From NCBI GenBank assembly GCA_040285825.1, contig JAUPSS010000007.1, positions 334,501 to 398,500 on the forward strand: DNA of 64,000 bases, given 5' to 3'. Below, one piece after another: positions 1-64,000 of the stretch; within the stretch, counting starts at the first letter, position 1, and the number at the start of each line of letters is the position of its first letter. The DNA is from Eukaryota sp. TZLM1-RC (taxonomy: Eukaryota; Protista; Metamonada: BaSk clade). The notes under the pieces were generated by a model. It was given only the letters and a program-made list of their open reading frames with translations, was not told the origin of the DNA and did no database searches. Both the position numbers and the translations under genes were made by a program.

Positions 1-1358
1 ATAGTAGGAGTGAGATTTGAATCAATTTGGTCTACCATTTGATACATTTTTTATTCAAACAAAATTGTAAAAAACTAAAAATCAATCTCCTCAAACTCCA
101 CATCTATTATTGAAAACTTACCTACAGCATTTTCTTCATAAAATTTTCCTAGTGACGAGCTAGAAACAAGGCTATACATTCCCTTAAAAATACACAATAC
201 AATTCTGTTGAGACTACTGCGACTGCCTTGAAAAGAACATGGAAGAGAGCGGCAGTGGGATGCTTAGAGTTTTGACGTACAGACTGTACAATTGAGGTTG
301 GTTTAGTGTTTTGAGTTGTTGAGGCTTCTTCGGACATCAGTTAATGATAGAAATATCTCAAATAGAGGTAACTTGTTGAGATTATAGTAGGAGTGAGATT
401 TGAATCAATTTGGTCTACCATTTGATACATTTTTTATTCAAACAAAATTGTAAAAAACTAAAAATCAATCTCCTCAAACTCCACATCTACTATTGAAAAC
501 TTACCTACAGCATTTTCTTCATAAAATTTTCCTAGTGACGAGCTAGAAACAAGGCTATACATTCCCTTAAAAATACACAATACAATTCTGTTGAGACTAC
601 TGCGACTGCCTTGAAAAGAACATGGAAGAGAGCGGCAGTGGGATGCTTAGAGTTTTGACGTACAGACTGTACAATTGAGGTTGGTTTAGTGTTTTGAGTT
701 GTTAAGGCTTTTTCGGACATCAGTTAATGATAGAAATATCTCAAATAGAGGTAACTTGTTGAGATTATAGTAGGAGTGAGATTTGAATCAATTTGGTCTA
801 CCATTTGATACATTTTTTATTCAAACAAAATTGTAAAAAACTAAAAATCAATCTCCTCAAACTCCACATCTACTATTGAAAACTTACCTACAGCATTTTC
901 TTCATAAAATTTTCCTAGTGACGAGCTAGAAACAAGGCTATACATTCCCTTAAAAATACACAATACAATTCTGTTGAGACTACTGCGACTGCCTTGAAAA
1001 GAACATGGAAGAGAGCGGCAGTGGGATGCTTAGAGTTTTGACGTACAGACTGTACAATTGAGGTTGGTTTAGTGTTTTGAGTTGTTAAGGCTTTTTCGGA
1101 CATCAGTTAATGATAGAAATATCTCAAATAGAGGTAACTTGTTGAGATTATAGTAGGAGTGAGATTTGAATCAATTTGGTCTACCATTTGATACATTTTT
1201 TATTCAAACAAAATTGTAAAAAACTAAAAATCAATCTCCTCAAACTCCACATCTACTATTGAAAACTTACCTACAGCATTTTCTTCATAAAATTTTCCTA
1301 GTGACGAGCTAGAAACAAGGCTATACATTCCCTTAAAAATACACAATACAATTCTGTT
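1..1358. repeat. Tandem array of a 383-bp unit (~3.5 copies, open at the left window edge); unit = CRE retroelement 3' end + intergenic DNA + TVP23 5' end
   Basis: ATAGTAGGAGTGAG recurs at 1, 384, 767 and 1150; the 62-aa ORFs recur at 383-bp spacing; identity ends at ...ATTCTGTT 1358. Confidence 0.97.
210..337 (-). pseudogene. TVP23: 5' fragment of a TVP23/FAM18/ECHIDNA-like Golgi membrane protein gene (further copies at 593-720 and 976-1103)
   Basis: SKHPTAALFHVLFKAVAVV resembles the conserved TVP23 N-terminal HP..LFH.LFK motif; after ~43 codons it runs out of frame into retroelement sequence. Confidence 0.7.
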
Positions 1359-1730
1359 TTGCCAAAACGTTCGGTAAAATGTTCTTCCAGTTCTATTTTT
1401 AACAATAGAGCAAAAATTGTTCAAAAAACAAAACGCAGTTTTACCCAATGTTCCAAATGAAGAAAAAACAAAAGGACAACAAAGGTATTGAGTATGTGAG
1501 TTGGAATTCAAGTTATTGAGTTCTGTGTACTTGATAATCTTCGCTTCTTCAGCTCTACGTCAAGGTGAATTATAAGGCTGTGCCAGTTTTTCATTTGAGC
1601 TGTTAGATACATCAGTAGATCTGACATCAATAATGATTATTGGTCCATCAAGACCGGAAAATAGCACATCACCGCTGCTATCACCAAAAGAAATTCTGTC
1701 AGCTTCATCATCCAATTTTGAAAGCAAAGG
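1224..1730 (-). mobile_element. CRE-clade non-LTR retrotransposon 3' end (restriction-like endonuclease region)
   Basis: GDVLFSGLDGPIIIIDV ... CPFVFSSFG ... FWQNRIV; homologous to 44712-45248. Confidence 0.85.
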
Positions 1731-1759
1731 TTTTTTTCTCTCCCCCTGGTCAACCCTCT

Positions 1760-3830
1760 CATATTTTACTTTCTGTCACGGCGTCCAAATTGCACTGTGT
1801 CTTTGCCAAAACGATGCCATTGGCTGATAGTGACTCTTATACTGATTGGAATGCCCAAGCAAAGATTCTACCCGTCAGATCAAGCTCATCCCCTTCACTT
1901 CTCCACTCCCCTTACCCTTCATGCTATGCTCGAAATTCTTCTCGAAAAAAAATTGGAATTTTTTAAAAATGATTTTTTGCCTTTGTGTGATGTCCCTGAT
2001 GTTACGCCTGAAAAAGTACAAAAAAGAAGACATACTTGATCCAAATGTGGCAAGGTTGGTCATAACATTAGAAAATGTCCTGATATTATTACCGAAAAAA
2101 TGATACTGAAAACAAATATTTCTATCGCTAATAGTTTGCAAACGCCAGCCGCACTGAATATTCTTCCTGTTCCCAATGTTTCCGCTGATGATATTAATTG
2201 TCATTTAAATATTGATCAAACTCATTTGCCAAAAACTGTTGCTCCTGATCCTACGGATAATGTCTTGAAACATAATTGTTTTTTTTGCAAAAAGTTCCTC
2301 TCTAATTCTTCCAATGGTCGCCCTCTCTTGTGTTGTTTTGACTGTCAAACAAGTGGTTCTCATCGTGCACTTGTTGAAATTCCTGTAGAGGTGAGTCCTG
2401 TCAGTTCTGTTCCTATGTCAATGGAAATGCGTTCTTTTTCTTCCGGATGGAAATCAAACAAATGGAACATAACAAGATCTTGGAAATTCTTTGCCAAAAA
2501 GAATAAAAAATCAATTAATTGCAAACCAAAAAAATAAAGCCAGTTCATCGTTTCAAGCAAGAAAATTGTTCTTGAGAGGTAGATATGAAAGCGGTTTAAA
2601 CCATATTTTTTCAGGTAAGTTGGCTGATAACAATCATGAAACTGTTGAAAAACTGAAAGCGCTTCATTCAACGGAAAATTTTTGCTTAATTAAGCCGCCA
2701 ATTTGTAAATATTGGCTCGAAAATCCTTTTCAGGCTCATGAAGTATTCATTGATGTTGCCAAATTGCCAAAAAGAAAAGCTGCTGGTCCATCAGGCTTTT
2801 CTTTTGATTTGTTAAAAACTGCTTATAAAAATACTCCAGAAATTTCTGAGGATCTTGCCATATATTTTCAAAATTTAATGTGTTTGAATTATGTTCCTCC
2901 ACCTGAATTGACTGCTGCCCGGTTAGTTGCTTTGATGAAACTAGGAAAAAGTAACAAATCCGATGGAGTTAGACCAATTGCTATTGGAGAGTCTTTAACC
3001 AGTTTGCTGTCCTCTCTTATTTTCAATAGAATTTCTACTAAGGCAAGGGACTATTTGAAACCTTCTTAATTTGGTATTAGAACTATCGAAGGTGCATCTG
3101 TTGCCTCAATGACTTCAAATATTTTTTTCTATAGTAAGCAACATCAATATATTTTCAATTTGGACTTTAAAAAAGCCTTCAATTCAGTAAAGCGTAATTG
3201 CATTTACGATGTCTTTTTTCAAGAATTCCCAGAACTTTCAGCTTATTTTTACTTAATTTATGAAAAAAATTCGGACCTAATCTTTGACACCTTTACCCTT
3301 GTTCTTCTGGTGTCAAACAAGGTGATCCTCTTGGTTCATTGCTTTTTTGTTTGGCTATTCATAATACTATTGAAATGACCCAGAAAGAATTCCCTGAGTT
3401 ACGTATTGTTGCACATTTGGATAAATTTCTATTATTGGTTCTTATGACAGCCATTGTAGGGTTTCTGAAGACATTGCTGCGAACTACAAAGACATTGGAT
3501 TAGTCTTGAATCCCGACAACGTCTTCTGATTGGAAGAACAAAACAATCTTTATTGATTGATGATGTTCAAATTCCTTTCATTAATTATGAACAACAAGCG
3601 TTCAAGTTTCTTGGATATTGGTTAGGTAATTTGGATGAAGTTTTTTCCCAGTTGAAGAATTTATTTGAGAAATTTGACAAGGATGTTAGTTTTATTGCTG
3701 CATTTGATATTGAAAAACACATCAAATCTTTTATTTTAAAAATTTGTTATTCTGGAAAATTCACTCATTTTTTGAGATCAACTCCTTCTTCTGTGTCTCC
3801 TGATTTTTGTTAATTTTTCAGCAAGATATA
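1760..3830 (+). mobile_element. Decayed CRE-clade non-LTR retrotransposon (Cys-rich N-terminus + RT)
   Basis: KAAGPSG, RPIAIGE, DFKKAFNSV and GVKQGDPLG across frameshifted ORFs 2100-3813. Confidence 0.9.
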
Positions 3831-4275
3831 AAGCATAGATCAGTTGAGAGAATAAAATGATATGTAGAGGTTCCATTAGAGATTGTTGATATCAGGTGGT
3901 CGAGGATAAAATTAATGTTTCAAAGAGTTAAGAACAGCGAAAGGTTCTGCTTCGGAACAAAAGGCGGCGGCAATCAGGAGTTTCTCAGCGTCACTACAAT
4001 TAAGAGTATACCATGAAGGTGGAGTGTCAATGACATAAAAATTGCAAAAGGTTTCTATAGATGAATAGGGGAAGATCTAATTTGGAGGGTACAGGTAGAT
4101 CTTGGAATTATAACGAATAAGCGGAGTCGGAACTAGCGGTATTACAGCTTGTGAAACATTAGTTTTGTCAATTGCAGGGGATACTGGTTCATTCACATGA
4201 GTTAGACGGGTGTCAGGATTAAGGTTTCCTAATTCAGTATAATACTTATCATCAACAATAGTACTGAACCGGGCT

Positions 4276-5250
4276 TCACCAGGGCAATAGTGAAATCCAT
4301 GTTCGGCTTGACATGGAGTTTACTGATTGTTCTTTAACACTTCTTGTCTTCCTTTTCTTCTTCTTTTCGGGAGTTTCTTCTTTCGGAAGAGATCTGGAGA
4401 GGTAATTAGCCCAATGGTTACAGGGTCCGTCTACATGGACGCAGTCAAAAGAGAAAGATTGCAAAACTGGGATCCAACGTAGCACCACATGGTTGGATTC
4501 TGGGCACGAGAGCAGGTAGGACAGGTTCTTATGATCACAGAACAATGTAAGGTGCTTAATTTGCAGGAATGATGATAAGTTCGGTTGTTTCAAGGTCATA
4601 ACGATTGCAAATAATTTCTTTTGCATGGTAGAACGACGTTGCTGAGCAGGGGTCAGTATTCTGGAATAGAATGATATACGGGCTACATGACATTTGGATA
4701 CGCAGGTTCCTGGTTCAGAGGGAAACAATTCTTTCCAAATATTACCGGCTATGCCTTTCTCAGAGGCATCGGTGAACACTAGTATAATTGAGTTGGCATC
4801 AGGGAGTTCTAGAGGAGTACGGAGTACTTTCGACTATCGTCTTCATTATATTTTGAAAGCTTCTTCTCTGCGTGTCATTCAGAGCAATTCTCTTGGGGTT
4901 ACGTTTCATTAACTCAGTTAAAAGTCCAAGTTCGACACTAACAGAGGGAAGCTAATCTCGGATAAAATTAATAGTTCCTATGAAGGACGGACTTTAGGGA
5001 CAGTAAATGGAATTGGAATCTTCCTGATGGTTTTAATTGGGACGGACAGATTCGACGGGTACCTTTCTCAAAGACGGTACCTAATACGCAGACAAGGAAT
5101 TCTTTGGTTTAAAAAGCACATTTGTAACCAATTCTTACCCTGTATTCACGGGCTCTTGCGAATATATAATCGATTCTTCTCAAAAAAAAACTTCTTTCTT
5201 AACGGCAGATACAATTATGTCATCTAAATAAATAAAAACACTTTCGCAGT
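4276..5250 (-). mobile_element. Ty3/gypsy RT-RNase H fragment
   Basis: VFIYLDDIIV at ~5210-5240; RNase H motifs FTDAS, ISFYSR, LFCDHKNL. Confidence 0.9.
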
Positions 5251-5269
5251 CAAAAATTTCTCGTTTTCA

Positions 5270-5890
5270 CTTCGTTTTCATGCATCAGAAGACACAAAAG
5301 CTCGTGCTTCGGCGGCAGACTACTATCAGTCTATTACTCAATCTGAACTCGCATTATACTACTGTGTATCACAATCAACGATATCTCAATGGTTAAAACA
5401 CTCCTTTGATGCCTCTAAATGGGGTACACACAAACGTAAACGGTCAAAAAAGTTCAAATGCACAGAAGTTGACATTTTGTTGAAGATAGTTGATAACGAT
5501 CCGTTCATGTTTGTACATGAAATGGAGACTCTCTGTAGAAATATGTTTAATATCGCTTCTTCGGTGTCAACAATCCGAAGAATTCTTGTTGATTCAGGAT
5601 ATTCAACTAAAGTTGCATCAACAGTTCTCTACAAGTGTAAAGAGAGTCTGCATCGTAACTATGACGCATTTCTTTTGAAAGAAGTGGGTTCTATTATTCA
5701 GTCCCAATTACTATTTATTGATGAATTGAGTTTTCGAAACGAATATTTTCATCGAAACAAAGGATATTCTAAAACGAACGTTCCTATTCATGCCAAAGCT
5801 GGAAAAATTAATGCACGCCAAATATCACTGGTCGTTTGTATTAACATGTTTGGCTATGTGACCTCACATATGAAAGAAATTGGCTTCCAA
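5270..5890 (+). mobile_element. Tc1/IS630-like transposase fragment (HTH + first catalytic D)
   Basis: VSQSTISQW, SVSTIRRIL, LLFIDE; related to 24170-24619. Confidence 0.8.
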
Positions 5891-6659
5891 TTTTTGCTGG
5901 TTAATTGTGCTTTTGATGTTGCAAGTAGGGTGTTCTGGTTCCAAAGAGGGGTTTTTTTAGTTTTGGCTCTAGATTCAAAATTGTTCTGTAATAAACTCAA
6001 TAATATCTAAAGCAGTAATATGTGGTAAGTAGATTGGCTTCTTTGAAGAGTGTTCACTGATGGCTTCTTCGTCTCGAAAGTAAAAAGTCAAGAGTTCATC
6101 GTGAAAGAATTTGGATGTACCTTTGTACGGAGCATAACAAAGGTAAATCCTCCTTGATCAATCCAGGAAAAGTTTAGTGAATTGGGGAAAAGCTAGACGG
6201 AATTGTCCTCTTAACAAGAAGTAACATCAGAATCCATTTCATCAAAAGGGAGACGTCTGCGTTTGGTGGGAGGTACACTGTCTTCACGATGTGTTGACAA
6301 GCCGTTAATATATGACAGAGGAGTCTCTTGTCCAAAGTAGTCGTCGAAGTAATTAGACATAGGGAATGTTTATTTGATTTGAAAAAAGGTTATGAAACAC
6401 TACTAATGGGGGGATTTGAAGGGGAAATTCACCTTAAGTGAATTTCACAAGTTATGCGGAGCAAATCAGCTAGAACGGGATTTGTCCTATCATTAATGCC
6501 TTTGTGGCCAGAATAGACTCCAGTGAGACTACGGATTAGCGAAAACAGGTTGTTTATTACAGCGGGTGTGAATAATCAAGAGAAATTATACGAGAGTCTA
6601 GATAAATAAGTGATGACGTAGCATCAGTGATAACTGTAAAATACAAATAACTAACTAAC

Positions 6660-6900
6660 TATGGCGAGGAGCCAACACTTTGAAAGAAATCAAAATACGA
6701 AGCCCTTCTACAACAATTTAATAGAGCAAGATGCAGAAACATCAAATTTGTACCAATTGCTATTGTCATTTTTGGTACCCTTGGAACTTAAGGTCTCAAT
6801 TTTGTAAATGATTTGGGAACATTTCTAAAAAGGTGGTGATACATTCGATTTTTTAATTTGCTCAGAACAGAGTTGTATTTTTGTTATTGAAAGCTCTTTC
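6660..6900 (+). mobile_element. Short non-LTR endonuclease C-terminal remnant
   Basis: KKSKY ... FVPIAIVIFGTLG motif. Confidence 0.5.
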
Positions 6901-6990
6901 TCGTTATATGAACTCAATTTGAATTACATGACAAAGTTTCATAACAAGCGAGTTGCTAGCCGTTGTAGAATTCATCAAATGAAGTACAAA

Positions 6991-7069
6991 TGTTGCATAA
7001 AGTCTAATGTAGTCAAGAAAAGTCTGATTTATTTTATGATCATATGGTATAAGCCTAAGGGCGTCAACA
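6991..7069 (-). repeat. Candidate ~79-bp solo LTR related to 19764-19843
   Basis: TGTTG...CAACA termini; shares TGTTGRCGCCCTTAGGCTT and AAAATAAATCAG with the 19843 LTR; no TSD seen. Confidence 0.55.
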
Positions 7070-7249
7070 CTGATTCTTCCTTTTTCAGAATAAATATGAA
7101 ACAAAACTTTAACAAATAACTAAATAACTAAACAAACTAAGAATTAGCTTCGTTTCCTAATTCCATTACTACGTTTAGGCCGTTTGGAAAGTGTAGACTC
7201 AATGGAGGTACCCTGACGTCGACTAGTGGTGCGGTTTCCCATTTTCATG

Positions 7250-7941
7250 TTATTTTTACCGAACAACTTATAAGCTTCTGAATGTTTGACCGAATGGAGA
7301 GGCTCTTTTGTTACTTTATCGCCAAACCATGGAACAGTACAGTATTGCTCGATAAAACAATGAAGATTCTCCAGAGCAATTACCTTCCATTGAACAAGGT
7401 TAGAGATCTGTTCCTTATAGCTCTGCAAAACACTACAGAAGTTACGGAAAAGTATCTAACCTATCCAAATGAGTTTATGGAGACTCCGATTTTTGAAATG
7501 GCTGTCATAAAAATTTTAGACGGCGATGAACGAGATATGGGCCCAGAAGAAAGAGACTCTGTCGAGTTTCTGCTGAAGCAGCATGAACCTGAGAGAAAAC
7601 ATGTGTTCTTGGAACCAGATGACATCGATGGTCACTTACAAGAGTTAGAAGCAAGAAGAAGACTTCCCAAAGAATCTAGGTATCATGACCTTTCGTTCAT
7701 TCCCGGAAGTTCATCACAAGTAGAACGTTTGTTTTCACTTGCGAAATATGTTTGTGAAGACCGATTTCGTTTGTCTTCTAAAATGTTGAACATTATTATG
7801 ATGTTGAAATTTCATGGAAATCGATGGGATGACCGAAATGTAAGAGAGATAGTTCGTTATCGACGTAACTCGGGTAGTTTTCGCCAGGAAAGGGATGATC
7901 AGGATGATTGTATTTTCGATTACTCTATTTTTGATGTTTAG
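7250..7941 (+). mobile_element. hAT-like transposase C-terminal fragment
   Basis: FIPGSSSQVERLFSLAK...RFRLS dimerisation motif. Confidence 0.8.
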
Positions 7942-8029
7942 TTCTTTGAAATAAAATAAAATAAAATAAAATATTTTTTACTGACTGGAAATAAAAATAA
8001 AAATAAAATAAAATTTTACTTTTATTTAT

Positions 8030-9710
8030 TTCTTGGCTTTTGGAAACCCGAAATATATTCCCAATAATTCCTTTCCGATACCTGAGTAGGACCGACTCAG
8101 AAGACATCCTACAATCCAAATTGCCTGCCTGGTTTGATCCTAACTTTGATACGGAAATCCATAACTACACGGAGCTGACAGAGGGTGCTCCCACATACTT
8201 TAGGGAATTCATGGAGCAGAAGGATAGTAGTGAACATGACAAGCTTAAACCAGTAACACCCTGGTTCGACGCAGACGCTCTGAATAACATTCATACAGAA
8301 CAATCAGCTGTATCCACGTATAGGAGTCGTCCTAACAATTACATTCAGCAGCATGGTAACTCGTTCACAAACAACGAGATTTTAGACAATGGGTAACGGG
8401 AGATTCATCCACATCTCTCCACCTTCCCAAATTGCCTGTTGTAGCTCCTATAATTTCTGAAAAAAGCCAGCCAATACAGGTGTGCTCTATCGACAACATA
8501 CCCGAACACGTTCCAACAGTGAACGTCCCGGAAACAAGATAAGACGTGGCACCTCAGGAAGAACCAACTTCCTCTCAACCCAAGGAAAGTGAAAATGGAG
8601 AAGACATAGAGTTGAGCGGGCCAGTCGTTGGAGAAACAGCTCCTCCCCAACCCTCAATAAAAAATTCTTCTTCCGATAGACCCATGCGTATTGAGGACCT
8701 GTAATCCTCAAGAAGAGCAATTGACAGGAGCATAGCTAGTAGCCTTCATAGACAGATTGACCCACGGTCTAAGGTTATCGACTATAAAAGACCGCGATTA
8801 TCCGCTGATGACCCTATCAATAAAATGTCTATCATAACTTTACTTTTAAAAAATCAAACTTGTGATAAATACGGGCGAAACATAGCTAATAGAAGTTTTG
8901 AAGCCCCAGGTCAATTAGATTGGACCAGAGCCTTCATGATAGCTACTTAGCTTTTTGGAGAAGGCCAAGCAGAGATAACCCACGATAGGATTAAAGATAT
9001 CTTCGAACATATACGCGACGAGATCACTAAGGATACAACACAGCCTTTGGTAAGGATTGACCCAGGTATAACAGATAAGCTCGGACCACCAATCGTCCAA
9101 TCCACCATTATGATTGATTTAGGAGCATGATGATGAGCACTTGCCCCACAGGAATATCTAGCTTGATCGACCCTAGCCTTTTTCTAGATGGCAGAGTCAA
9201 GGTTTACTCGGTATTGATTATACCGACGCCGACGTCATGGTATTTCTGTTATGGTGGATACCATGAGGCTTGTACAGCTCTATTGAAGCCTAGAATAAAC
9301 TGGAGAAAAATCCACAATAGACATGATGCTGACAACGAGTACGGTCTTTATGTAGAAGATTTTGGGACGTCTTGAGAATGACCACCTACATGACCGACCT
9401 AACCATCCCTGATTTAATTAGAGGAAGCAGTGGGCTGATAACCATATCTCCCGCTCCAATAGCCGAGTACTCCCTTATGGGTTTGGACAACTTTGCAATA
9501 TCAAGCAAACTCCTGCCAGTGTGGACTAGGGAATCCTTGTGTGACTCACCGAACAGAACAACTCTACTCAATTTGATATCGACAACAAGGAGACATTTCC
9601 CCGTTTGGTGTTTTACAGCAGGAAATAAGCCCACAATGGATGTACTAAGGAACATGGCTAACGAGGAAGGTATTCCTTTGGGACTCACGGCGATGAGAAC
9701 TTATTCAAGA
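8030..9710 (+). pseudogene. Orphan decayed long coding region, family unrecognised (possible endogenous viral element)
   Basis: Successive + strand frames 8040-8396, ~8360-9130 (three isolated TAR stops), 9127-9375 and 9372-9710; more GC-rich than flanks; no TE motifs recognised. Confidence 0.45.
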
Positions 9711-9875
9711 GGAATAACAGAAAAACAGAGAAAAAAATGACTGTAAAAGCTCTTCCTGAAAGAGGATGGCGAAAAACTGCTTGGGTCACGTGGTTATATG
9801 GTGAATTATTCGATGAGTTCTCAAGGTTGAGGAGAGCAGGTGTTGGATTTAACAGTACAATTACTCAAAGACTGT
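9711..9875 (+). mobile_element. Pogo-like DDE transposase fragment
   Basis: KALPERGWRKTAWVTWLYGELFDEFSRLRRAGV resembles the DNA-binding region of pogo-type transposases (recalled, not searched). Confidence 0.45.
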
Positions 9876-10114
9876 AATCACAATTTTTCTTGTTGGAAGA
9901 TTTTCTAACTTGTTTGATTAGTATAGTTCAAATCGATAGGGCAGATTACTCTTTCACAATTGGGGCTTTGACGAAGAGAAGCTTGAATCACGCCAGTTGC
10001 ATTAATTAATTCTGAATTAATTAGGTTAAAAAAGCAATATTCAAATTTATATATAAATAGCGTTCAAAAGGTTCCTTAAAAGAACCTACAAAAACGCGAA
10101 TGATAACATTCTGT

Positions 10115-10160
10115 TTCCAATTACCGAGATCGCAGGTTCGAGTCCCACCATCTCCACTCC
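10115..10160 (+). other. tRNA 3'-half-like fragment (B-box)
   Basis: AGATCGCAGGTTCGAGTCC...CCA; no D-arm and an imperfect T-stem. Confidence 0.35.
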
Positions 10161-10949
10161 CACTCTCTTTGGATTAGTTGAAAAAGCATTTTAGAAAGAT
10201 ATCAACAATTGAAAAATCAAGAAAATGCAAAACACATTTGAATTAATAGCCCATGAAGATATAAACAAGAAAGAAGCTGAACAAAACTAGATAAGAAAAG
10301 AGGAAGACATAACACACAACTCAAGAGGGACGAAAGTCAAATAAAACAGATTGCAGTGTGCTTGAAATGAAAGTTAATTCCTCAGTGTGTAGTATCCATC
10401 ACGAGGACAAATCTTGATAATATTGGGAGTAGTAGCGATCAAAATGACAAGGAAATGAAAATCGGAGCTAGAGTTTGGAAAAACAGCCATGCCAAGATTT
10501 GATGTGATGAGAAGGTCTAAATACAAAACAAGTTCAAAAGGTGAATGAAATCGCCCATGATGGATACGACCCTTGCAGTGAATGGAGATACACCATTGAA
10601 GAAGGTAGAATAGATTTAGAATTGAAGGTTGACTGTACGATTCCAAGACGAAAAAGATTATGGAATGGTGAAAAAAATGAACATAAGATTAAAAAAACCA
10701 ATATCAGAATCTTTAGTAACTGTTTCCTTGTTGGAGAGGCTAGTCTTGAAGATGTCAAACTCCACCCCTTAATTTGATATTTATGTTTCCATTTGTTGTT
10801 TAATTGAATAATTATTTCACTAAAAGTGAAGAAAACTGTGATACTTTCAACCTTAATTAAAAACACTCAAATTACTTAAAGCTAAAATCATATCAAAATC
10901 TAAAATTAGATAAAATATCCTATAACTAAGAAATAATGCAATGAATATC

Positions 10950-11487
10950 AAACACAACAATCTAAATCAAAAACTAAGAACAGTTATTTAATTAAAACTT
11001 ACATGTTTTGTGATCAACATCGGATCAACACAGCAAATAATGGTAATACATTGAAAAAAGAAACCAAGAACCCAATCCTGGTCAATGATGTTCCTCCCAA
11101 AGTCCATTCCATTCATCTTTCTGGTGTTACTTTACGCTTTGAGTCACATGACGTTGTTACTTCAATTCAAAATATTGTATCTTGGTGGCAACAACATTTG
11201 CAATGAATTTTGGATCAAAATGGTTCAAAAAGACTTAAGAACATTTACAGCAAGAGTGGCGTGGCGTGACGTGGTAAAAAAGTGAAAACAACCTGGCTTA
11301 ATTGGTTGGTAATGTTTTCTACAGTAGGACGTAGGCGGTAGATTGTGGAACACCAAGGTGTCAGTCATTCACGAGACGTTGATCACAGAACATGTAAGTT
11401 TTGAGGAGCGCAAACTTTCGTGAGGAGGAAGCTAGAAATGTTTGTTTCCCCATTCCCTGAATTAGATGATGAGTCATGATGACGTGG
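10950..11487 (+). mobile_element. Unclassified repeat family A, internally shortened copy
   Basis: Homologous to 45637-47173 and 57254-58714; 28-bp inverted repeats at 10994-11021 and 11375-11402. Confidence 0.85.
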
Positions 11488-12289
11488 CAAAGATTCCGCA
11501 AAGATATCTTCATTTCAATTATGTTAATTGCATACTACCTTTGTCCCTTGTGACTTCCTTTCTCTGCACAAGACGTCTCTTATGTAAATGCTGTATTGGA
11601 CTTCCCTTGTATAATCAAGCCTTCGTGTATTGCTTTTTGGTCTTACAGTCTCTTCCTTTTTTCTTGCAACACCTTCTTCACTTTTGATTCATCGATCGTC
11701 ATTTGTTCTCTGCAGTTTTACTCCTCGAATACACTTTTCGTTACTCCTCTTCTACTTCAATCTACGTCTCCATTTTGTTTACCGCATCCTATCAAAATGC
11801 AATTAGTTGGAAGTCTCTCTCTCAATTATAAGCCTTTGTTCCCTCATCCGTGACATCCTAATTTTTTCTATCTTTGAAACTGTTGCTCATTTTGCATTCT
11901 CCTGTGCTTCCTTTAGAGTCAAATATGGAGGGCTCAGAAATTTTTCATTATTTTATCCACTATGGGATTCGAACTTGGAACTTTGGTTTTCTTGCACAAG
12001 TCGTCAATTAGCATCGAATGATTTCTTCATTCCGGATCATCCTTTTAGAAATATTAATATATAGAAGAGTACGAAATTGAATTTCAACATTCAGTAAGTG
12101 ATAAATGAATCTTTACCATTATTAATTGTTGTGTTGTTTATTACTCAACTTACGTTCGTGTCAACCTTCTATTTTTGCATCAGATAAAGGTGAACTATAT
12201 TGGATTTAGATTTTGAAATCTTTTGTGTTCTTGTTTTTTTCTTATGACATATTGATTGAGATTAAACTATCGAATTCTGTCGTTATTTA

Positions 12290-12465
12290 GCAGAGTCCCT
12301 ACCAAATATTGAGAGTAATTCTCTTTATTTAAAGTCTCTGTCATACACACATCAACGCCTAAGTCATCATCAATCATTCAGTTTTTTAATTGTTTGAAGT
12401 TGATTACGGTCAAGAAAGATCCGATTACGTGTGTCTGTATATTCTACATGTTTTTGGATCTTTGT
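12290..12465 (-). repeat. Unclassified repeat family B (partial copy)
   Basis: ACATGTAGA.TATACAGA...CTCAATATTTGGTAG.GACT shared with 27995 and 54190. Confidence 0.8.
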
Positions 12466-12789
12466 AGCTTTTTGATAGGCTAGGTTGATCGGTGATGGAA
12501 ACTAAATTGATCTGCCATTTCGGGGAAATAGAACTGTTTATTTTTTTATTTTTCTACTGTTGCAAAGTTTCTCTCCCCATAGATTGTTTTGTGCTTTTTC
12601 GAGTGGATATTTCGCACTACAGAACACGATTCTTATTTATAACACGATTCTTCGTCTTCAGAGAGATAGGGAAAGTTCAATTTAGGAAGAAAAGTCTTCT
12701 TTGAAGATGTAAATGATGATTTTTGTATTTGATTATTTCACCAATGATTAGAGATAACGTCTACCAAAAATGAATATCTTATAAATATC

Positions 12790-13050
12790 ATTTGACCAAC
12801 ACAGTCACAGTCTGCCAATGAAAATCGTCATTTTGCAATTTGCCTTTTCTGATATTTTCCTCGTGTTCGACGTTGACTCTTTTGCAACGATGAAGTTGTA
12901 ATAAGTTGCATTGATTGAGTTAATTTCTGGTGAAGACAACAAGTATTTTGTGATGTGACAGTGGAATTGATGACTGATTGATAAAGTTGTTGATCGAATC
13001 AGTAATTTGTTCATCATCCAACCACCTGTCTTTAACATCATCACTTTGTT
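12790..13050 (-). pseudogene. Possible Ulp1/C48-like protease remnant
   Basis: RWLDDEQITDSIN ... DFHWQTV in one frame with a stop; catalytic Cys not found. Confidence 0.3.
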
Positions 13051-13183
13051 GCCCTCCACCTGCTAAATTAAAAAGGAATTAAATTTATATAATATTGAAT
13101 CAAACAATTATAAAATCATTTATCAGGGATGTCATTTACCCCTTTAGAATAAACACAAAATGAATTGCTCCCTTCTATAAAGA

Positions 13184-13253
13184 GGCTGTGAGTGGAAACA
13201 CTGATGTGTGATACACCTACAGGCTCCAGGTTCGTGCCCCAGACACGACCACC
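13184..13253 (+). other. Degenerate tRNA-like sequence ending ACCA
   Basis: GGCTGTG/CACGACC imperfect acceptor stem and GGTTCG T-loop; D and anticodon arms are poor. Confidence 0.25.
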
Positions 13254-13555
13254 AAATTCATTTTTATTGTGTTTTCTTCAAAGATTCATAAAATGTTCAT
13301 TAATCCATAATGTTGAACAATTAACTAAAAAACAATTTATATACACTTCTTGATGGACTACTTGGACAAATTGACCCTTCTTAACCAAAAAAAAGAGGAG
13401 GAGTCTATCTGACCAAGTAATCCATTTTCAACCAAATGGTAGGAATGTTCTTCATTGGAGGAAGTTTCCTTGCTACATTTATCATTATTGGTTGAACAAG
13501 AACTCACCTGTGAAGTTAGAATCTCAGGAGCTGGAAATGAGCTCCCAGTAGGGCT

Positions 13556-14678
13556 TTCATTGTAATAATGCTAAAATAAACTCAAAAGACAAAAAACTAG
13601 TAACCTTCCTAAACCCTAAACTGCCTTCTTGCTTGTTCGGCGTTCAGAACGTTGTTACAGCCCACACTACAACGTACACTTCCTTTGCCAATTATACAAC
13701 TTCTAGTTGTTTGTAGAAAAGAATAATTATATTTCTTCAATAATTCCTCTCTTTTATCCAACACTCCTCCATGGATTCAAAAAACCAGCGGAATGATTTC
13801 AGATGAACCAAACTCATTTCTTTTAAAACCTGATTCTTGTTTAATTTTTTATTGTGAGCAAAATTGAATGCCTCTTTTGGGTCATGGCCGTTGCCTCCAA
13901 CAACAGTCACATCAAATAAATCTAAAAATAATGATTCAAACCAACGCTAAATTCTTTTTCTTTAATTCAATTTGAGTTTTCTTCACATAAATCATTAATT
14001 TCGTCATGGCGTAATGTAATCAATCGCGATATTTTTTTACATTGAAACATATGATCTCTGCCTACATCATTGTAAAAACAGAGAAAACATGAACCTATAT
14101 CTGGATTGAGACACAGTCTTTCTTCAAAGAGACTTCGATAACAATCATTTGAAAAAGTAAATTCCTTTAATGTTGGCAAAACCAAAAGAAATGAAGAAGA
14201 ACACTTCAACTTGAACGATTCAATTAAAAATTTTTCACGAGCATCTAATTTTCGAATATAATGAATTGACAGTGGATTTAATAAATTCACAAGAAGTTTT
14301 TTCCTGATTTGGACGAGCAGACCAAATGTCATCACTACCAATAAAAGCAGATTTTAGAGTTGTAATAATGAGGTCATTTTCATGTCTATTCAAAAGGTGT
14401 TTCAAATTCAATTCAATAATAGCATAGAAGAATGAAACTGAATATGCTATATGACAAATTTTACTTAAATCTGTCAAACCTAAGCCACCTAATTTGACAG
14501 GAAGGGAAATTAATTCTGGATACTTAATATTATTTAAGTGATAAATTAAAAATTTTTGGTATTCATTGGACCATCGTGAAAGACCAAGAATAGTATTATC
14601 ATTGGAAATAGTTCTGCAGAAGTGCATTTGTTTGGAATTAATGCAGAACCTGAATAGAATAAATTGATTTTGCATATT
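13556..14678 (-). mobile_element. 5'-truncated CRE-clade non-LTR insertion with 15-bp TSD
   Basis: TSD GCTCCCAGTAGGGCT at 13541-13555 and 14679-14693; LPVKLGGLGL, C..C..H..C, RHD and FDV motifs. Confidence 0.92.
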
Positions 14679-14734
14679 GCTCCCAGTAGGGCTCAGTGCA
14701 AGCTTGCTCCTGGATGGTTTCACTCAGTAGCGAA

Positions 14735-17079
14735 TAGGCCCCAGCATTTGACTAACACGCTCAGACTCGACTCAACATTTTCGAGTCGTACTCAAGCTCG
14801 ACTCGGATAGACTGAGTTCAACTCGACTCCGACTCCATTCTGGTGAGTCACACTCAAACTCGACTCGAGCTTGAGTCGACTAATGAGTCTGAGTGAATTT
14901 TTTTCGTTTAGAGCACCTTGGATGAAATATAAACAACAAGGTCTATGTTTTAGGATAAACTTATTGTGATGTTGCAATTGTATATGAACAAAACACTCAT
15001 CTTTATTATTAAATCAAATCAAATCCATTGTCAAGCCATGACCGTAAGCACAAAACCGCACGAACGGAATCATCAGCCAAACAGCATCTTTTCTCGGAAA
15101 CCATATCCCCTGCTAGAGAAAAAAGCCGTTCACAGGGTACAGAAGTTGGCTGGATAGCCAAGAAATCAGCTGCTATTTGAGAAAGTACAGGAAATCGACG
15201 TTTGTTGTCATTCCACCATTGTAGTGGATTCACCGAAAGGTCAACCGGAGCTTCGGATAGAAAAGTGGAAAGTTCATCACCTTCTGCATGTGATCTTCTG
15301 AGAAAGGATTCCAAGAAGGTAAGCTGTCTATTTGCCACTGATGGGACTATTGACTCATAGTTTACATTGATAAGATCTTGCAATTTTCTAGAGAAATCGT
15401 CAGGAAATCGTAAATGAAGCCCTTCAAAACGACGTACACGGGGATCAAGAATTGACGAAACAAAGGCAGGGAAGTCGTAAAGTTCTTCTAAATACTGTTC
15501 CAGCTTTCCTAGCATCAAAGAAGCTGCTTCTTGGATAATCTGCGCTTCGTTTTGATAAGAATAGAGATGCGCATACAGACCGTCTATTAGCATAAGCACT
15601 AAACCACAGGTAGGATGCAATGCAGCTGAAAGGTAAACTGTACATTCGTAAAAAGGTGCAAGAAGATTAAGAATAGCTTCAATCTTCAGTTCTTCTTCTT
15701 CGGTGACTATGAGAGCCGTCATTCCCTCTTCAACCAATAGTTTGGTAACAGCCGATTTAATCTTCATGTAAGTATTCACCATCAAGTAGGTGCTGTTCCA
15801 CCTAATTGCCGTATCAAGAGGGATTGTCTTCTTTTGAAGACCTTGTTCTTGTAGTTCTTCCCACAGTAACTGGTAGAGCTTGCTAGAAACATGGCATTGT
15901 CTAACAAAGTTGTGAATCTTCGACAAAAGACCATCAACCACCACAAGACCCTTTTTTACAACCAAATTCAAAATATGGGCCATACATTTCTTGTGAAACA
16001 GCTTTGGTTGCTTTTCTGTGAAAAGTTTCAAAGCCTTTCTGACATTGGCAGCATTGTCAGATGTAATGGCGAGCAATTCAGCATTATCAGAGTTCTCAGA
16101 ACTTTCATCAAAAGTAATGGATATTATGTTTTCACTGTTGATATCCCTTAAAGCATCTTGTACAAAAGCAAGAATTATTTCGGCTGAATGTGGGTGCGGA
16201 ATTCTAACAACGTCCAGTGTTAGAGATGACAAGTTGAAATCATCACTAACAAAATGGGCAGTTATACCAAGATAAGGGCGCTTAGCTCTTGAAGTCCATA
16301 AATCTAGCGTCAAAGAATAGGAATGTCTATTTTGACCTAACCTCTGCAGCATTGATGGACGCATTTCGGAAAAAGCATTGCGAATGGAACGAGAAATGGA
16401 CCATGAAGACATTATCACCGTAATCTCATTATAGAAAATCATTAAGTTACGAAAATGTGGGTTGTCAACGAGTACGGTGCGCCAGACTGAATGAACATCT
16501 TGAGCAAAAGCTTGCGGCCAGTTTCAACTTCTGCGGAAGACAAGACTGTTGCGGGAAGTGGAGTGAACGATGAAAGTTTTAAAGTGGGTTGCTGCTGCCT
16601 TATGGAACTAGTCCAGTTGGGATGTTCCTTTTCAAGGTGTCGTTTCAGTACTGTTTGAGAAGTCGAAACTGAAAAACTGGTTGACATTCCAGGGCACAGA
16701 AGACAGTGACGCTTACCATTTTGTTCGGAAAAAAGACAATAGCCATTCCATCGTTGATATCCAGAAAGAGGGGAGAGGACAACAGGAAGTTCGGAGTCAC
16801 TTACGTTATTAACTTCCTCGCGAATCCTCTTGGTAGGAGGAGTTTGGTTTACTGTCATTTAAGAAAGAATTATAGAAAAAGGATGTAATTATAAACAATA
16901 AGTGAGTGTGTGAAACTCGTAACAGACTCAATATTCTATGTTTATTAGTTCGACTACACTCAGACTCCAACAAGTTGAGTTCGACTAGACTCGCACTCAC
17001 ATAGATAGGAGTTTGACTCAGACTAAACTCAAGTTTAGTCGGCTGAGCGCGGACTCGCCGAGTCTGATGCTGGGGCCTA
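14735..17079 (-). mobile_element. Full-length hAT DNA transposon (2345 bp)
   Basis: TIR TAGGCCCCAGCAT at both ends; perfect 8-bp TSD GTAGCGAA (14727-14734, 17080-17087); GACTC-rich subterminal repeats. Confidence 0.97.
15009..16858 (-). CDS. hAT transposase (BED finger + DDE + dimerisation domain) split by one frameshift near 16465
   Basis: CLLC..HLEKEH; DLWTS, TSDNAAN, CMAHILNL, RWNST, PTSVPCERLFS; frames join as GAPYS/VDNPHFRNLM. Confidence 0.9.
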
Positions 17080-18189
17080 GTAGCGAATCCCTATAATTCT
17101 GAATCATCTTTGGTCCAGGCAGTGCGTCTGACATGTAGTGAGAATAATGAGCCTATTTCTCAAATTTTACACTCGCCACCCCATTCTCTACTTCTTCTCA
17201 TTCTTTCGGGCATTGTCACGAGTCCTTTTGTTTGATGGACAAATGCTTAAAAGTAAGTTTCAGGAATTTTCATTATGTGCAGATGTGAAGACAATTCAGA
17301 ATTTGGAAGAGGTGATGCTATATACGCAAGACCCTCAATTGTGAAATTCTTAAACATTGAAAAGAGAGAAGGAAAGAGGGGCAGTGAATTTGTTGATAGA
17401 AATTAGTTCGTTGTATGTGACAGTGACGTGTTTTCTGCAATCCTGTTTCAAAGAGGCTTTAAATGAGTTAAAAACAGCATCTGGTTATACATATGCTCAG
17501 CATTAAGCTGTTGGATCATTGTAGTTTCATTGCCACTTCAGAAAGTAAAACGATTTGTATCTGCTTGCTGCTTCAATGCCTGGCTCCAAAATGCCAAGTC
17601 ATAGTGCTGATGACAATGAATTCGGAACCAGTAAAATTGTATGCTACTGCAGTCATGAAGTAGAATCAACCGTGAAGCATTACAATACCAACATAATTAT
17701 TCAAGGGTTATATCAGCAATAAAGAATAATTACATTCGAAAGTGTGCAGTGTTATGGCCGGAACTCTATGGTTGTCCACCGTGTTTGTGTAGGCAATAGG
17801 ATGGAACAATGAACAATGATGTTTATTTAACATTGACGATGAATATTTTTGAGAAAAAGTCCCATGATGCACATAGTTGTAATCTCTTCTGAATGGGCAT
17901 TCAGACATTTTCGGTGTATCCCAATCGTAGGACCTTCATGATATTACATTGTATAGTGCTACTGTAACTCTCCAGAAGCACTCAGATAAGAAGTGTGTAA
18001 GTTCTTCACCATTTTTTGTTCGGTACTTATTAATACTCGCTTGCCCGGGGCTTGTAATTCAAGGGGCATGTGGTTTACTATTAAATCTTTCATTTGTTTT
18101 AAATAATCATCATGCTCGTTGGTCCATTTAATTATTCTAGGTTTCCCTTAATTATCTCATTAATTGGAGCTATCAATTCAGAAATACCT

Positions 18190-19843
18190 GGAAGCCAATC
18201 TCTAATGTAATTGATGGATCCTACCAATGAGCGAACTTCTTTCACTGATTTTGGTCTAGGGATTCTCATCAAGGCGGTGAGTGTGTTTGGATGTTACGAA
18301 TTTATATTTACGTAAGCCTATATTTACACGTCTATTTTTGGCGCATTGGAGGACTCAATCGTATCATCTCTATTAATTGACATGTTGCATTTGTTAGCCA
18401 AATCTTCTGTTTTAACCGAACAAAACGCTGCCGAATCAATAGTTGCAATCATTTTTATATTACTTACTAAAATCTCTGATCTTAGAAATGGAGAACGCTG
18501 GGATCTGTTGTGGTTCTCACTAACCGTAGAACTTATACCAAAAATACTGATGATATCAGAGCTGGGTTCGTGGAATTTTGAGGATTAAGTAAGAATTGTT
18601 GAGCTGTTGGTGAGTTGTTGACTGGGTTTCCGAAATCGACAATTGATTGATTGTGATTGATTACGTTGATTAGTTTCCGATTGGGAAAGTTACCTGTGTT
18701 TCTGACACTGTTGCTGAAACGGTCGATCCGTCAGTGAGAGGTCATACTCGAACTAGCTGACACGCTCTCAGGAGGGGATGATGTTGATGATGTTTCCTCT
18801 TGTGTATTAATGTAATAAATAGGTCTATACTGACCTCTACCTTTATATCCTCTAACGTGGCCACCTCGGCCAAAATTCCTCTACCAAATTTTTGGTAGAG
18901 GCTACCTCTAAACCTAGAAACACGTCTACCACGGCCACCTCGGCCTCTAACTACACTGCCACTTCTCGCAGGCTGATCAGCCTCGCCGATCTTAGATCTT
19001 AATTCTTTAGGTACCTTACTCCTGGTACAACGGGGGTCTTTACATTCAAAAACCGTGTGACCAATAGGGTTATTTCCTTCGGTGACGTTGCAGAATTTAC
19101 AAAACTTAGATCCATCCCGTTCATGTCTTTCTGGGACATATTTGGTTTGGGGAGTTCCTTTGGTTCCGCCTCCCGAGCGACGTTTAGCACCTGGACCAGA
19201 TGGAATTACTCCTCCAGAGTAATTGTTTCCAAAGAGGAGGTAGCTGCTCGAACAAACAGTAATCTGTAGGTTCAAGGTGAGCTTCCGGGTCCTTCATTAT
19301 TTGTTGGCGAAGTTCTTTCTCTTCGTCGTCTAATTCATCTAAAACGGATTGAAGTTCTTCGTAATCCTTCAGAACAGACGAAGTTTCTGAACTTGACCCA
19401 ACATTTGTGTCTTTAGGTGAGGAGGGGGTGGTCCCGTTCCTGAAACCTTTTCTGGCTTGTTGGACTTGGAAGAGGCGGGAGGTGGTTCCGTGCCTGAATC
19501 CATGGGTTTTCCTTGGGGGGAGGGTGGTCTCGAGCCCGAATCCTCGTCACTCTTTGCTACTTCTCCTGTTGATGTATATATGTTGTAAGCATCCCTGTCG
19601 TGTTTCTGCATCATATTTCTAAAGAAGTCAGTGCTCTGGCTGGGAGGAACTGACATGATATCTGCTACAGATATCCTCTGTACAAAAGCTGTGTGTTGTT
19701 AAATATGGTTCAATTGTTAAATTGTTAAAAATACCTAAACGTAATGTGGCCAATAATTATTGATGCCGTAGGTTGGAAAAGTGAGGTTAAGATAAAGCTG
19801 ATTTATTTTCTATTCATATTATAGAAGCCTAAGGGCGCCAACA
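18190..19843 (-). mobile_element. Ty3/gypsy remnant: short LTR, gag with Zn knuckle, protease and RT pieces
   Basis: CKFC..GHTVFEC; ATIDSAA protease motif near 18440; EVRSLVGSINYIRDWLP near 18200. Confidence 0.85.
19764..19843 (-). repeat. ~80-bp 5' LTR
   Basis: TG...CA termini, same length and start as 6991-7069, upstream of the gag ATG at 19656. Confidence 0.55.
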
Positions 19844-19923
19844 GAATTAACATTTATAAATCAGTAAACTATGTTTCCTGATGAAGTAAACACAAAGCTC
19901 ATAAAGTTCAAATAAAGCTCCAT

Positions 19924-20044
19924 TGTTGGCGTTTGGATCCATTTGATAACTAGGTGGAGTTCTAGTTAGAGTCATACGTAGGTTTGATTACAAGGAGAGA
20001 GAAAAGAACAAGAATGGAATCTCAATTTCCGTCATTCTTCAACA
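19924..20044. repeat. Candidate LTR-like segment
   Basis: TGTTG...CAACA termini among LTR-element debris; single copy, no TSD. Confidence 0.3.
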
Positions 20045-21673
20045 CTGCCTTTTCTTTCTTTGAGATTCTATTCTTGAACATGAATCTACGTGATAATCAA
20101 ACAAATAAACTAATAATAGGTAGGTCTTCTACCTCTTCTACCTCTACGGCTACCTCTACCTCTAACGGGGCTTCTGCGTCTCTTCATATACTCGGCATAA
20201 GCGGCGGTGTTTCTAATAAACTCGAGGGGCTTCTATTAACGCTGCTGCTATTGATCAATACCGAAATTTTTGTTGTCAGTTCGTCTCAAACAGGTCCGGT
20301 GTTTCTCTATAGTTGTTAGTCTTTACACTATTCTAGAGTGTAGTAAGACTTATCTATTTATTCTTGTATATTAGCTTAATGTTTATTGTTCTGTCATGGA
20401 GACTTCACCAGTGATGGAATTGAAATTCACTATAGCTCATTTCCTGTCGTAATAAATTACTCTCTCTATACATATGTCTAACCCTAGCCCACAGGCATCA
20501 ATGATCCATTGACTCATCCATGGAACAAGTAGACAGGACGCGTCAGACTAAAGCATCAGACTGCGGAAAAACAGTCTATGGTGCTAGTCTCCCTCCTCAA
20601 AATGCCACTACTACCACTAACGCTGTTCTTGCGGCTATGTCCAAAGCGTCTTGTAGCTTATATGACGACCGAGCCAAAAAACTTCAGTCAGATCGTAATC
20701 GCCCTCGTCTCAAGAAGGACATGATTACCAGTACTGGCAAGGTCATCGCATTCGTTAATGACTTCATCTCTTCGGTGTACAACGACAGAATCTCTCAAGA
20801 TTTTAAATGTGACTCCTACAACCCTCGTGATGTCGCTTTAACTAATGAAATTGCACGTCTCACACAACTTACAGAAGCTCACAGTGCCTGTACTCTCCGT
20901 GCTACTCATCATCCCAACTACGTTCCGTTAAATCAACGCTACGATGAGCCAGCTCATGAGTGGGACATTTTCAGAACTGGCGCTAAAATCAATCCAGCTG
21001 GCATCAGTTCTTGCGTAGACACTGATGTCATTTCTACCCTTGCTATGGCTGCAGGTGGAACAAGGCCCGGTCTCCAACTCCATCTAATCAACCATGAAGA
21101 ACTGTGGGATAACATCCTCTTCGCTTCCCAGTTTCCAAATCTGGCCACTTAAGTTATCCCAAGTCAAAATGGATTGGAATATCTCCAATTACCAAAGTAG
21201 ATGGATCAAATATATATCGCAGGTCGGCTTTGGCGTCAATCAATCAATGGGGATGAGAGATACATAAAGAAACGCTCTGCCAAAGACGAAAAGCCTGCTG
21301 CGTCCTCTTCTGACATCTGTGGATTTTGCAAAGAGCCAGGACATTCGGTTAAGAAATGCCTACATCCGCATTGCAAAAGATCTGCAATTCCATAGAATAA
21401 GCGTCGTAGTTTAGATAGTTATAGCAGCAGTGATAATAAACGTTCTCGTAGTTACAGGATCAATACAATTAACATCAAGAATCCACAGTCTACCAACGTC
21501 AATCCATCTTCAGATCATACTACTGACTCTCTCAAACAATCGTTTACGACATCATCACATTCTCCTCCCAAACGCCTCTTAAATACTTTGAGCACATGCG
21601 ACTCTGAATCTTCGAGTATCAATAGAATTTTTAGTTTGTCTTCTGTTTGTGTCAATAAATCTATTAATTGTCC

Positions 21674-21950
21674 CAAGTTTATAGAACTCTCGTTGCAGAT
21701 TAATAACATAGAGGTATCTGGTCTTATTGATAGTGGAGCATCCATATCTGTCATCTCAAGAGACCTATCCACAAAATGCAAGATGGAACACTGCTCTGAA
21801 TCTGTCAAATTCAAGTTTATAGAACTCTCGTTGCAGATTAATAACATAGAGGTATCTGGTCTTATTGATAGTGAAGCATCCATATCTGTCATCTCAAGAG
21901 ACCTATCCACAAAATGCAAGATGGAACACTGCTCTGAATCTGTCAAATTC
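21674..21950 (+). repeat. In-frame 138-bp tandem duplication of the aspartic protease active-site region
   Basis: 46-aa unit repeated; DSG in copy 1, DSE in copy 2. Confidence 0.95.
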
Positions 21951-23437
21951 ATTGGTGTTAACGGAGAACCATCAAACTCTGACGGCAATGCCAAAGGAAT
22001 CTATCCTTCAATGTCGGTAGCATTGCCAAAGTTGTGCATCTTACCAAATCGTTACCAATCGTTCCAGGCAACAACATTTTAATTATAGGAATGACATTCT
22101 ATATGAACTCGGCCTCATGAACAACGACAGGGTATACATTCATCTCGATGAGCTTCACAGAACACTAATGTTTCATCTGAGTTTGACCACATAATTTCAC
22201 AGATATCTGATTTTAAGGTGTCAAAGACATTCGCAGATCACGTTAACTCGTCAGGTTGTCAAACAAAGCTCAACATTCAATCAGAAAATCAACAGCTCCT
22301 CGCAACTCTCGAAGAGTTCAAAGATGTTTTCACGTTAAAACCCCATGAAGACGGCATCGACTGTAACCCCATGGACATCGATTTCTACGATGAAGACACT
22401 GTTGTTTATCGTCCACCTCGCAGGTTAAACCCTGAACGACTCAAAATCGCCAACCAAATCTTCGATGAGTTTATCGAATCTGGTTTCGCCACAGAATCCA
22501 ACGGTAGATTCAGCTCCCCAGTCGTCCTTGTAGTTTATCCTGATCATCGGAAACCACGTCTTACAGGCGACTTCAGTGGTCCGAATGGACTCAATACGAA
22601 CACTATCCCTATCGCTCCAAACCTTCCAAAGATCTCTCATGTATTAGAGTTCTTATCTCAAGCCAATTACATTGGAACACTTGATCTCCCAAAAGCATTT
22701 TGGCAACTCAAGATCAACGAAAGAGACATCGAGAAAACCACCCTCAGCATTCCTGGTCGCAGTAATAGCTTCAACAGGGCATGTTTCGGTCTCAAGAACG
22801 TCCATGCAGTGTTTCACAACGTAATGTCCAACATCATTAGCTCCGAAGGCGTGTTTATCTACATCGACGATATCATTGTCATAGGTAATACCCTTACTCA
22901 ATTCATCGACAGGCTCAAAGCCGTCCTCTTCCGCGCTAAAGAAAAACGGGTCAGCCTTGGCCTACCTAAATGCCATTTCAAGTCTAAAGATCATGAAATC
23001 AAGATTCTCGGTAGTATCTTCGTCAATAGTACACGTCAAATCGATTCCTCACGACTAACTGGATTGGTCGAGCTTCCAGCTCCCAAGACAGTGAAAGACG
23101 TCAGAAGTTTTGTAGGATCCATCAACTACATCAGAGACTGGCTGCCTTCGGTATCCGAAATCATACCTCCTATCATCGAGCTCACTAGAGGAAACCCCCG
23201 CCGTATCGAGTGGTCCTCAGATCATGAACTCCGTTTCAACAAGATCAAGCAACTCGCTATTGAGTTTACCCCCAGAAGATAACCGTGTCCTTATTAGTTG
23301 TGACACATCAGACATTGCTATTGGCGGCGTCATTTGGGAAGAATATGATCCTTGTGAACACAATGGCACTCCTCCCATTGGCTGCAAGGTCAGACCTATC
23401 AGTTTCTTCAGCAGGATTCTCTCCAATTCCCAAAGTA

Positions 23438-23640
23438 TCTCACAAATCCCCTATCTTCATTATGCCAAATGGTTTACGAAACTGTTGAAACAAAAAATGA
23501 GAAGAAGCAGTGTTGTTGGTACTGATGAACTATGCTGGTAGACAGACAAGGATTTCACGTGATGACGTGGCTCTTGTTCAAGAACAGGGATTATTATTAA
23601 TAAACCCTCTTTTATTCTTTGGTATTTCTGCCTAACTTCA
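23438..23640 (+). repeat. LTR family 2 copy (~200 bp)
   Basis: Shares GAAACTGTTGAAA, GGATTTCAC.TGATGACGTGG and CTTTGGTATTTCTGCCT with 25411-25619. Confidence 0.75.
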
Positions 23641-24086
23641 TCAATAGTATCTACAAAGCACGTAAGAACGTAATGTAGGTCAAAAGAATTAATCTTGTCA
23701 GTCAACAGCTTTGAGCGAGGTCATTTTGTAAGGAACAAGAAATAAGAAACCAGTTTTGTAAGACCTGTGCAAAAAAGAGACCTATTCAGTAAATTGCTCG
23801 ATTCCCAATGAACAACAAATATTACCGGACGACGATAATATACAGACTGTGTAATAGTCTAGAACAGTAAATTATAATTGAACCGACATAAGAAGATTAT
23901 TATTCCACCAGTGACGATGCTGAGATCTTGAATCATGTTCATGGCTCTGCTAAAGCTGGGTGCCCTGTCCTACATAATGTTTAAAAATCACTGAAAAACT
24001 CAGGTGTTTACTGACCAGCCACGATGAAAAATCTAGAATATATTCGATGTTGCGTCACAAACCTGAAGAACACTATTTTCCGAATA

Positions 24087-24620
24087 CTCCTGTGGTTTGT
24101 GAATTTAGTAAATATCGTCCATTTGGATTTCCCACACAATAAATTCTCACACAAATTGTACTTTCTCCAATGGGGTTCAAACTCGATATGCTTCTTAACC
24201 CTGATTTCGATGTCACAACTCTAAAAACACTTGCAACAGAAGATACTCAAGTACGAGCTATCTACACGCACTTATGGCTGGAGAAAAGTCAAGCTGAAGT
24301 AGCTGAATTCTTCCTTGTTTCTCAGTCAACAATATCTAGATGGCTGGTAAAGGCTTTTACTCCAAAGCCTGAAACACAAACATCTCCTTCCCGATGTTTC
24401 ACTGCTGAAGACATCAGATTCCTTACAGATCTTGTGAATGAACAGCCCTTACTATACTTGAAAAAAATTGCTGACATTCTTGAGCAGGCTCGAAACATAA
24501 AAGTCTCGATATTCACTATTCATAGAGCTCTTGTGAATCAAGGCTATACTTACAAAAAATTCCAAAAAGTTGTCAGAAGAGCAAAACGTGAGCCAATTGT
24601 CAATTTTGTGGTCCGATAAA
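24087..24620 (+). mobile_element. Tc1/IS630-like element left end with transposase N-terminus
   Basis: TA|CTCC start; VSQSTISRW, PLLYL, VSIFTIHRAL and GYTYKK HTH motifs. Confidence 0.8.
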
Positions 24621-24639
24621 ATTCATTCATTCGTTCATA

Positions 24640-25410
24640 TATTTCCTAAGTTAAGTTATCTCAGGATTTCACATGATGACGTGGCACTCGTTGAACAACA
24701 GGTTTTTTTATTGATAAGTCTCTTTTTCTCTCCTTACTTCTTTGGTATTTCTGCCTAACGACATCAATAATTATTGGCCCTCACTGCAGATGCTTTTATA
24801 CCCGCGTAGTACTCCCCTCTCTTGATTCCATGAAAGTGGATGATGTGCTCTTGTTCTTACAGGAGTGGAAGGTGTACTCTTCTGTTACGCCGAAAAAGGA
24901 CATTGTTTTCCTCGTACGAGGAATTCAACTTGGCGATGGCAGAGTTGAAAGTTGATGTCCGTAAGGGCGACGTTCGTGAACGTGTGTCCTGCTACCTGAG
25001 ACGTTTTCTTCAGGCAAAAAGCAGGGCTTCCGGACAGAAATTGCCTGACTCAGCCTTTATGCTCCGATTCGCCAAGGGGATTCTTCCAATAGGATTACAG
25101 AAATCGTTGATTTCTCGCATTAGGGACGAGGTATTCCCCGACTTTCCTACCTTGGTAAGTACTGCAGAAGATGAACTCCTTGATTGCTCTCGAGTAATCT
25201 CTTGGAACAGACCTCCAAAGACTTTTCATGAAACTACTGACTCTCTGTGCTAAGCTGGAATGAAATCTCGGTCATCCAATAGATCCCGTAATCTGGCTGA
25301 AGGAACCTGCTTCAAGTGCCATCAGAAGGGCCATTTGTCTCGTGACTGTCCCTCTAAAGTAAAACACGAAGTGAAACATCTCCGTGTCTGCAACGACCCA
25401 CCCCAGAATT
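24640..25410 (+). mobile_element. Partial LTR family 2 copy (to 24763) followed by a gag fragment
   Basis: LTR 3' half ending CGACA; gag with CFKCHQKGHLSRDC knuckle. Confidence 0.8.
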
Positions 25411-25619
25411 TGTCGAATCCCCTCTCCTCATTGTGTTAAGTTTTTTTTGAAACTGTTGAAAGGAAAATGGGAAGAAGTAGTGTTATAGTTACTGATAAAT
25501 AAGGTTAGTAGTTATCTCAGGATTTCACTTGATGACGTGGCGCTCGTTGAAGAATGGGTTTCTTTATTAATAAGTCCCTTTTTCTCTCCTTACTTCTTTG
25601 GTATTTCTGCCTGACGGCA
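25411..25619 (+). repeat. LTR family 2 copy
   Basis: TGTCG...CGGCA termini; homology to 23438-23640 and 24640-24763. Confidence 0.75.
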
Positions 25620-25624
25620 TCATC

Positions 25625-25950
25625 AGGAGAAATTCTCACAGAAAAGGCATACTTCTTCCGTTTCTTGGGATTGTTATGGACAGTATTAATCCAAGCCATG
25701 ATGGTGTTGGTATTGACAGACTTATGGCCGCCTCCATACGAGAACACGAACTTAAGAGTAGATCCTGGCATTACTTGTTTACCTTCCGTTACAAGAACTG
25801 ATTTGAAATGTTTTAAGAAGAACTCTTCTACAATTGTGGTATCCCAAGTTTCTGCAATAAAACAATGTAACTTCCTTAATTGATAGAGCATTTCCCCTAC
25901 TTGAAAGGTAGTAGTTGACACTGGCTGGAATACTGAGACTGTTATTGAAT
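25625..25950 (-). mobile_element. Possible DDE transposase fragment
   Basis: Weak similarity (KFVFSYGGGH...RISP) to IS630/Tc1 catalytic region. Confidence 0.3.
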
Positions 25951-27994
25951 TGTTCAAGAGAAAAAAAGACTTGGAGTGTTCGGAGACTTCGACGGTTGTG
26001 TAGCAAAATTGGTGTTAAAATCAAGCTGTTTACATGCATCACTTGAGAAAGATGTCATCAAAAAAGCAATGTGTGGAAATAATGAAAAGGGTGAATTTCA
26101 CCTAAAATATGCATCTCGAGTGAAATTCACATCTCCGCATCCGAATTCCTTTTTCAGGCTCGTCACCCTTTTGAATATTTGCACTGTGATACCATTGGAC
26201 CTTTTCAGCCTGACTCACATCATACAAAAAATGTGCTGCACTTTGTTGGCGTTTTCACCAAGTTCAGTATTCTAGTCTGTGAGCCTGACAATAATATCAT
26301 CGGTGTTGCATAGTCTATTCTTGCCCACGTGTATTCTATCTTTGGTCCTACATCAATCTATTCTGATGATGCAACCGAATTTAGCAAGGCTGTTTTCGAG
26401 TACCAGCTACTGAATATCTCACACGACTTTTATTCCCATTTCCATCAGTTCCACGGATTAATAGAACGAAAACATTGAATTATTCTGCAGAACCTCGAAA
26501 GATACTCCTTGACTTCGTAGATTATAACAACTGGTCCGACTGAACCTCCCTTTTTTGCCAGATGATTGCAAAAGGCAACTGCAAAAGATCATTAAATGCC
26601 TATCCCTATCAACTCATTTTTGCATCTGATATATCTCCTCAATCATTGCCTATAGATGTAATGAAATCGCTTTACCTCCAAGCTGATCAATTTGATATCC
26701 CGAATTATCTGACTTTCTTGCCAATTTATCTTATACAATAAAAAATAAGTGACTTTTTCTATCCCTGTTAATGCTCTTCCTGAATTCAACATTTCAGGAC
26801 CAAAGTTAAAACCTCGACCCGATCCACGGGTATTTGTTCTTCATGAAGATCCTAACAAGCTGCACGTGCACTTTGCTGGTCTGTATATAGTTAACGAAGT
26901 CATTACTCGTAGTTCGCTTTCTGTGGAAAAGCCCAATCACCCGAACTCAGCTGAAAACCTCTACTTACTCAATTAAATGCTGTCTATGTATAGATTATAT
27001 CCAGATACATGCCCAAATTGACCCAACACGAACATGATATTGTTAATCTTCAATTCACACAGCTTGAACAGTCTACTAATCAAATCATTGGACTTTACAT
27101 AATTTCTGAAAATGACGTATCTAATGATGTGTTGACTAAAGTGTGTAAGAGGAAGGTTTCATGTGAAAACACAACATCTTGGGAATGCAAAGCGTGCAAT
27201 AAGTCCTGGCTGCATTGAATTTTGCACGACAATGACAAGCAAAATGTTTGGGTCGGGTTTGTACCATACATAATAAATCGAAATACACTGTATTATTGTA
27301 TTTCTGTATTTTTGCAACATTGTCTAGAATTGTTCAAGCTTATAGGTCCCTTATTGAAACTTGCATTATAGTTACTAACAAAAACACTATTACCTAATAT
27401 GACATGATTACAATGTCAATAATAATTTCCTATCTGTGTCATCCTCTTCTCCTTTTGTCTTTTCTCCATCACCCAATAAGACTTCTTCTAGGGACTTTAC
27501 CATAAAAGTGACCAGAATAAAAATCCTCTCTGAGATATGGTTGCATCGAGCAAAACAAAAACCTCTTCTCAGTGTGACTTGTACTGCTTTGGATGTGTTT
27601 CAATCTTTCTCAACCGCAACACATCTCGCTTTTCCTCTGAATATCTTCTCACTTGCAAAGGATTCACTGCTACTAAAGAACTGAATTAATGAAAGGCCTT
27701 TATCGCAAAAAAGAAAAGGTAGAAGAATAAAGGACAACTGCACAAACGGCGCAAAATTCACTAACAAAAATTCTCTGCCATTGATTAATACCGAGATTTT
27801 GTTGTTAGTTCGTCACACCTTTGAAGACCTGGAAAATACAAACTCTGAGCTTAATGCCTCAAATGTCACTTAAAGAACCTGGAAAGGTCTTTACCAATCG
27901 GGTACACAAAAATCCGTGCAATTTACATTAGAAGTTCGACTCTTCTTATACTTCTTATACTCATTTTACAGTTCCAGGGGGATAACGGTTTGGA

Positions 27995-29220
27995 GACCCA
28001 AAGACATGTAGACTATACAGACACACGTAATCAGATCTTTCATGACCGTAATCAACTTCAAACAGTTAAAAAATGAATGATCGATTATTACTCAGTCGTT
28101 TATGTATTTATGAATAGAGACTCTAAATAAAGAGAATCACTCTCAATATTTGGTAGAGACTCTGGAAATGATAAGAAGAGTGACCTCATCGATGGGCTTG
28201 ACAATTGCTTCTGAGGATTAACAATTGAGATCAAAGTGGACATGCGATAGGAAAATTGTTAAACAAGGAGATTATTCAGGGAAAAAATCGAAAATAATTA
28301 ATTGAGATAAACAAAACCTAGTCATGACAAAGTGATAGTGTTTGAAAATGATTCGATATAAAAAGAAATTATACGTCAGTCAATTCTACTTGTCTTTTCA
28401 AATGAATATTTCTTGTCCTCCCCAAAGGCGACTCATTGTTTGTTGTCACATACAAACAGCAAGATATTCAACTTCCTTGAGAAGACAAAGTACCCTTCAT
28501 GATCATCATTTCAAACAACTTTTTCGTGTTCCGATTTGTGTTCTGTCCTCTCATAGCGGATGAAATATTCAAATAATCATTACAATTGTTTCTGAATATT
28601 CAATAAAAGAACGAGACATATAAAAATTGCTTAAAATTTAATCTCAGAAGCATTAGAACCTCAATGACGAATATCATACACATACATACGAATATCACAG
28701 CCAAGTAAGTAAGTAAATTGAGGAGGTAGTGAAAGAAGAGGTGGGTGAAAGTGTGAAACCCCATTATGCTACTGAATTGGTACTCCCAAAAAAAGGATTC
28801 ATAATGAAACATTCACAGGTTCAAAAACTATGTTTTGTCCAAATAATAATTAAGAACACTGAAACTAAGGAAAAAAAGCTTGGAAAGGGTACATCAAGAC
28901 AGTACTTAATGATGCAAATAGTGCCGGCTGCAACTAAATGAAACACCAAGGTCATAGGTTCAAATTCCGGCAAATGCACAACAAACTTTGAGAATTCCAT
29001 TTCTCGTGGTGCACAACAGTAAATAGGGAAAGGCAACAGTTTAAATGGAAGTCACAACAAAATACATAGAGATAAGGCCTGGGGAAGAGAAGGGAAAGTA
29101 ATGCTGATAGCATCGTGCAAAATGCTTGGAACCGACAGACCAGTGGTAAAGAGACAATAAACACTGCGTAGATGGGTAAAGGAGTGGTAAACGATGTGAA
29201 AAGGACTAGTAACCTTGTAC
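27995..29220 (+). repeat. Unclassified repeat family B
   Basis: Colinear with 54190-55215 over ~1 kb; decayed coding-like frames. Confidence 0.85.
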
Positions 29221-29313
29221 AAACACTGACATCATCTACGGGACACTAGAAGAGAAGATGCTATGATAAGAACACAGTGTAGGAACTAATACAAGATTTT
29301 GGAATGGAGATTT

Positions 29314-31871
29314 TAGACTTGGCAAAGTGGAATCCATTCCATTTTCATTTCCACATTCTCATAAATTGATTCCAAAACGGCCTATTTACGTTTATTCAGA
29401 TCCAGAGTGAAGTTTACCATTACTGACCTTGACAGTGTTGTAGTAATTGGTCGAAGTGGTTTGTTATTTATGAATTCGTAGAAATATTTCTTATGTAGGC
29501 ATTATTTATTGAATTTGCACACTTGATTAAATTAACTCATAACCAATGGGACGACTATCATTGAACCAAGATTTCCTCTACAAAATCTTGATCTGCTTGC
29601 TGTCTAGCTAAAGCTTCTCTTATTCGATTGAAAAACCGAGGTAATTTATTGATAATCCGAGAACGCCATAAAAAAATATCAAATCTTTTCCTTGTTTTTT
29701 CTTGCACCATTTTTTGGAAGTCATTCAAAAAAGTTTCTGCTTCATCTGATAATCTTCCATTTATCGAAAATGGGAAAGCAAAAAAAACCAGCTGTGTATT
29801 TCCATCGGCATTAGCCTCTTCAATATCGTTATCATATTTTTTATGTTTCTCTTTTGCTTTAAGATCAAGAGCAGTCACAGGATTAAGTTTTCTTCTGTGA
29901 ACCAAAGTATCATTTGCAACATTACATGAGACAAAGTCAACAATAGCTTCAGAATTATCAATCCAATCACAGTATACATCACCCCTATCATCAGAACCAA
30001 AATTATTCAGAGAAAGTGTTTCCTTCAGCAGGGGTTCTTTGATACACGATATCCTTGAAGTTTATGCCATATTGAAAACAGTGTCTCTAACAGCATCATG
30101 TAATGAAGAACGATAAGTTATCAATTTAGAGCAATTCAGAGCATGGCGCAAAGTGAGTTGAGGTGAATTCGAACAAATACACTTTTCTTTTGATGATAAT
30201 TGATTAATGGGAATATTCAAATATAATCTCATTTTTGTTACAAATGCTTCATTAGTGACACACAATCCAAATCTTTGTGGTACAATGGTTACAAAAAATG
30301 AAGAATCTGACGACTTGTTTTCACAAACACCCTTTTCCAATAACAATGAGTGAAGATCTTGATTTAAAACAACCGAGCTGCATATATTATTATAAAGATC
30401 TTTTTCATACATTCCTGCCAATCGTTTCTGTAATGTTCGAACAGTGTACTTCAAATTTAAAGCATTTTTTCTGGAATATTGCCATTGAATGATTGGGGAA
30501 AACATTGACCCCATTTTTCTACATCAATTTTTGAAATTTCTTCATTTAATGCAAAAACAGTGGAACTTTGCGTTGTCATAAATAAATCTTCCCAATCTGG
30601 AAATCTTTCGGAAACCTCAAAGATTTCATTTCTGCATCCACCAACAAAAGCACACGAGGTAAGAATAGAAGCCTTCGGCCACCCTAAACCGCCATAATGT
30701 GGACTAAGGTAAGCATGGTGTGGACTTTGGAACAATTTACATTCCATTAATTGTGACAGAACTTTTGCACGTAATTCATTAAACTTCTGAGCCAAAGGCC
30801 TAGTGACAACAGGATTTGTAGATCGAAATATATGATTGAAATTGGAACTAAAACACAGTCTTATAATGGTAAATTTGATGTGTTTTTGTATATCTAAATT
30901 CATCATTCGGTCAATTTTGTCGGAAATCGAGTTCAACTTTTCAAACAATTTTTTGGTAATTTCATCATTATTTCCTAAAAACGAACCCAAATGACGAATA
31001 GCATCAGGTGAATATAATTTGGCTTGAATTTCATTACCATCAACTATTGTGGAAACTGGAGAATTCGATAACAAAACACATTTAAGTAAATTAAGTCGGA
31101 GACCAATTTTGGTAAATAATTCTTTAAAACTTACGGTTGCTTGTTTTACAATATTTAAATCACCAATAAGCACAACATCATCCATATATGCAATCATTTT
31201 TAGCGAAGGAAACATCTCTTGAATTTGCAATAAAATGGGATGAATGGCCAAACAAAACAAAAGAGGTCCTAACAGATCTCCTTGCTTTACACCACTTGAT
31301 GAACTCAAAATGCAATTACCAAATTGTAAATTAGAATATGTGCTATATGTAGGTGTATACAATTCATTTTACTGACAATTAATTATAAAAAAACTAATTC
31401 GACTACCTATTTTTTACTTCAGTGTTTCAAGTATTTGAATTTGATCGTTCTTTAAGCATACCTTCAACTCAGATAAGTTTTTTAATAAAAGTGATGACAT
31501 TATGGCACGTTTGGATGTTTGAATGGAGCCAGCGACTGAAAAGAAGGATTCACAAGGAACAGTTGATGCTGGGCCTGTCAAGTTCATCAGCATGCACTAA
31601 TCAATCAACATGCCCATTTCCAAACAGGGGATGTTTTTTTTCTTTGGCTAAGTTAGTGTTGCCGTAGACGTTTGCAGGTATTTTTCATCATCTGATACAT
31701 CAGCAGTAACGTAAATAGATCCGTTATCAGTCATTTATGCAGGTTGAGTTACAATTGAGTATGGATAATATGTTTCCATTTCCATTTCCATTTTTCGAAA
31801 AAAAATTTCGTCCATTTCCATAAGAATTGGAAATGGAAAATGTTAAAATTCATTCCACATTGCCAACTCTA
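29314..31871 (-). mobile_element. Internally deleted hAT-like element interrupted by a CRE insertion
   Basis: TIRs TAGACTTGGCAAAGTGGAAT and TAGAGTTGGCAATGTGGAAT (reverse complement); TTTCCA subterminal repeats; BED remnant KTSPVWKW..CSL near 31600; no clean TSD. Confidence 0.7.
29503..31345 (-). mobile_element. 5'-truncated CRE-clade non-LTR element
   Basis: GVKQGDLLGPLLF, YMDD, CICS..HALNC, RGDVY; 3' end CAATAAATAA; flanked by TATGTAGG(CAT/TGT); close copy at 43388-44620. Confidence 0.93.
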
Positions 31872-33558
31872 AGTTTGACTATGTCAAGATCTGTCTAGTA
31901 GAATATGTCCGAAAATACCGAACTTCGTTTGATGATTATATTTTATTCCAATAACGACAGCGTCATAAAAATCAGCAAACACACTAATGCAAACAAAATT
32001 GCAATTTATTGCAATTAATTGCTATAACTTAATCAACAATTGATTTTCTCCATGTCCTGGATGTGTATATATAAGGCAATAACATGGTGATTTGGGGAAA
32101 CTAATTGATAAAAGAAAATGCTTTTGTCTTTAAACAACTGCAGGCTTATAGCCAATAAAATTAGTTATTCATAGTTGTTTTTAAAATTATATTTGTTTAT
32201 TAGAACACTTATGAATTAACATATAAATAATCCATTTTTCTGAAAACAAAAACACTAGATGCAACTCTCTTATAGTGAGATGCTAGAGAGCGCAAAGCAT
32301 CAGAAACCATCTTCAACATACCCTACAACAAAAGATGCCGCCTTCAAGCTTCCCAAGTTTGTTACTTTCCCTACTGTTGTTTTAGTCCAACACAAACCCT
32401 GTATGATTATAGGCGAATCCACTATTCGATTCCATGATACCTTCACTGAACGACACTACTACGTTTACTCGTTTACGAAATAGGGAAGAAGCAGAGTGTC
32501 TGTATGTAGTGACTAAAACAAACTCAACAAAGTATTCAAACACACAGGTCTTGGAACAAGGCCCATTTCGATTATTGTTAACTAGCTTATTCTACATTAT
32601 TAAAAAAGAGTCATAATACATCAATTGTCGATCTAAAAGTGTAAAATCAGTGTTTGTGTGAATCCCAATCAGCGCAGAGATAATAGTAGACAACAAAAAA
32701 CATTAGTATTTAGTTATTAGTAGGTTGTATGTTTCTAGTTTTTATAGTTAATTACTTTGAAGTTAATTAATTTTGGAGAAGGGAAGAAATAGTGCTTGTA
32801 CCTTTAGACTTAAGTAAAATAAGGGTAAAATCAATTTACTTAACTTCAGACTTTTCCCTATTCCAATTCTCCAACTGAAGTCTACAAATACCTATATTGA
32901 ACAATTAAACTGGTGATGTTGAAGGTCATTCTTTATTTCAGTTATCTTGATGCAGGGCTATTGGGTCATTGATATACTATTTTTGGAACTAAATAATGAA
33001 TTGCAATAATAATTTAATTTTAAATTGCAAACATTGTCTTTTGGTAAACGTATCATGGATAGCGAAAAGTCAGAAAGTAGAGAAGCAGTAAAGGCAAAGT
33101 ATTGGAATAGGAACAAGATGGCTTGTTTGAATATGTTAAATGTATTTGATCACTGGTTATCCGGTGAAGAAGGTAGGCCTGTTTATCTTAGAACTTAGTT
33201 TATTTTTACTGACTAGTAAAATTTAGTCATAGTTGGCATGTGTCATGTTCAATCGAGATGACTTCGGTTTGGGTGGAAATAATAACATTTGCAAACATTC
33301 AAAAAATCAATTAATGAGTTGTTTCTTTCAACCTGTTAATGAATTAATATAGAAGAACGGTTACAATTATTGAATCAACTAATCATCAATGTTTTCAGTA
33401 TAAGAAACTGGTTTGATATTCAATTATGGAAAATCTAATGTAACAAGTATTTCAATAGAGAAATCATAACTATGATGTATTGTTCAAGTTATACTAACCA
33501 AGATACGACTACGTGTCAAATTAAGAATTACTGAACAAAATAAAAATGAATAAAAATA

Positions 33559-35180
33559 CTACAAATCTGTCGCAAGCAAGTCAATCATAGGCTTAGAATC
33601 AGAGCCATTAAAAGATACAACATGTGGTAGCAAGGTAGCTTTTGTTGCTGATCCTTTAACTCTCACACAACTTACTAAATCCCGCAACACTTCCTTAGCT
33701 TCTTTCAGACGTTGTTGAACTAACAATACTCGAAAGTAAACCATTCTGGTATAATAATACGAATTTGTGGCAAAAAGAGCACAATCAACACCAGCATCAA
33801 CCCGCCGAGAGATCAACTCCTCAATAGACTGTTGCGCCTCAGTAAAGTTCAATGCACACCCTTTTTGCATTGCATCTAGAGCATAAGCCATCAACAATGG
33901 AAAAAACCCAACTTGCAGAATACAAGGTAATTCTCTCATTTTACTAACCAATTCAGAGTAGTAACAGTCATTTATAATATTACGTCTGGTACTACGGCGA
34001 TGTGTCACATAGTTTTCTGATTCAATCTCAGCTAGCCCAGGAGTCTGTCTAGTGAGATGACAACGCTCACATTGACATGGAACTTCCGAGGAATGAGTGA
34101 GACGTTTAGAATAAGGCATGGTGTCTTCCTGATCATATGAAAAACACAATTCTTCACCCTTTTTAACTTCCCGGGTAGTAGCCATAACAATGTAGTCACC
34201 GACGAACATTTGGTGACAATTAAACCTACAAGAATGGTTGAACAGAGACATTTTCATCCACAATCCAATTATATTAGCCACTGAAGGATCAAGTGGATCT
34301 TTTCTAAAGGTTAAATTACTTCCGATTCTATCTTGTACCGTCTTGCGGTTGATTTCCTTCCCATCTGCCCCAGTGAGGTTGAAAAACTCTTGACGTTTTG
34401 GGTTTCCTTCCCTGAGTATAAACTGAGTTTATCAAAAACCAGTTGATGACAAGCAGAATCTTCAGTTGAGATTGACTTGGGGGGTTTGTCAAAACAAAAA
34501 GCTTGCTCAAAGAGAACAACAGAATACCTTGGTATGTCCTGTGAAGCTCTTAGTCCGCGACCTTTATTGCTGGTTTGAAAAACTTCAACATTAGGCCAAT
34601 ACAGATTTGGATGGTAATGCTTTAACCGTCCATTATTGGAGTTTGCTTCTTCATACATCATCTCCCAATCAAAAATTCCCTGGATTTTTTCAAATTCTGA
34701 TTTTTAATCAAATACAATAACTCGATCTCTGTGGTGAGCGACAAGTACAAGAGGGTCGTGGTTTGCCTTATTCGATGTATCTGGTTTGATCACTTCGGGT
34801 TCTATTACAGCAATGTAGTCACCAATGGATAATCTACAGGAAGGGCTCCACAAATAAATTGTTGCACCATTACTGTCCTTGATGATTGTACCTGAAACAA
34901 GGGAACTAGTCTGGGGTGGTGCTAATACTGAAGCATACAGAACATGATTGTGATGAGAGCAGTTCAATTTTTTGACACATTGACGAAGAGAAACGGGCAA
35001 CAGTGAGGTAAAGCTCGACATGGGATCGTATTGACGAAAAATGGAGGTGCAGAAAGTTGTTGGACCACATGTATAGTGGATAGCCACATGTTGTGTCTAG
35101 AAGATATAGACAGATGGGGAGTCCAATCCAAATGCATTTACCAAACCTACATGAAAAATCCATTCTTCATAACAAATCCA
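33559..35180 (-). pseudogene. SET-domain (SMYD/TPR-SET-like) methyltransferase pseudogene, 5' end cut by the Fanzor element
   Basis: KGRGLRASQDI, FNHSC..NC, GEELCFSY, CQCERC; in-frame TAA at 34704, TAG near 35098, frameshift near 34390. Confidence 0.85.
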
Positions 35181-35182
35181 GA

Positions 35183-37040
35183 CACTGTTGAGCTGCCACA
35201 TCGTTTAAGATGGACTGATATCTTCTCCTACAGAGATCTTCTTGACTACTCCCTTTTTAGTTCCTCCCTGTCTTCTTTTAGCACCCGATGAGGATGTGTT
35301 TGTTTCAGGAACTTGCGATGGACAGTTTCTTCTGTTGTGGCCTTCTCCGCGAAATATACCAAATCGTTTCGGTTTTTTGTCCTTCTCAGCAGTCTTCTTT
35401 TTCTGATCTCTCTGTGAAGTAGATGATCCATTTTCGAAATCTTTTGTTTGAGTTTTTGGTCTCTCGAAAATGGATGGTCTACCTTCACCGTTGATTGCAG
35501 ATGTGATAATGGAATATATATTTATGGCAGAGTTGAAGTCTCCATTCCAATACGTGCTGCACGTCTTCATTAAACCCCACGGTGTTGATTTTGCCTTTTC
35601 TTCTAGTAAATCCTTTTGTTCATCGCATTCTTGTTGAAAATCTCTTTTTCTAGTAGGATTGTTTTGATTAAATAGTTCAATTTCTTGTTTTAACTTTTTT
35701 GCTTTTCTTTTGAGTTGTCGTTTGCCCTTAGGACCTAACACTTTAATACTAGAATCGTTGACACATTCTTCAAAATTTCCCTTGGCTGCACAACTGGAAC
35801 AAGATTTACTCGTTCTATATTCATCAACTAGGAAAATTCGATAACCAAATCTTCTTAATAGTTTCCGAATTTCGGTTCCTCTTATGGCTGTCCTTTTCCC
35901 TTCCTTGTATTTCCTTTCGAGCTCCAGTCAACATAACCAATAACTACATGTTCAGTGGAGCAAAAGTCAATTTGAATCTTTCCAACATGTTTTGTTTTTT
36001 CACTTCTTTGATTATTCGAATACGATTGAAATTTTCTTCTTCTGAACCTTTCGTCTTGGGAAAAATATTCATATTAACATTGTACCACTCAAAGTCTTTG
36101 ATGTAATGACCAAAATGTTGACTACAACAAGATTTTTGTCTGTTTGATACAGATAAAGAAAATTGATTTAAATTATCCTAACCTGAGTAATCACCTTCAG
36201 GTAATTGTACCTTCCAAGTTAGGAGTTTTCTTTTTTCCGTTGAACGATATTTGGTACTTTTTCTGTCAAATTGGCGCTCACCAGCAGTATACTTGAACGT
36301 GTGTCACCAGCTTTTGCGTTTCAGCCGTGCATTATGAGAGTCAGAGTTGGAATAGATTGATAGATTTTGTAGTTTTGAAGTTTTTTCTTTTTTTATACCA
36401 TTGCGTTTTTTGCTTCGGATTTCTGGAAGTTGTCTTTTTTATAAAACACATTTTGTGAAATTTGTTTCATGGTAATAGATACAGTAGGATTTGGAGAAAC
36501 ACAGTGTATTAAAATCGTACTCGTTAGGGTCAATAGCAACTATTCTTTTATCTTTTACTTCATTTTTCCGACATTTTCAGCAGAGAAGGAATGTATGTAT
36601 CGCTCTGGGTATTCCAACGTCCTGGAAGTAAAATTCTTATAAGAATTTCCATTTTCATCAACCAGGTCTTTAAGGATTAAGACCACTGAACAACCAATCT
36701 TGTCTGTTACAATTGAGGAAAATTTCAATTGAAAGCAACCTTTAGTCTCACAGTTGTAAGATTCTAATACCTTATCAGTTAGTACTTCGGTAAAAACTGA
36801 TGATCTTATGTCATTTGCTCTCCCTTTGAACTTGCTAAATTTTTCATTGAGCCAAGGAGTATCGAGTCTTATATGCTGTGGAATCAATGTAGTTGTCAAT
36901 GGAAAAGGATTACTGACTGGCGACGGTTTGCCATCCTGGGAACAAAATGATTGAATGCTTCTGTCAACTCCTATAGCATGAGAGAGAAATTTCAAAGGTT
37001 TGGCTGATCGAGTATTATAAATTTTTTTACCCTAAATAGA
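35183..37040 (-). mobile_element. Decayed Fanzor1 (eukaryotic TnpB-family RNA-guided nuclease) element, 5'-truncated
   Basis: FPLTTTLIPQHIRLDT; TDKIGCSV; RuvC-I IVAIDPN (D 36529-36531); FKYTAGER; VVIGYVDWS; RuvC-II LVDEYRTSKSCSSC (E 35820-35822); RuvC-III WNGDFNSAINI (D 35538-35540); several frameshifts. Confidence 0.9.
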
Positions 37041-37213
37041 AGTTGTAATTAAACAATGTTTCACAAAACAAAAAAAATTCAAAGTGAACTCTTGTTGGGT
37101 TCACTCACAAGAATGAACCAATGATGAACCAAAGTATAAATTTGAATTTTGGATTAAACAATACTCGAAACTGTAGTTTTCAACTCCACAACCACTGTCT
37201 ACAGTTCTCCTTC

Positions 37214-38935
37214 ATGTCATCCCTTTCAGTCTCTGCTTGTCGTGAGATCTCCGCTGCTGAACTCACCATTGATCTGGAACACGGACAAATTGGTCGAGGT
37301 GGTTTTGCTACAGTATTCGCTGCACTATGGTTTTCCAACGATGTTGCTGTCAAACTCATCGCTCTCGTAGACGAAGGTGAGACCAAACTCAAGAAGGAGA
37401 TCGGCCTCCTCTCTCTATTGAACCATCCTGGAATTATCCGTGTCTATGGTGTTACTTATCTCGACAACAAAATGGGAATCGTCATGGACCGGGCATCTTC
37501 CTTCCTTCACACACCTTCTGTGTTGTCCACCACAACCCTATCACATGCAATATCGATAACCTCTGCTCTCCTATTCCTTCACTCCAACAACTTTGTTCAT
37601 AGAGATCTGAAGCCACAGAACATTTTGATGGTTGATGGTCGTCCCAGAATATCTGATTTCGGAACTTCCAAGATTGTTGCAGAAACGGCTACTTTGAACA
37701 CCATCAATGTCATGACGCCTAAATACGCTGCATTGGAAGCCTTTGATAATAATTCATGCCAGGAAAGCGATGTCTATTCCCTAGGGGTAATTTTATATGA
37801 ATTACTTACTAATAAAGTGGCTTTTGAGGGAATTAATTCTCAGATAGCTTTGTTTGGTGTCAAATGCAGAGGTACTCAGTTACCATTTGATGATACAACT
37901 CCTCTTTCATTACAAAATATTATTAATAAATGCTTGGATAATGATCCATCCAAAAGGCCTTGCATTTGTCAAATTTTGGACGTGTTAAATCAATTGACAG
38001 CCGAAGTTGGCATTGATGAGAGTTTTGCAATTGAAATTAATAATAATGATGAATTCATTCAACAATTACGTCGAAACGATCTCAAATTAAGGTCAGAAAT
38101 AAATCAATTAAATGAATCAAATCATAAAAAAGATGAATTAATAGCAGGTCATGATCAAAGAATTCAAAAACTAAATGATGCTGTTGATACCAAAGATAGC
38201 CAACTAGAACAATTGTCTGTTGAAATACTGCAATTGAGGGCCCAAAATGCCAAATTGAAACACCAAATCGAAGAATTAGAAAGGCAAAACGAGCTAAATA
38301 CCAAATTAATTCACTCCAACTCATCTTTCATTAGGATTTGTGTGTGGGCTTGGTCACAGATTCAGAACAATATTTTCGAAACTATTGAACAAGGATTTAG
38401 TCAAAATTGGCCCAATATTGATCTACAAATTGCTGCAACTAATGAACTTCATTTGAACAACATTGATAATTTTGATGTTTTTGTATATAATAGTCTGGGA
38501 CTAGAAGTTGAAGCCGCACTGCTTGAGCAAATAGTGGCAGCCGGCAAAGGTCTGGTTTTGTTCAGTTGTGAGGGATACAACATCAAGGGTGATTTTAAAT
38601 ATGGGGCTTTTAAGGGTTTGACTGGTAGTAAATACCTTGGCTCTTTCATGGAAATATCTCATTCTGACCAAAAGGTTCTTATTATGAAATCAGTAAACTC
38701 ATTTTCTTGTGATCGAGGTGCAAAGTACACTTCCATCAACCCTGACTTTCAAGCTGTTGCTTGTTTGGAAAATGGAGAGCCTTTGTTGTTGAAGAGTGAT
38801 TACTACAAAGGTAGGGTGGTGGATTTTGCTTCAGATGGTTTCAGTTGTGTCAGTGTCTGTGGATGGAAAAGCTCCACAGATGGTCACCTTTTGCTAGCAA
38901 ATTCAATAGTTTGGGTTTATGGAAGAGATTATTAA
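37214..38935 (+). CDS. TKL-like protein kinase + coiled coil + C-terminal alpha/beta domain
   Basis: GRGGFA, VAVK, HRDLKPQN, DFG, ALE, SDVYSLG; intact ORF (upstream in-frame ATG at 37121 also possible). Confidence 0.92.
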   Translation: MSSLSVSACREISAAELTIDLEHGQIGRGGFATVFAALWFSNDVAVKLIALVDEGETKLKKEIGLLSLLNHPGIIRVYGVTYLDNKMGIVMDRASSFLHTPSVLSTTTLSHAISITSALLFLHSNNFVHRDLKPQNILMVDGRPRISDFGTSKIVAETATLNTINVMTPKYAALEAFDNNSCQESDVYSLGVILYELLTNKVAFEGINSQIALFGVKCRGTQLPFDDTTPLSLQNIINKCLDNDPSKRPCICQILDVLNQLTAEVGIDESFAIEINNNDEFIQQLRRNDLKLRSEINQLNESNHKKDELIAGHDQRIQKLNDAVDTKDSQLEQLSVEILQLRAQNAKLKHQIEELERQNELNTKLIHSNSSFIRICVWAWSQIQNNIFETIEQGFSQNWPNIDLQIAATNELHLNNIDNFDVFVYNSLGLEVEAALLEQIVAAGKGLVLFSCEGYNIKGDFKYGAFKGLTGSKYLGSFMEISHSDQKVLIMKSVNSFSCDRGAKYTSINPDFQAVACLENGEPLLLKSDYYKGRVVDFASDGFSCVSVCGWKSSTDGHLLLANSIVWVYGRDY

Positions 38936-40759
38936 TAATCTTGGCCATTCTTTACTTGATAAGAAATTAGCTCCTGATTCAGCGGTTTTTAATAAAACTC
39001 AGCTGAAATAGCAACATCATTGACGACATTGCCTGAAGATACAACACTGGACAGGGCATACAATCGAAGTTTCTCACATTATTTCAAGTTAAAACAAAAT
39101 TTACTACATATAATTCCAATCAAGAGCTCCAACAGGTATCTGTTCAAAACCGAATGGACTCTAATAGACTATAATCGAAACCTCCATATATCATCACTCT
39201 GTGACCACGGAATGTTAGTCCAGGTCGCCAGTTTGTAAGAGAAAAGCGAAAAGTCCGTAACTTGTTGGTAACTTGTTGCATTTTAATCATATTGATGGAG
39301 AACGTTGTTTTTTGTATGAAAAGGCAACAACAGAGAAAAATGACACTGCAATAGAAAATTCTTCTATTTCCCAGTGTTTGGACAAAGTTCTCCCAAAGAC
39401 AATTTTTTTGTCATTATCCATGGAATTTAATGATAGTTGAACTTACGCTTTAACTGATATGCCGATTGAAGCAATGTCGTAGAGACAAGGAAAAGACACT
39501 GTACGGAGAATTATATGGTAATAAAAGCCAAATGTACACGTAGTATTTTAACTAAACTGGTATTGACCCTATTTCCATAATTGAACCACCCACATTCAAT
39601 ATCAATATAATCAGCCTATACAATTTAATTATTGTGATTTTTTTATTATATAATAGTTTTTAATATTGAAATTTTGTTACAATATAAGCATGAAAACATG
39701 GATAAGGAAGAATTTTATACAACAGCTGGAATTACTACTCAGATGCTGAAAAGATAAAAATCTTAACCCTTGTTGAAAGTGTGGTGTAGAACGCCATATC
39801 CATAAAGATGTACAGCCTAGCGCCGGATCTCTTAAATTTATCATACAACGTTCTTTTTTTGCAACATTTGGGGGTACACCATAGCCTTTTTTAATACATT
39901 CTCTTGATCTACCAGGAACCTTGGAGTTGGACATGTGAAAATCAGCACCAGTCGAAGCGTTAGTTACTAAATATGAATAAAATTAAGAATAGATTACATT
40001 ATTGACTAAATAAAACAATACAAGAAATAATCAATGAGCTCAAAAGAGAAAAAATTTATTTGCCATTCCTTCCAAAAACCCAAAATATTGAATTTGCTAG
40101 CAAACCAGAGACCTTACCAACCATCAAGAATCTGCTTGTTGCTCTTCTATCAAGCAAGAAATAGAGGCAAAACAGAAAGAAAATGGTTCGAAAAAAATGG
40201 TTTGTTGAGTTAATGTCGGAACCTATCTTTATTAAGAGTTTTTGATCTTCATTAGCATCAGCATTGACCACAGCGGGAAAGAGCCATAGAGGGGATTGGA
40301 ACAACCTGATCACAACCCTCAGTGAGTGAATCTTTCTCGAAAAAAGAAGGTAAATTAAAATTTTGAAAATTAGGTACCAACAATAATAGAACGTTTCAGG
40401 AGTGAATTCGATACTTCCTCCATAAAATCAATGGAGGAAGATCTTGAGTGTGGAAGAAGAGTCTGGTAGATGATCATAGTCACTGAATGCATCATCTACA
40501 CAGCTCACAGTAAAGAGTATGTGGAAGTACTTTGAGTAGAGTACCAAAAGAGCACGATGAATAAGAAACTCTTCGCCATTGAATCAACAAAAATCAACAA
40601 TGTAAAGGATTTTTGCCGATTTTTATAGTTGGCTATTCTGAATAAGAGTTCATTATTGAGAGTCCAAGTGAAGGTCTCAATGAATTCGAGCTCAAGATAT
40701 TATTGAAATTTGGATTGATCTAAATTTTGGTGGGAAATTTTGGCTCCAAGCTTAATTTT

Positions 40760-41890
40760 ATTCATTTAATAAGAAATATGACAACATACAATACACAATT
40801 AAAATTCTGCATCCTCAAAACCTGCATCCCCCACTTCAAAACAATTAATTGCCAAAGATTCGGAAAATTAGCAGCCTTTCCTGAAGATTCAAGCAAAGAA
40901 AAAACAAAGGGACACAAAATATATTGGGCATAAGAATTTTCGTTATTCGAGGATATGGGTTTCGCATATTTAGCGTTTTTATATTTTTCGCCTGCAAGAA
41001 GAGGACTATTTATATTTGAGTTAATGAAATGTTCGTTAGAGGAATTACAAGGGTCAGTAGACATGGCGTCTAAAATAGTCAAACTACCATTTAAACCGGT
41101 AGCAACTAGATCACCTCTTGTCAGACCCATAGAAGCTCTGTTGTAACACGTACTATCAATATTGGGGTCATCAAGAATTAATTTTGATAACAAAGGCTCT
41201 AAAAAGGAATCTACTCGATATGATTTGCACATAACATAACTTTGGTTCCTGGCGTTAATATGCACTTTGCTTTTAAATGTATTGAAATGTTTACAGTTCA
41301 AAAGATAAGTAAACAAAAAAGGTTTACCACATTTACATGTGAAATGATTGGGCAAATAGTTTGGCCACAGAAAACAACGAAAAACCATGTTCAAAAGCCA
41401 TTCATTGTTTCTTAGCAAAAGTCTATAAACGGTGGGAATTTGAGTTACTGAAGCAGCAGCAGAACTATCACGAATATCCTTCAAAATATTGCCGAAAGCG
41501 GGATTGTTGGTTTTGGCCAAGCCAAGTCTTTTTTCATAATCCAAGCCTTCATATAATTTAACCTGATGGTGCTGAAGTTGTTTTCAAGCAAAAACGTAAA
41601 TTTGGAAGTGATCGTGTGATGAAGAAGATGAGTAAACACAAGAGGTTTACCACATTTACATGTTAAATAATTAAGGCAAATTGTTTGGTCATAGAAAACA
41701 ACGAGAACGCACGTTTAAAAGCCATTCATTATTTTTTCAACATAACTCCATAAACAGAGGGAATTGGAGTTACTAAAGCAGCAGCAGAACTATTACGAAT
41801 GCCTTTTAAAAAATTACCGAAAGCGGGTTTTTCAGTTTTGGTCAAGCCAAATCTTACTTCATAATCCACGCTTTCATATAGTTTAACCAG
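40760..41890 (-). mobile_element. CRE-clade 3' fragments (segment present twice, diverged)
   Basis: CKCG..LLNC, RGDLV, ILDAM, CPFVFS; 41640-41890 resembles 41320-41560. Confidence 0.85.
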
Positions 41891-42399
41891 GAGGTTACAG
41901 TCAAAGAATCTGGATCACTCTTTGATTGATTTTGCTCTTTGATTCTACAAATTGGAAGTCAATTTCCATGAAGTGATGAACTGAAGGTATTCAAAAGAAA
42001 TACTGATGAACAGGAAATGGCAATTGCATCCAATATTGTTTTTGAAAATGTCAATAATAAATTGACTTATTACTTAGATGCAAAGCATTTGTCTTTTGCA
42101 AATGTGGTCTTGGCTTTTTGCAATCTTACCTTGTTGAACAAGGAACGTCAAATTGAAAAGTAAATTCTTCTAATCGATCCTGACCCAGTAAATGTTATTC
42201 AAGAAGTGAAACAACGAAGATTCATTTGAAAACCGAACTTGAATACAATTGACAATTTGGAACAATCTGCTTTAATGGTGAAGAAAGAAACAGTTTGACA
42301 ATTGGCTCTAAATTCGGAAACAGGGTATATCAAAACTGAATCATATGAAGTTTATAAATCACCATAACAAATGCATATTTATTTATCAAATACACAAGT

Positions 42400-42965
42400 A
42401 AAACGCCACATCCTCAAAACTTGCATCTCCTACATTGAAACAGTTCATTACTGTAAATTTGGCATATTTTTCAAAGGAAGAAAGTGAATCAGAAATTAAT
42501 TTTACCATTTCCTTGTGAATGGAAATTACATCCAATTCTGCCAGTATCCACTATTGAAAATTCTTTCAGTCCTCTCTGTTAAAACTAAATCGAAATTTTC
42601 AAAGAAAGCCAAAGCAGTCGTAGCTAGAGAACCGAGCAGGGAAAAAACAAACGGACATAAATTAAATTGGACAGGAGAATTTTCATTGACAAGCGAATTA
42701 GGTTTCGTGCATTTAGTAATTTTTGTGTAATTCTCCAGCAAGAAGAGGTTTATTGATATTTGAATTTATGAAATGTTACTTTGAAGAATTATAAGAGTCA
42801 ATGAACATGGGTCCAAAATTGCGAAGCTCCCATTGAAGCCGGAAAAACCAAATCACCTCCTGTCAGACCCATTGAAGCTCTTTTGTAACGGGTACTATCA
42901 ATATTAGGATCATCAAGAATTAATTTTGATAACAGTAGTTCTAAAAAGGAATCTACTCGATATGA
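42400..42965 (-). mobile_element. CRE-clade 3' fragment
   Basis: Homologous to 40800-41230; LCPFVFSLLGS, YWQN. Confidence 0.8.
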
Positions 42966-45250
42966 TTGGGTGGTGGCAAAAATTTTATTTATGAGTTATT
43001 TGTATGAGTTATCTTGTGAACTTGAAAAATTGCCGCCACAAATTTGCACCAAATGTTTTCCTCAATCGATTCAAGAAATTCCAAACCGATCTCTTTTTAA
43101 TTTACAGTTTTGCTGTAAAAAGCTTCAACAAAAATTGTCAAAGATTTTTGAAAACTTGGATTTTGATGTTAGACCAGGCTTGGCCAAGAAAAAGAATCCC
43201 GCCTTTGCAAATCTTTTACAAGATATGTGTGACAGTACTTCTTCTGCCTTAGTAACAACAATTCCTCAAGTTTATGGTACTCTCTTAACTGATTCTGCTT
43301 GGACTCTAAATATGAGATTTCGTTCCTTTATCTGTCCTGATAATTTACCTCATAATTTAATTTGTAAATGTTCTCGAGAAATTACAAATACCTTAGTCCA
43401 CATTATGGTGGTTTAGGGTGGACGAAGGCTTCTATTCTTACCTCGTGTGCTTTTGTTGGTGGATGCAGAAATGCAATCTTTGAGTTTTCCGAAAGATTTG
43501 CAGATTGGGAAGATTTATTGATGACAACGCAAAGTTCCACTGTTTTTGCATTAAATGAAGAAATTTCAAGAATTGATGTAGAAAAATGGGGTCGATGTTT
43601 TCCCCAATCATTCAATGGCAATATTCCAGAAAATAATGTTTCAAATTTGAAGTACACTCTTCGAACATTACAGAAAAGATAAACTGGAATGTATGAAAAA
43701 GATCTTTATAATAATATTTGCAGCTCAGCTGTTTTAAATCAAGATCTTCACTCATTGTTATTGGAGAAGGGTGTTTGTGAAAACAAGGCGTCAGATTCTT
43801 CACTTTTTGTAACCATTGTACCACGAAGATTTGGATTGTGTGCCACTAATGAAGCATTTGTAACAAAAATGAGATTATATTTGAACATCCCCATTAACCA
43901 ATTATTGTCAAAAGAAAAATGTATTTGTTCGAATTCACCTCAACTCACTTTGCGCCATGCTCTAAATTGCTCTAAATTGATAACTTAACGTTCTTCATTA
44001 CATGATGCTGTTAGAGACACTGTTTTCAATATGGCACAAACTGCAAGGATATCGTGTATCAAAGAGCCCCTGCTGAAGGAAACACTTTCTCTGAATAATT
44101 TTGGTTCTGATGATAGAGGTGATGTATACTGTGATTGGATTGATAATTCTGAAGCTATTGTTGACTTTGTCTCATGTAATGTTGCAAACGATACTTTGGT
44201 TCACAGAAGAAAACTTAATCCTGTGGCTGCTCTGCATTTAAAGCAAAAGAAAAACATAGAAAATATGATAAAGAAATTGAAGATGCAAATGTCGATAGAA
44301 ATACACAGCTGGTTTTTATTGCTTTCCAGTTTTCGATAAATGGAAGATTATCAGTTGAAGCAGAAACTTCTTTGGATGACTTCCAAAAAATGGTGAAAGA
44401 AAAAACAATGAAAAGATTCGATATTTTTTTATGGCGTTCGCGGATTCAATTTGCCATTATTAATAGATTACCGCGGTTTTTCAATCGAATTAGAGAAGCT
44501 TTAGCTAGACAGCAAGCAAATCAAGATTTTGTAGAGGAAATCTTGGTTTAATGATAGTCGTCCCATTAGTTATGATTTAATTTAATCAAGTGTGCAAATT
44601 CAATAAATACGAAAATTTTTAGAAATTACAACCACTCATTTGTTAAATTGTAAACATTTTATTACTTTTAGAAGCAAGGTTCATGATGCTGTAAGAGACT
44701 AGTTATATTGTATGTGTGAATCTCATAGAATTGAATCCCTCTTGGAACCTCTGTTGTCAAATCTGTTTGATGCTGAAGATGATTTTCATAAGAATAATAG
44801 AGGTGATGTTATATTACCTGGACTCGATGGAAGTTTCATTTTATTGGATGTAATGTCTGTTGATCCTTGTAATGCCTCAAATGAAAGGCTAGTTAATTCT
44901 GAAATTCATAATCCCCTTTCAAATGCTGAAAATTTCAGATTCAAAAAATACAATGAACCTTTGTCCAAATTGGCCAGTCTACAGCATGCAAAATACAATT
45001 TGTATCCATTTGTATTTTCCCTTTTTGGTTCACTTGCACCAACTGCTTTACGTTTTTTGGATGATTTTGAAATGATTGTAAAGAGAAGAACTGGCAGAAA
45101 TTTCAACAGATTGTTTTGGCAAAATAGAATTGTGTTTTCCATTTTTAAGGGGATGTTGAAGATGGTTTCTGATGCTTTGCTTTCTCTTGGATCTCACTAT
45201 GAGAGAGTTGCATCTAGTGTTTTTGTTTTGGGAGAGATGGATTTTTAGAT
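42966..45250 (+). mobile_element. CRE-clade 3' portion split by a second CRE insertion
   Basis: ICKCSREIT|THLLNCKH is restored on removing 43388-44631; RGDVIL..LDV..YPFVFS..FWQNRIV. Confidence 0.9.
43388..44620 (+). mobile_element. 5'-truncated CRE-clade insertion with 11-bp TSD
   Basis: TSD AGAAATTACAA at 43377-43387 and 44621-44631; near-identical to 29503-30710. Confidence 0.93.
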
Positions 45251-45279
45251 GTTGACTTATAGGTTTTCTAATAAATAAT

Positions 45280-45570
45280 GATAATAATGATAATGGTTGA
45301 CCATTAATGGTTTAAATGAAATAAAAAAAACTCGATATGATTTGCACATTACATAAATTTGGTCTCTGACTAAATTGTGTATTTTACTTCTAAATGTTAA
45401 TAAATGGTTAGAATTCAAAAGATGAGTAATCAAAAAAGGTTTACCACATTTACACGTTAAATGATAGGGCAATTTGTTTGTCCATAGAAAACTACCAAAC
45501 CTCATATTTAAAAAGCTATTCATTGTATTTTAAAAGAAGACCATAAATAGAAGGAATTTGAGTAACTGAA
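45280..45570 (-). mobile_element. CRE-clade Zn-finger fragment
   Basis: CKCGKPF..HLLN..RSKIHN. Confidence 0.8.
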
Positions 45571-45636
45571 GAACGAGTGTCCTTTGAAGAATTTGCGAAA
45601 ATGGTTTACATCATGATGAATATGTTTCTTATGTGT

Positions 45637-47173
45637 CCACGTCATCATGACTCATCGTCTAATTCAAGTAATGGGGAAACAAACATATCCAGCTTCCTCC
45701 TCACAAAAGGTCGCACTCCTCAAAACTTACATGTTCTATGATCAACGTCCCGTCAATGAACGGCGTGTTGGTGCGTCACCTTCGGTCCACATCGCATACA
45801 ACATTGTGGTCCGCGCAAGACATCACTAACCAAGCCCGATTACCCGTTGCCTAATGCCACTCAATTCAACGTCACTTTTGCAGCGACTTCTTTCCACTTC
45901 TCTCCGCTTTCGATCTCACTTTATGATCTTTCCTGATCGGCCACCCATCTTTCACAACATCAATGCCACGTGGCACTACGTCATTGGATTCCAATAACAT
46001 CAATACCACCCCTTTACACTGCTTTTATTCCCACTTCTTTTACTTAACACTTACTATACTTAATCTGTTTAGAACTCAATTTTCTTTACACATTTATTAT
46101 CTCCAAATACCAATTGTTTCCTCAATTTCAAGTTACTTTTAATCAAATTCTATCTCAACTCAAGTTTTCAAATAAAACCCTTTTTTCAGACACCATTTTG
46201 GATTTGCCACGTCACAATGACGTCACCCTCTTATTTCTTAGGCTTTTATGTCACAATTTGTGGTTTTCTGAAATAATTGTATTTAATTATCGTTAACACA
46301 CAGTTATTTCTTATATTCTTTGAAGCAATGTTTAACAAGGTCTTTCCTTGGCATTACCATCAAAAGCAAGTGATTCTTCAACAGTATTTGATGATTCTAA
46401 CTGTTGAAGTTTGGTACCTGACTGCTTGATCAAATCACCAATCAAATAATGTAAAATTGATTGGTTTTGATTGAGGGTTCCTCTCACAACAGATTCCACT
46501 TTATTCCCTGATTGATCTAGCAAAGGGGTAATAGTGGAAACTCTTGCCTGAAACTCTTCCATTTGTTTCGCAAACGCTTCCTTGGCTTGTGAGAAGGACA
46601 CAAGAGCTTCGTGGTGTTGAGAGTGGCCTTGAAGCCAGCCACATGAATCACACAAAGCAACCTTACATTGCCAATGTTGTTGTATCCAAGATCCAATATT
46701 TTGACTTGAAATAACAACGTCATGTGGCTCAAAGCGTAAAGTAACACCAGAAAGATGAATGGAATGGACTTTGGGAGGAACATCATTGACCAGGATTGGG
46801 TTCTTGGTTTCTTTTTTCAATTTATTACCATTATTTGCTGTGTTGGTCCGATGTTGATCACAAAACATGTAAGTTTTAATTTAATAACTGTTTTTAGATT
46901 TTTATTCAGATTGTTGTGTTTAAAATAATTCCAGGTTTGTTTTCTTATTTTAGGTTTTGTTGTACACTCAATTAATGAAAGTTTTGTCATTGTTTTAGTT
47001 GGTGTTTCATAATTGTTCTTATTTACTTCTTTTATAACTTTATTGCTACCTTCCATTCATGGAATTGTTGGTTTTTGCTTCAAGATATGGATACAATTAA
47101 CCATGTATTTTTGAAGTATGATGTTTTCTCCATTATAAAAGTGTCAGTATTGGTAAATCACTGTTTATATTCA
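45637..47173 (-). mobile_element. Unclassified repeat family A, long copy
   Basis: Colinear with 57254-58714; inverted repeats at 45722-45749 and 46850-46877. Confidence 0.9.
46332..46868 (-). CDS. Orphan 178-aa ORF of family A
   Basis: Open with no indels in two copies; C-x2-C and His cluster; helical C-terminal half. Confidence 0.5.
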   Translation of the reverse strand: MFCDQHRTNTANNGNKLKKETKNPILVNDVPPKVHSIHLSGVTLRFEPHDVVISSQNIGSWIQQHWQCKVALCDSCGWLQGHSQHHEALVSFSQAKEAFAKQMEEFQARVSTITPLLDQSGNKVESVVRGTLNQNQSILHYLIGDLIKQSGTKLQQLESSNTVEESLAFDGNAKERPC

Positions 47174-47676
47174 AATTAGATCTACATTTTTAAACACACT
47201 AGATGAATTGATTGGAACCAATTGATTGTGATTATTTGCTTGAAGAGTTGACTACATGTGGGACTGATTCACCTTCTAGTCAGTTTTGATGTCTTCAGAT
47301 TTGGAAATTCCTGATCAGTTTAATTCAATCAATGTCTAAGTGTATTCCTTTTTATTATATCCAACTTTTCTTGATTAACTGCAATTGCATAAAATAACAA
47401 CACACTATGGAATAATTGAATAACTAATGAAATACAACAGTCAAAGTAAAGTTCCTATTTTTTTGGAATTTTAAGAAAACACCAACATTTTCTACTTTGA
47501 TTTCATCCATCAGTCCGGGGCTTAACTATAACCCGTTTCCCCAATGCTCTCGTCCAATGTGAAGTTACAGTCTGTAACCTATGTACAAATTTCATGGTAC
47601 ATAAACTGAAAATTACCTTGATTCGTCAATTTCCAAAAAACTGTCGTCATGGTCCTTGTACAAGCAATAATAAAAA

Positions 47677-48240
47677 GGGAAAAGTACACATCTACCCATT
47701 TTTGCAAAAAGTTGAACACGTCTACCCACCACAATAAAGTGAACACATCTACCCACTTTCTTACTGATAGGACTACTTTGCAGATTGGACATGACAACGA
47801 CCTCTTCCGTTGTTGCTGAATCAACTATAACTCTCAAACATAACGACACCGATTATCTCTTGAAAATCGATTCCCTGGCTTCGATGGAAATCATAAAGGA
47901 ACTGATTCGGCTAGATTGTGTCCAGAGCAGTGCCTATTGTGTCTACAAAAAGTCTGAACATACAAGAATTTATGCTCGTTGCAAAAATAAAAGATGTACG
48001 TTTGAATGCTATGCTACACGACCTAAATCCGCTTCTACAACAACTCCTTATGAGGTTAAGCGGTATAAAGCTCATTCCTGTGATGGTAATCTAACTTCTT
48101 CCTACAAGAATCTTCCTCCTTCCACAGATTACCTTGCCTCTTTGACATCCATTCGTACAAAAATCCAAAAGGATCCTGCCATCAGCTCCAAGCATTTGAA
48201 AGTGGATTTAAACACAGCGGCTGGATTTATACTTACCAAC
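47677..48240 (+). mobile_element. MULE left end and transposase N-terminus (truncated)
   Basis: GGG start, three ACAC.TCTACCCA subterminal repeats, MuDR-type CKNKRC.F..Y...HSC. Confidence 0.7.
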
Positions 48241-48249
48241 AACCATCCA

Positions 48250-51200
48250 AACCAGCCCGAAACTCTTCCTTTGGAACTCCTCGTAATCCTCGTACTTCTT
48301 CATCTGCTTCCTTAAAAACTCCTACTAAGTCTATCTCAAAACATTCTTAAGAAATCATCTGTCGCTTCTGCAAACAACCTAGTCACATGATCCAGGATTG
48401 TCCTGATCCAGGTTGCCGTATATCCCAGCCACATAAATCCGAATCTCAACCTCGTTTCCGTAACCCTCGTAATCCTGCAGGAAGAGGGATTCCCACCCGT
48501 AACCGTAACCCGCAACTCTACTCGATCATCTCCTCTATTCAGGATGGGATTAAGGAAAACCACCATATTGACCACACCTATCTTTCCATCTACGTGACAA
48601 ATTCTGCTTCTAGTTCGGAATCAGAAACCTCGTTTAATGTTACGTTGAACTCTTTAATAAACACTGATAATTATTCCTACCATTCTTCCGTATCTTCCTC
48701 ATTTCCGTTGTCTCAAGGGCATTTTTTTGACTCTGATTACTTTGAATTTGCCAACCTCTTTGAGATTTTGGATCTCATTACTTGTCCTACTTAACCTTCC
48801 ACTGTACCTGAATATCCCAGGAAACCATCTTGTGTTCATCCTCTTCCCTTGTTTCTACACCCTTATCTCGTGTTGTGAAGGAAACTATCTTATCTGATGA
48901 TAACAGACCAACTTCTTCTAGTTCAGAAACTTCCTTTCTGGTACCGCTAGGAAAAGCTCCTGGTTCATCAAACAAATCATTGTCCTTGGAAACTAGTCCC
49001 GACCTCGACTCTGATTTGGAACCGGTGTACGCTGACTGTGCTCGGCACGACGGTGGAGTAACTGAGCTTGGAAACTTTGTTACTAGAAAAGGTAATTTTA
49101 ATCATCTCGATAAACTCCTGAAGCAACATCTCAAACCAGTCTTTCCTCCCCTTCCTATTATGGCTCTGTTATTGTCCATATTCCAAAAATAACCATCCCC
49201 CTTGAGAAACTCAATAAAACAAGGGGCAATTTCACAAATGTCACTTTTCCAACACACAAGTTTCACAAATGTCACTTTCTTGTGTCTTAGTTTCATAAAT
49301 ATCAGTTTTATTCTATTTTCAAATGGTCATCTACTGGATATCAAATCCATCTGCTGGTGAATCACTATCATCTTCAACATCACTATCTGAAGTAACAAAT
49401 ACATCATTCATAACCCATTCTTTATCTTGAGAATCTTCAACATTGACTTCTTCTTGTGATTGAGGAGAATTTACACGTCCAATCAACCAGTTGCCGTCTT
49501 CGGAATAGCAACTTTTTCTTTGTTTGTCAGCAGATACATACTTAGTCATGATGGAGCGTTTTTTCGGCTTTGATTGAATTCTTTTCCTTCTTGGACGTCC
49601 TACCTTAGCCTTCAAGAGAAAAGGTAATGGCTTCATAAGAGTTTCGTCTCCAGTCCATCTTTTTTTGTCGGGAATGGGCATTAAACCCTTCTGATATACC
49701 CTTGAATATGTTTGTGTCAAGAACACTGGGTCAATACCTTCAATGGGAGCTGTTCCAATTTCAGAGAATGCTGCTAAAGCATGACTTTATGGGTATCCTT
49801 CTCTTAACCATAAACCACAATCACATTTTCTTTCACTCAACTTAACATTGTAAGTGTTTGCAGTAGAACCTACTTCAGCTTTCATAACAGTTCCATGTTG
49901 TTTAGCTAGTTTTACCGGGTAACGATCTGATTCTGCGTGGTTCAGCAATATCTTCTCTCGAATTGCTGGTACAATCAACATGTTCTTTCTTAGATAGACT
50001 TGGGACTGTTCATGTCTTGCAATAAACCAATCCATTAATTTCCTTCCAGAAACTTCCAACATGACAACAATTGGTAGTCCTCTCAGTGACTTCATCCAAC
50101 TATTGAGAGACTCTGCGACATTACTGGTCACATGTCCGTAGGTCTGTCCTTTGAACATATAACTGCTCCAATTCTCCACACCAACCGCTTGCAGAAAGTT
50201 GTAGGCCTTGAGTGAAATACTCATGATAACATTCATCGCATTGTTAAAGTCTTCAGCTGTTACTGCTTTGGCAGCTTCCCAAACAACTCCGATAAGCTTC
50301 TTCTTCCGACACTTCTTTGTTAAATTGTCCGCTAAGTGTCTTACACAGAAAGCGTGAGGAGCATCTGGAAACACGCGACTCACACCTTCTATAAGACCTT
50401 TATGTCGGTCACTTATAACAATTATGTTACCTTGACCAATACATTGACTTAAATGCCCTAAAAACCAACTCCAATTGTCCATGTTTTCCTGATTAACTAC
50501 TGCTATGGCAAGTGGAAACAATTGACCTTGACCATCCACAGAAGTAGCTCCTAACAAGATACCACCATAAGTTCAATGCAAATGTGCTCCGTCCAGTGCA
50601 AGGATCTGTTTACAATATTTAAACCCTTCAATGGACGCCCCATAGCTTATAAATGTTCTTAAAAATCTCTGTTCGTTGTCAACTTCATAAGTGGTGTACG
50701 AACCGTTGTTTGAAAGTGAAAGTTGTTGAAGGTACTTTGGAAGATCCTCATAAGAAGATTCATAGGAACCCAACAACCTAGTTCTAGAAATATTCCTGGT
50801 TCTAAATGCTTTGAGCTTTTTAATACTGCCATATTTGAAAATGAACGCAGTTTCAAGGATAGATGCAACTTTTTTAAAAGTAAGAAGTAAGAAGTAAGGG
50901 AGTTTCTACAATGGCCCTTTCTAAGTCAGGACTGTGAGAGAGGACCTCAGCTGTTGGTACTACAGTCTTCTTTGGTTGAGAAAGATCTTCTATACAATCA
51001 TGGTCTTGATACACTCTGATGACCACCGTTGATGAAGGTTTTTTGGTCGATGCAAGCAGCGCGAAGTTGCAACCCACTTGCAAACAACAAAGCGTAATAT
51101 TGTGCTTGTCACTTCTTCGGCGTAAGAGTTTTTTTCTTGTTTGTGATTCAAACAATTGTATGGTCTGTCGTATAACTTTCATAGATTGAAAGTCATTATC

Positions 51201-53390
51201 GACTCTAAGGACAATGGGGTTGTTCATTTCAGTGTAGCGATGGGAGTGATATTTCTGAAACTTCACTTTATGAAAGTGATATTTATGAAATTGTTTGTCT
51301 GACAAGTGATATTTATGAAATTAACCCATAAAACAATGGATCGTAAACTCTGACATTTGCAAATCTTTGCTGGCAAAGAAAAGATCATATACAGTATGAT
51401 CGATACTGACGTGATATACAGACTATATTCTGTATATCACGAGACTTGTGAATGTAGCTCGATTGAAACCAACTGGAAGTTTTGTAAAACTCAATCTAAC
51501 CGATAACAACTCTGTTGAGTGCCAACTAGTTTCCAGTACTGTCGCCTTCGCTTTTAGCAAAACTGCCAAACTCACCTGTGTGTCCACTACTCTAACTTCC
51601 AAGTTAATTGCTGTGAAAAAATCAAATAATGGTGTTAGACCAATCGCAATTTCGGAATAATTTTACAGATTGGCTTCCAAATACTTGGTTTCCCCCAATG
51701 ATGCTTCTATGTTAATTAAAGAAGGTCAGTTTGGAGTTAAAATTAAAGGTGGATGCGAAAAAATTGTCCACTCAATCAGATTAAAGAAACTCATTAGATC
51801 TTATTCTAATGTTATTTGCTTGGATATTTTTAATGCTTTTAACTGTATTAGTAGAAATTCAATTTATGAGCTTGATCAAGCTAATTAATTAATTTTTCAG
51901 TTGGTCTTATGGTCAGAAGTCGAATTTATTTTAATATGATCATATTATTTACTCAAGAAAAAGGGGTTAAACAAGGTGATCCTATTTCACCGTTTTTATA
52001 TAGTCTTGGAACAAGTACTATTTTGAATTATTTAAATGAAATTGATGGAATTGAGGTTGTCAGCTACTTAGACGACACTTATGTTCTTTGTCAAGATCAC
52101 AATAATTGGTCTGACATCATCTCTACTTTATCGGTTAAATTTGATAATATTGGACTTTCTTTAAATTTATCAAAAACCAAAGTTTTTTCTGTTGATGAGG
52201 ATTTAGAAGTGTTGAAGGTGCCAATTGGTTCTGATGATTTTGAAAGTACTTTTATCGAGAACAAAGTAAATTCTGAGTTACTTGATAAATTAAAGTTGAT
52301 CGATTTACTTCCAATTCAGAACCAATTAATTCTTTTTGGGAACTGTATTAACTCAATACTAATGTACTGGGCACGTACTGTTCCTGATTCTAATACTGTA
52401 CTTGGATTTTCGAAATGGGTACATGAATTTAATTTATTCTTTAATTTTAGTCGATTTGAAAACTGGAAATTTCCCAATTTAATTCACATGCCTCTATCTT
52501 CTGGTGGTTTAGGTTTGCAGCACATGGGTTTCATTGCACCTGTTGCTTTTTCTGTTAGTTTATATCATGCGGCCAGAGATCTCGATTTAATTCCTTTAAT
52601 ACCTGCTCATTTCATTGATATTATTAGTTCTACTCTTCACTCTTCTTTTGTAGGATTTGATAATATTTGGGATAAGCATATTGAAGTTAATCAGCGATCA
52701 GTTATACATAATTATTGGAAAAAGGAAATTAATTTTATGTTAAACAAAATGAATTTTGAAGAGAAGTTACAGTATGAGGCTAATTGTAGTTCTTTTGCTT
52801 CTTCTTTTCTAACTTGCTTGCCAACTAATCTGAATTTAATTAGTTCTGATGATTGTTTTAATACTTTGTTGAAATTGAGACTTTAGTTGCACATGAATTT
52901 TCATTGTGTCCAGGTTGTGGTTATACTAACTTGGGTATGGACCACTCTTTTCAATGCCGGAAAGTCTCTAAGATGATTACTACGAGACATAATGAAGTTA
53001 AAGATTTTCTAGCTTCACTGATGAATTATAAGTTGGATTAAAAGAATTTATTGTGGATCTTTTCGATGAAGATAATCGTATTGCTTTTGATATAACAATA
53101 GTTGGTGGCTATGGTAATAGCTGGAAAGATGCATATTCCAATGCATTTGTCGGGAAAATTAGGAAGTATGATGTGTTAATCAAAAAAAATTAATTAATTC
53201 AATTATCCCACTTGTATTTAATGTACATGGTGGTTTTTATTCGAAGACAATTTCATCATTTAATCAATTTGGTTGGTCAGATTTGTGTCCAGAAGTAGCT
53301 ACTATTATTGCTAAGGGTAGTTTTAGATGTCATTCTGCATTTAATTTTATTCTTAGTAAAATTAGTGAGGCTCGTAGGTTTTGGTAGTTG
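48250..53390 (+). mobile_element. Near full-length decayed CRE-clade element interrupted by a MULE
   Basis: Cys/His N-terminus; LNKT|MDRK continuous across the MULE; RPIAI, DIFNAFN, GVKQGDPISP, YLDD, GGLGL, RHNE, AFDI. Confidence 0.82.
49223..51327 (-). mobile_element. Full-length Mutator/MULE transposon with frameshifted transposase (51229-49331)
   Basis: 9-bp TSD ATAAAACAA (49214-49222, 51328-51336); TIRs GGGGCAATTTCACAAATGTCACTT and GGGTTAATTTCATAAATATCACTT; LDGAHL, ISDRHKG, CVRH, TSNVAES, SWIM CDC. Confidence 0.96.
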
Positions 53391-53439
53391 TACTTGTTTG
53401 TTTTTCTAGTATTTTAATTTTCAACTATTATTTCTATAA

Positions 53440-53980
53440 AAGCGACTACTCTAACCGTCTTCGAGTGTCCCAATTTCTGCCTAATAGATTGTGACCTTTG
53501 AAAATCACTTGGATTACTCACCAACAATTACTTATTTGTTATCTTAACTGAGAGAAACCTATCTATTCGAGATGACAATGATACACCAGACAAATTCTTA
53601 CCTCCTGCATTGACTGTATCTACTGCTGTAACCTTGCCTGATCTTGACAAAGCTAAATTCTTCTTAGATGACCCAACTATCACCCCAAACATCAAGGACC
53701 TCCTTCTCAAATATCCACAGCTCTTCTCTAAACTTCCTGACCCCCGTGAGATTGATTGCCCCTCAATGGCTATCGAATTTTATGACGAATCTGAAATAGT
53801 CTCGAAGGAAGCCCGTTTCTTACCTCCCGATAAGCTCCGCATCGCTAATAAACAGATTGACCTACTCATTGAACTTTCATTCGCTGTTGCATACAATTGA
53901 CCCTTCTCTTCTCCTATTTGCTTAGTACAAGTCCCTAGAAAACCTCCTCGACTCACTGGTGACTACTCCGGTTCAACTGA
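53440..53980 (+). mobile_element. Ty3/gypsy protease-RT junction fragment
   Basis: IDCPSMAIEFYD..KLRIAN..KPPRLTGDYSG; homologous to 22350-22590. Confidence 0.8.
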
Positions 53981-54189
53981 TGAAAGACAAAGAATTCTGT
54001 CCACATATTGTGCTGTATTTAAAATAGGTTCGCAGATATCATTTATACTTATAAAAATCTCCTTTCTTACTTTCAGTAAGAAAGAAATCTTTTTTTGAAA
54101 CAGAGCTTTAACTTCAATAAAAATTGGTGGATACAGTTAAACTCTTAAACAACAGAAATTGAAAACAAACAAAAAATATATTGAATACA

Positions 54190-55215
54190 AAGATCCAAAA
54201 ACATGTAGACTATACAGAAACAAGTAATCAGATCTTTCTTGACCGTGAAAAACCTTAAACAGTTAAAAACTGAATGATTGATGATTAATCAGTCGTTTAT
54301 GTATTTATAAACAGAGACCACATATAAAGAGATTTACTCTCAATATTTGGTAGAGACTATTAAAATTATCAAAACTAGACCAGGCTCGATGAGTTTGACG
54401 AATGTTTCCAGAAAAAAACAATTGAGATCAAAATGGACAATTTAGATGACAAAAATTCTTAAACAAGGATATTAATCAGGATCAACCAATTGGAAAATAA
54501 CTAATTAAAAAGCCTGATCAATGGTGATATTGTTCGAAAAATCATTTGATGAAAAAATAGAAATAATAAGTCAGTCAATTCTACTTGTCTTTTCAAATGA
54601 ATACTTCCTCTCCTCCCCAAAGGCGACTCCATGTTTGATGTATCATATACAAACCGAGAAGATGACAAAGTACCCTTCGTGGTCATCATTTCAAGGAACT
54701 TTTTCTTGTCTCGACTTGTGTTCTGTTCCATGTTAGCTAATGAAGTATGTTTCAATTGTTTCTGGTGATACAAAGAAAGAATAAGACAGTTGAAAATTGC
54801 TGTGAACCGCAAAAGAGATTTCGTGATGAAACATTCACAATTTCAAAAACAAAGTCCAAACAATATCGAAGAAAACTGAAACTGAGTCAAAAGAAAGCTC
54901 GAAAAGGTACATCAAGAAAGTAATTAATGATGTAAATAGTGCCAGCTGCAATGTAAAGAAAACCTTAAGGTCACATGTTCAAACTGCTCTGACAACTAAA
55001 ACAATAAACACTGAGGGTAAGGGTACTGGGAAAGGCAACAATTTAACGGGAAGTCACAACAAAATACAAAGAGATAAGGCTTAGGGAAGAGAAGGGAAAG
55101 CAATGTTGATTTGGACAGATGCTTGGAAACAACAAAAGACAATATTTACGTACTCTTTACCAATAAAGATTGTGTAGATTAGTAAAGGAGTGGTAAACGA
55201 TGTGAGTACAAACGA
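54190..55215 (+). repeat. Unclassified repeat family B
   Basis: Colinear with 27995-29220. Confidence 0.85.
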
Positions 55216-57253
55216 AGTACAAATACTTGCCCATCAGTGGCTGTTTTTGATGTTGCATTGTATGCCTTTGACGTGAATGCTGGGGCTTGTACTGTTGAAT
55301 GACATATATAATCCTTTCCAGTAGAAATCTGCAATTTACTAATGTTGATATTTCTGTTTGAGACATTAACCAACTATGAATAGTAAATGCAACTAAATTG
55401 TTTTCAGCATGATTGAGAATAGGTATCTCTGCTCTAAAAATGACAACAGCAATGATCAGCGACTCTCATTGTCATTTCAGATTGACAATCGCATGAAGAT
55501 TTCCAATAGAAGATTTTGGTAGTTGAACTGACTAGAACTATTTCAAAATGAACTCCTGTTATATGCTCAATGTGACAGTGAAAAACAGTTCAAATTATTG
55601 TTTTTGAACACCATTTATTTTTGGAAATTACCCATATAAGATTAACTCACTCAATAATTTTGCTAAAACATTTGCAGCTTTTTCAACATTTGTTGGTCGT
55701 AATTTACTTTTCTCTACCAAAAATTGACAAATTCATAAATCAAAATCTTCTATTTGCAGGATCATTCACTTTATGTAAAACAGTTTTTCTTGAAGGTGGA
55801 AAAATTTTAGCTTTAGCATGGTTCACAGGTTGTTTAATGATTTTCATGTCATCAATATAGTTGCAATGGGAATTTCTCAATTTGCATATTGATATGTAGG
55901 TTTTGTGCTCTCACACCGCGCTTGCAAGAATGTTCGAGTTAAAAACAACTTGAGCAAATAAATGTTCAAACAGAATAATGCTCGAACAAACTCAGAATAG
56001 TTCCAACATTGTTCAGAAAAAAGACAATTCAATTGGTACGACAAACTGTATTGGTTAGCCCTAGTTGATTTACAAATACAAAAACGAAAGTCATCAATTG
56101 AAACTACTGTTTGTGAGCTTTAAACAGGGATTGACATTCATAGTGTGTCGTATTGAAGGAAAGTTGAATTGACAAAAGTTAGCACTGGCAAAAGTTCGAC
56201 AAATTCGTGTTTTGTTATGTCGATCTCTATTGCAAACACTCTTTTGTTCAAGAAATTTCAAATCGATCGTTTCCTATTTTAGCTTGTTTTCTTGAACAAA
56301 CTGTAGTACTATCTTTTTGAATTGTAGGAAAGTTTGGATTATAAAGGAAGTCTTGACTTGTCGAAAATGGAAAATATAAAGCTTTCGTTCATTTTGTTGT
56401 CGCTTCAAAATATCTACTTACCGTTTGAAGGTCGAAGATGTTTTTGATTCACTCAGCACTTTAAAAATTTTATTACATTTCAGAGTGAAGTACAGAAAGT
56501 TTTCAGAGGGGATTTTTGGACCACGTGTAAATCGTATACCAGATTCCTCTTTAAAAACATTTCATTAAGATTGCGTCCTAAAGACTCCATTAATAGTGGC
56601 TGCTACAAAGGAGCTTCTTTGAATCTAACAAGCAGTTATTTAGTTATTCCTGGTTTGAACAGAAGACCCACCGTTTCAGATGCCTTGTCTATCGACCATT
56701 GCAATAATTTTCAACAAGATTTCATTAATTCAGATGTTGATTATGTTCTTCTTATAGTTAAATTAAATTCTGATTTGCTCTCTTTCCTTTGTTTATTTTC
56801 TCAAATTTCAGCAATTATCTGTTTGGCTGATGGACGATAATAATTTGAGGACATGGACTTTTAGTTGTGTGTTTGAAATTTCTAGTTCCACTTTTTGCTT
56901 GATTATTAATATACATTTTTTTAAATTGTTCAAAAATGGAGAAATTATTGAAATAAATGTTGATCAAAATTCATAGATGCAAATTTCTTAGTTGAAGATT
57001 GACCACTTATATCTTGGTCGACCAAAGCTTATAGCACACGACGCTGGAAAAATTATTTTGTACTTTGTTGTTGAATTTTTTTGGGAAATTTATTATTAAC
57101 AAAAGTACCGAGGTGGTAATTGGTACTGATGATAAAAAAGTTGTAGAAATAAAGATAAAATAACAATTGTTGAAAAAGTCATCATGAAAACAATTTCATA
57201 AATTGACACGCATCAAAACCTGTTATTAGTCTATCTTCAATAAGTAAGGCTCA

Positions 57254-58714
57254 TTGAATTTAAACAGTGATTTACCAATACTGACATTTTTATAATGAAG
57301 AAAACATCATACTTCAAAAATACATGGTTAATATTGACGGTATCTTGAAGCAAAAACCAACCATTCCCTGAATGGAAGGTAGCAATAAAGTTATAAAAAA
57401 AGTAAATAAAAACAATTATGAAACACCAACTAAAACAATGACAAAAGTTTCATTAATTGAGTGTACAACAAAACCTAAAATTAAAAAACAAACCTGGAAT
57501 TAATTGAAACATTAACAATCTAAATAAAAAACTAAAACAGTTATTAAATTAAAACTTACATGTTTTGTGATCAACATCGGACCAACACAGCAAATAATGG
57601 TGATAAATTGAAAAAAGAAACCAAGAACACAATCCTGGTCAATGATGTTCCTCCCAAAGTCCATTCCATTCATCTTTCTGGTGTTACTTTACGCTTTGAG
57701 CCACATGACGTTGTTATTTCAAGTCAAAATATTGGATCTTGGATACAACAACATTGGCAATGTAAGGTTGCTTTGTGTGATCCATGTGGCTGGCTTCAAG
57801 GCCACTCACTCCACCACGAAGCTCTTGTGTCCTTCTCACAAGCCAAGGAAGCGTTTGCGAAACAAATGGAAGAGTTTCAGGCAAGAGTTTCCACTATTAC
57901 CCCTTTGCTAGCTCAATCGGGGGATAAAGTGGAATCTGTTGTGAGAGGAACCCTCAATCAAAACCGATCAATTTTACATTATTTGATTGGTGATTTGATC
58001 AAGCAGTCAGGTACCAAACTTCAACAGTTAGAATCATCCAATACTGTTGAAGAATCACTTGCTTTTGATGGTAATTAAAAACAACAAATTGTAAAATATA
58101 ATAAGAAAAAAAGAGGGCGACGTCATGGTAACGTGGCAAATCCAAAAAGATGTCTGAAATATGGGTCGATCAGAAAACTTGAGTTGAGATAGAATTTGGT
58201 TCAAAGTAACTAGAAATTGAGAAAGCAATTCATATTTTGAGGTAATAAATGTGTAAAGAAAGGTGAGTTCTAGACAGATTATGTACACTATCTAAATGTT
58301 AAGTAAAAGTAGTGGGGAAAACAGCAGTGGAAAGAAGTGGTATTAATGTTAGTAACTGGAAACCAGTGACGTGGTGCCACGTGGCTTTGATGTTGTGACA
58401 AAAAGAGTGAGGACCGAGGAAAGATATAACAGCGAGATCGGAAACGGAGCGGAGCAGAAAGAAGTTTCTGCAAAATTGACCCTGCATTAAGTGGCATTAG
58501 GCAACGGGTAATCGGGCTTGGTTAGTGATGTCCTGCACAGACCACAATGTTGTATGCGATGTGGACCGAAGGTGACGCACCAACATGTCGCTCATTGACG
58601 AGACGTTGATCACAGAACATGTAAGTTTTTGGGAGAGCAACCATTTGAGAGGAGGAAGCTGGAAATATTTGTTTCCCCATTCCTTAAATTAAATGATGAG
58701 TCATGATGACGTGG
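57254..58714 (+). mobile_element. Unclassified repeat family A, long copy
   Basis: Inverted repeats at 57551-57578 and 58602-58629; right end GAGTCATGATGACGTGG shared by all three copies. Confidence 0.9.
57560..58078 (+). CDS. Orphan 172-aa ORF of family A
   Basis: About 7 aa differences from 46332-46868, no indels. Confidence 0.5.
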   Translation: MFCDQHRTNTANNGDKLKKETKNTILVNDVPPKVHSIHLSGVTLRFEPHDVVISSQNIGSWIQQHWQCKVALCDPCGWLQGHSLHHEALVSFSQAKEAFAKQMEEFQARVSTITPLLAQSGDKVESVVRGTLNQNRSILHYLIGDLIKQSGTKLQQLESSNTVEESLAFDGN

Positions 58715-58767
58715 GTATGAAATGAATTACTAATTAAACATTAGTAGGATCATTATAATTATTTATC

Positions 58768-59240
58768 GTGCATTATGATTTGATTTGCAAATGTGGTCAA
58801 AAATTTCTCCAAATCATCTGTTCTATTGTGAACATTTTATTGGTTTCCGATCAAAAGTCCATGATGCAGTTAGGGATCAACTTAGCTTGGTCAAAACACA
58901 AGAATCCTGTGTCTGTTTCTGAAAATTCTAAAATTGATAAATATAAAGCAAAGTTGCTATTCTTGAATTCTGAATCCCACACTCATTATGTCCTTTGTCC
59001 ATTGCTTTTTCCTTTAATGGTACGCCTGTATCTCTTGCTTTATCTTTTTTGGATGATTTTGTTGTAACTGTAAAACAACGTACAGGAAGAATTTTTGACA
59101 AAACATTTTGGCAGAACAGAATTGTATTTTCATTTCTTAAAGGTGTTGTCCTGTTATTGTCTTCTGCTTTATTTTTTCTTGGTCGCTTTTTTAAAGGAAA
59201 AACATTCAGTCAATTCTCTTTGGCTGATTTGGGATAGGAA
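58768..59240 (+). mobile_element. CRE-clade 3' fragment
   Basis: ICKCG, YVLCP, FWQNRIVFS. Confidence 0.8.
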
Positions 59241-59369
59241 AATTTAGAATTTGAATTTGTGTTGTTTCGTTTCTCGTTGGAATAAATTAAATTAGAAAAA
59301 AAAACATTGAGAACCATAAAATTGGGACTTGACAACACTGATCCATAAAAACACACTCAACTGATCAAC

Positions 59370-60470
59370 TGATTACAGAAGTATGACCATATCGATATTC
59401 ACAGATAATCTCCTTTTTGTTACAAAAGCTTCATTATTATAGTAGAACCTTGGCATGTGTGTTACAATGGAGACAATTAGTGGTGAATCTGAATGCTTAT
59501 TCTTACATATACCTTTGTTCGAATAAAATTGAATAAAGATCTTGATCCTAAACATAGGAGTGGTATAATTCTTCAAAAATGTCATCTTCATACATTTAAG
59601 TCGTTAGTTTATGTAATGTTCGAACCGTGTATTTAAAACTAAAATAATTTTTGCCAGTAGCATTGCCATTAAATGATTGGGGAAAGCATCGATTCCATTT
59701 ATGTGTTTCAATTTTAGCAATTTCATCTTTTAATGCAAAACTAGTTGAACTTTTACATCTTTCTAATCTGCAAATTATCTCTAAAACTGCGATATGGCAC
59801 TTCTACATTTACAATAAAAGCACACGAAGTTAGATAAATGCTTAAGTCCAGCCTAACCCCCTATTGTGGACAGAGATAAGAATGATAGGGAAATGAAAGA
59901 CTTTACACCTGATCAGTTAATACAAACCTTTAGCATGTATTTCATTAAAGGCTTCGGCCATAGGTCTAGAGATAAGATGATTTATAGTTCGAAATATATG
60001 ATTGAAATTTTAATTGAGACAGGCTGTTAAAATGGTAAATTTGATATGTTTTTTTACATCCCATTTCATCACCTGGTCAATGTTTTACAACTAAGATTCA
60101 ATTGTTCAAACACTTGCTTGGAGATTTCATCATCAATACCCAAAAGCGGACTTAGACAACAAATATCATCATAGGAATATATCTCGGCTTGAGTTTCAAT
60201 CCTTCAACTATTGTTGAAATTGTAAAATTTCAAGGTGAAATGCATTCAAGTAGGTTCGGCCAGTGGTCAATTTTCTTGGATAACTCTTTAAAGTTGCTTT
60301 ATTCACATTCGTCAGTTTCAGGATCTTTAAGTCGGCTAGTAAGACCAGATCTTCCATGTAAACAATCAAATTTAATGAAATAAACATTTTTTCAATTTGT
60401 AATAAAATTGGATGAATTGCCAAATAAAAGAAGAAGGTCGTTAGGGGTCTCCTTGTTGACCACTACTGGA
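59370..60470 (-). mobile_element. Highly decayed CRE-clade RT fragment
   Basis: QGDP, AIHPILLQI, NEAFVTK; colinear with 30230-31290. Confidence 0.8.
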
Positions 60471-60970
60471 TAATTCCCAAATAGAACAGCAACAAACAAA
60501 TCGTAATTGATATGGCGCGTTGTTTGAAAATAAGGTACTAATCCAGGCAAGTATTTCAACACGCGGAGTCATGAATATTACATGTGAATCAAATCAGAAG
60601 CATTGCTAAATTTCAACAGCAAACAAACACTTGATTCAATTTGATGAAACAACACATCTGTTGCCAAGTCTGCTGACACAACTCTATTAGTGGTAGTTAT
60701 GTTCATTTTGATTACATTATGATTAAATAATAGTTGTGTCAAAACAAGCGACCTAAGTGCATCATTTTTTTCAGTAAACCGATAAAACCATCAACTTATA
60801 ACTGTTAATCCAACCAAAATTGTTGCTTTGACAAGGACGTTGATTTCTCCAGAAAATTCAATCATTGCTTAACTTGAATTTAATTTTACGAAGAAAAACA
60901 TATCAAGTTTATATAATTTGTGCAAGTTGACACATCAGGAATTAAAAATCCATATTAAATTACTCTCTGT

Positions 60971-61966
60971 TTATAGACATTCTAAATCAACACTAACTTC
61001 AGTACATTCATTTACCCGTTTTTCAAACTCTAGAAATTCAGAAGCATCTAATAACTGTTGAGCAGCATCACTTACCTTTTGATCCAAAATAGGATTCAAT
61101 AACAAAAGTACTTCATTTTGTGCCATTAATGCCCTTATAGCAACGTCATCGAGTGATTCTTGGTATTTCGTCAACTGGTCTTGGATTTCACAACATTGAT
61201 TCTCAAAATTGAGCATTCTTTCGTAGAAACTGGTATCATCAATGATATTGTCAACATTATTCTAAAGTTAAATGCAGATATAACAAACTGAATTCAATTT
61301 CTTTACCAAATTCAAAAATTCTTGGTCTGGTTCAACTTCCACAGGTTTAGGATTTGATTCCACTACTGGTTTGCTTGGTTCATTAGTTGGAGTGATAATG
61401 CCTTTTGATGTTATCTTCTTTAGAGTGGAGCCAAAGTCAAACTTCGGAGTAGGTTTGGACTTTTTGCTGGACTTTACTATCGGAGTTTTTGCCTTTTCAT
61501 CCGCCTTTTTCCTTTTTGGCGTTGGAAAAGGCGGTATGATTCTTTTTATTGTTTTTTGTGACGATGGCGTTGTTTTAGGGGTTGGTTTCGATTGTTGTTC
61601 CTTATTAGACTCAACATGTTTGGAGTTTAAATCAGGAGTTTGTGCTGGAAGGGGAGAAATCGGCTTGTCTTGTGTGACTGATTGTTTTGGAGATGGTTCA
61701 CTTTCAATTTGTTTTCCAAATGAGAAATTAAGGTCGGTATCGAATGAGTCTGCTTGAAATGATTTAAGATTGAAGGCAGGTGTTGATAAAGACTCATCAT
61801 CCGAGTTTGAACCACCTGATCTCCTTGAAGTTGGGGTTTGGAGGGAGAAACTATCATCGTCTTTCAATGATGGTAGACTAACATGAGAATCTTCCCCATC
61901 AACACTTTGTAATGCCAGTGAAAACGGCGTATCGTCATCATTGAAGTTGAGAGACCCAAATTGCAT
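60971..61966 (-). CDS. Hypothetical 322-aa protein (S/P/K-rich N-terminus, helical C-terminus) with a 27-nt intron at 61262-61288
   Basis: Removing GTTTGTTATATCTGCATTTAACTTTAG joins ORFs 61268-61966 and 60971-61216 in frame; divergent from MO25. Confidence 0.75.
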
Positions 61967-62382
61967 CGTGGATTGAGTTGCCGGGAAAATGAATGCAAAT
62001 TTGATCTCTCAAACCGTTTGAGTCAAACGTCATCAATTTTAATTTTAATACGGTGCTTTCTGCGTAAGTCAGCAGCAATTGTTACTTCTACGAAAGTAAT
62101 ATACAATCGCAATACAGAGACGCTTGATGGAATATTTCAAATCTGTTGCTGACAGCTATAAGTTATAGTGTATAACTAAGGTTAATACAAAGCTAGAATG
62201 ATCATAGCCAATTTGGGACTGCTGGTTGTTTTGAGTGTCTGTCCATGGACAATCCTGTACAATCTTGAATTGATTTGATTGAGTTTAAAAATCATCATTT
62301 TCTCATCTTCCAGTAACGACCTCACACTACCTACCTTCTACACAAGAAGTCACCACTTTACTACCCAACCACTTCCTGTTCA

Positions 62383-63381
62383 ATGCCTCTTTTTGGTAAA
62401 CGCAAATCTGTAGCAGATTACATCAAGAGACTCAGCGAGGCACTCTCGAACATTCCGAACATTAGTGACGAAACTGCTCTTCGCACAATTCACCATGAAA
62501 TAAACAAATGTTCACATAACCTCCGTGACATGCTCTACCACGCCGAGGACACTGCCGCTACTGACAATGAAGCTGTGACCGAATTCATTAAACACAATCT
62601 CGTTAGACTCATACTTTCAACATTCACTTCACTGGAGTTTGAAGCTCGTAAAGACATCATTTCTGTCCTCTCACACTTACTTTGCGACACTCTCTTTGTC
62701 AATCATCTGCTCTCTCTGCCCGACGCGTTCTCATCCATCATGACCCTTTATACCAACCCCAGCCTCACAATCCATACAGGTACTTTTATCAGGGAGGGGG
62801 TTGTCAAATCAAGTGCCATTTGCAATCATTTTCTAACAATGGACACTATGAATTTGTTATTTGGCTTTGTCAATGTGGAATCTTTTGATATCTCCTCTGA
62901 CGCTTTTTCTACTCTTAATACTCTTCTTACTTCACACAAAGATATTACTGCTGATTTTATTAATGCTAATTATACTGATTTTTTTAAAGGATTTGAAGGG
63001 TTGATTTTGTCAGAAAATTACGTCATTCGACGTTCATCTTTGAGATTGCTGGCTGAAATTCTACTCGAAAGGTCTTGTTTTGAGATAATGACAAGATTCA
63101 TTAGTGAAATGCATAATTTGAAAGTTGTTATGAATTTGTTGTTGACAAAAAGTCGACACATTCAGTACGAGGCTTTTCATGTTTTCAAGATATTTGTGGC
63201 TAATCCTAATAAGACTAGTGCCATTGAAAATGTTTTGTGTAGAAATTCACAGAAGTTAGTTTTGTTTTTGGAGAAATTTCATTGTGATGGGGATGATCAG
63301 CTTGAAGAGGAGGTTAGTTTGTTGATTAAAGAAATTCAAATGATTGGGGGTACTTGCGAGGAAGAGCAAGATAGTAATTAA
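62383..63381 (+). CDS. MO25: MO25/CAB39 family scaffold protein
   Basis: LEFEARKD, FDISSDAFST, NYVIRRSSLRLLAEILL, IQYEAFHVFKIFVANPNK. Confidence 0.97.
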   Translation: MPLFGKRKSVADYIKRLSEALSNIPNISDETALRTIHHEINKCSHNLRDMLYHAEDTAATDNEAVTEFIKHNLVRLILSTFTSLEFEARKDIISVLSHLLCDTLFVNHLLSLPDAFSSIMTLYTNPSLTIHTGTFIREGVVKSSAICNHFLTMDTMNLLFGFVNVESFDISSDAFSTLNTLLTSHKDITADFINANYTDFFKGFEGLILSENYVIRRSSLRLLAEILLERSCFEIMTRFISEMHNLKVVMNLLLTKSRHIQYEAFHVFKIFVANPNKTSAIENVLCRNSQKLVLFLEKFHCDGDDQLEEEVSLLIKEIQMIGGTCEEEQDSN

Positions 63382-63811
63382 TTTTAGATTCAAATTATGT
63401 AGTTTTTGAGCTATAAAGTAATTTTTCTGTTAATTTTCTGTTTATTTTGTTTATAATTTGAGTTTTTATGATATTATTTCTATTTCTAAACTTAAATGAT
63501 GATGATGAACTTCAAAAAACTGTATTTGTTGGATTGTTCAATTGAACAATCCAAATTGAAATTGCTTGCACCCCCTGATGTGGCTAAAGAGCATTTAACA
63601 TTAAAATTGAAAAGCTAAAAAATAAAAAAGTAAATCACAAAAGTAATCAAGAGAATTTAGCTTTGAGTACCTAATTTGCACTTGTGTTTGCTGATTAATT
63701 GATTTTGTCTTAAGTTAAGACTCTTAACCATTGAATTTTCCCAAGCTTAATTCCAGAAAAATGAGTGTTTTATTGACAAATAGGTGTAAAAAAAGCTTGA
63801 AAATCCTGAAA

Positions 63812-63970
63812 TTACGCATTTTGATAAGACATAATCTTGTCAATCCTACCCTGATGTCTACCTCCCTCAAATTCAGTGGTCAAAAACTTCTCCACTATAT
63901 CAGAAGCTACATCAGGAGGAGTGGTACGTGCACCCATGGCAACAATATTGGCGTTATTGTGGAGTCGAGC
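63812..63970 (-). CDS. rpiB: Ribose-5-phosphate isomerase B, last exon (gene continues beyond the window)
   Basis: ARLHNNANIVAMGAR...FLTTEFEGGRHQGRIDKI*; not in the supplied ORF track. Confidence 0.93.
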   Translation of the reverse strand, partial: ARLHNNANIVAMGARTTPPDVASDIVEKFLTTEFEGGRHQGRIDKIMSYQNA

Positions 63971-64000
63971 ATAGGATTAGATAAGCAGAGAAACATACCA

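Follow-up and report, generated by a model that had tools for sequence, protein, structure and literature searches.

Fanzors, the RNA-guided nucleases of eukaryotes and relatives of TnpB and Cas12, are under development as compact genome editors. Motifs of such a nuclease had been noticed, scattered over several reading frames, in strain TZLM1-RC (GCA_040285825.1), which we take to be Skoliomonas litria, and they raise the question of what kind of gene they come from, whether anything could still be encoded there and how the copy relates to others in the genus. The locus lies within a 64,000-nt stretch of DNA, hereafter the window, of which positions 32214-43935 are identical to JAUPSS010000007.1:366714-378435 (GCA_040285825.1). 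It is very probably a dead, 5′-truncated copy of a single-gene mobile element of S. litria, in which Fanzor1 stands behind a 2A peptide and a PolB-type 3′-5′ exonuclease, and of which the last ~2.0 kb were kept. The identity of the copy, its limits, its lesions and its membership of the family can be read directly from the sequence.

The locus and its motifs

The host of the relic is the free-living protist S. litria (TZLM1-RC), and its neighbours, on a 3.2-Mb contig, are a SET-domain gene and a eukaryotic protein kinase. The relic is unannotated in GCA_040285825.1, falling in a gap with no annotated gene that extends from a 116-aa gene ending at 34661 to the kinase, annotated from 37214. It is slightly longer than the span originally given, 35183-37040, as homology to sibling copies runs from ~37099 to ~35115; from ~37100 upward the flank is unrelated sequence, and the kinase gene is located there. 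The kinase ORF (37121-38935) is open from 37121 (604 aa), and the public annotation starts it at 37214 (573 aa); no significant Pfam match was obtained for its C-terminal ~300 residues. The surroundings of the locus contain several unrelated repeat families. An ORF fragment of a reverse transcriptase (PF00078) is found 4 kb away, at 30460-31362 on the minus strand, and another repeat, at 41162-41613, shares 88% identity with positions 9541-9992 of L001, one of the sibling loci described below.

The minus strand between 35100 and 37150 was translated in three frames. All the motifs quoted in the initial annotation are present on that strand in the order stated, spread over the three frames. The features listed here were placed with the help of SpuFz1, the Fanzor1 of Spizellomyces punctatus (PDB 8GKH; Saito et al. 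2023, PMC10432273), of P0153, an annotated 644-aa relative from Skoliomonas sp. GEM-RC1 that spans the same region as the window copy, and of profile A3, built from 18 family sequences:

35115-37099, minus strand: whole relic, the 3′-terminal ~2.0 kb of a Skoliomonas exonuclease-Fanzor1 element, comprising a 5′-truncated pseudogene and a 3′ UTR (DNA homology to siblings, junctions read in alignments)
36558-37031, minus strand: open piece A, 158 aa in frame 2, covering the stretch of Fanzor1 directly before RuvC-I (part of WED/REC), which holds the next two motifs (hhalign to profile A3; aligned to SpuFz1 through P0153)
36858-36905, minus strand: FPL...IPQHIRLDT, frame 2
36684-36707, minus strand: TDKIGCSV, frame 2
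36523-36543, minus strand: RuvC-I motif IVAIDPN, frame 1, catalytic Asp codon 36529-36531, aligned with VVVIDPN of SpuFz1 through P0153
36271-36297, minus strand: FKYTAGERQ, frame 1
36020-36049, minus strand: RFRRRKFQSY, frame 0
35921-35947, minus strand: VVIGYVDWS, frame 0, the Glu-less strand that occupies the canonical RuvC-II position, aligned to MGDWSD of SpuFz1 through P0153
35790-35867, minus strand: RKLLRRFGYRIFLVDEYRTSKSCSSC, frame 2
35790-35834, minus strand: FLVDEYRTSKSCSSC, with the alternative catalytic Glu (codon 35820-35822) and then the first CxxC of the TNB zinc ribbon (PF07282; alignments to SpuFz1 and Parasitella Fz1)
35550-35789, minus strand: lysine/glutamate-rich insertion of ~70-80 aa between the zinc-ribbon halves (copy alignment)
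35517-35549, minus strand: RuvC-III motif WNGDFNSAINI, frame 2, Asp codon 35538-35540 (SpuFz1 alignment)
35457-35489, minus strand: GEGRPSIFERP, frame 2
35322-35363, minus strand: degraded CCHC zinc knuckle of the C-terminal tail, FGIF...H....C (CGLC/CGMC...H....C in siblings; copy alignment)
35205-35207, minus strand: family stop codon TAA, shared among copies
35115-35204, minus strand: 3′ UTR (~90 nt) to the family's common right end, with the palindrome AAATGCATTT (four-copy alignment)
36442-36576, 36307-36438, 36181-36303, 35885-36073 and 35208-35927, minus strand: further stop-free pieces, the last of 240 aa

Read in this order, the relic starts in the middle of the WED/REC region of Fanzor1 and continues into RuvC-I (IVAIDPN); next come a rearranged RuvC-II (GYVDW without Glu, the alternative Glu being that of VDEY) and a zinc ribbon interrupted by the charged insertion, and then RuvC-III (WNGD), a basic tail whose CCHC knuckle is ruined, the stop codon and the ~90-nt 3′ UTR. 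In the window copy the alternative Glu lies ~40 residues after the Glu-less strand, and the first CxxC of the zinc ribbon (CSSC) is present, with the second pair degraded (CQTC in the majority of copies). When the six open pieces were compared with the whole 64,000-nt window by tblastn, no further copy of the family was found in it.

Assignment to Fanzor1

The open pieces were searched separately, and no joined or read-through protein was used as a query. The last piece passes the Pfam cut-off for the Cas12f1-like TNB domain (PF07282; 30.8 bits against a cut-off of 26.3), which places the set of motifs far beyond chance, while the five upstream pieces gave nothing meaningful in Pfam and no piece had an NCBIfam match. 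In an exhaustive HMMER search, the last piece matched 271 proteins at E<=0.001, many of them 600-750 aa long and matched at the C-terminus. The pieces are colinear with full-length relatives in BLASTP, as on P0029, where piece A covers residues 249-369, piece C 491-540 and piece D 551-662.

The last piece also matches SpuFz1 directly (E=1.5e-4). P0153 does so at E=1e-13 and also matches the Fanzor1 proteins of Parasitella and Guillardia. Compared with the PDB, profile A3 matched SpuFz1 end to end (E=3e-91), Parasitella Fz1 (4e-89) and Guillardia Fz1 (2e-57), with no TnpB, Cas12, Fanzor2 or other non-Fanzor1 chain at E<=0.01. Piece A aligned with columns 235-375 of the same profile (hhalign probability 98.2%, E=3e-14). 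P0153 was also modelled with AlphaFold (mean pLDDT 62, with values above 85 in the RuvC core). The best seven Foldseek matches of the model were all Fanzor1 structures, with SpuFz1 as the best match and with SpuFz1, Parasitella Fz1 and Guillardia Fz1 heading the list; Fanzor2 (E=6e-3) and Cas12 ranked far below Fanzor1 (5e-15).

The family shares with SpuFz1 the WED/REC part, RuvC-I (IDPN), the Glu-less RuvC-II strand, the Glu in (L/V)DEY(K/R)TS followed by CxxC, and RuvC-III WN(R)D. A rearranged RuvC site, in which the canonical Glu is lost and an alternative Glu stands ~40-45 residues downstream, has been described for Fanzors (PMC10530073). The Fanzor1 reading is supported by the SpuFz1 alignments, since they place the Asp, the Glu and the Asp, including this rearranged site. 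The first reading of the locus as Fanzor1 with its D-E-D triad retained thus holds: P0153 and profile A3 match only Fanzor1 chains in the PDB, the fold ranking agrees, and the three catalytic positions align, through P0153, with those of SpuFz1. By its motifs and matches, the locus is a Fanzor1 relic.

Truncation and decay of the window copy

Four siblings of the window copy were found in S. litria, at loci reached through the annotated fragments P0001, P0178, P0179 and P0180, so that the family is a repeated element of a eukaryotic nuclear genome, with at least five copies in S. litria. They are 88-90% identical to the window copy overall, with local DNA homology of 86-93%; L001 shows 88% identity over 1857 aligned bases. 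The spans homologous to the window copy are:

L001, 4913-6749
L004, 4626-5869
L005, 3995-5692
L006, 3936-5855

At the right end, three siblings stop together with the window copy at ~35115, ~90 nt past the shared TAA. On the left, the window copy resembles L001 and L005 from ~37099 onwards, upstream of which L001, L005 and L006 stay mutually similar for 200 nt to >1 kb, and L001 there carries homology to the PolB exonuclease (3462-3743) and a Fanzor N-terminus (4512-4913). Given that sibling homology runs on upstream, with these two parts in L001, the window copy is 5′-truncated. It begins at about column 235 of the Fanzor1 profile, so the first third of the Fanzor part is missing and a complete N-terminal WED/REC part is lacking: the family is a member of Fanzor1, and the copy is a fragment. 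The 2A peptide and the DEDDy exonuclease are missing as well, as tblastn with P0008 found no match upstream of 37031 in the window. Each of the five copies has a 5′ end of its own, and one 3′ end is common to four of them.

Two of the sibling loci contain further Fanzor sequence. L005 (3797-5692 plus flanks) has lost both of its ends, and an 11-nt direct repeat, AATATTCATTT, stands on either side of it. In its 5′ flank, the RuvC-III motif (FWNRETNSALNI) of another Fanzor remnant can be read, so that one Fanzor fragment lies inside or beside another. At L001, several full-length Fanzor1 proteins used as tblastn queries detected a second, divergent remnant, 4 kb away from the first one, at 10961-11432 on the minus strand.

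The lesions of the window copy were located as follows:

37032-37034, minus strand: nonsense codon TAG, AAG (Lys) in the four siblings (alignment to siblings)
36304-36306, minus strand: nonsense codon TGA, TGG (Trp) in the majority of copies (five-copy alignment)
36178-36180, minus strand: nonsense codon TAG, CAG (Gln) in the majority of copies (five-copy alignment)
36436-36557, minus strand: three single-base frameshifts private to the window copy, -1 at ~36557, +1 at ~36512 and -1 at ~36438 (five-copy alignment and pairwise alignment to L001)
35894-36060, minus strand: a further four frameshifts, namely -1 at ~36060, an A-run shift at ~35995, -1 at ~35962 and -1 at ~35894 (copy alignments)

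There are thus seven changes of frame, compared with the three noticed in the initial annotation. Between ~36512 and ~36438 the true frame is frame 2 (HCVSPNP...QNVFY). A TAA at 36439-36441 was rejected as a lesion and is an artefact, because it belongs to a stretch that lies out of frame between two compensating indels. All seven frameshifts, as read from the assembly, are single-base events (one possibly of two bases), mostly in short homopolymers, and the S. litria assembly is Nanopore-based with Illumina polishing (PMC11316075). In public sequencing reads from two runs we found sibling-like contigs and one 173-nt contig identical to the window copy; a sibling contig from run X1 had the opposite indel state at 36556, 36511 and 36434. 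The pseudogene call rests only in part on these indels, given that the nonsense substitutions and the truncation are separate from them. Conserved residues have changed as well: among the five copies, only this one has WNGD for WNRD (the conserved Arg replaced by Gly), its second zinc-ribbon CxxC is lost, and the C-terminal CCHC knuckle has two Cys-to-Phe changes.

A majority sequence drawn from all five copies has almost no interruption, with open stretches of 385 and 275 codons, which indicates that the copies decayed independently from a coding ancestor; the window copy is the most distant from it (K2P 0.07, the largest among the five). Inactivation combines the loss of the gene front, seven frameshifts, three nonsense codons and the changes in conserved residues. 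The first description of the copy as dead was therefore correct and understated, as three nonsense codons and the missing gene front come on top of the frameshifts. Judged on these lesions, the window copy is dead, and no nuclease can be encoded.

Could the gene nevertheless be intact or nearly so, a working short Fanzor of ~640 aa like P0153, with frame changes that are indel errors of the assembly or small introns? One-nucleotide events in or near homopolymers of a Nanopore-based assembly would fit this, as would P0153, which is an annotated 644-aa ORF of the same span in three GEM-RC1 copies. We consider it very unlikely, given that the three nonsense codons arose by base substitution where siblings have sense codons and that conserved residues of RuvC-III, zinc ribbon and knuckle are altered. 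The stretches between the frames align to sibling coding sequence and are therefore not introns. Moreover, P0153 is itself a split model, with the Fanzor N-terminus in an upstream 277-aa model in another frame, and its span is without the first ~234 columns of the Fanzor1 profile. The chance that the locus is instead a prokaryotic TnpB, as a contaminant or recent transfer, or a Fanzor2/IS607-type element appears negligible. PF07282 is common to TnpB, Cas12f and both Fanzor groups, and the family has the RuvC-plus-zinc-ribbon core, and a weak fold similarity, in common with TnpB of IS200/IS605 (e.g. ISDra2) and with Fanzor2 (mimivirus ApmFz2, PDB 9B0L). However, profile A3 reaches no chain of either group at the threshold given above, the fold comparison separates Fanzor2 from Fanzor1 by many orders of magnitude, no TnpA or serine recombinase is found nearby, and the setting is eukaryotic, as the 3.2-Mb contig has a protein kinase on one side of the locus and a SET-domain gene on the other. 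A truncated, broken Fanzor1 copy remains the reading that we adopt.

The initial annotation had also proposed that this protist lineage hosts a Fanzor family of its own, with intact siblings possibly elsewhere in the genome. The family is borne out by the S. litria siblings and by its relatives in Skoliomonas sp. GEM-RC1 and sp. RCL, of which there are dozens; what had been missed is that the locus is the tail of a longer fusion, as seen from the long ORFs of RCL and the exonuclease remnant of L001. An intact sibling in the same genome was not recovered: all four fetched siblings are broken, intact long ORFs were found only in the sister species RCL, and word-indexed protein searches with the RCL long form matched only RCL proteins. 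The missing intact S. litria copy is weak evidence, since repeats were masked before annotation (PMC11316075); five copies were seen.

The parent element and its 3′ end

In Skoliomonas sp. RCL, the relatives are uninterrupted single ORFs of 1473-1491 aa, several copies of which are 93-94% identical, and they run from a 2A peptide through a PolB-type DEDDy exonuclease to Fanzor1. The 2A motif, DVEANPGP, lies near residue 105. The exonuclease domain (PF03104, E about 1e-13) has its best PDB matches in DNA polymerase delta and carries the motifs ExoI FDVET, ExoII GYNCDKFD and ExoIII YYCVND, and Fanzor1 with the TNB domain makes up the C-terminal ~630 residues. GEM-RC1 shows the same order distributed among three gene models, and the frame changes there at L002 3827-3833. 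The window copy belongs to this fusion element through its DNA homology to L001, which has the exonuclease remnant upstream, and on that homology the window holds only the tail of the exonuclease-Fanzor1 design.

Unlike SpuFz1, the Skoliomonas long form has the N-terminal 2A peptide and exonuclease, and the family has a charged insertion of ~70 aa in the zinc ribbon and a C-terminal CCHC knuckle; the window copy further differs in being truncated and broken, with no omegaRNA or inverted repeats found. Intact relatives would presumably act like SpuFz1, with an omegaRNA from the 3′ end of the element guiding a single RuvC site to cut DNA beside a TAM.

Other domains and genes accompany the family. 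Among the family proteins of S. litria and GEM-RC1, 27 retain the CCHC knuckle (CxxCxxxxHxxxxC) of the C-terminal tail (including P0001, P0153, P0165 and P0178); the RCL long form lacks it, and SpuFz1 does not feature it. A protease domain of the Ulp1 type (PF02902) stands upstream of the PolB-type exonuclease in GEM-RC1 (L002 1217-2923) and in P0188, an 1846-aa RCL protein that has a 2A motif and in whose domain search no Fanzor domain was found. Directly upstream of one RCL exonuclease-Fanzor copy lies a PIF1-family helicase gene (L007 411-2399, minus strand), which may belong to the host or to a Helitron-like element.

The truncation pattern has a precedent in the Fanzor1 families CRe-1, CRe-2 and CRe-3 of Chlamydomonas reinhardtii, whose copies are often 5′-truncated and almost all keep the 3′ end (Bao and Jurka 2013, PMC3627910); the likeness to the S. 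litria copies, with five 5′ ends and one 3′ end shared by four of the five, is one of truncation pattern. The CRe families are tied to Helitrons, often with variable target-site duplications (PMC3627910), whereas no such duplication of >=7 nt was found at the two junctions of the window copy. Around the relic, terminal inverted or direct repeats were limited to short, chance-level matches.

The 3′ UTR is where the end of an omegaRNA would be expected, and it is a candidate only. Rfam gave no match on 34900-37200 at E<=1. The single-sequence fold of the 3′ end is less stable than shuffled sequences (z=+1.99), and RNAalifold on four close copies found no compensated pairs and no covariation. Special conservation of the 3′ UTR was rejected, as it is the least conserved segment (85% mean pairwise identity vs 93% in the adjoining coding part). 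Three siblings have a same-strand host gene whose start lies 62-77 nt past the right end of the element (L001 6749-6826; L004 5870-5935; L006 5867-5944). For the window copy, the corresponding distance to the nearest annotated start on that strand is 454 nt (35115 to 34661), with an unannotated 127-aa ORF (34704-35087) in the gap. The neighbour of the RCL copy L003 is on the opposite strand, so a nearby same-strand host gene is not a rule of the genus.

These observations bear on whether the locus might still be useful although its protein gene is dead, its 3′ end yielding an omegaRNA for an intact Fanzor acting in trans or serving as promoter or 5′ UTR for a downstream host gene. Such ORF-less ghost loci with a conserved omegaRNA are known for Fanzors (PMC10432273), the family 3′ end is kept in four of five copies while 5′ ends vary, and a host gene follows closely on the same strand in three siblings. 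We think this improbable, however, considering the low conservation of the 3′ UTR, which has neither unusual folding stability nor covariation, the lack of an intact family member among the S. litria sequences found, and the 454 nt that separate the window copy from the nearest annotated same-strand start.

A simple pseudogene remains the preferred reading. Skoliomonas elements may spread from their 3′ end, possibly by copying begun at a Fanzor-made break and aided by the fused 3′-5′ exonuclease; we regard this as doubtful. It is suggested by copies that are 3′-anchored and 5′-truncated and by the three siblings whose 3′ end lies 62-77 nt upstream of a same-strand host start codon. Since the RCL element is apparently one ORF with short UTRs and seems to encode no other protein, such copying, if it took place, would replace cut-and-paste by a separate transposase, and the window copy would be an aborted product.

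We found no literature linking Fanzor to Metamonada, Skoliomonas, Trichomonas or Giardia, and no Fanzor paper mentioning an exonuclease or polymerase domain, or a fusion with a polymerase-type exonuclease, in the part of the literature covered. Alone, the window copy is a pseudogene from which no activity is expected. It displays two C-terminal features specific to the family, the zinc-ribbon insertion and the CCHC tail, and it extends a Skoliomonas family, whose intact relatives join a proofreading-type exonuclease to Fanzor1, by a further copy that is mapped, dated and bounded. Its main value is comparative, as it defines the right end of the element, dates the family and documents the pattern of 5′ truncation.
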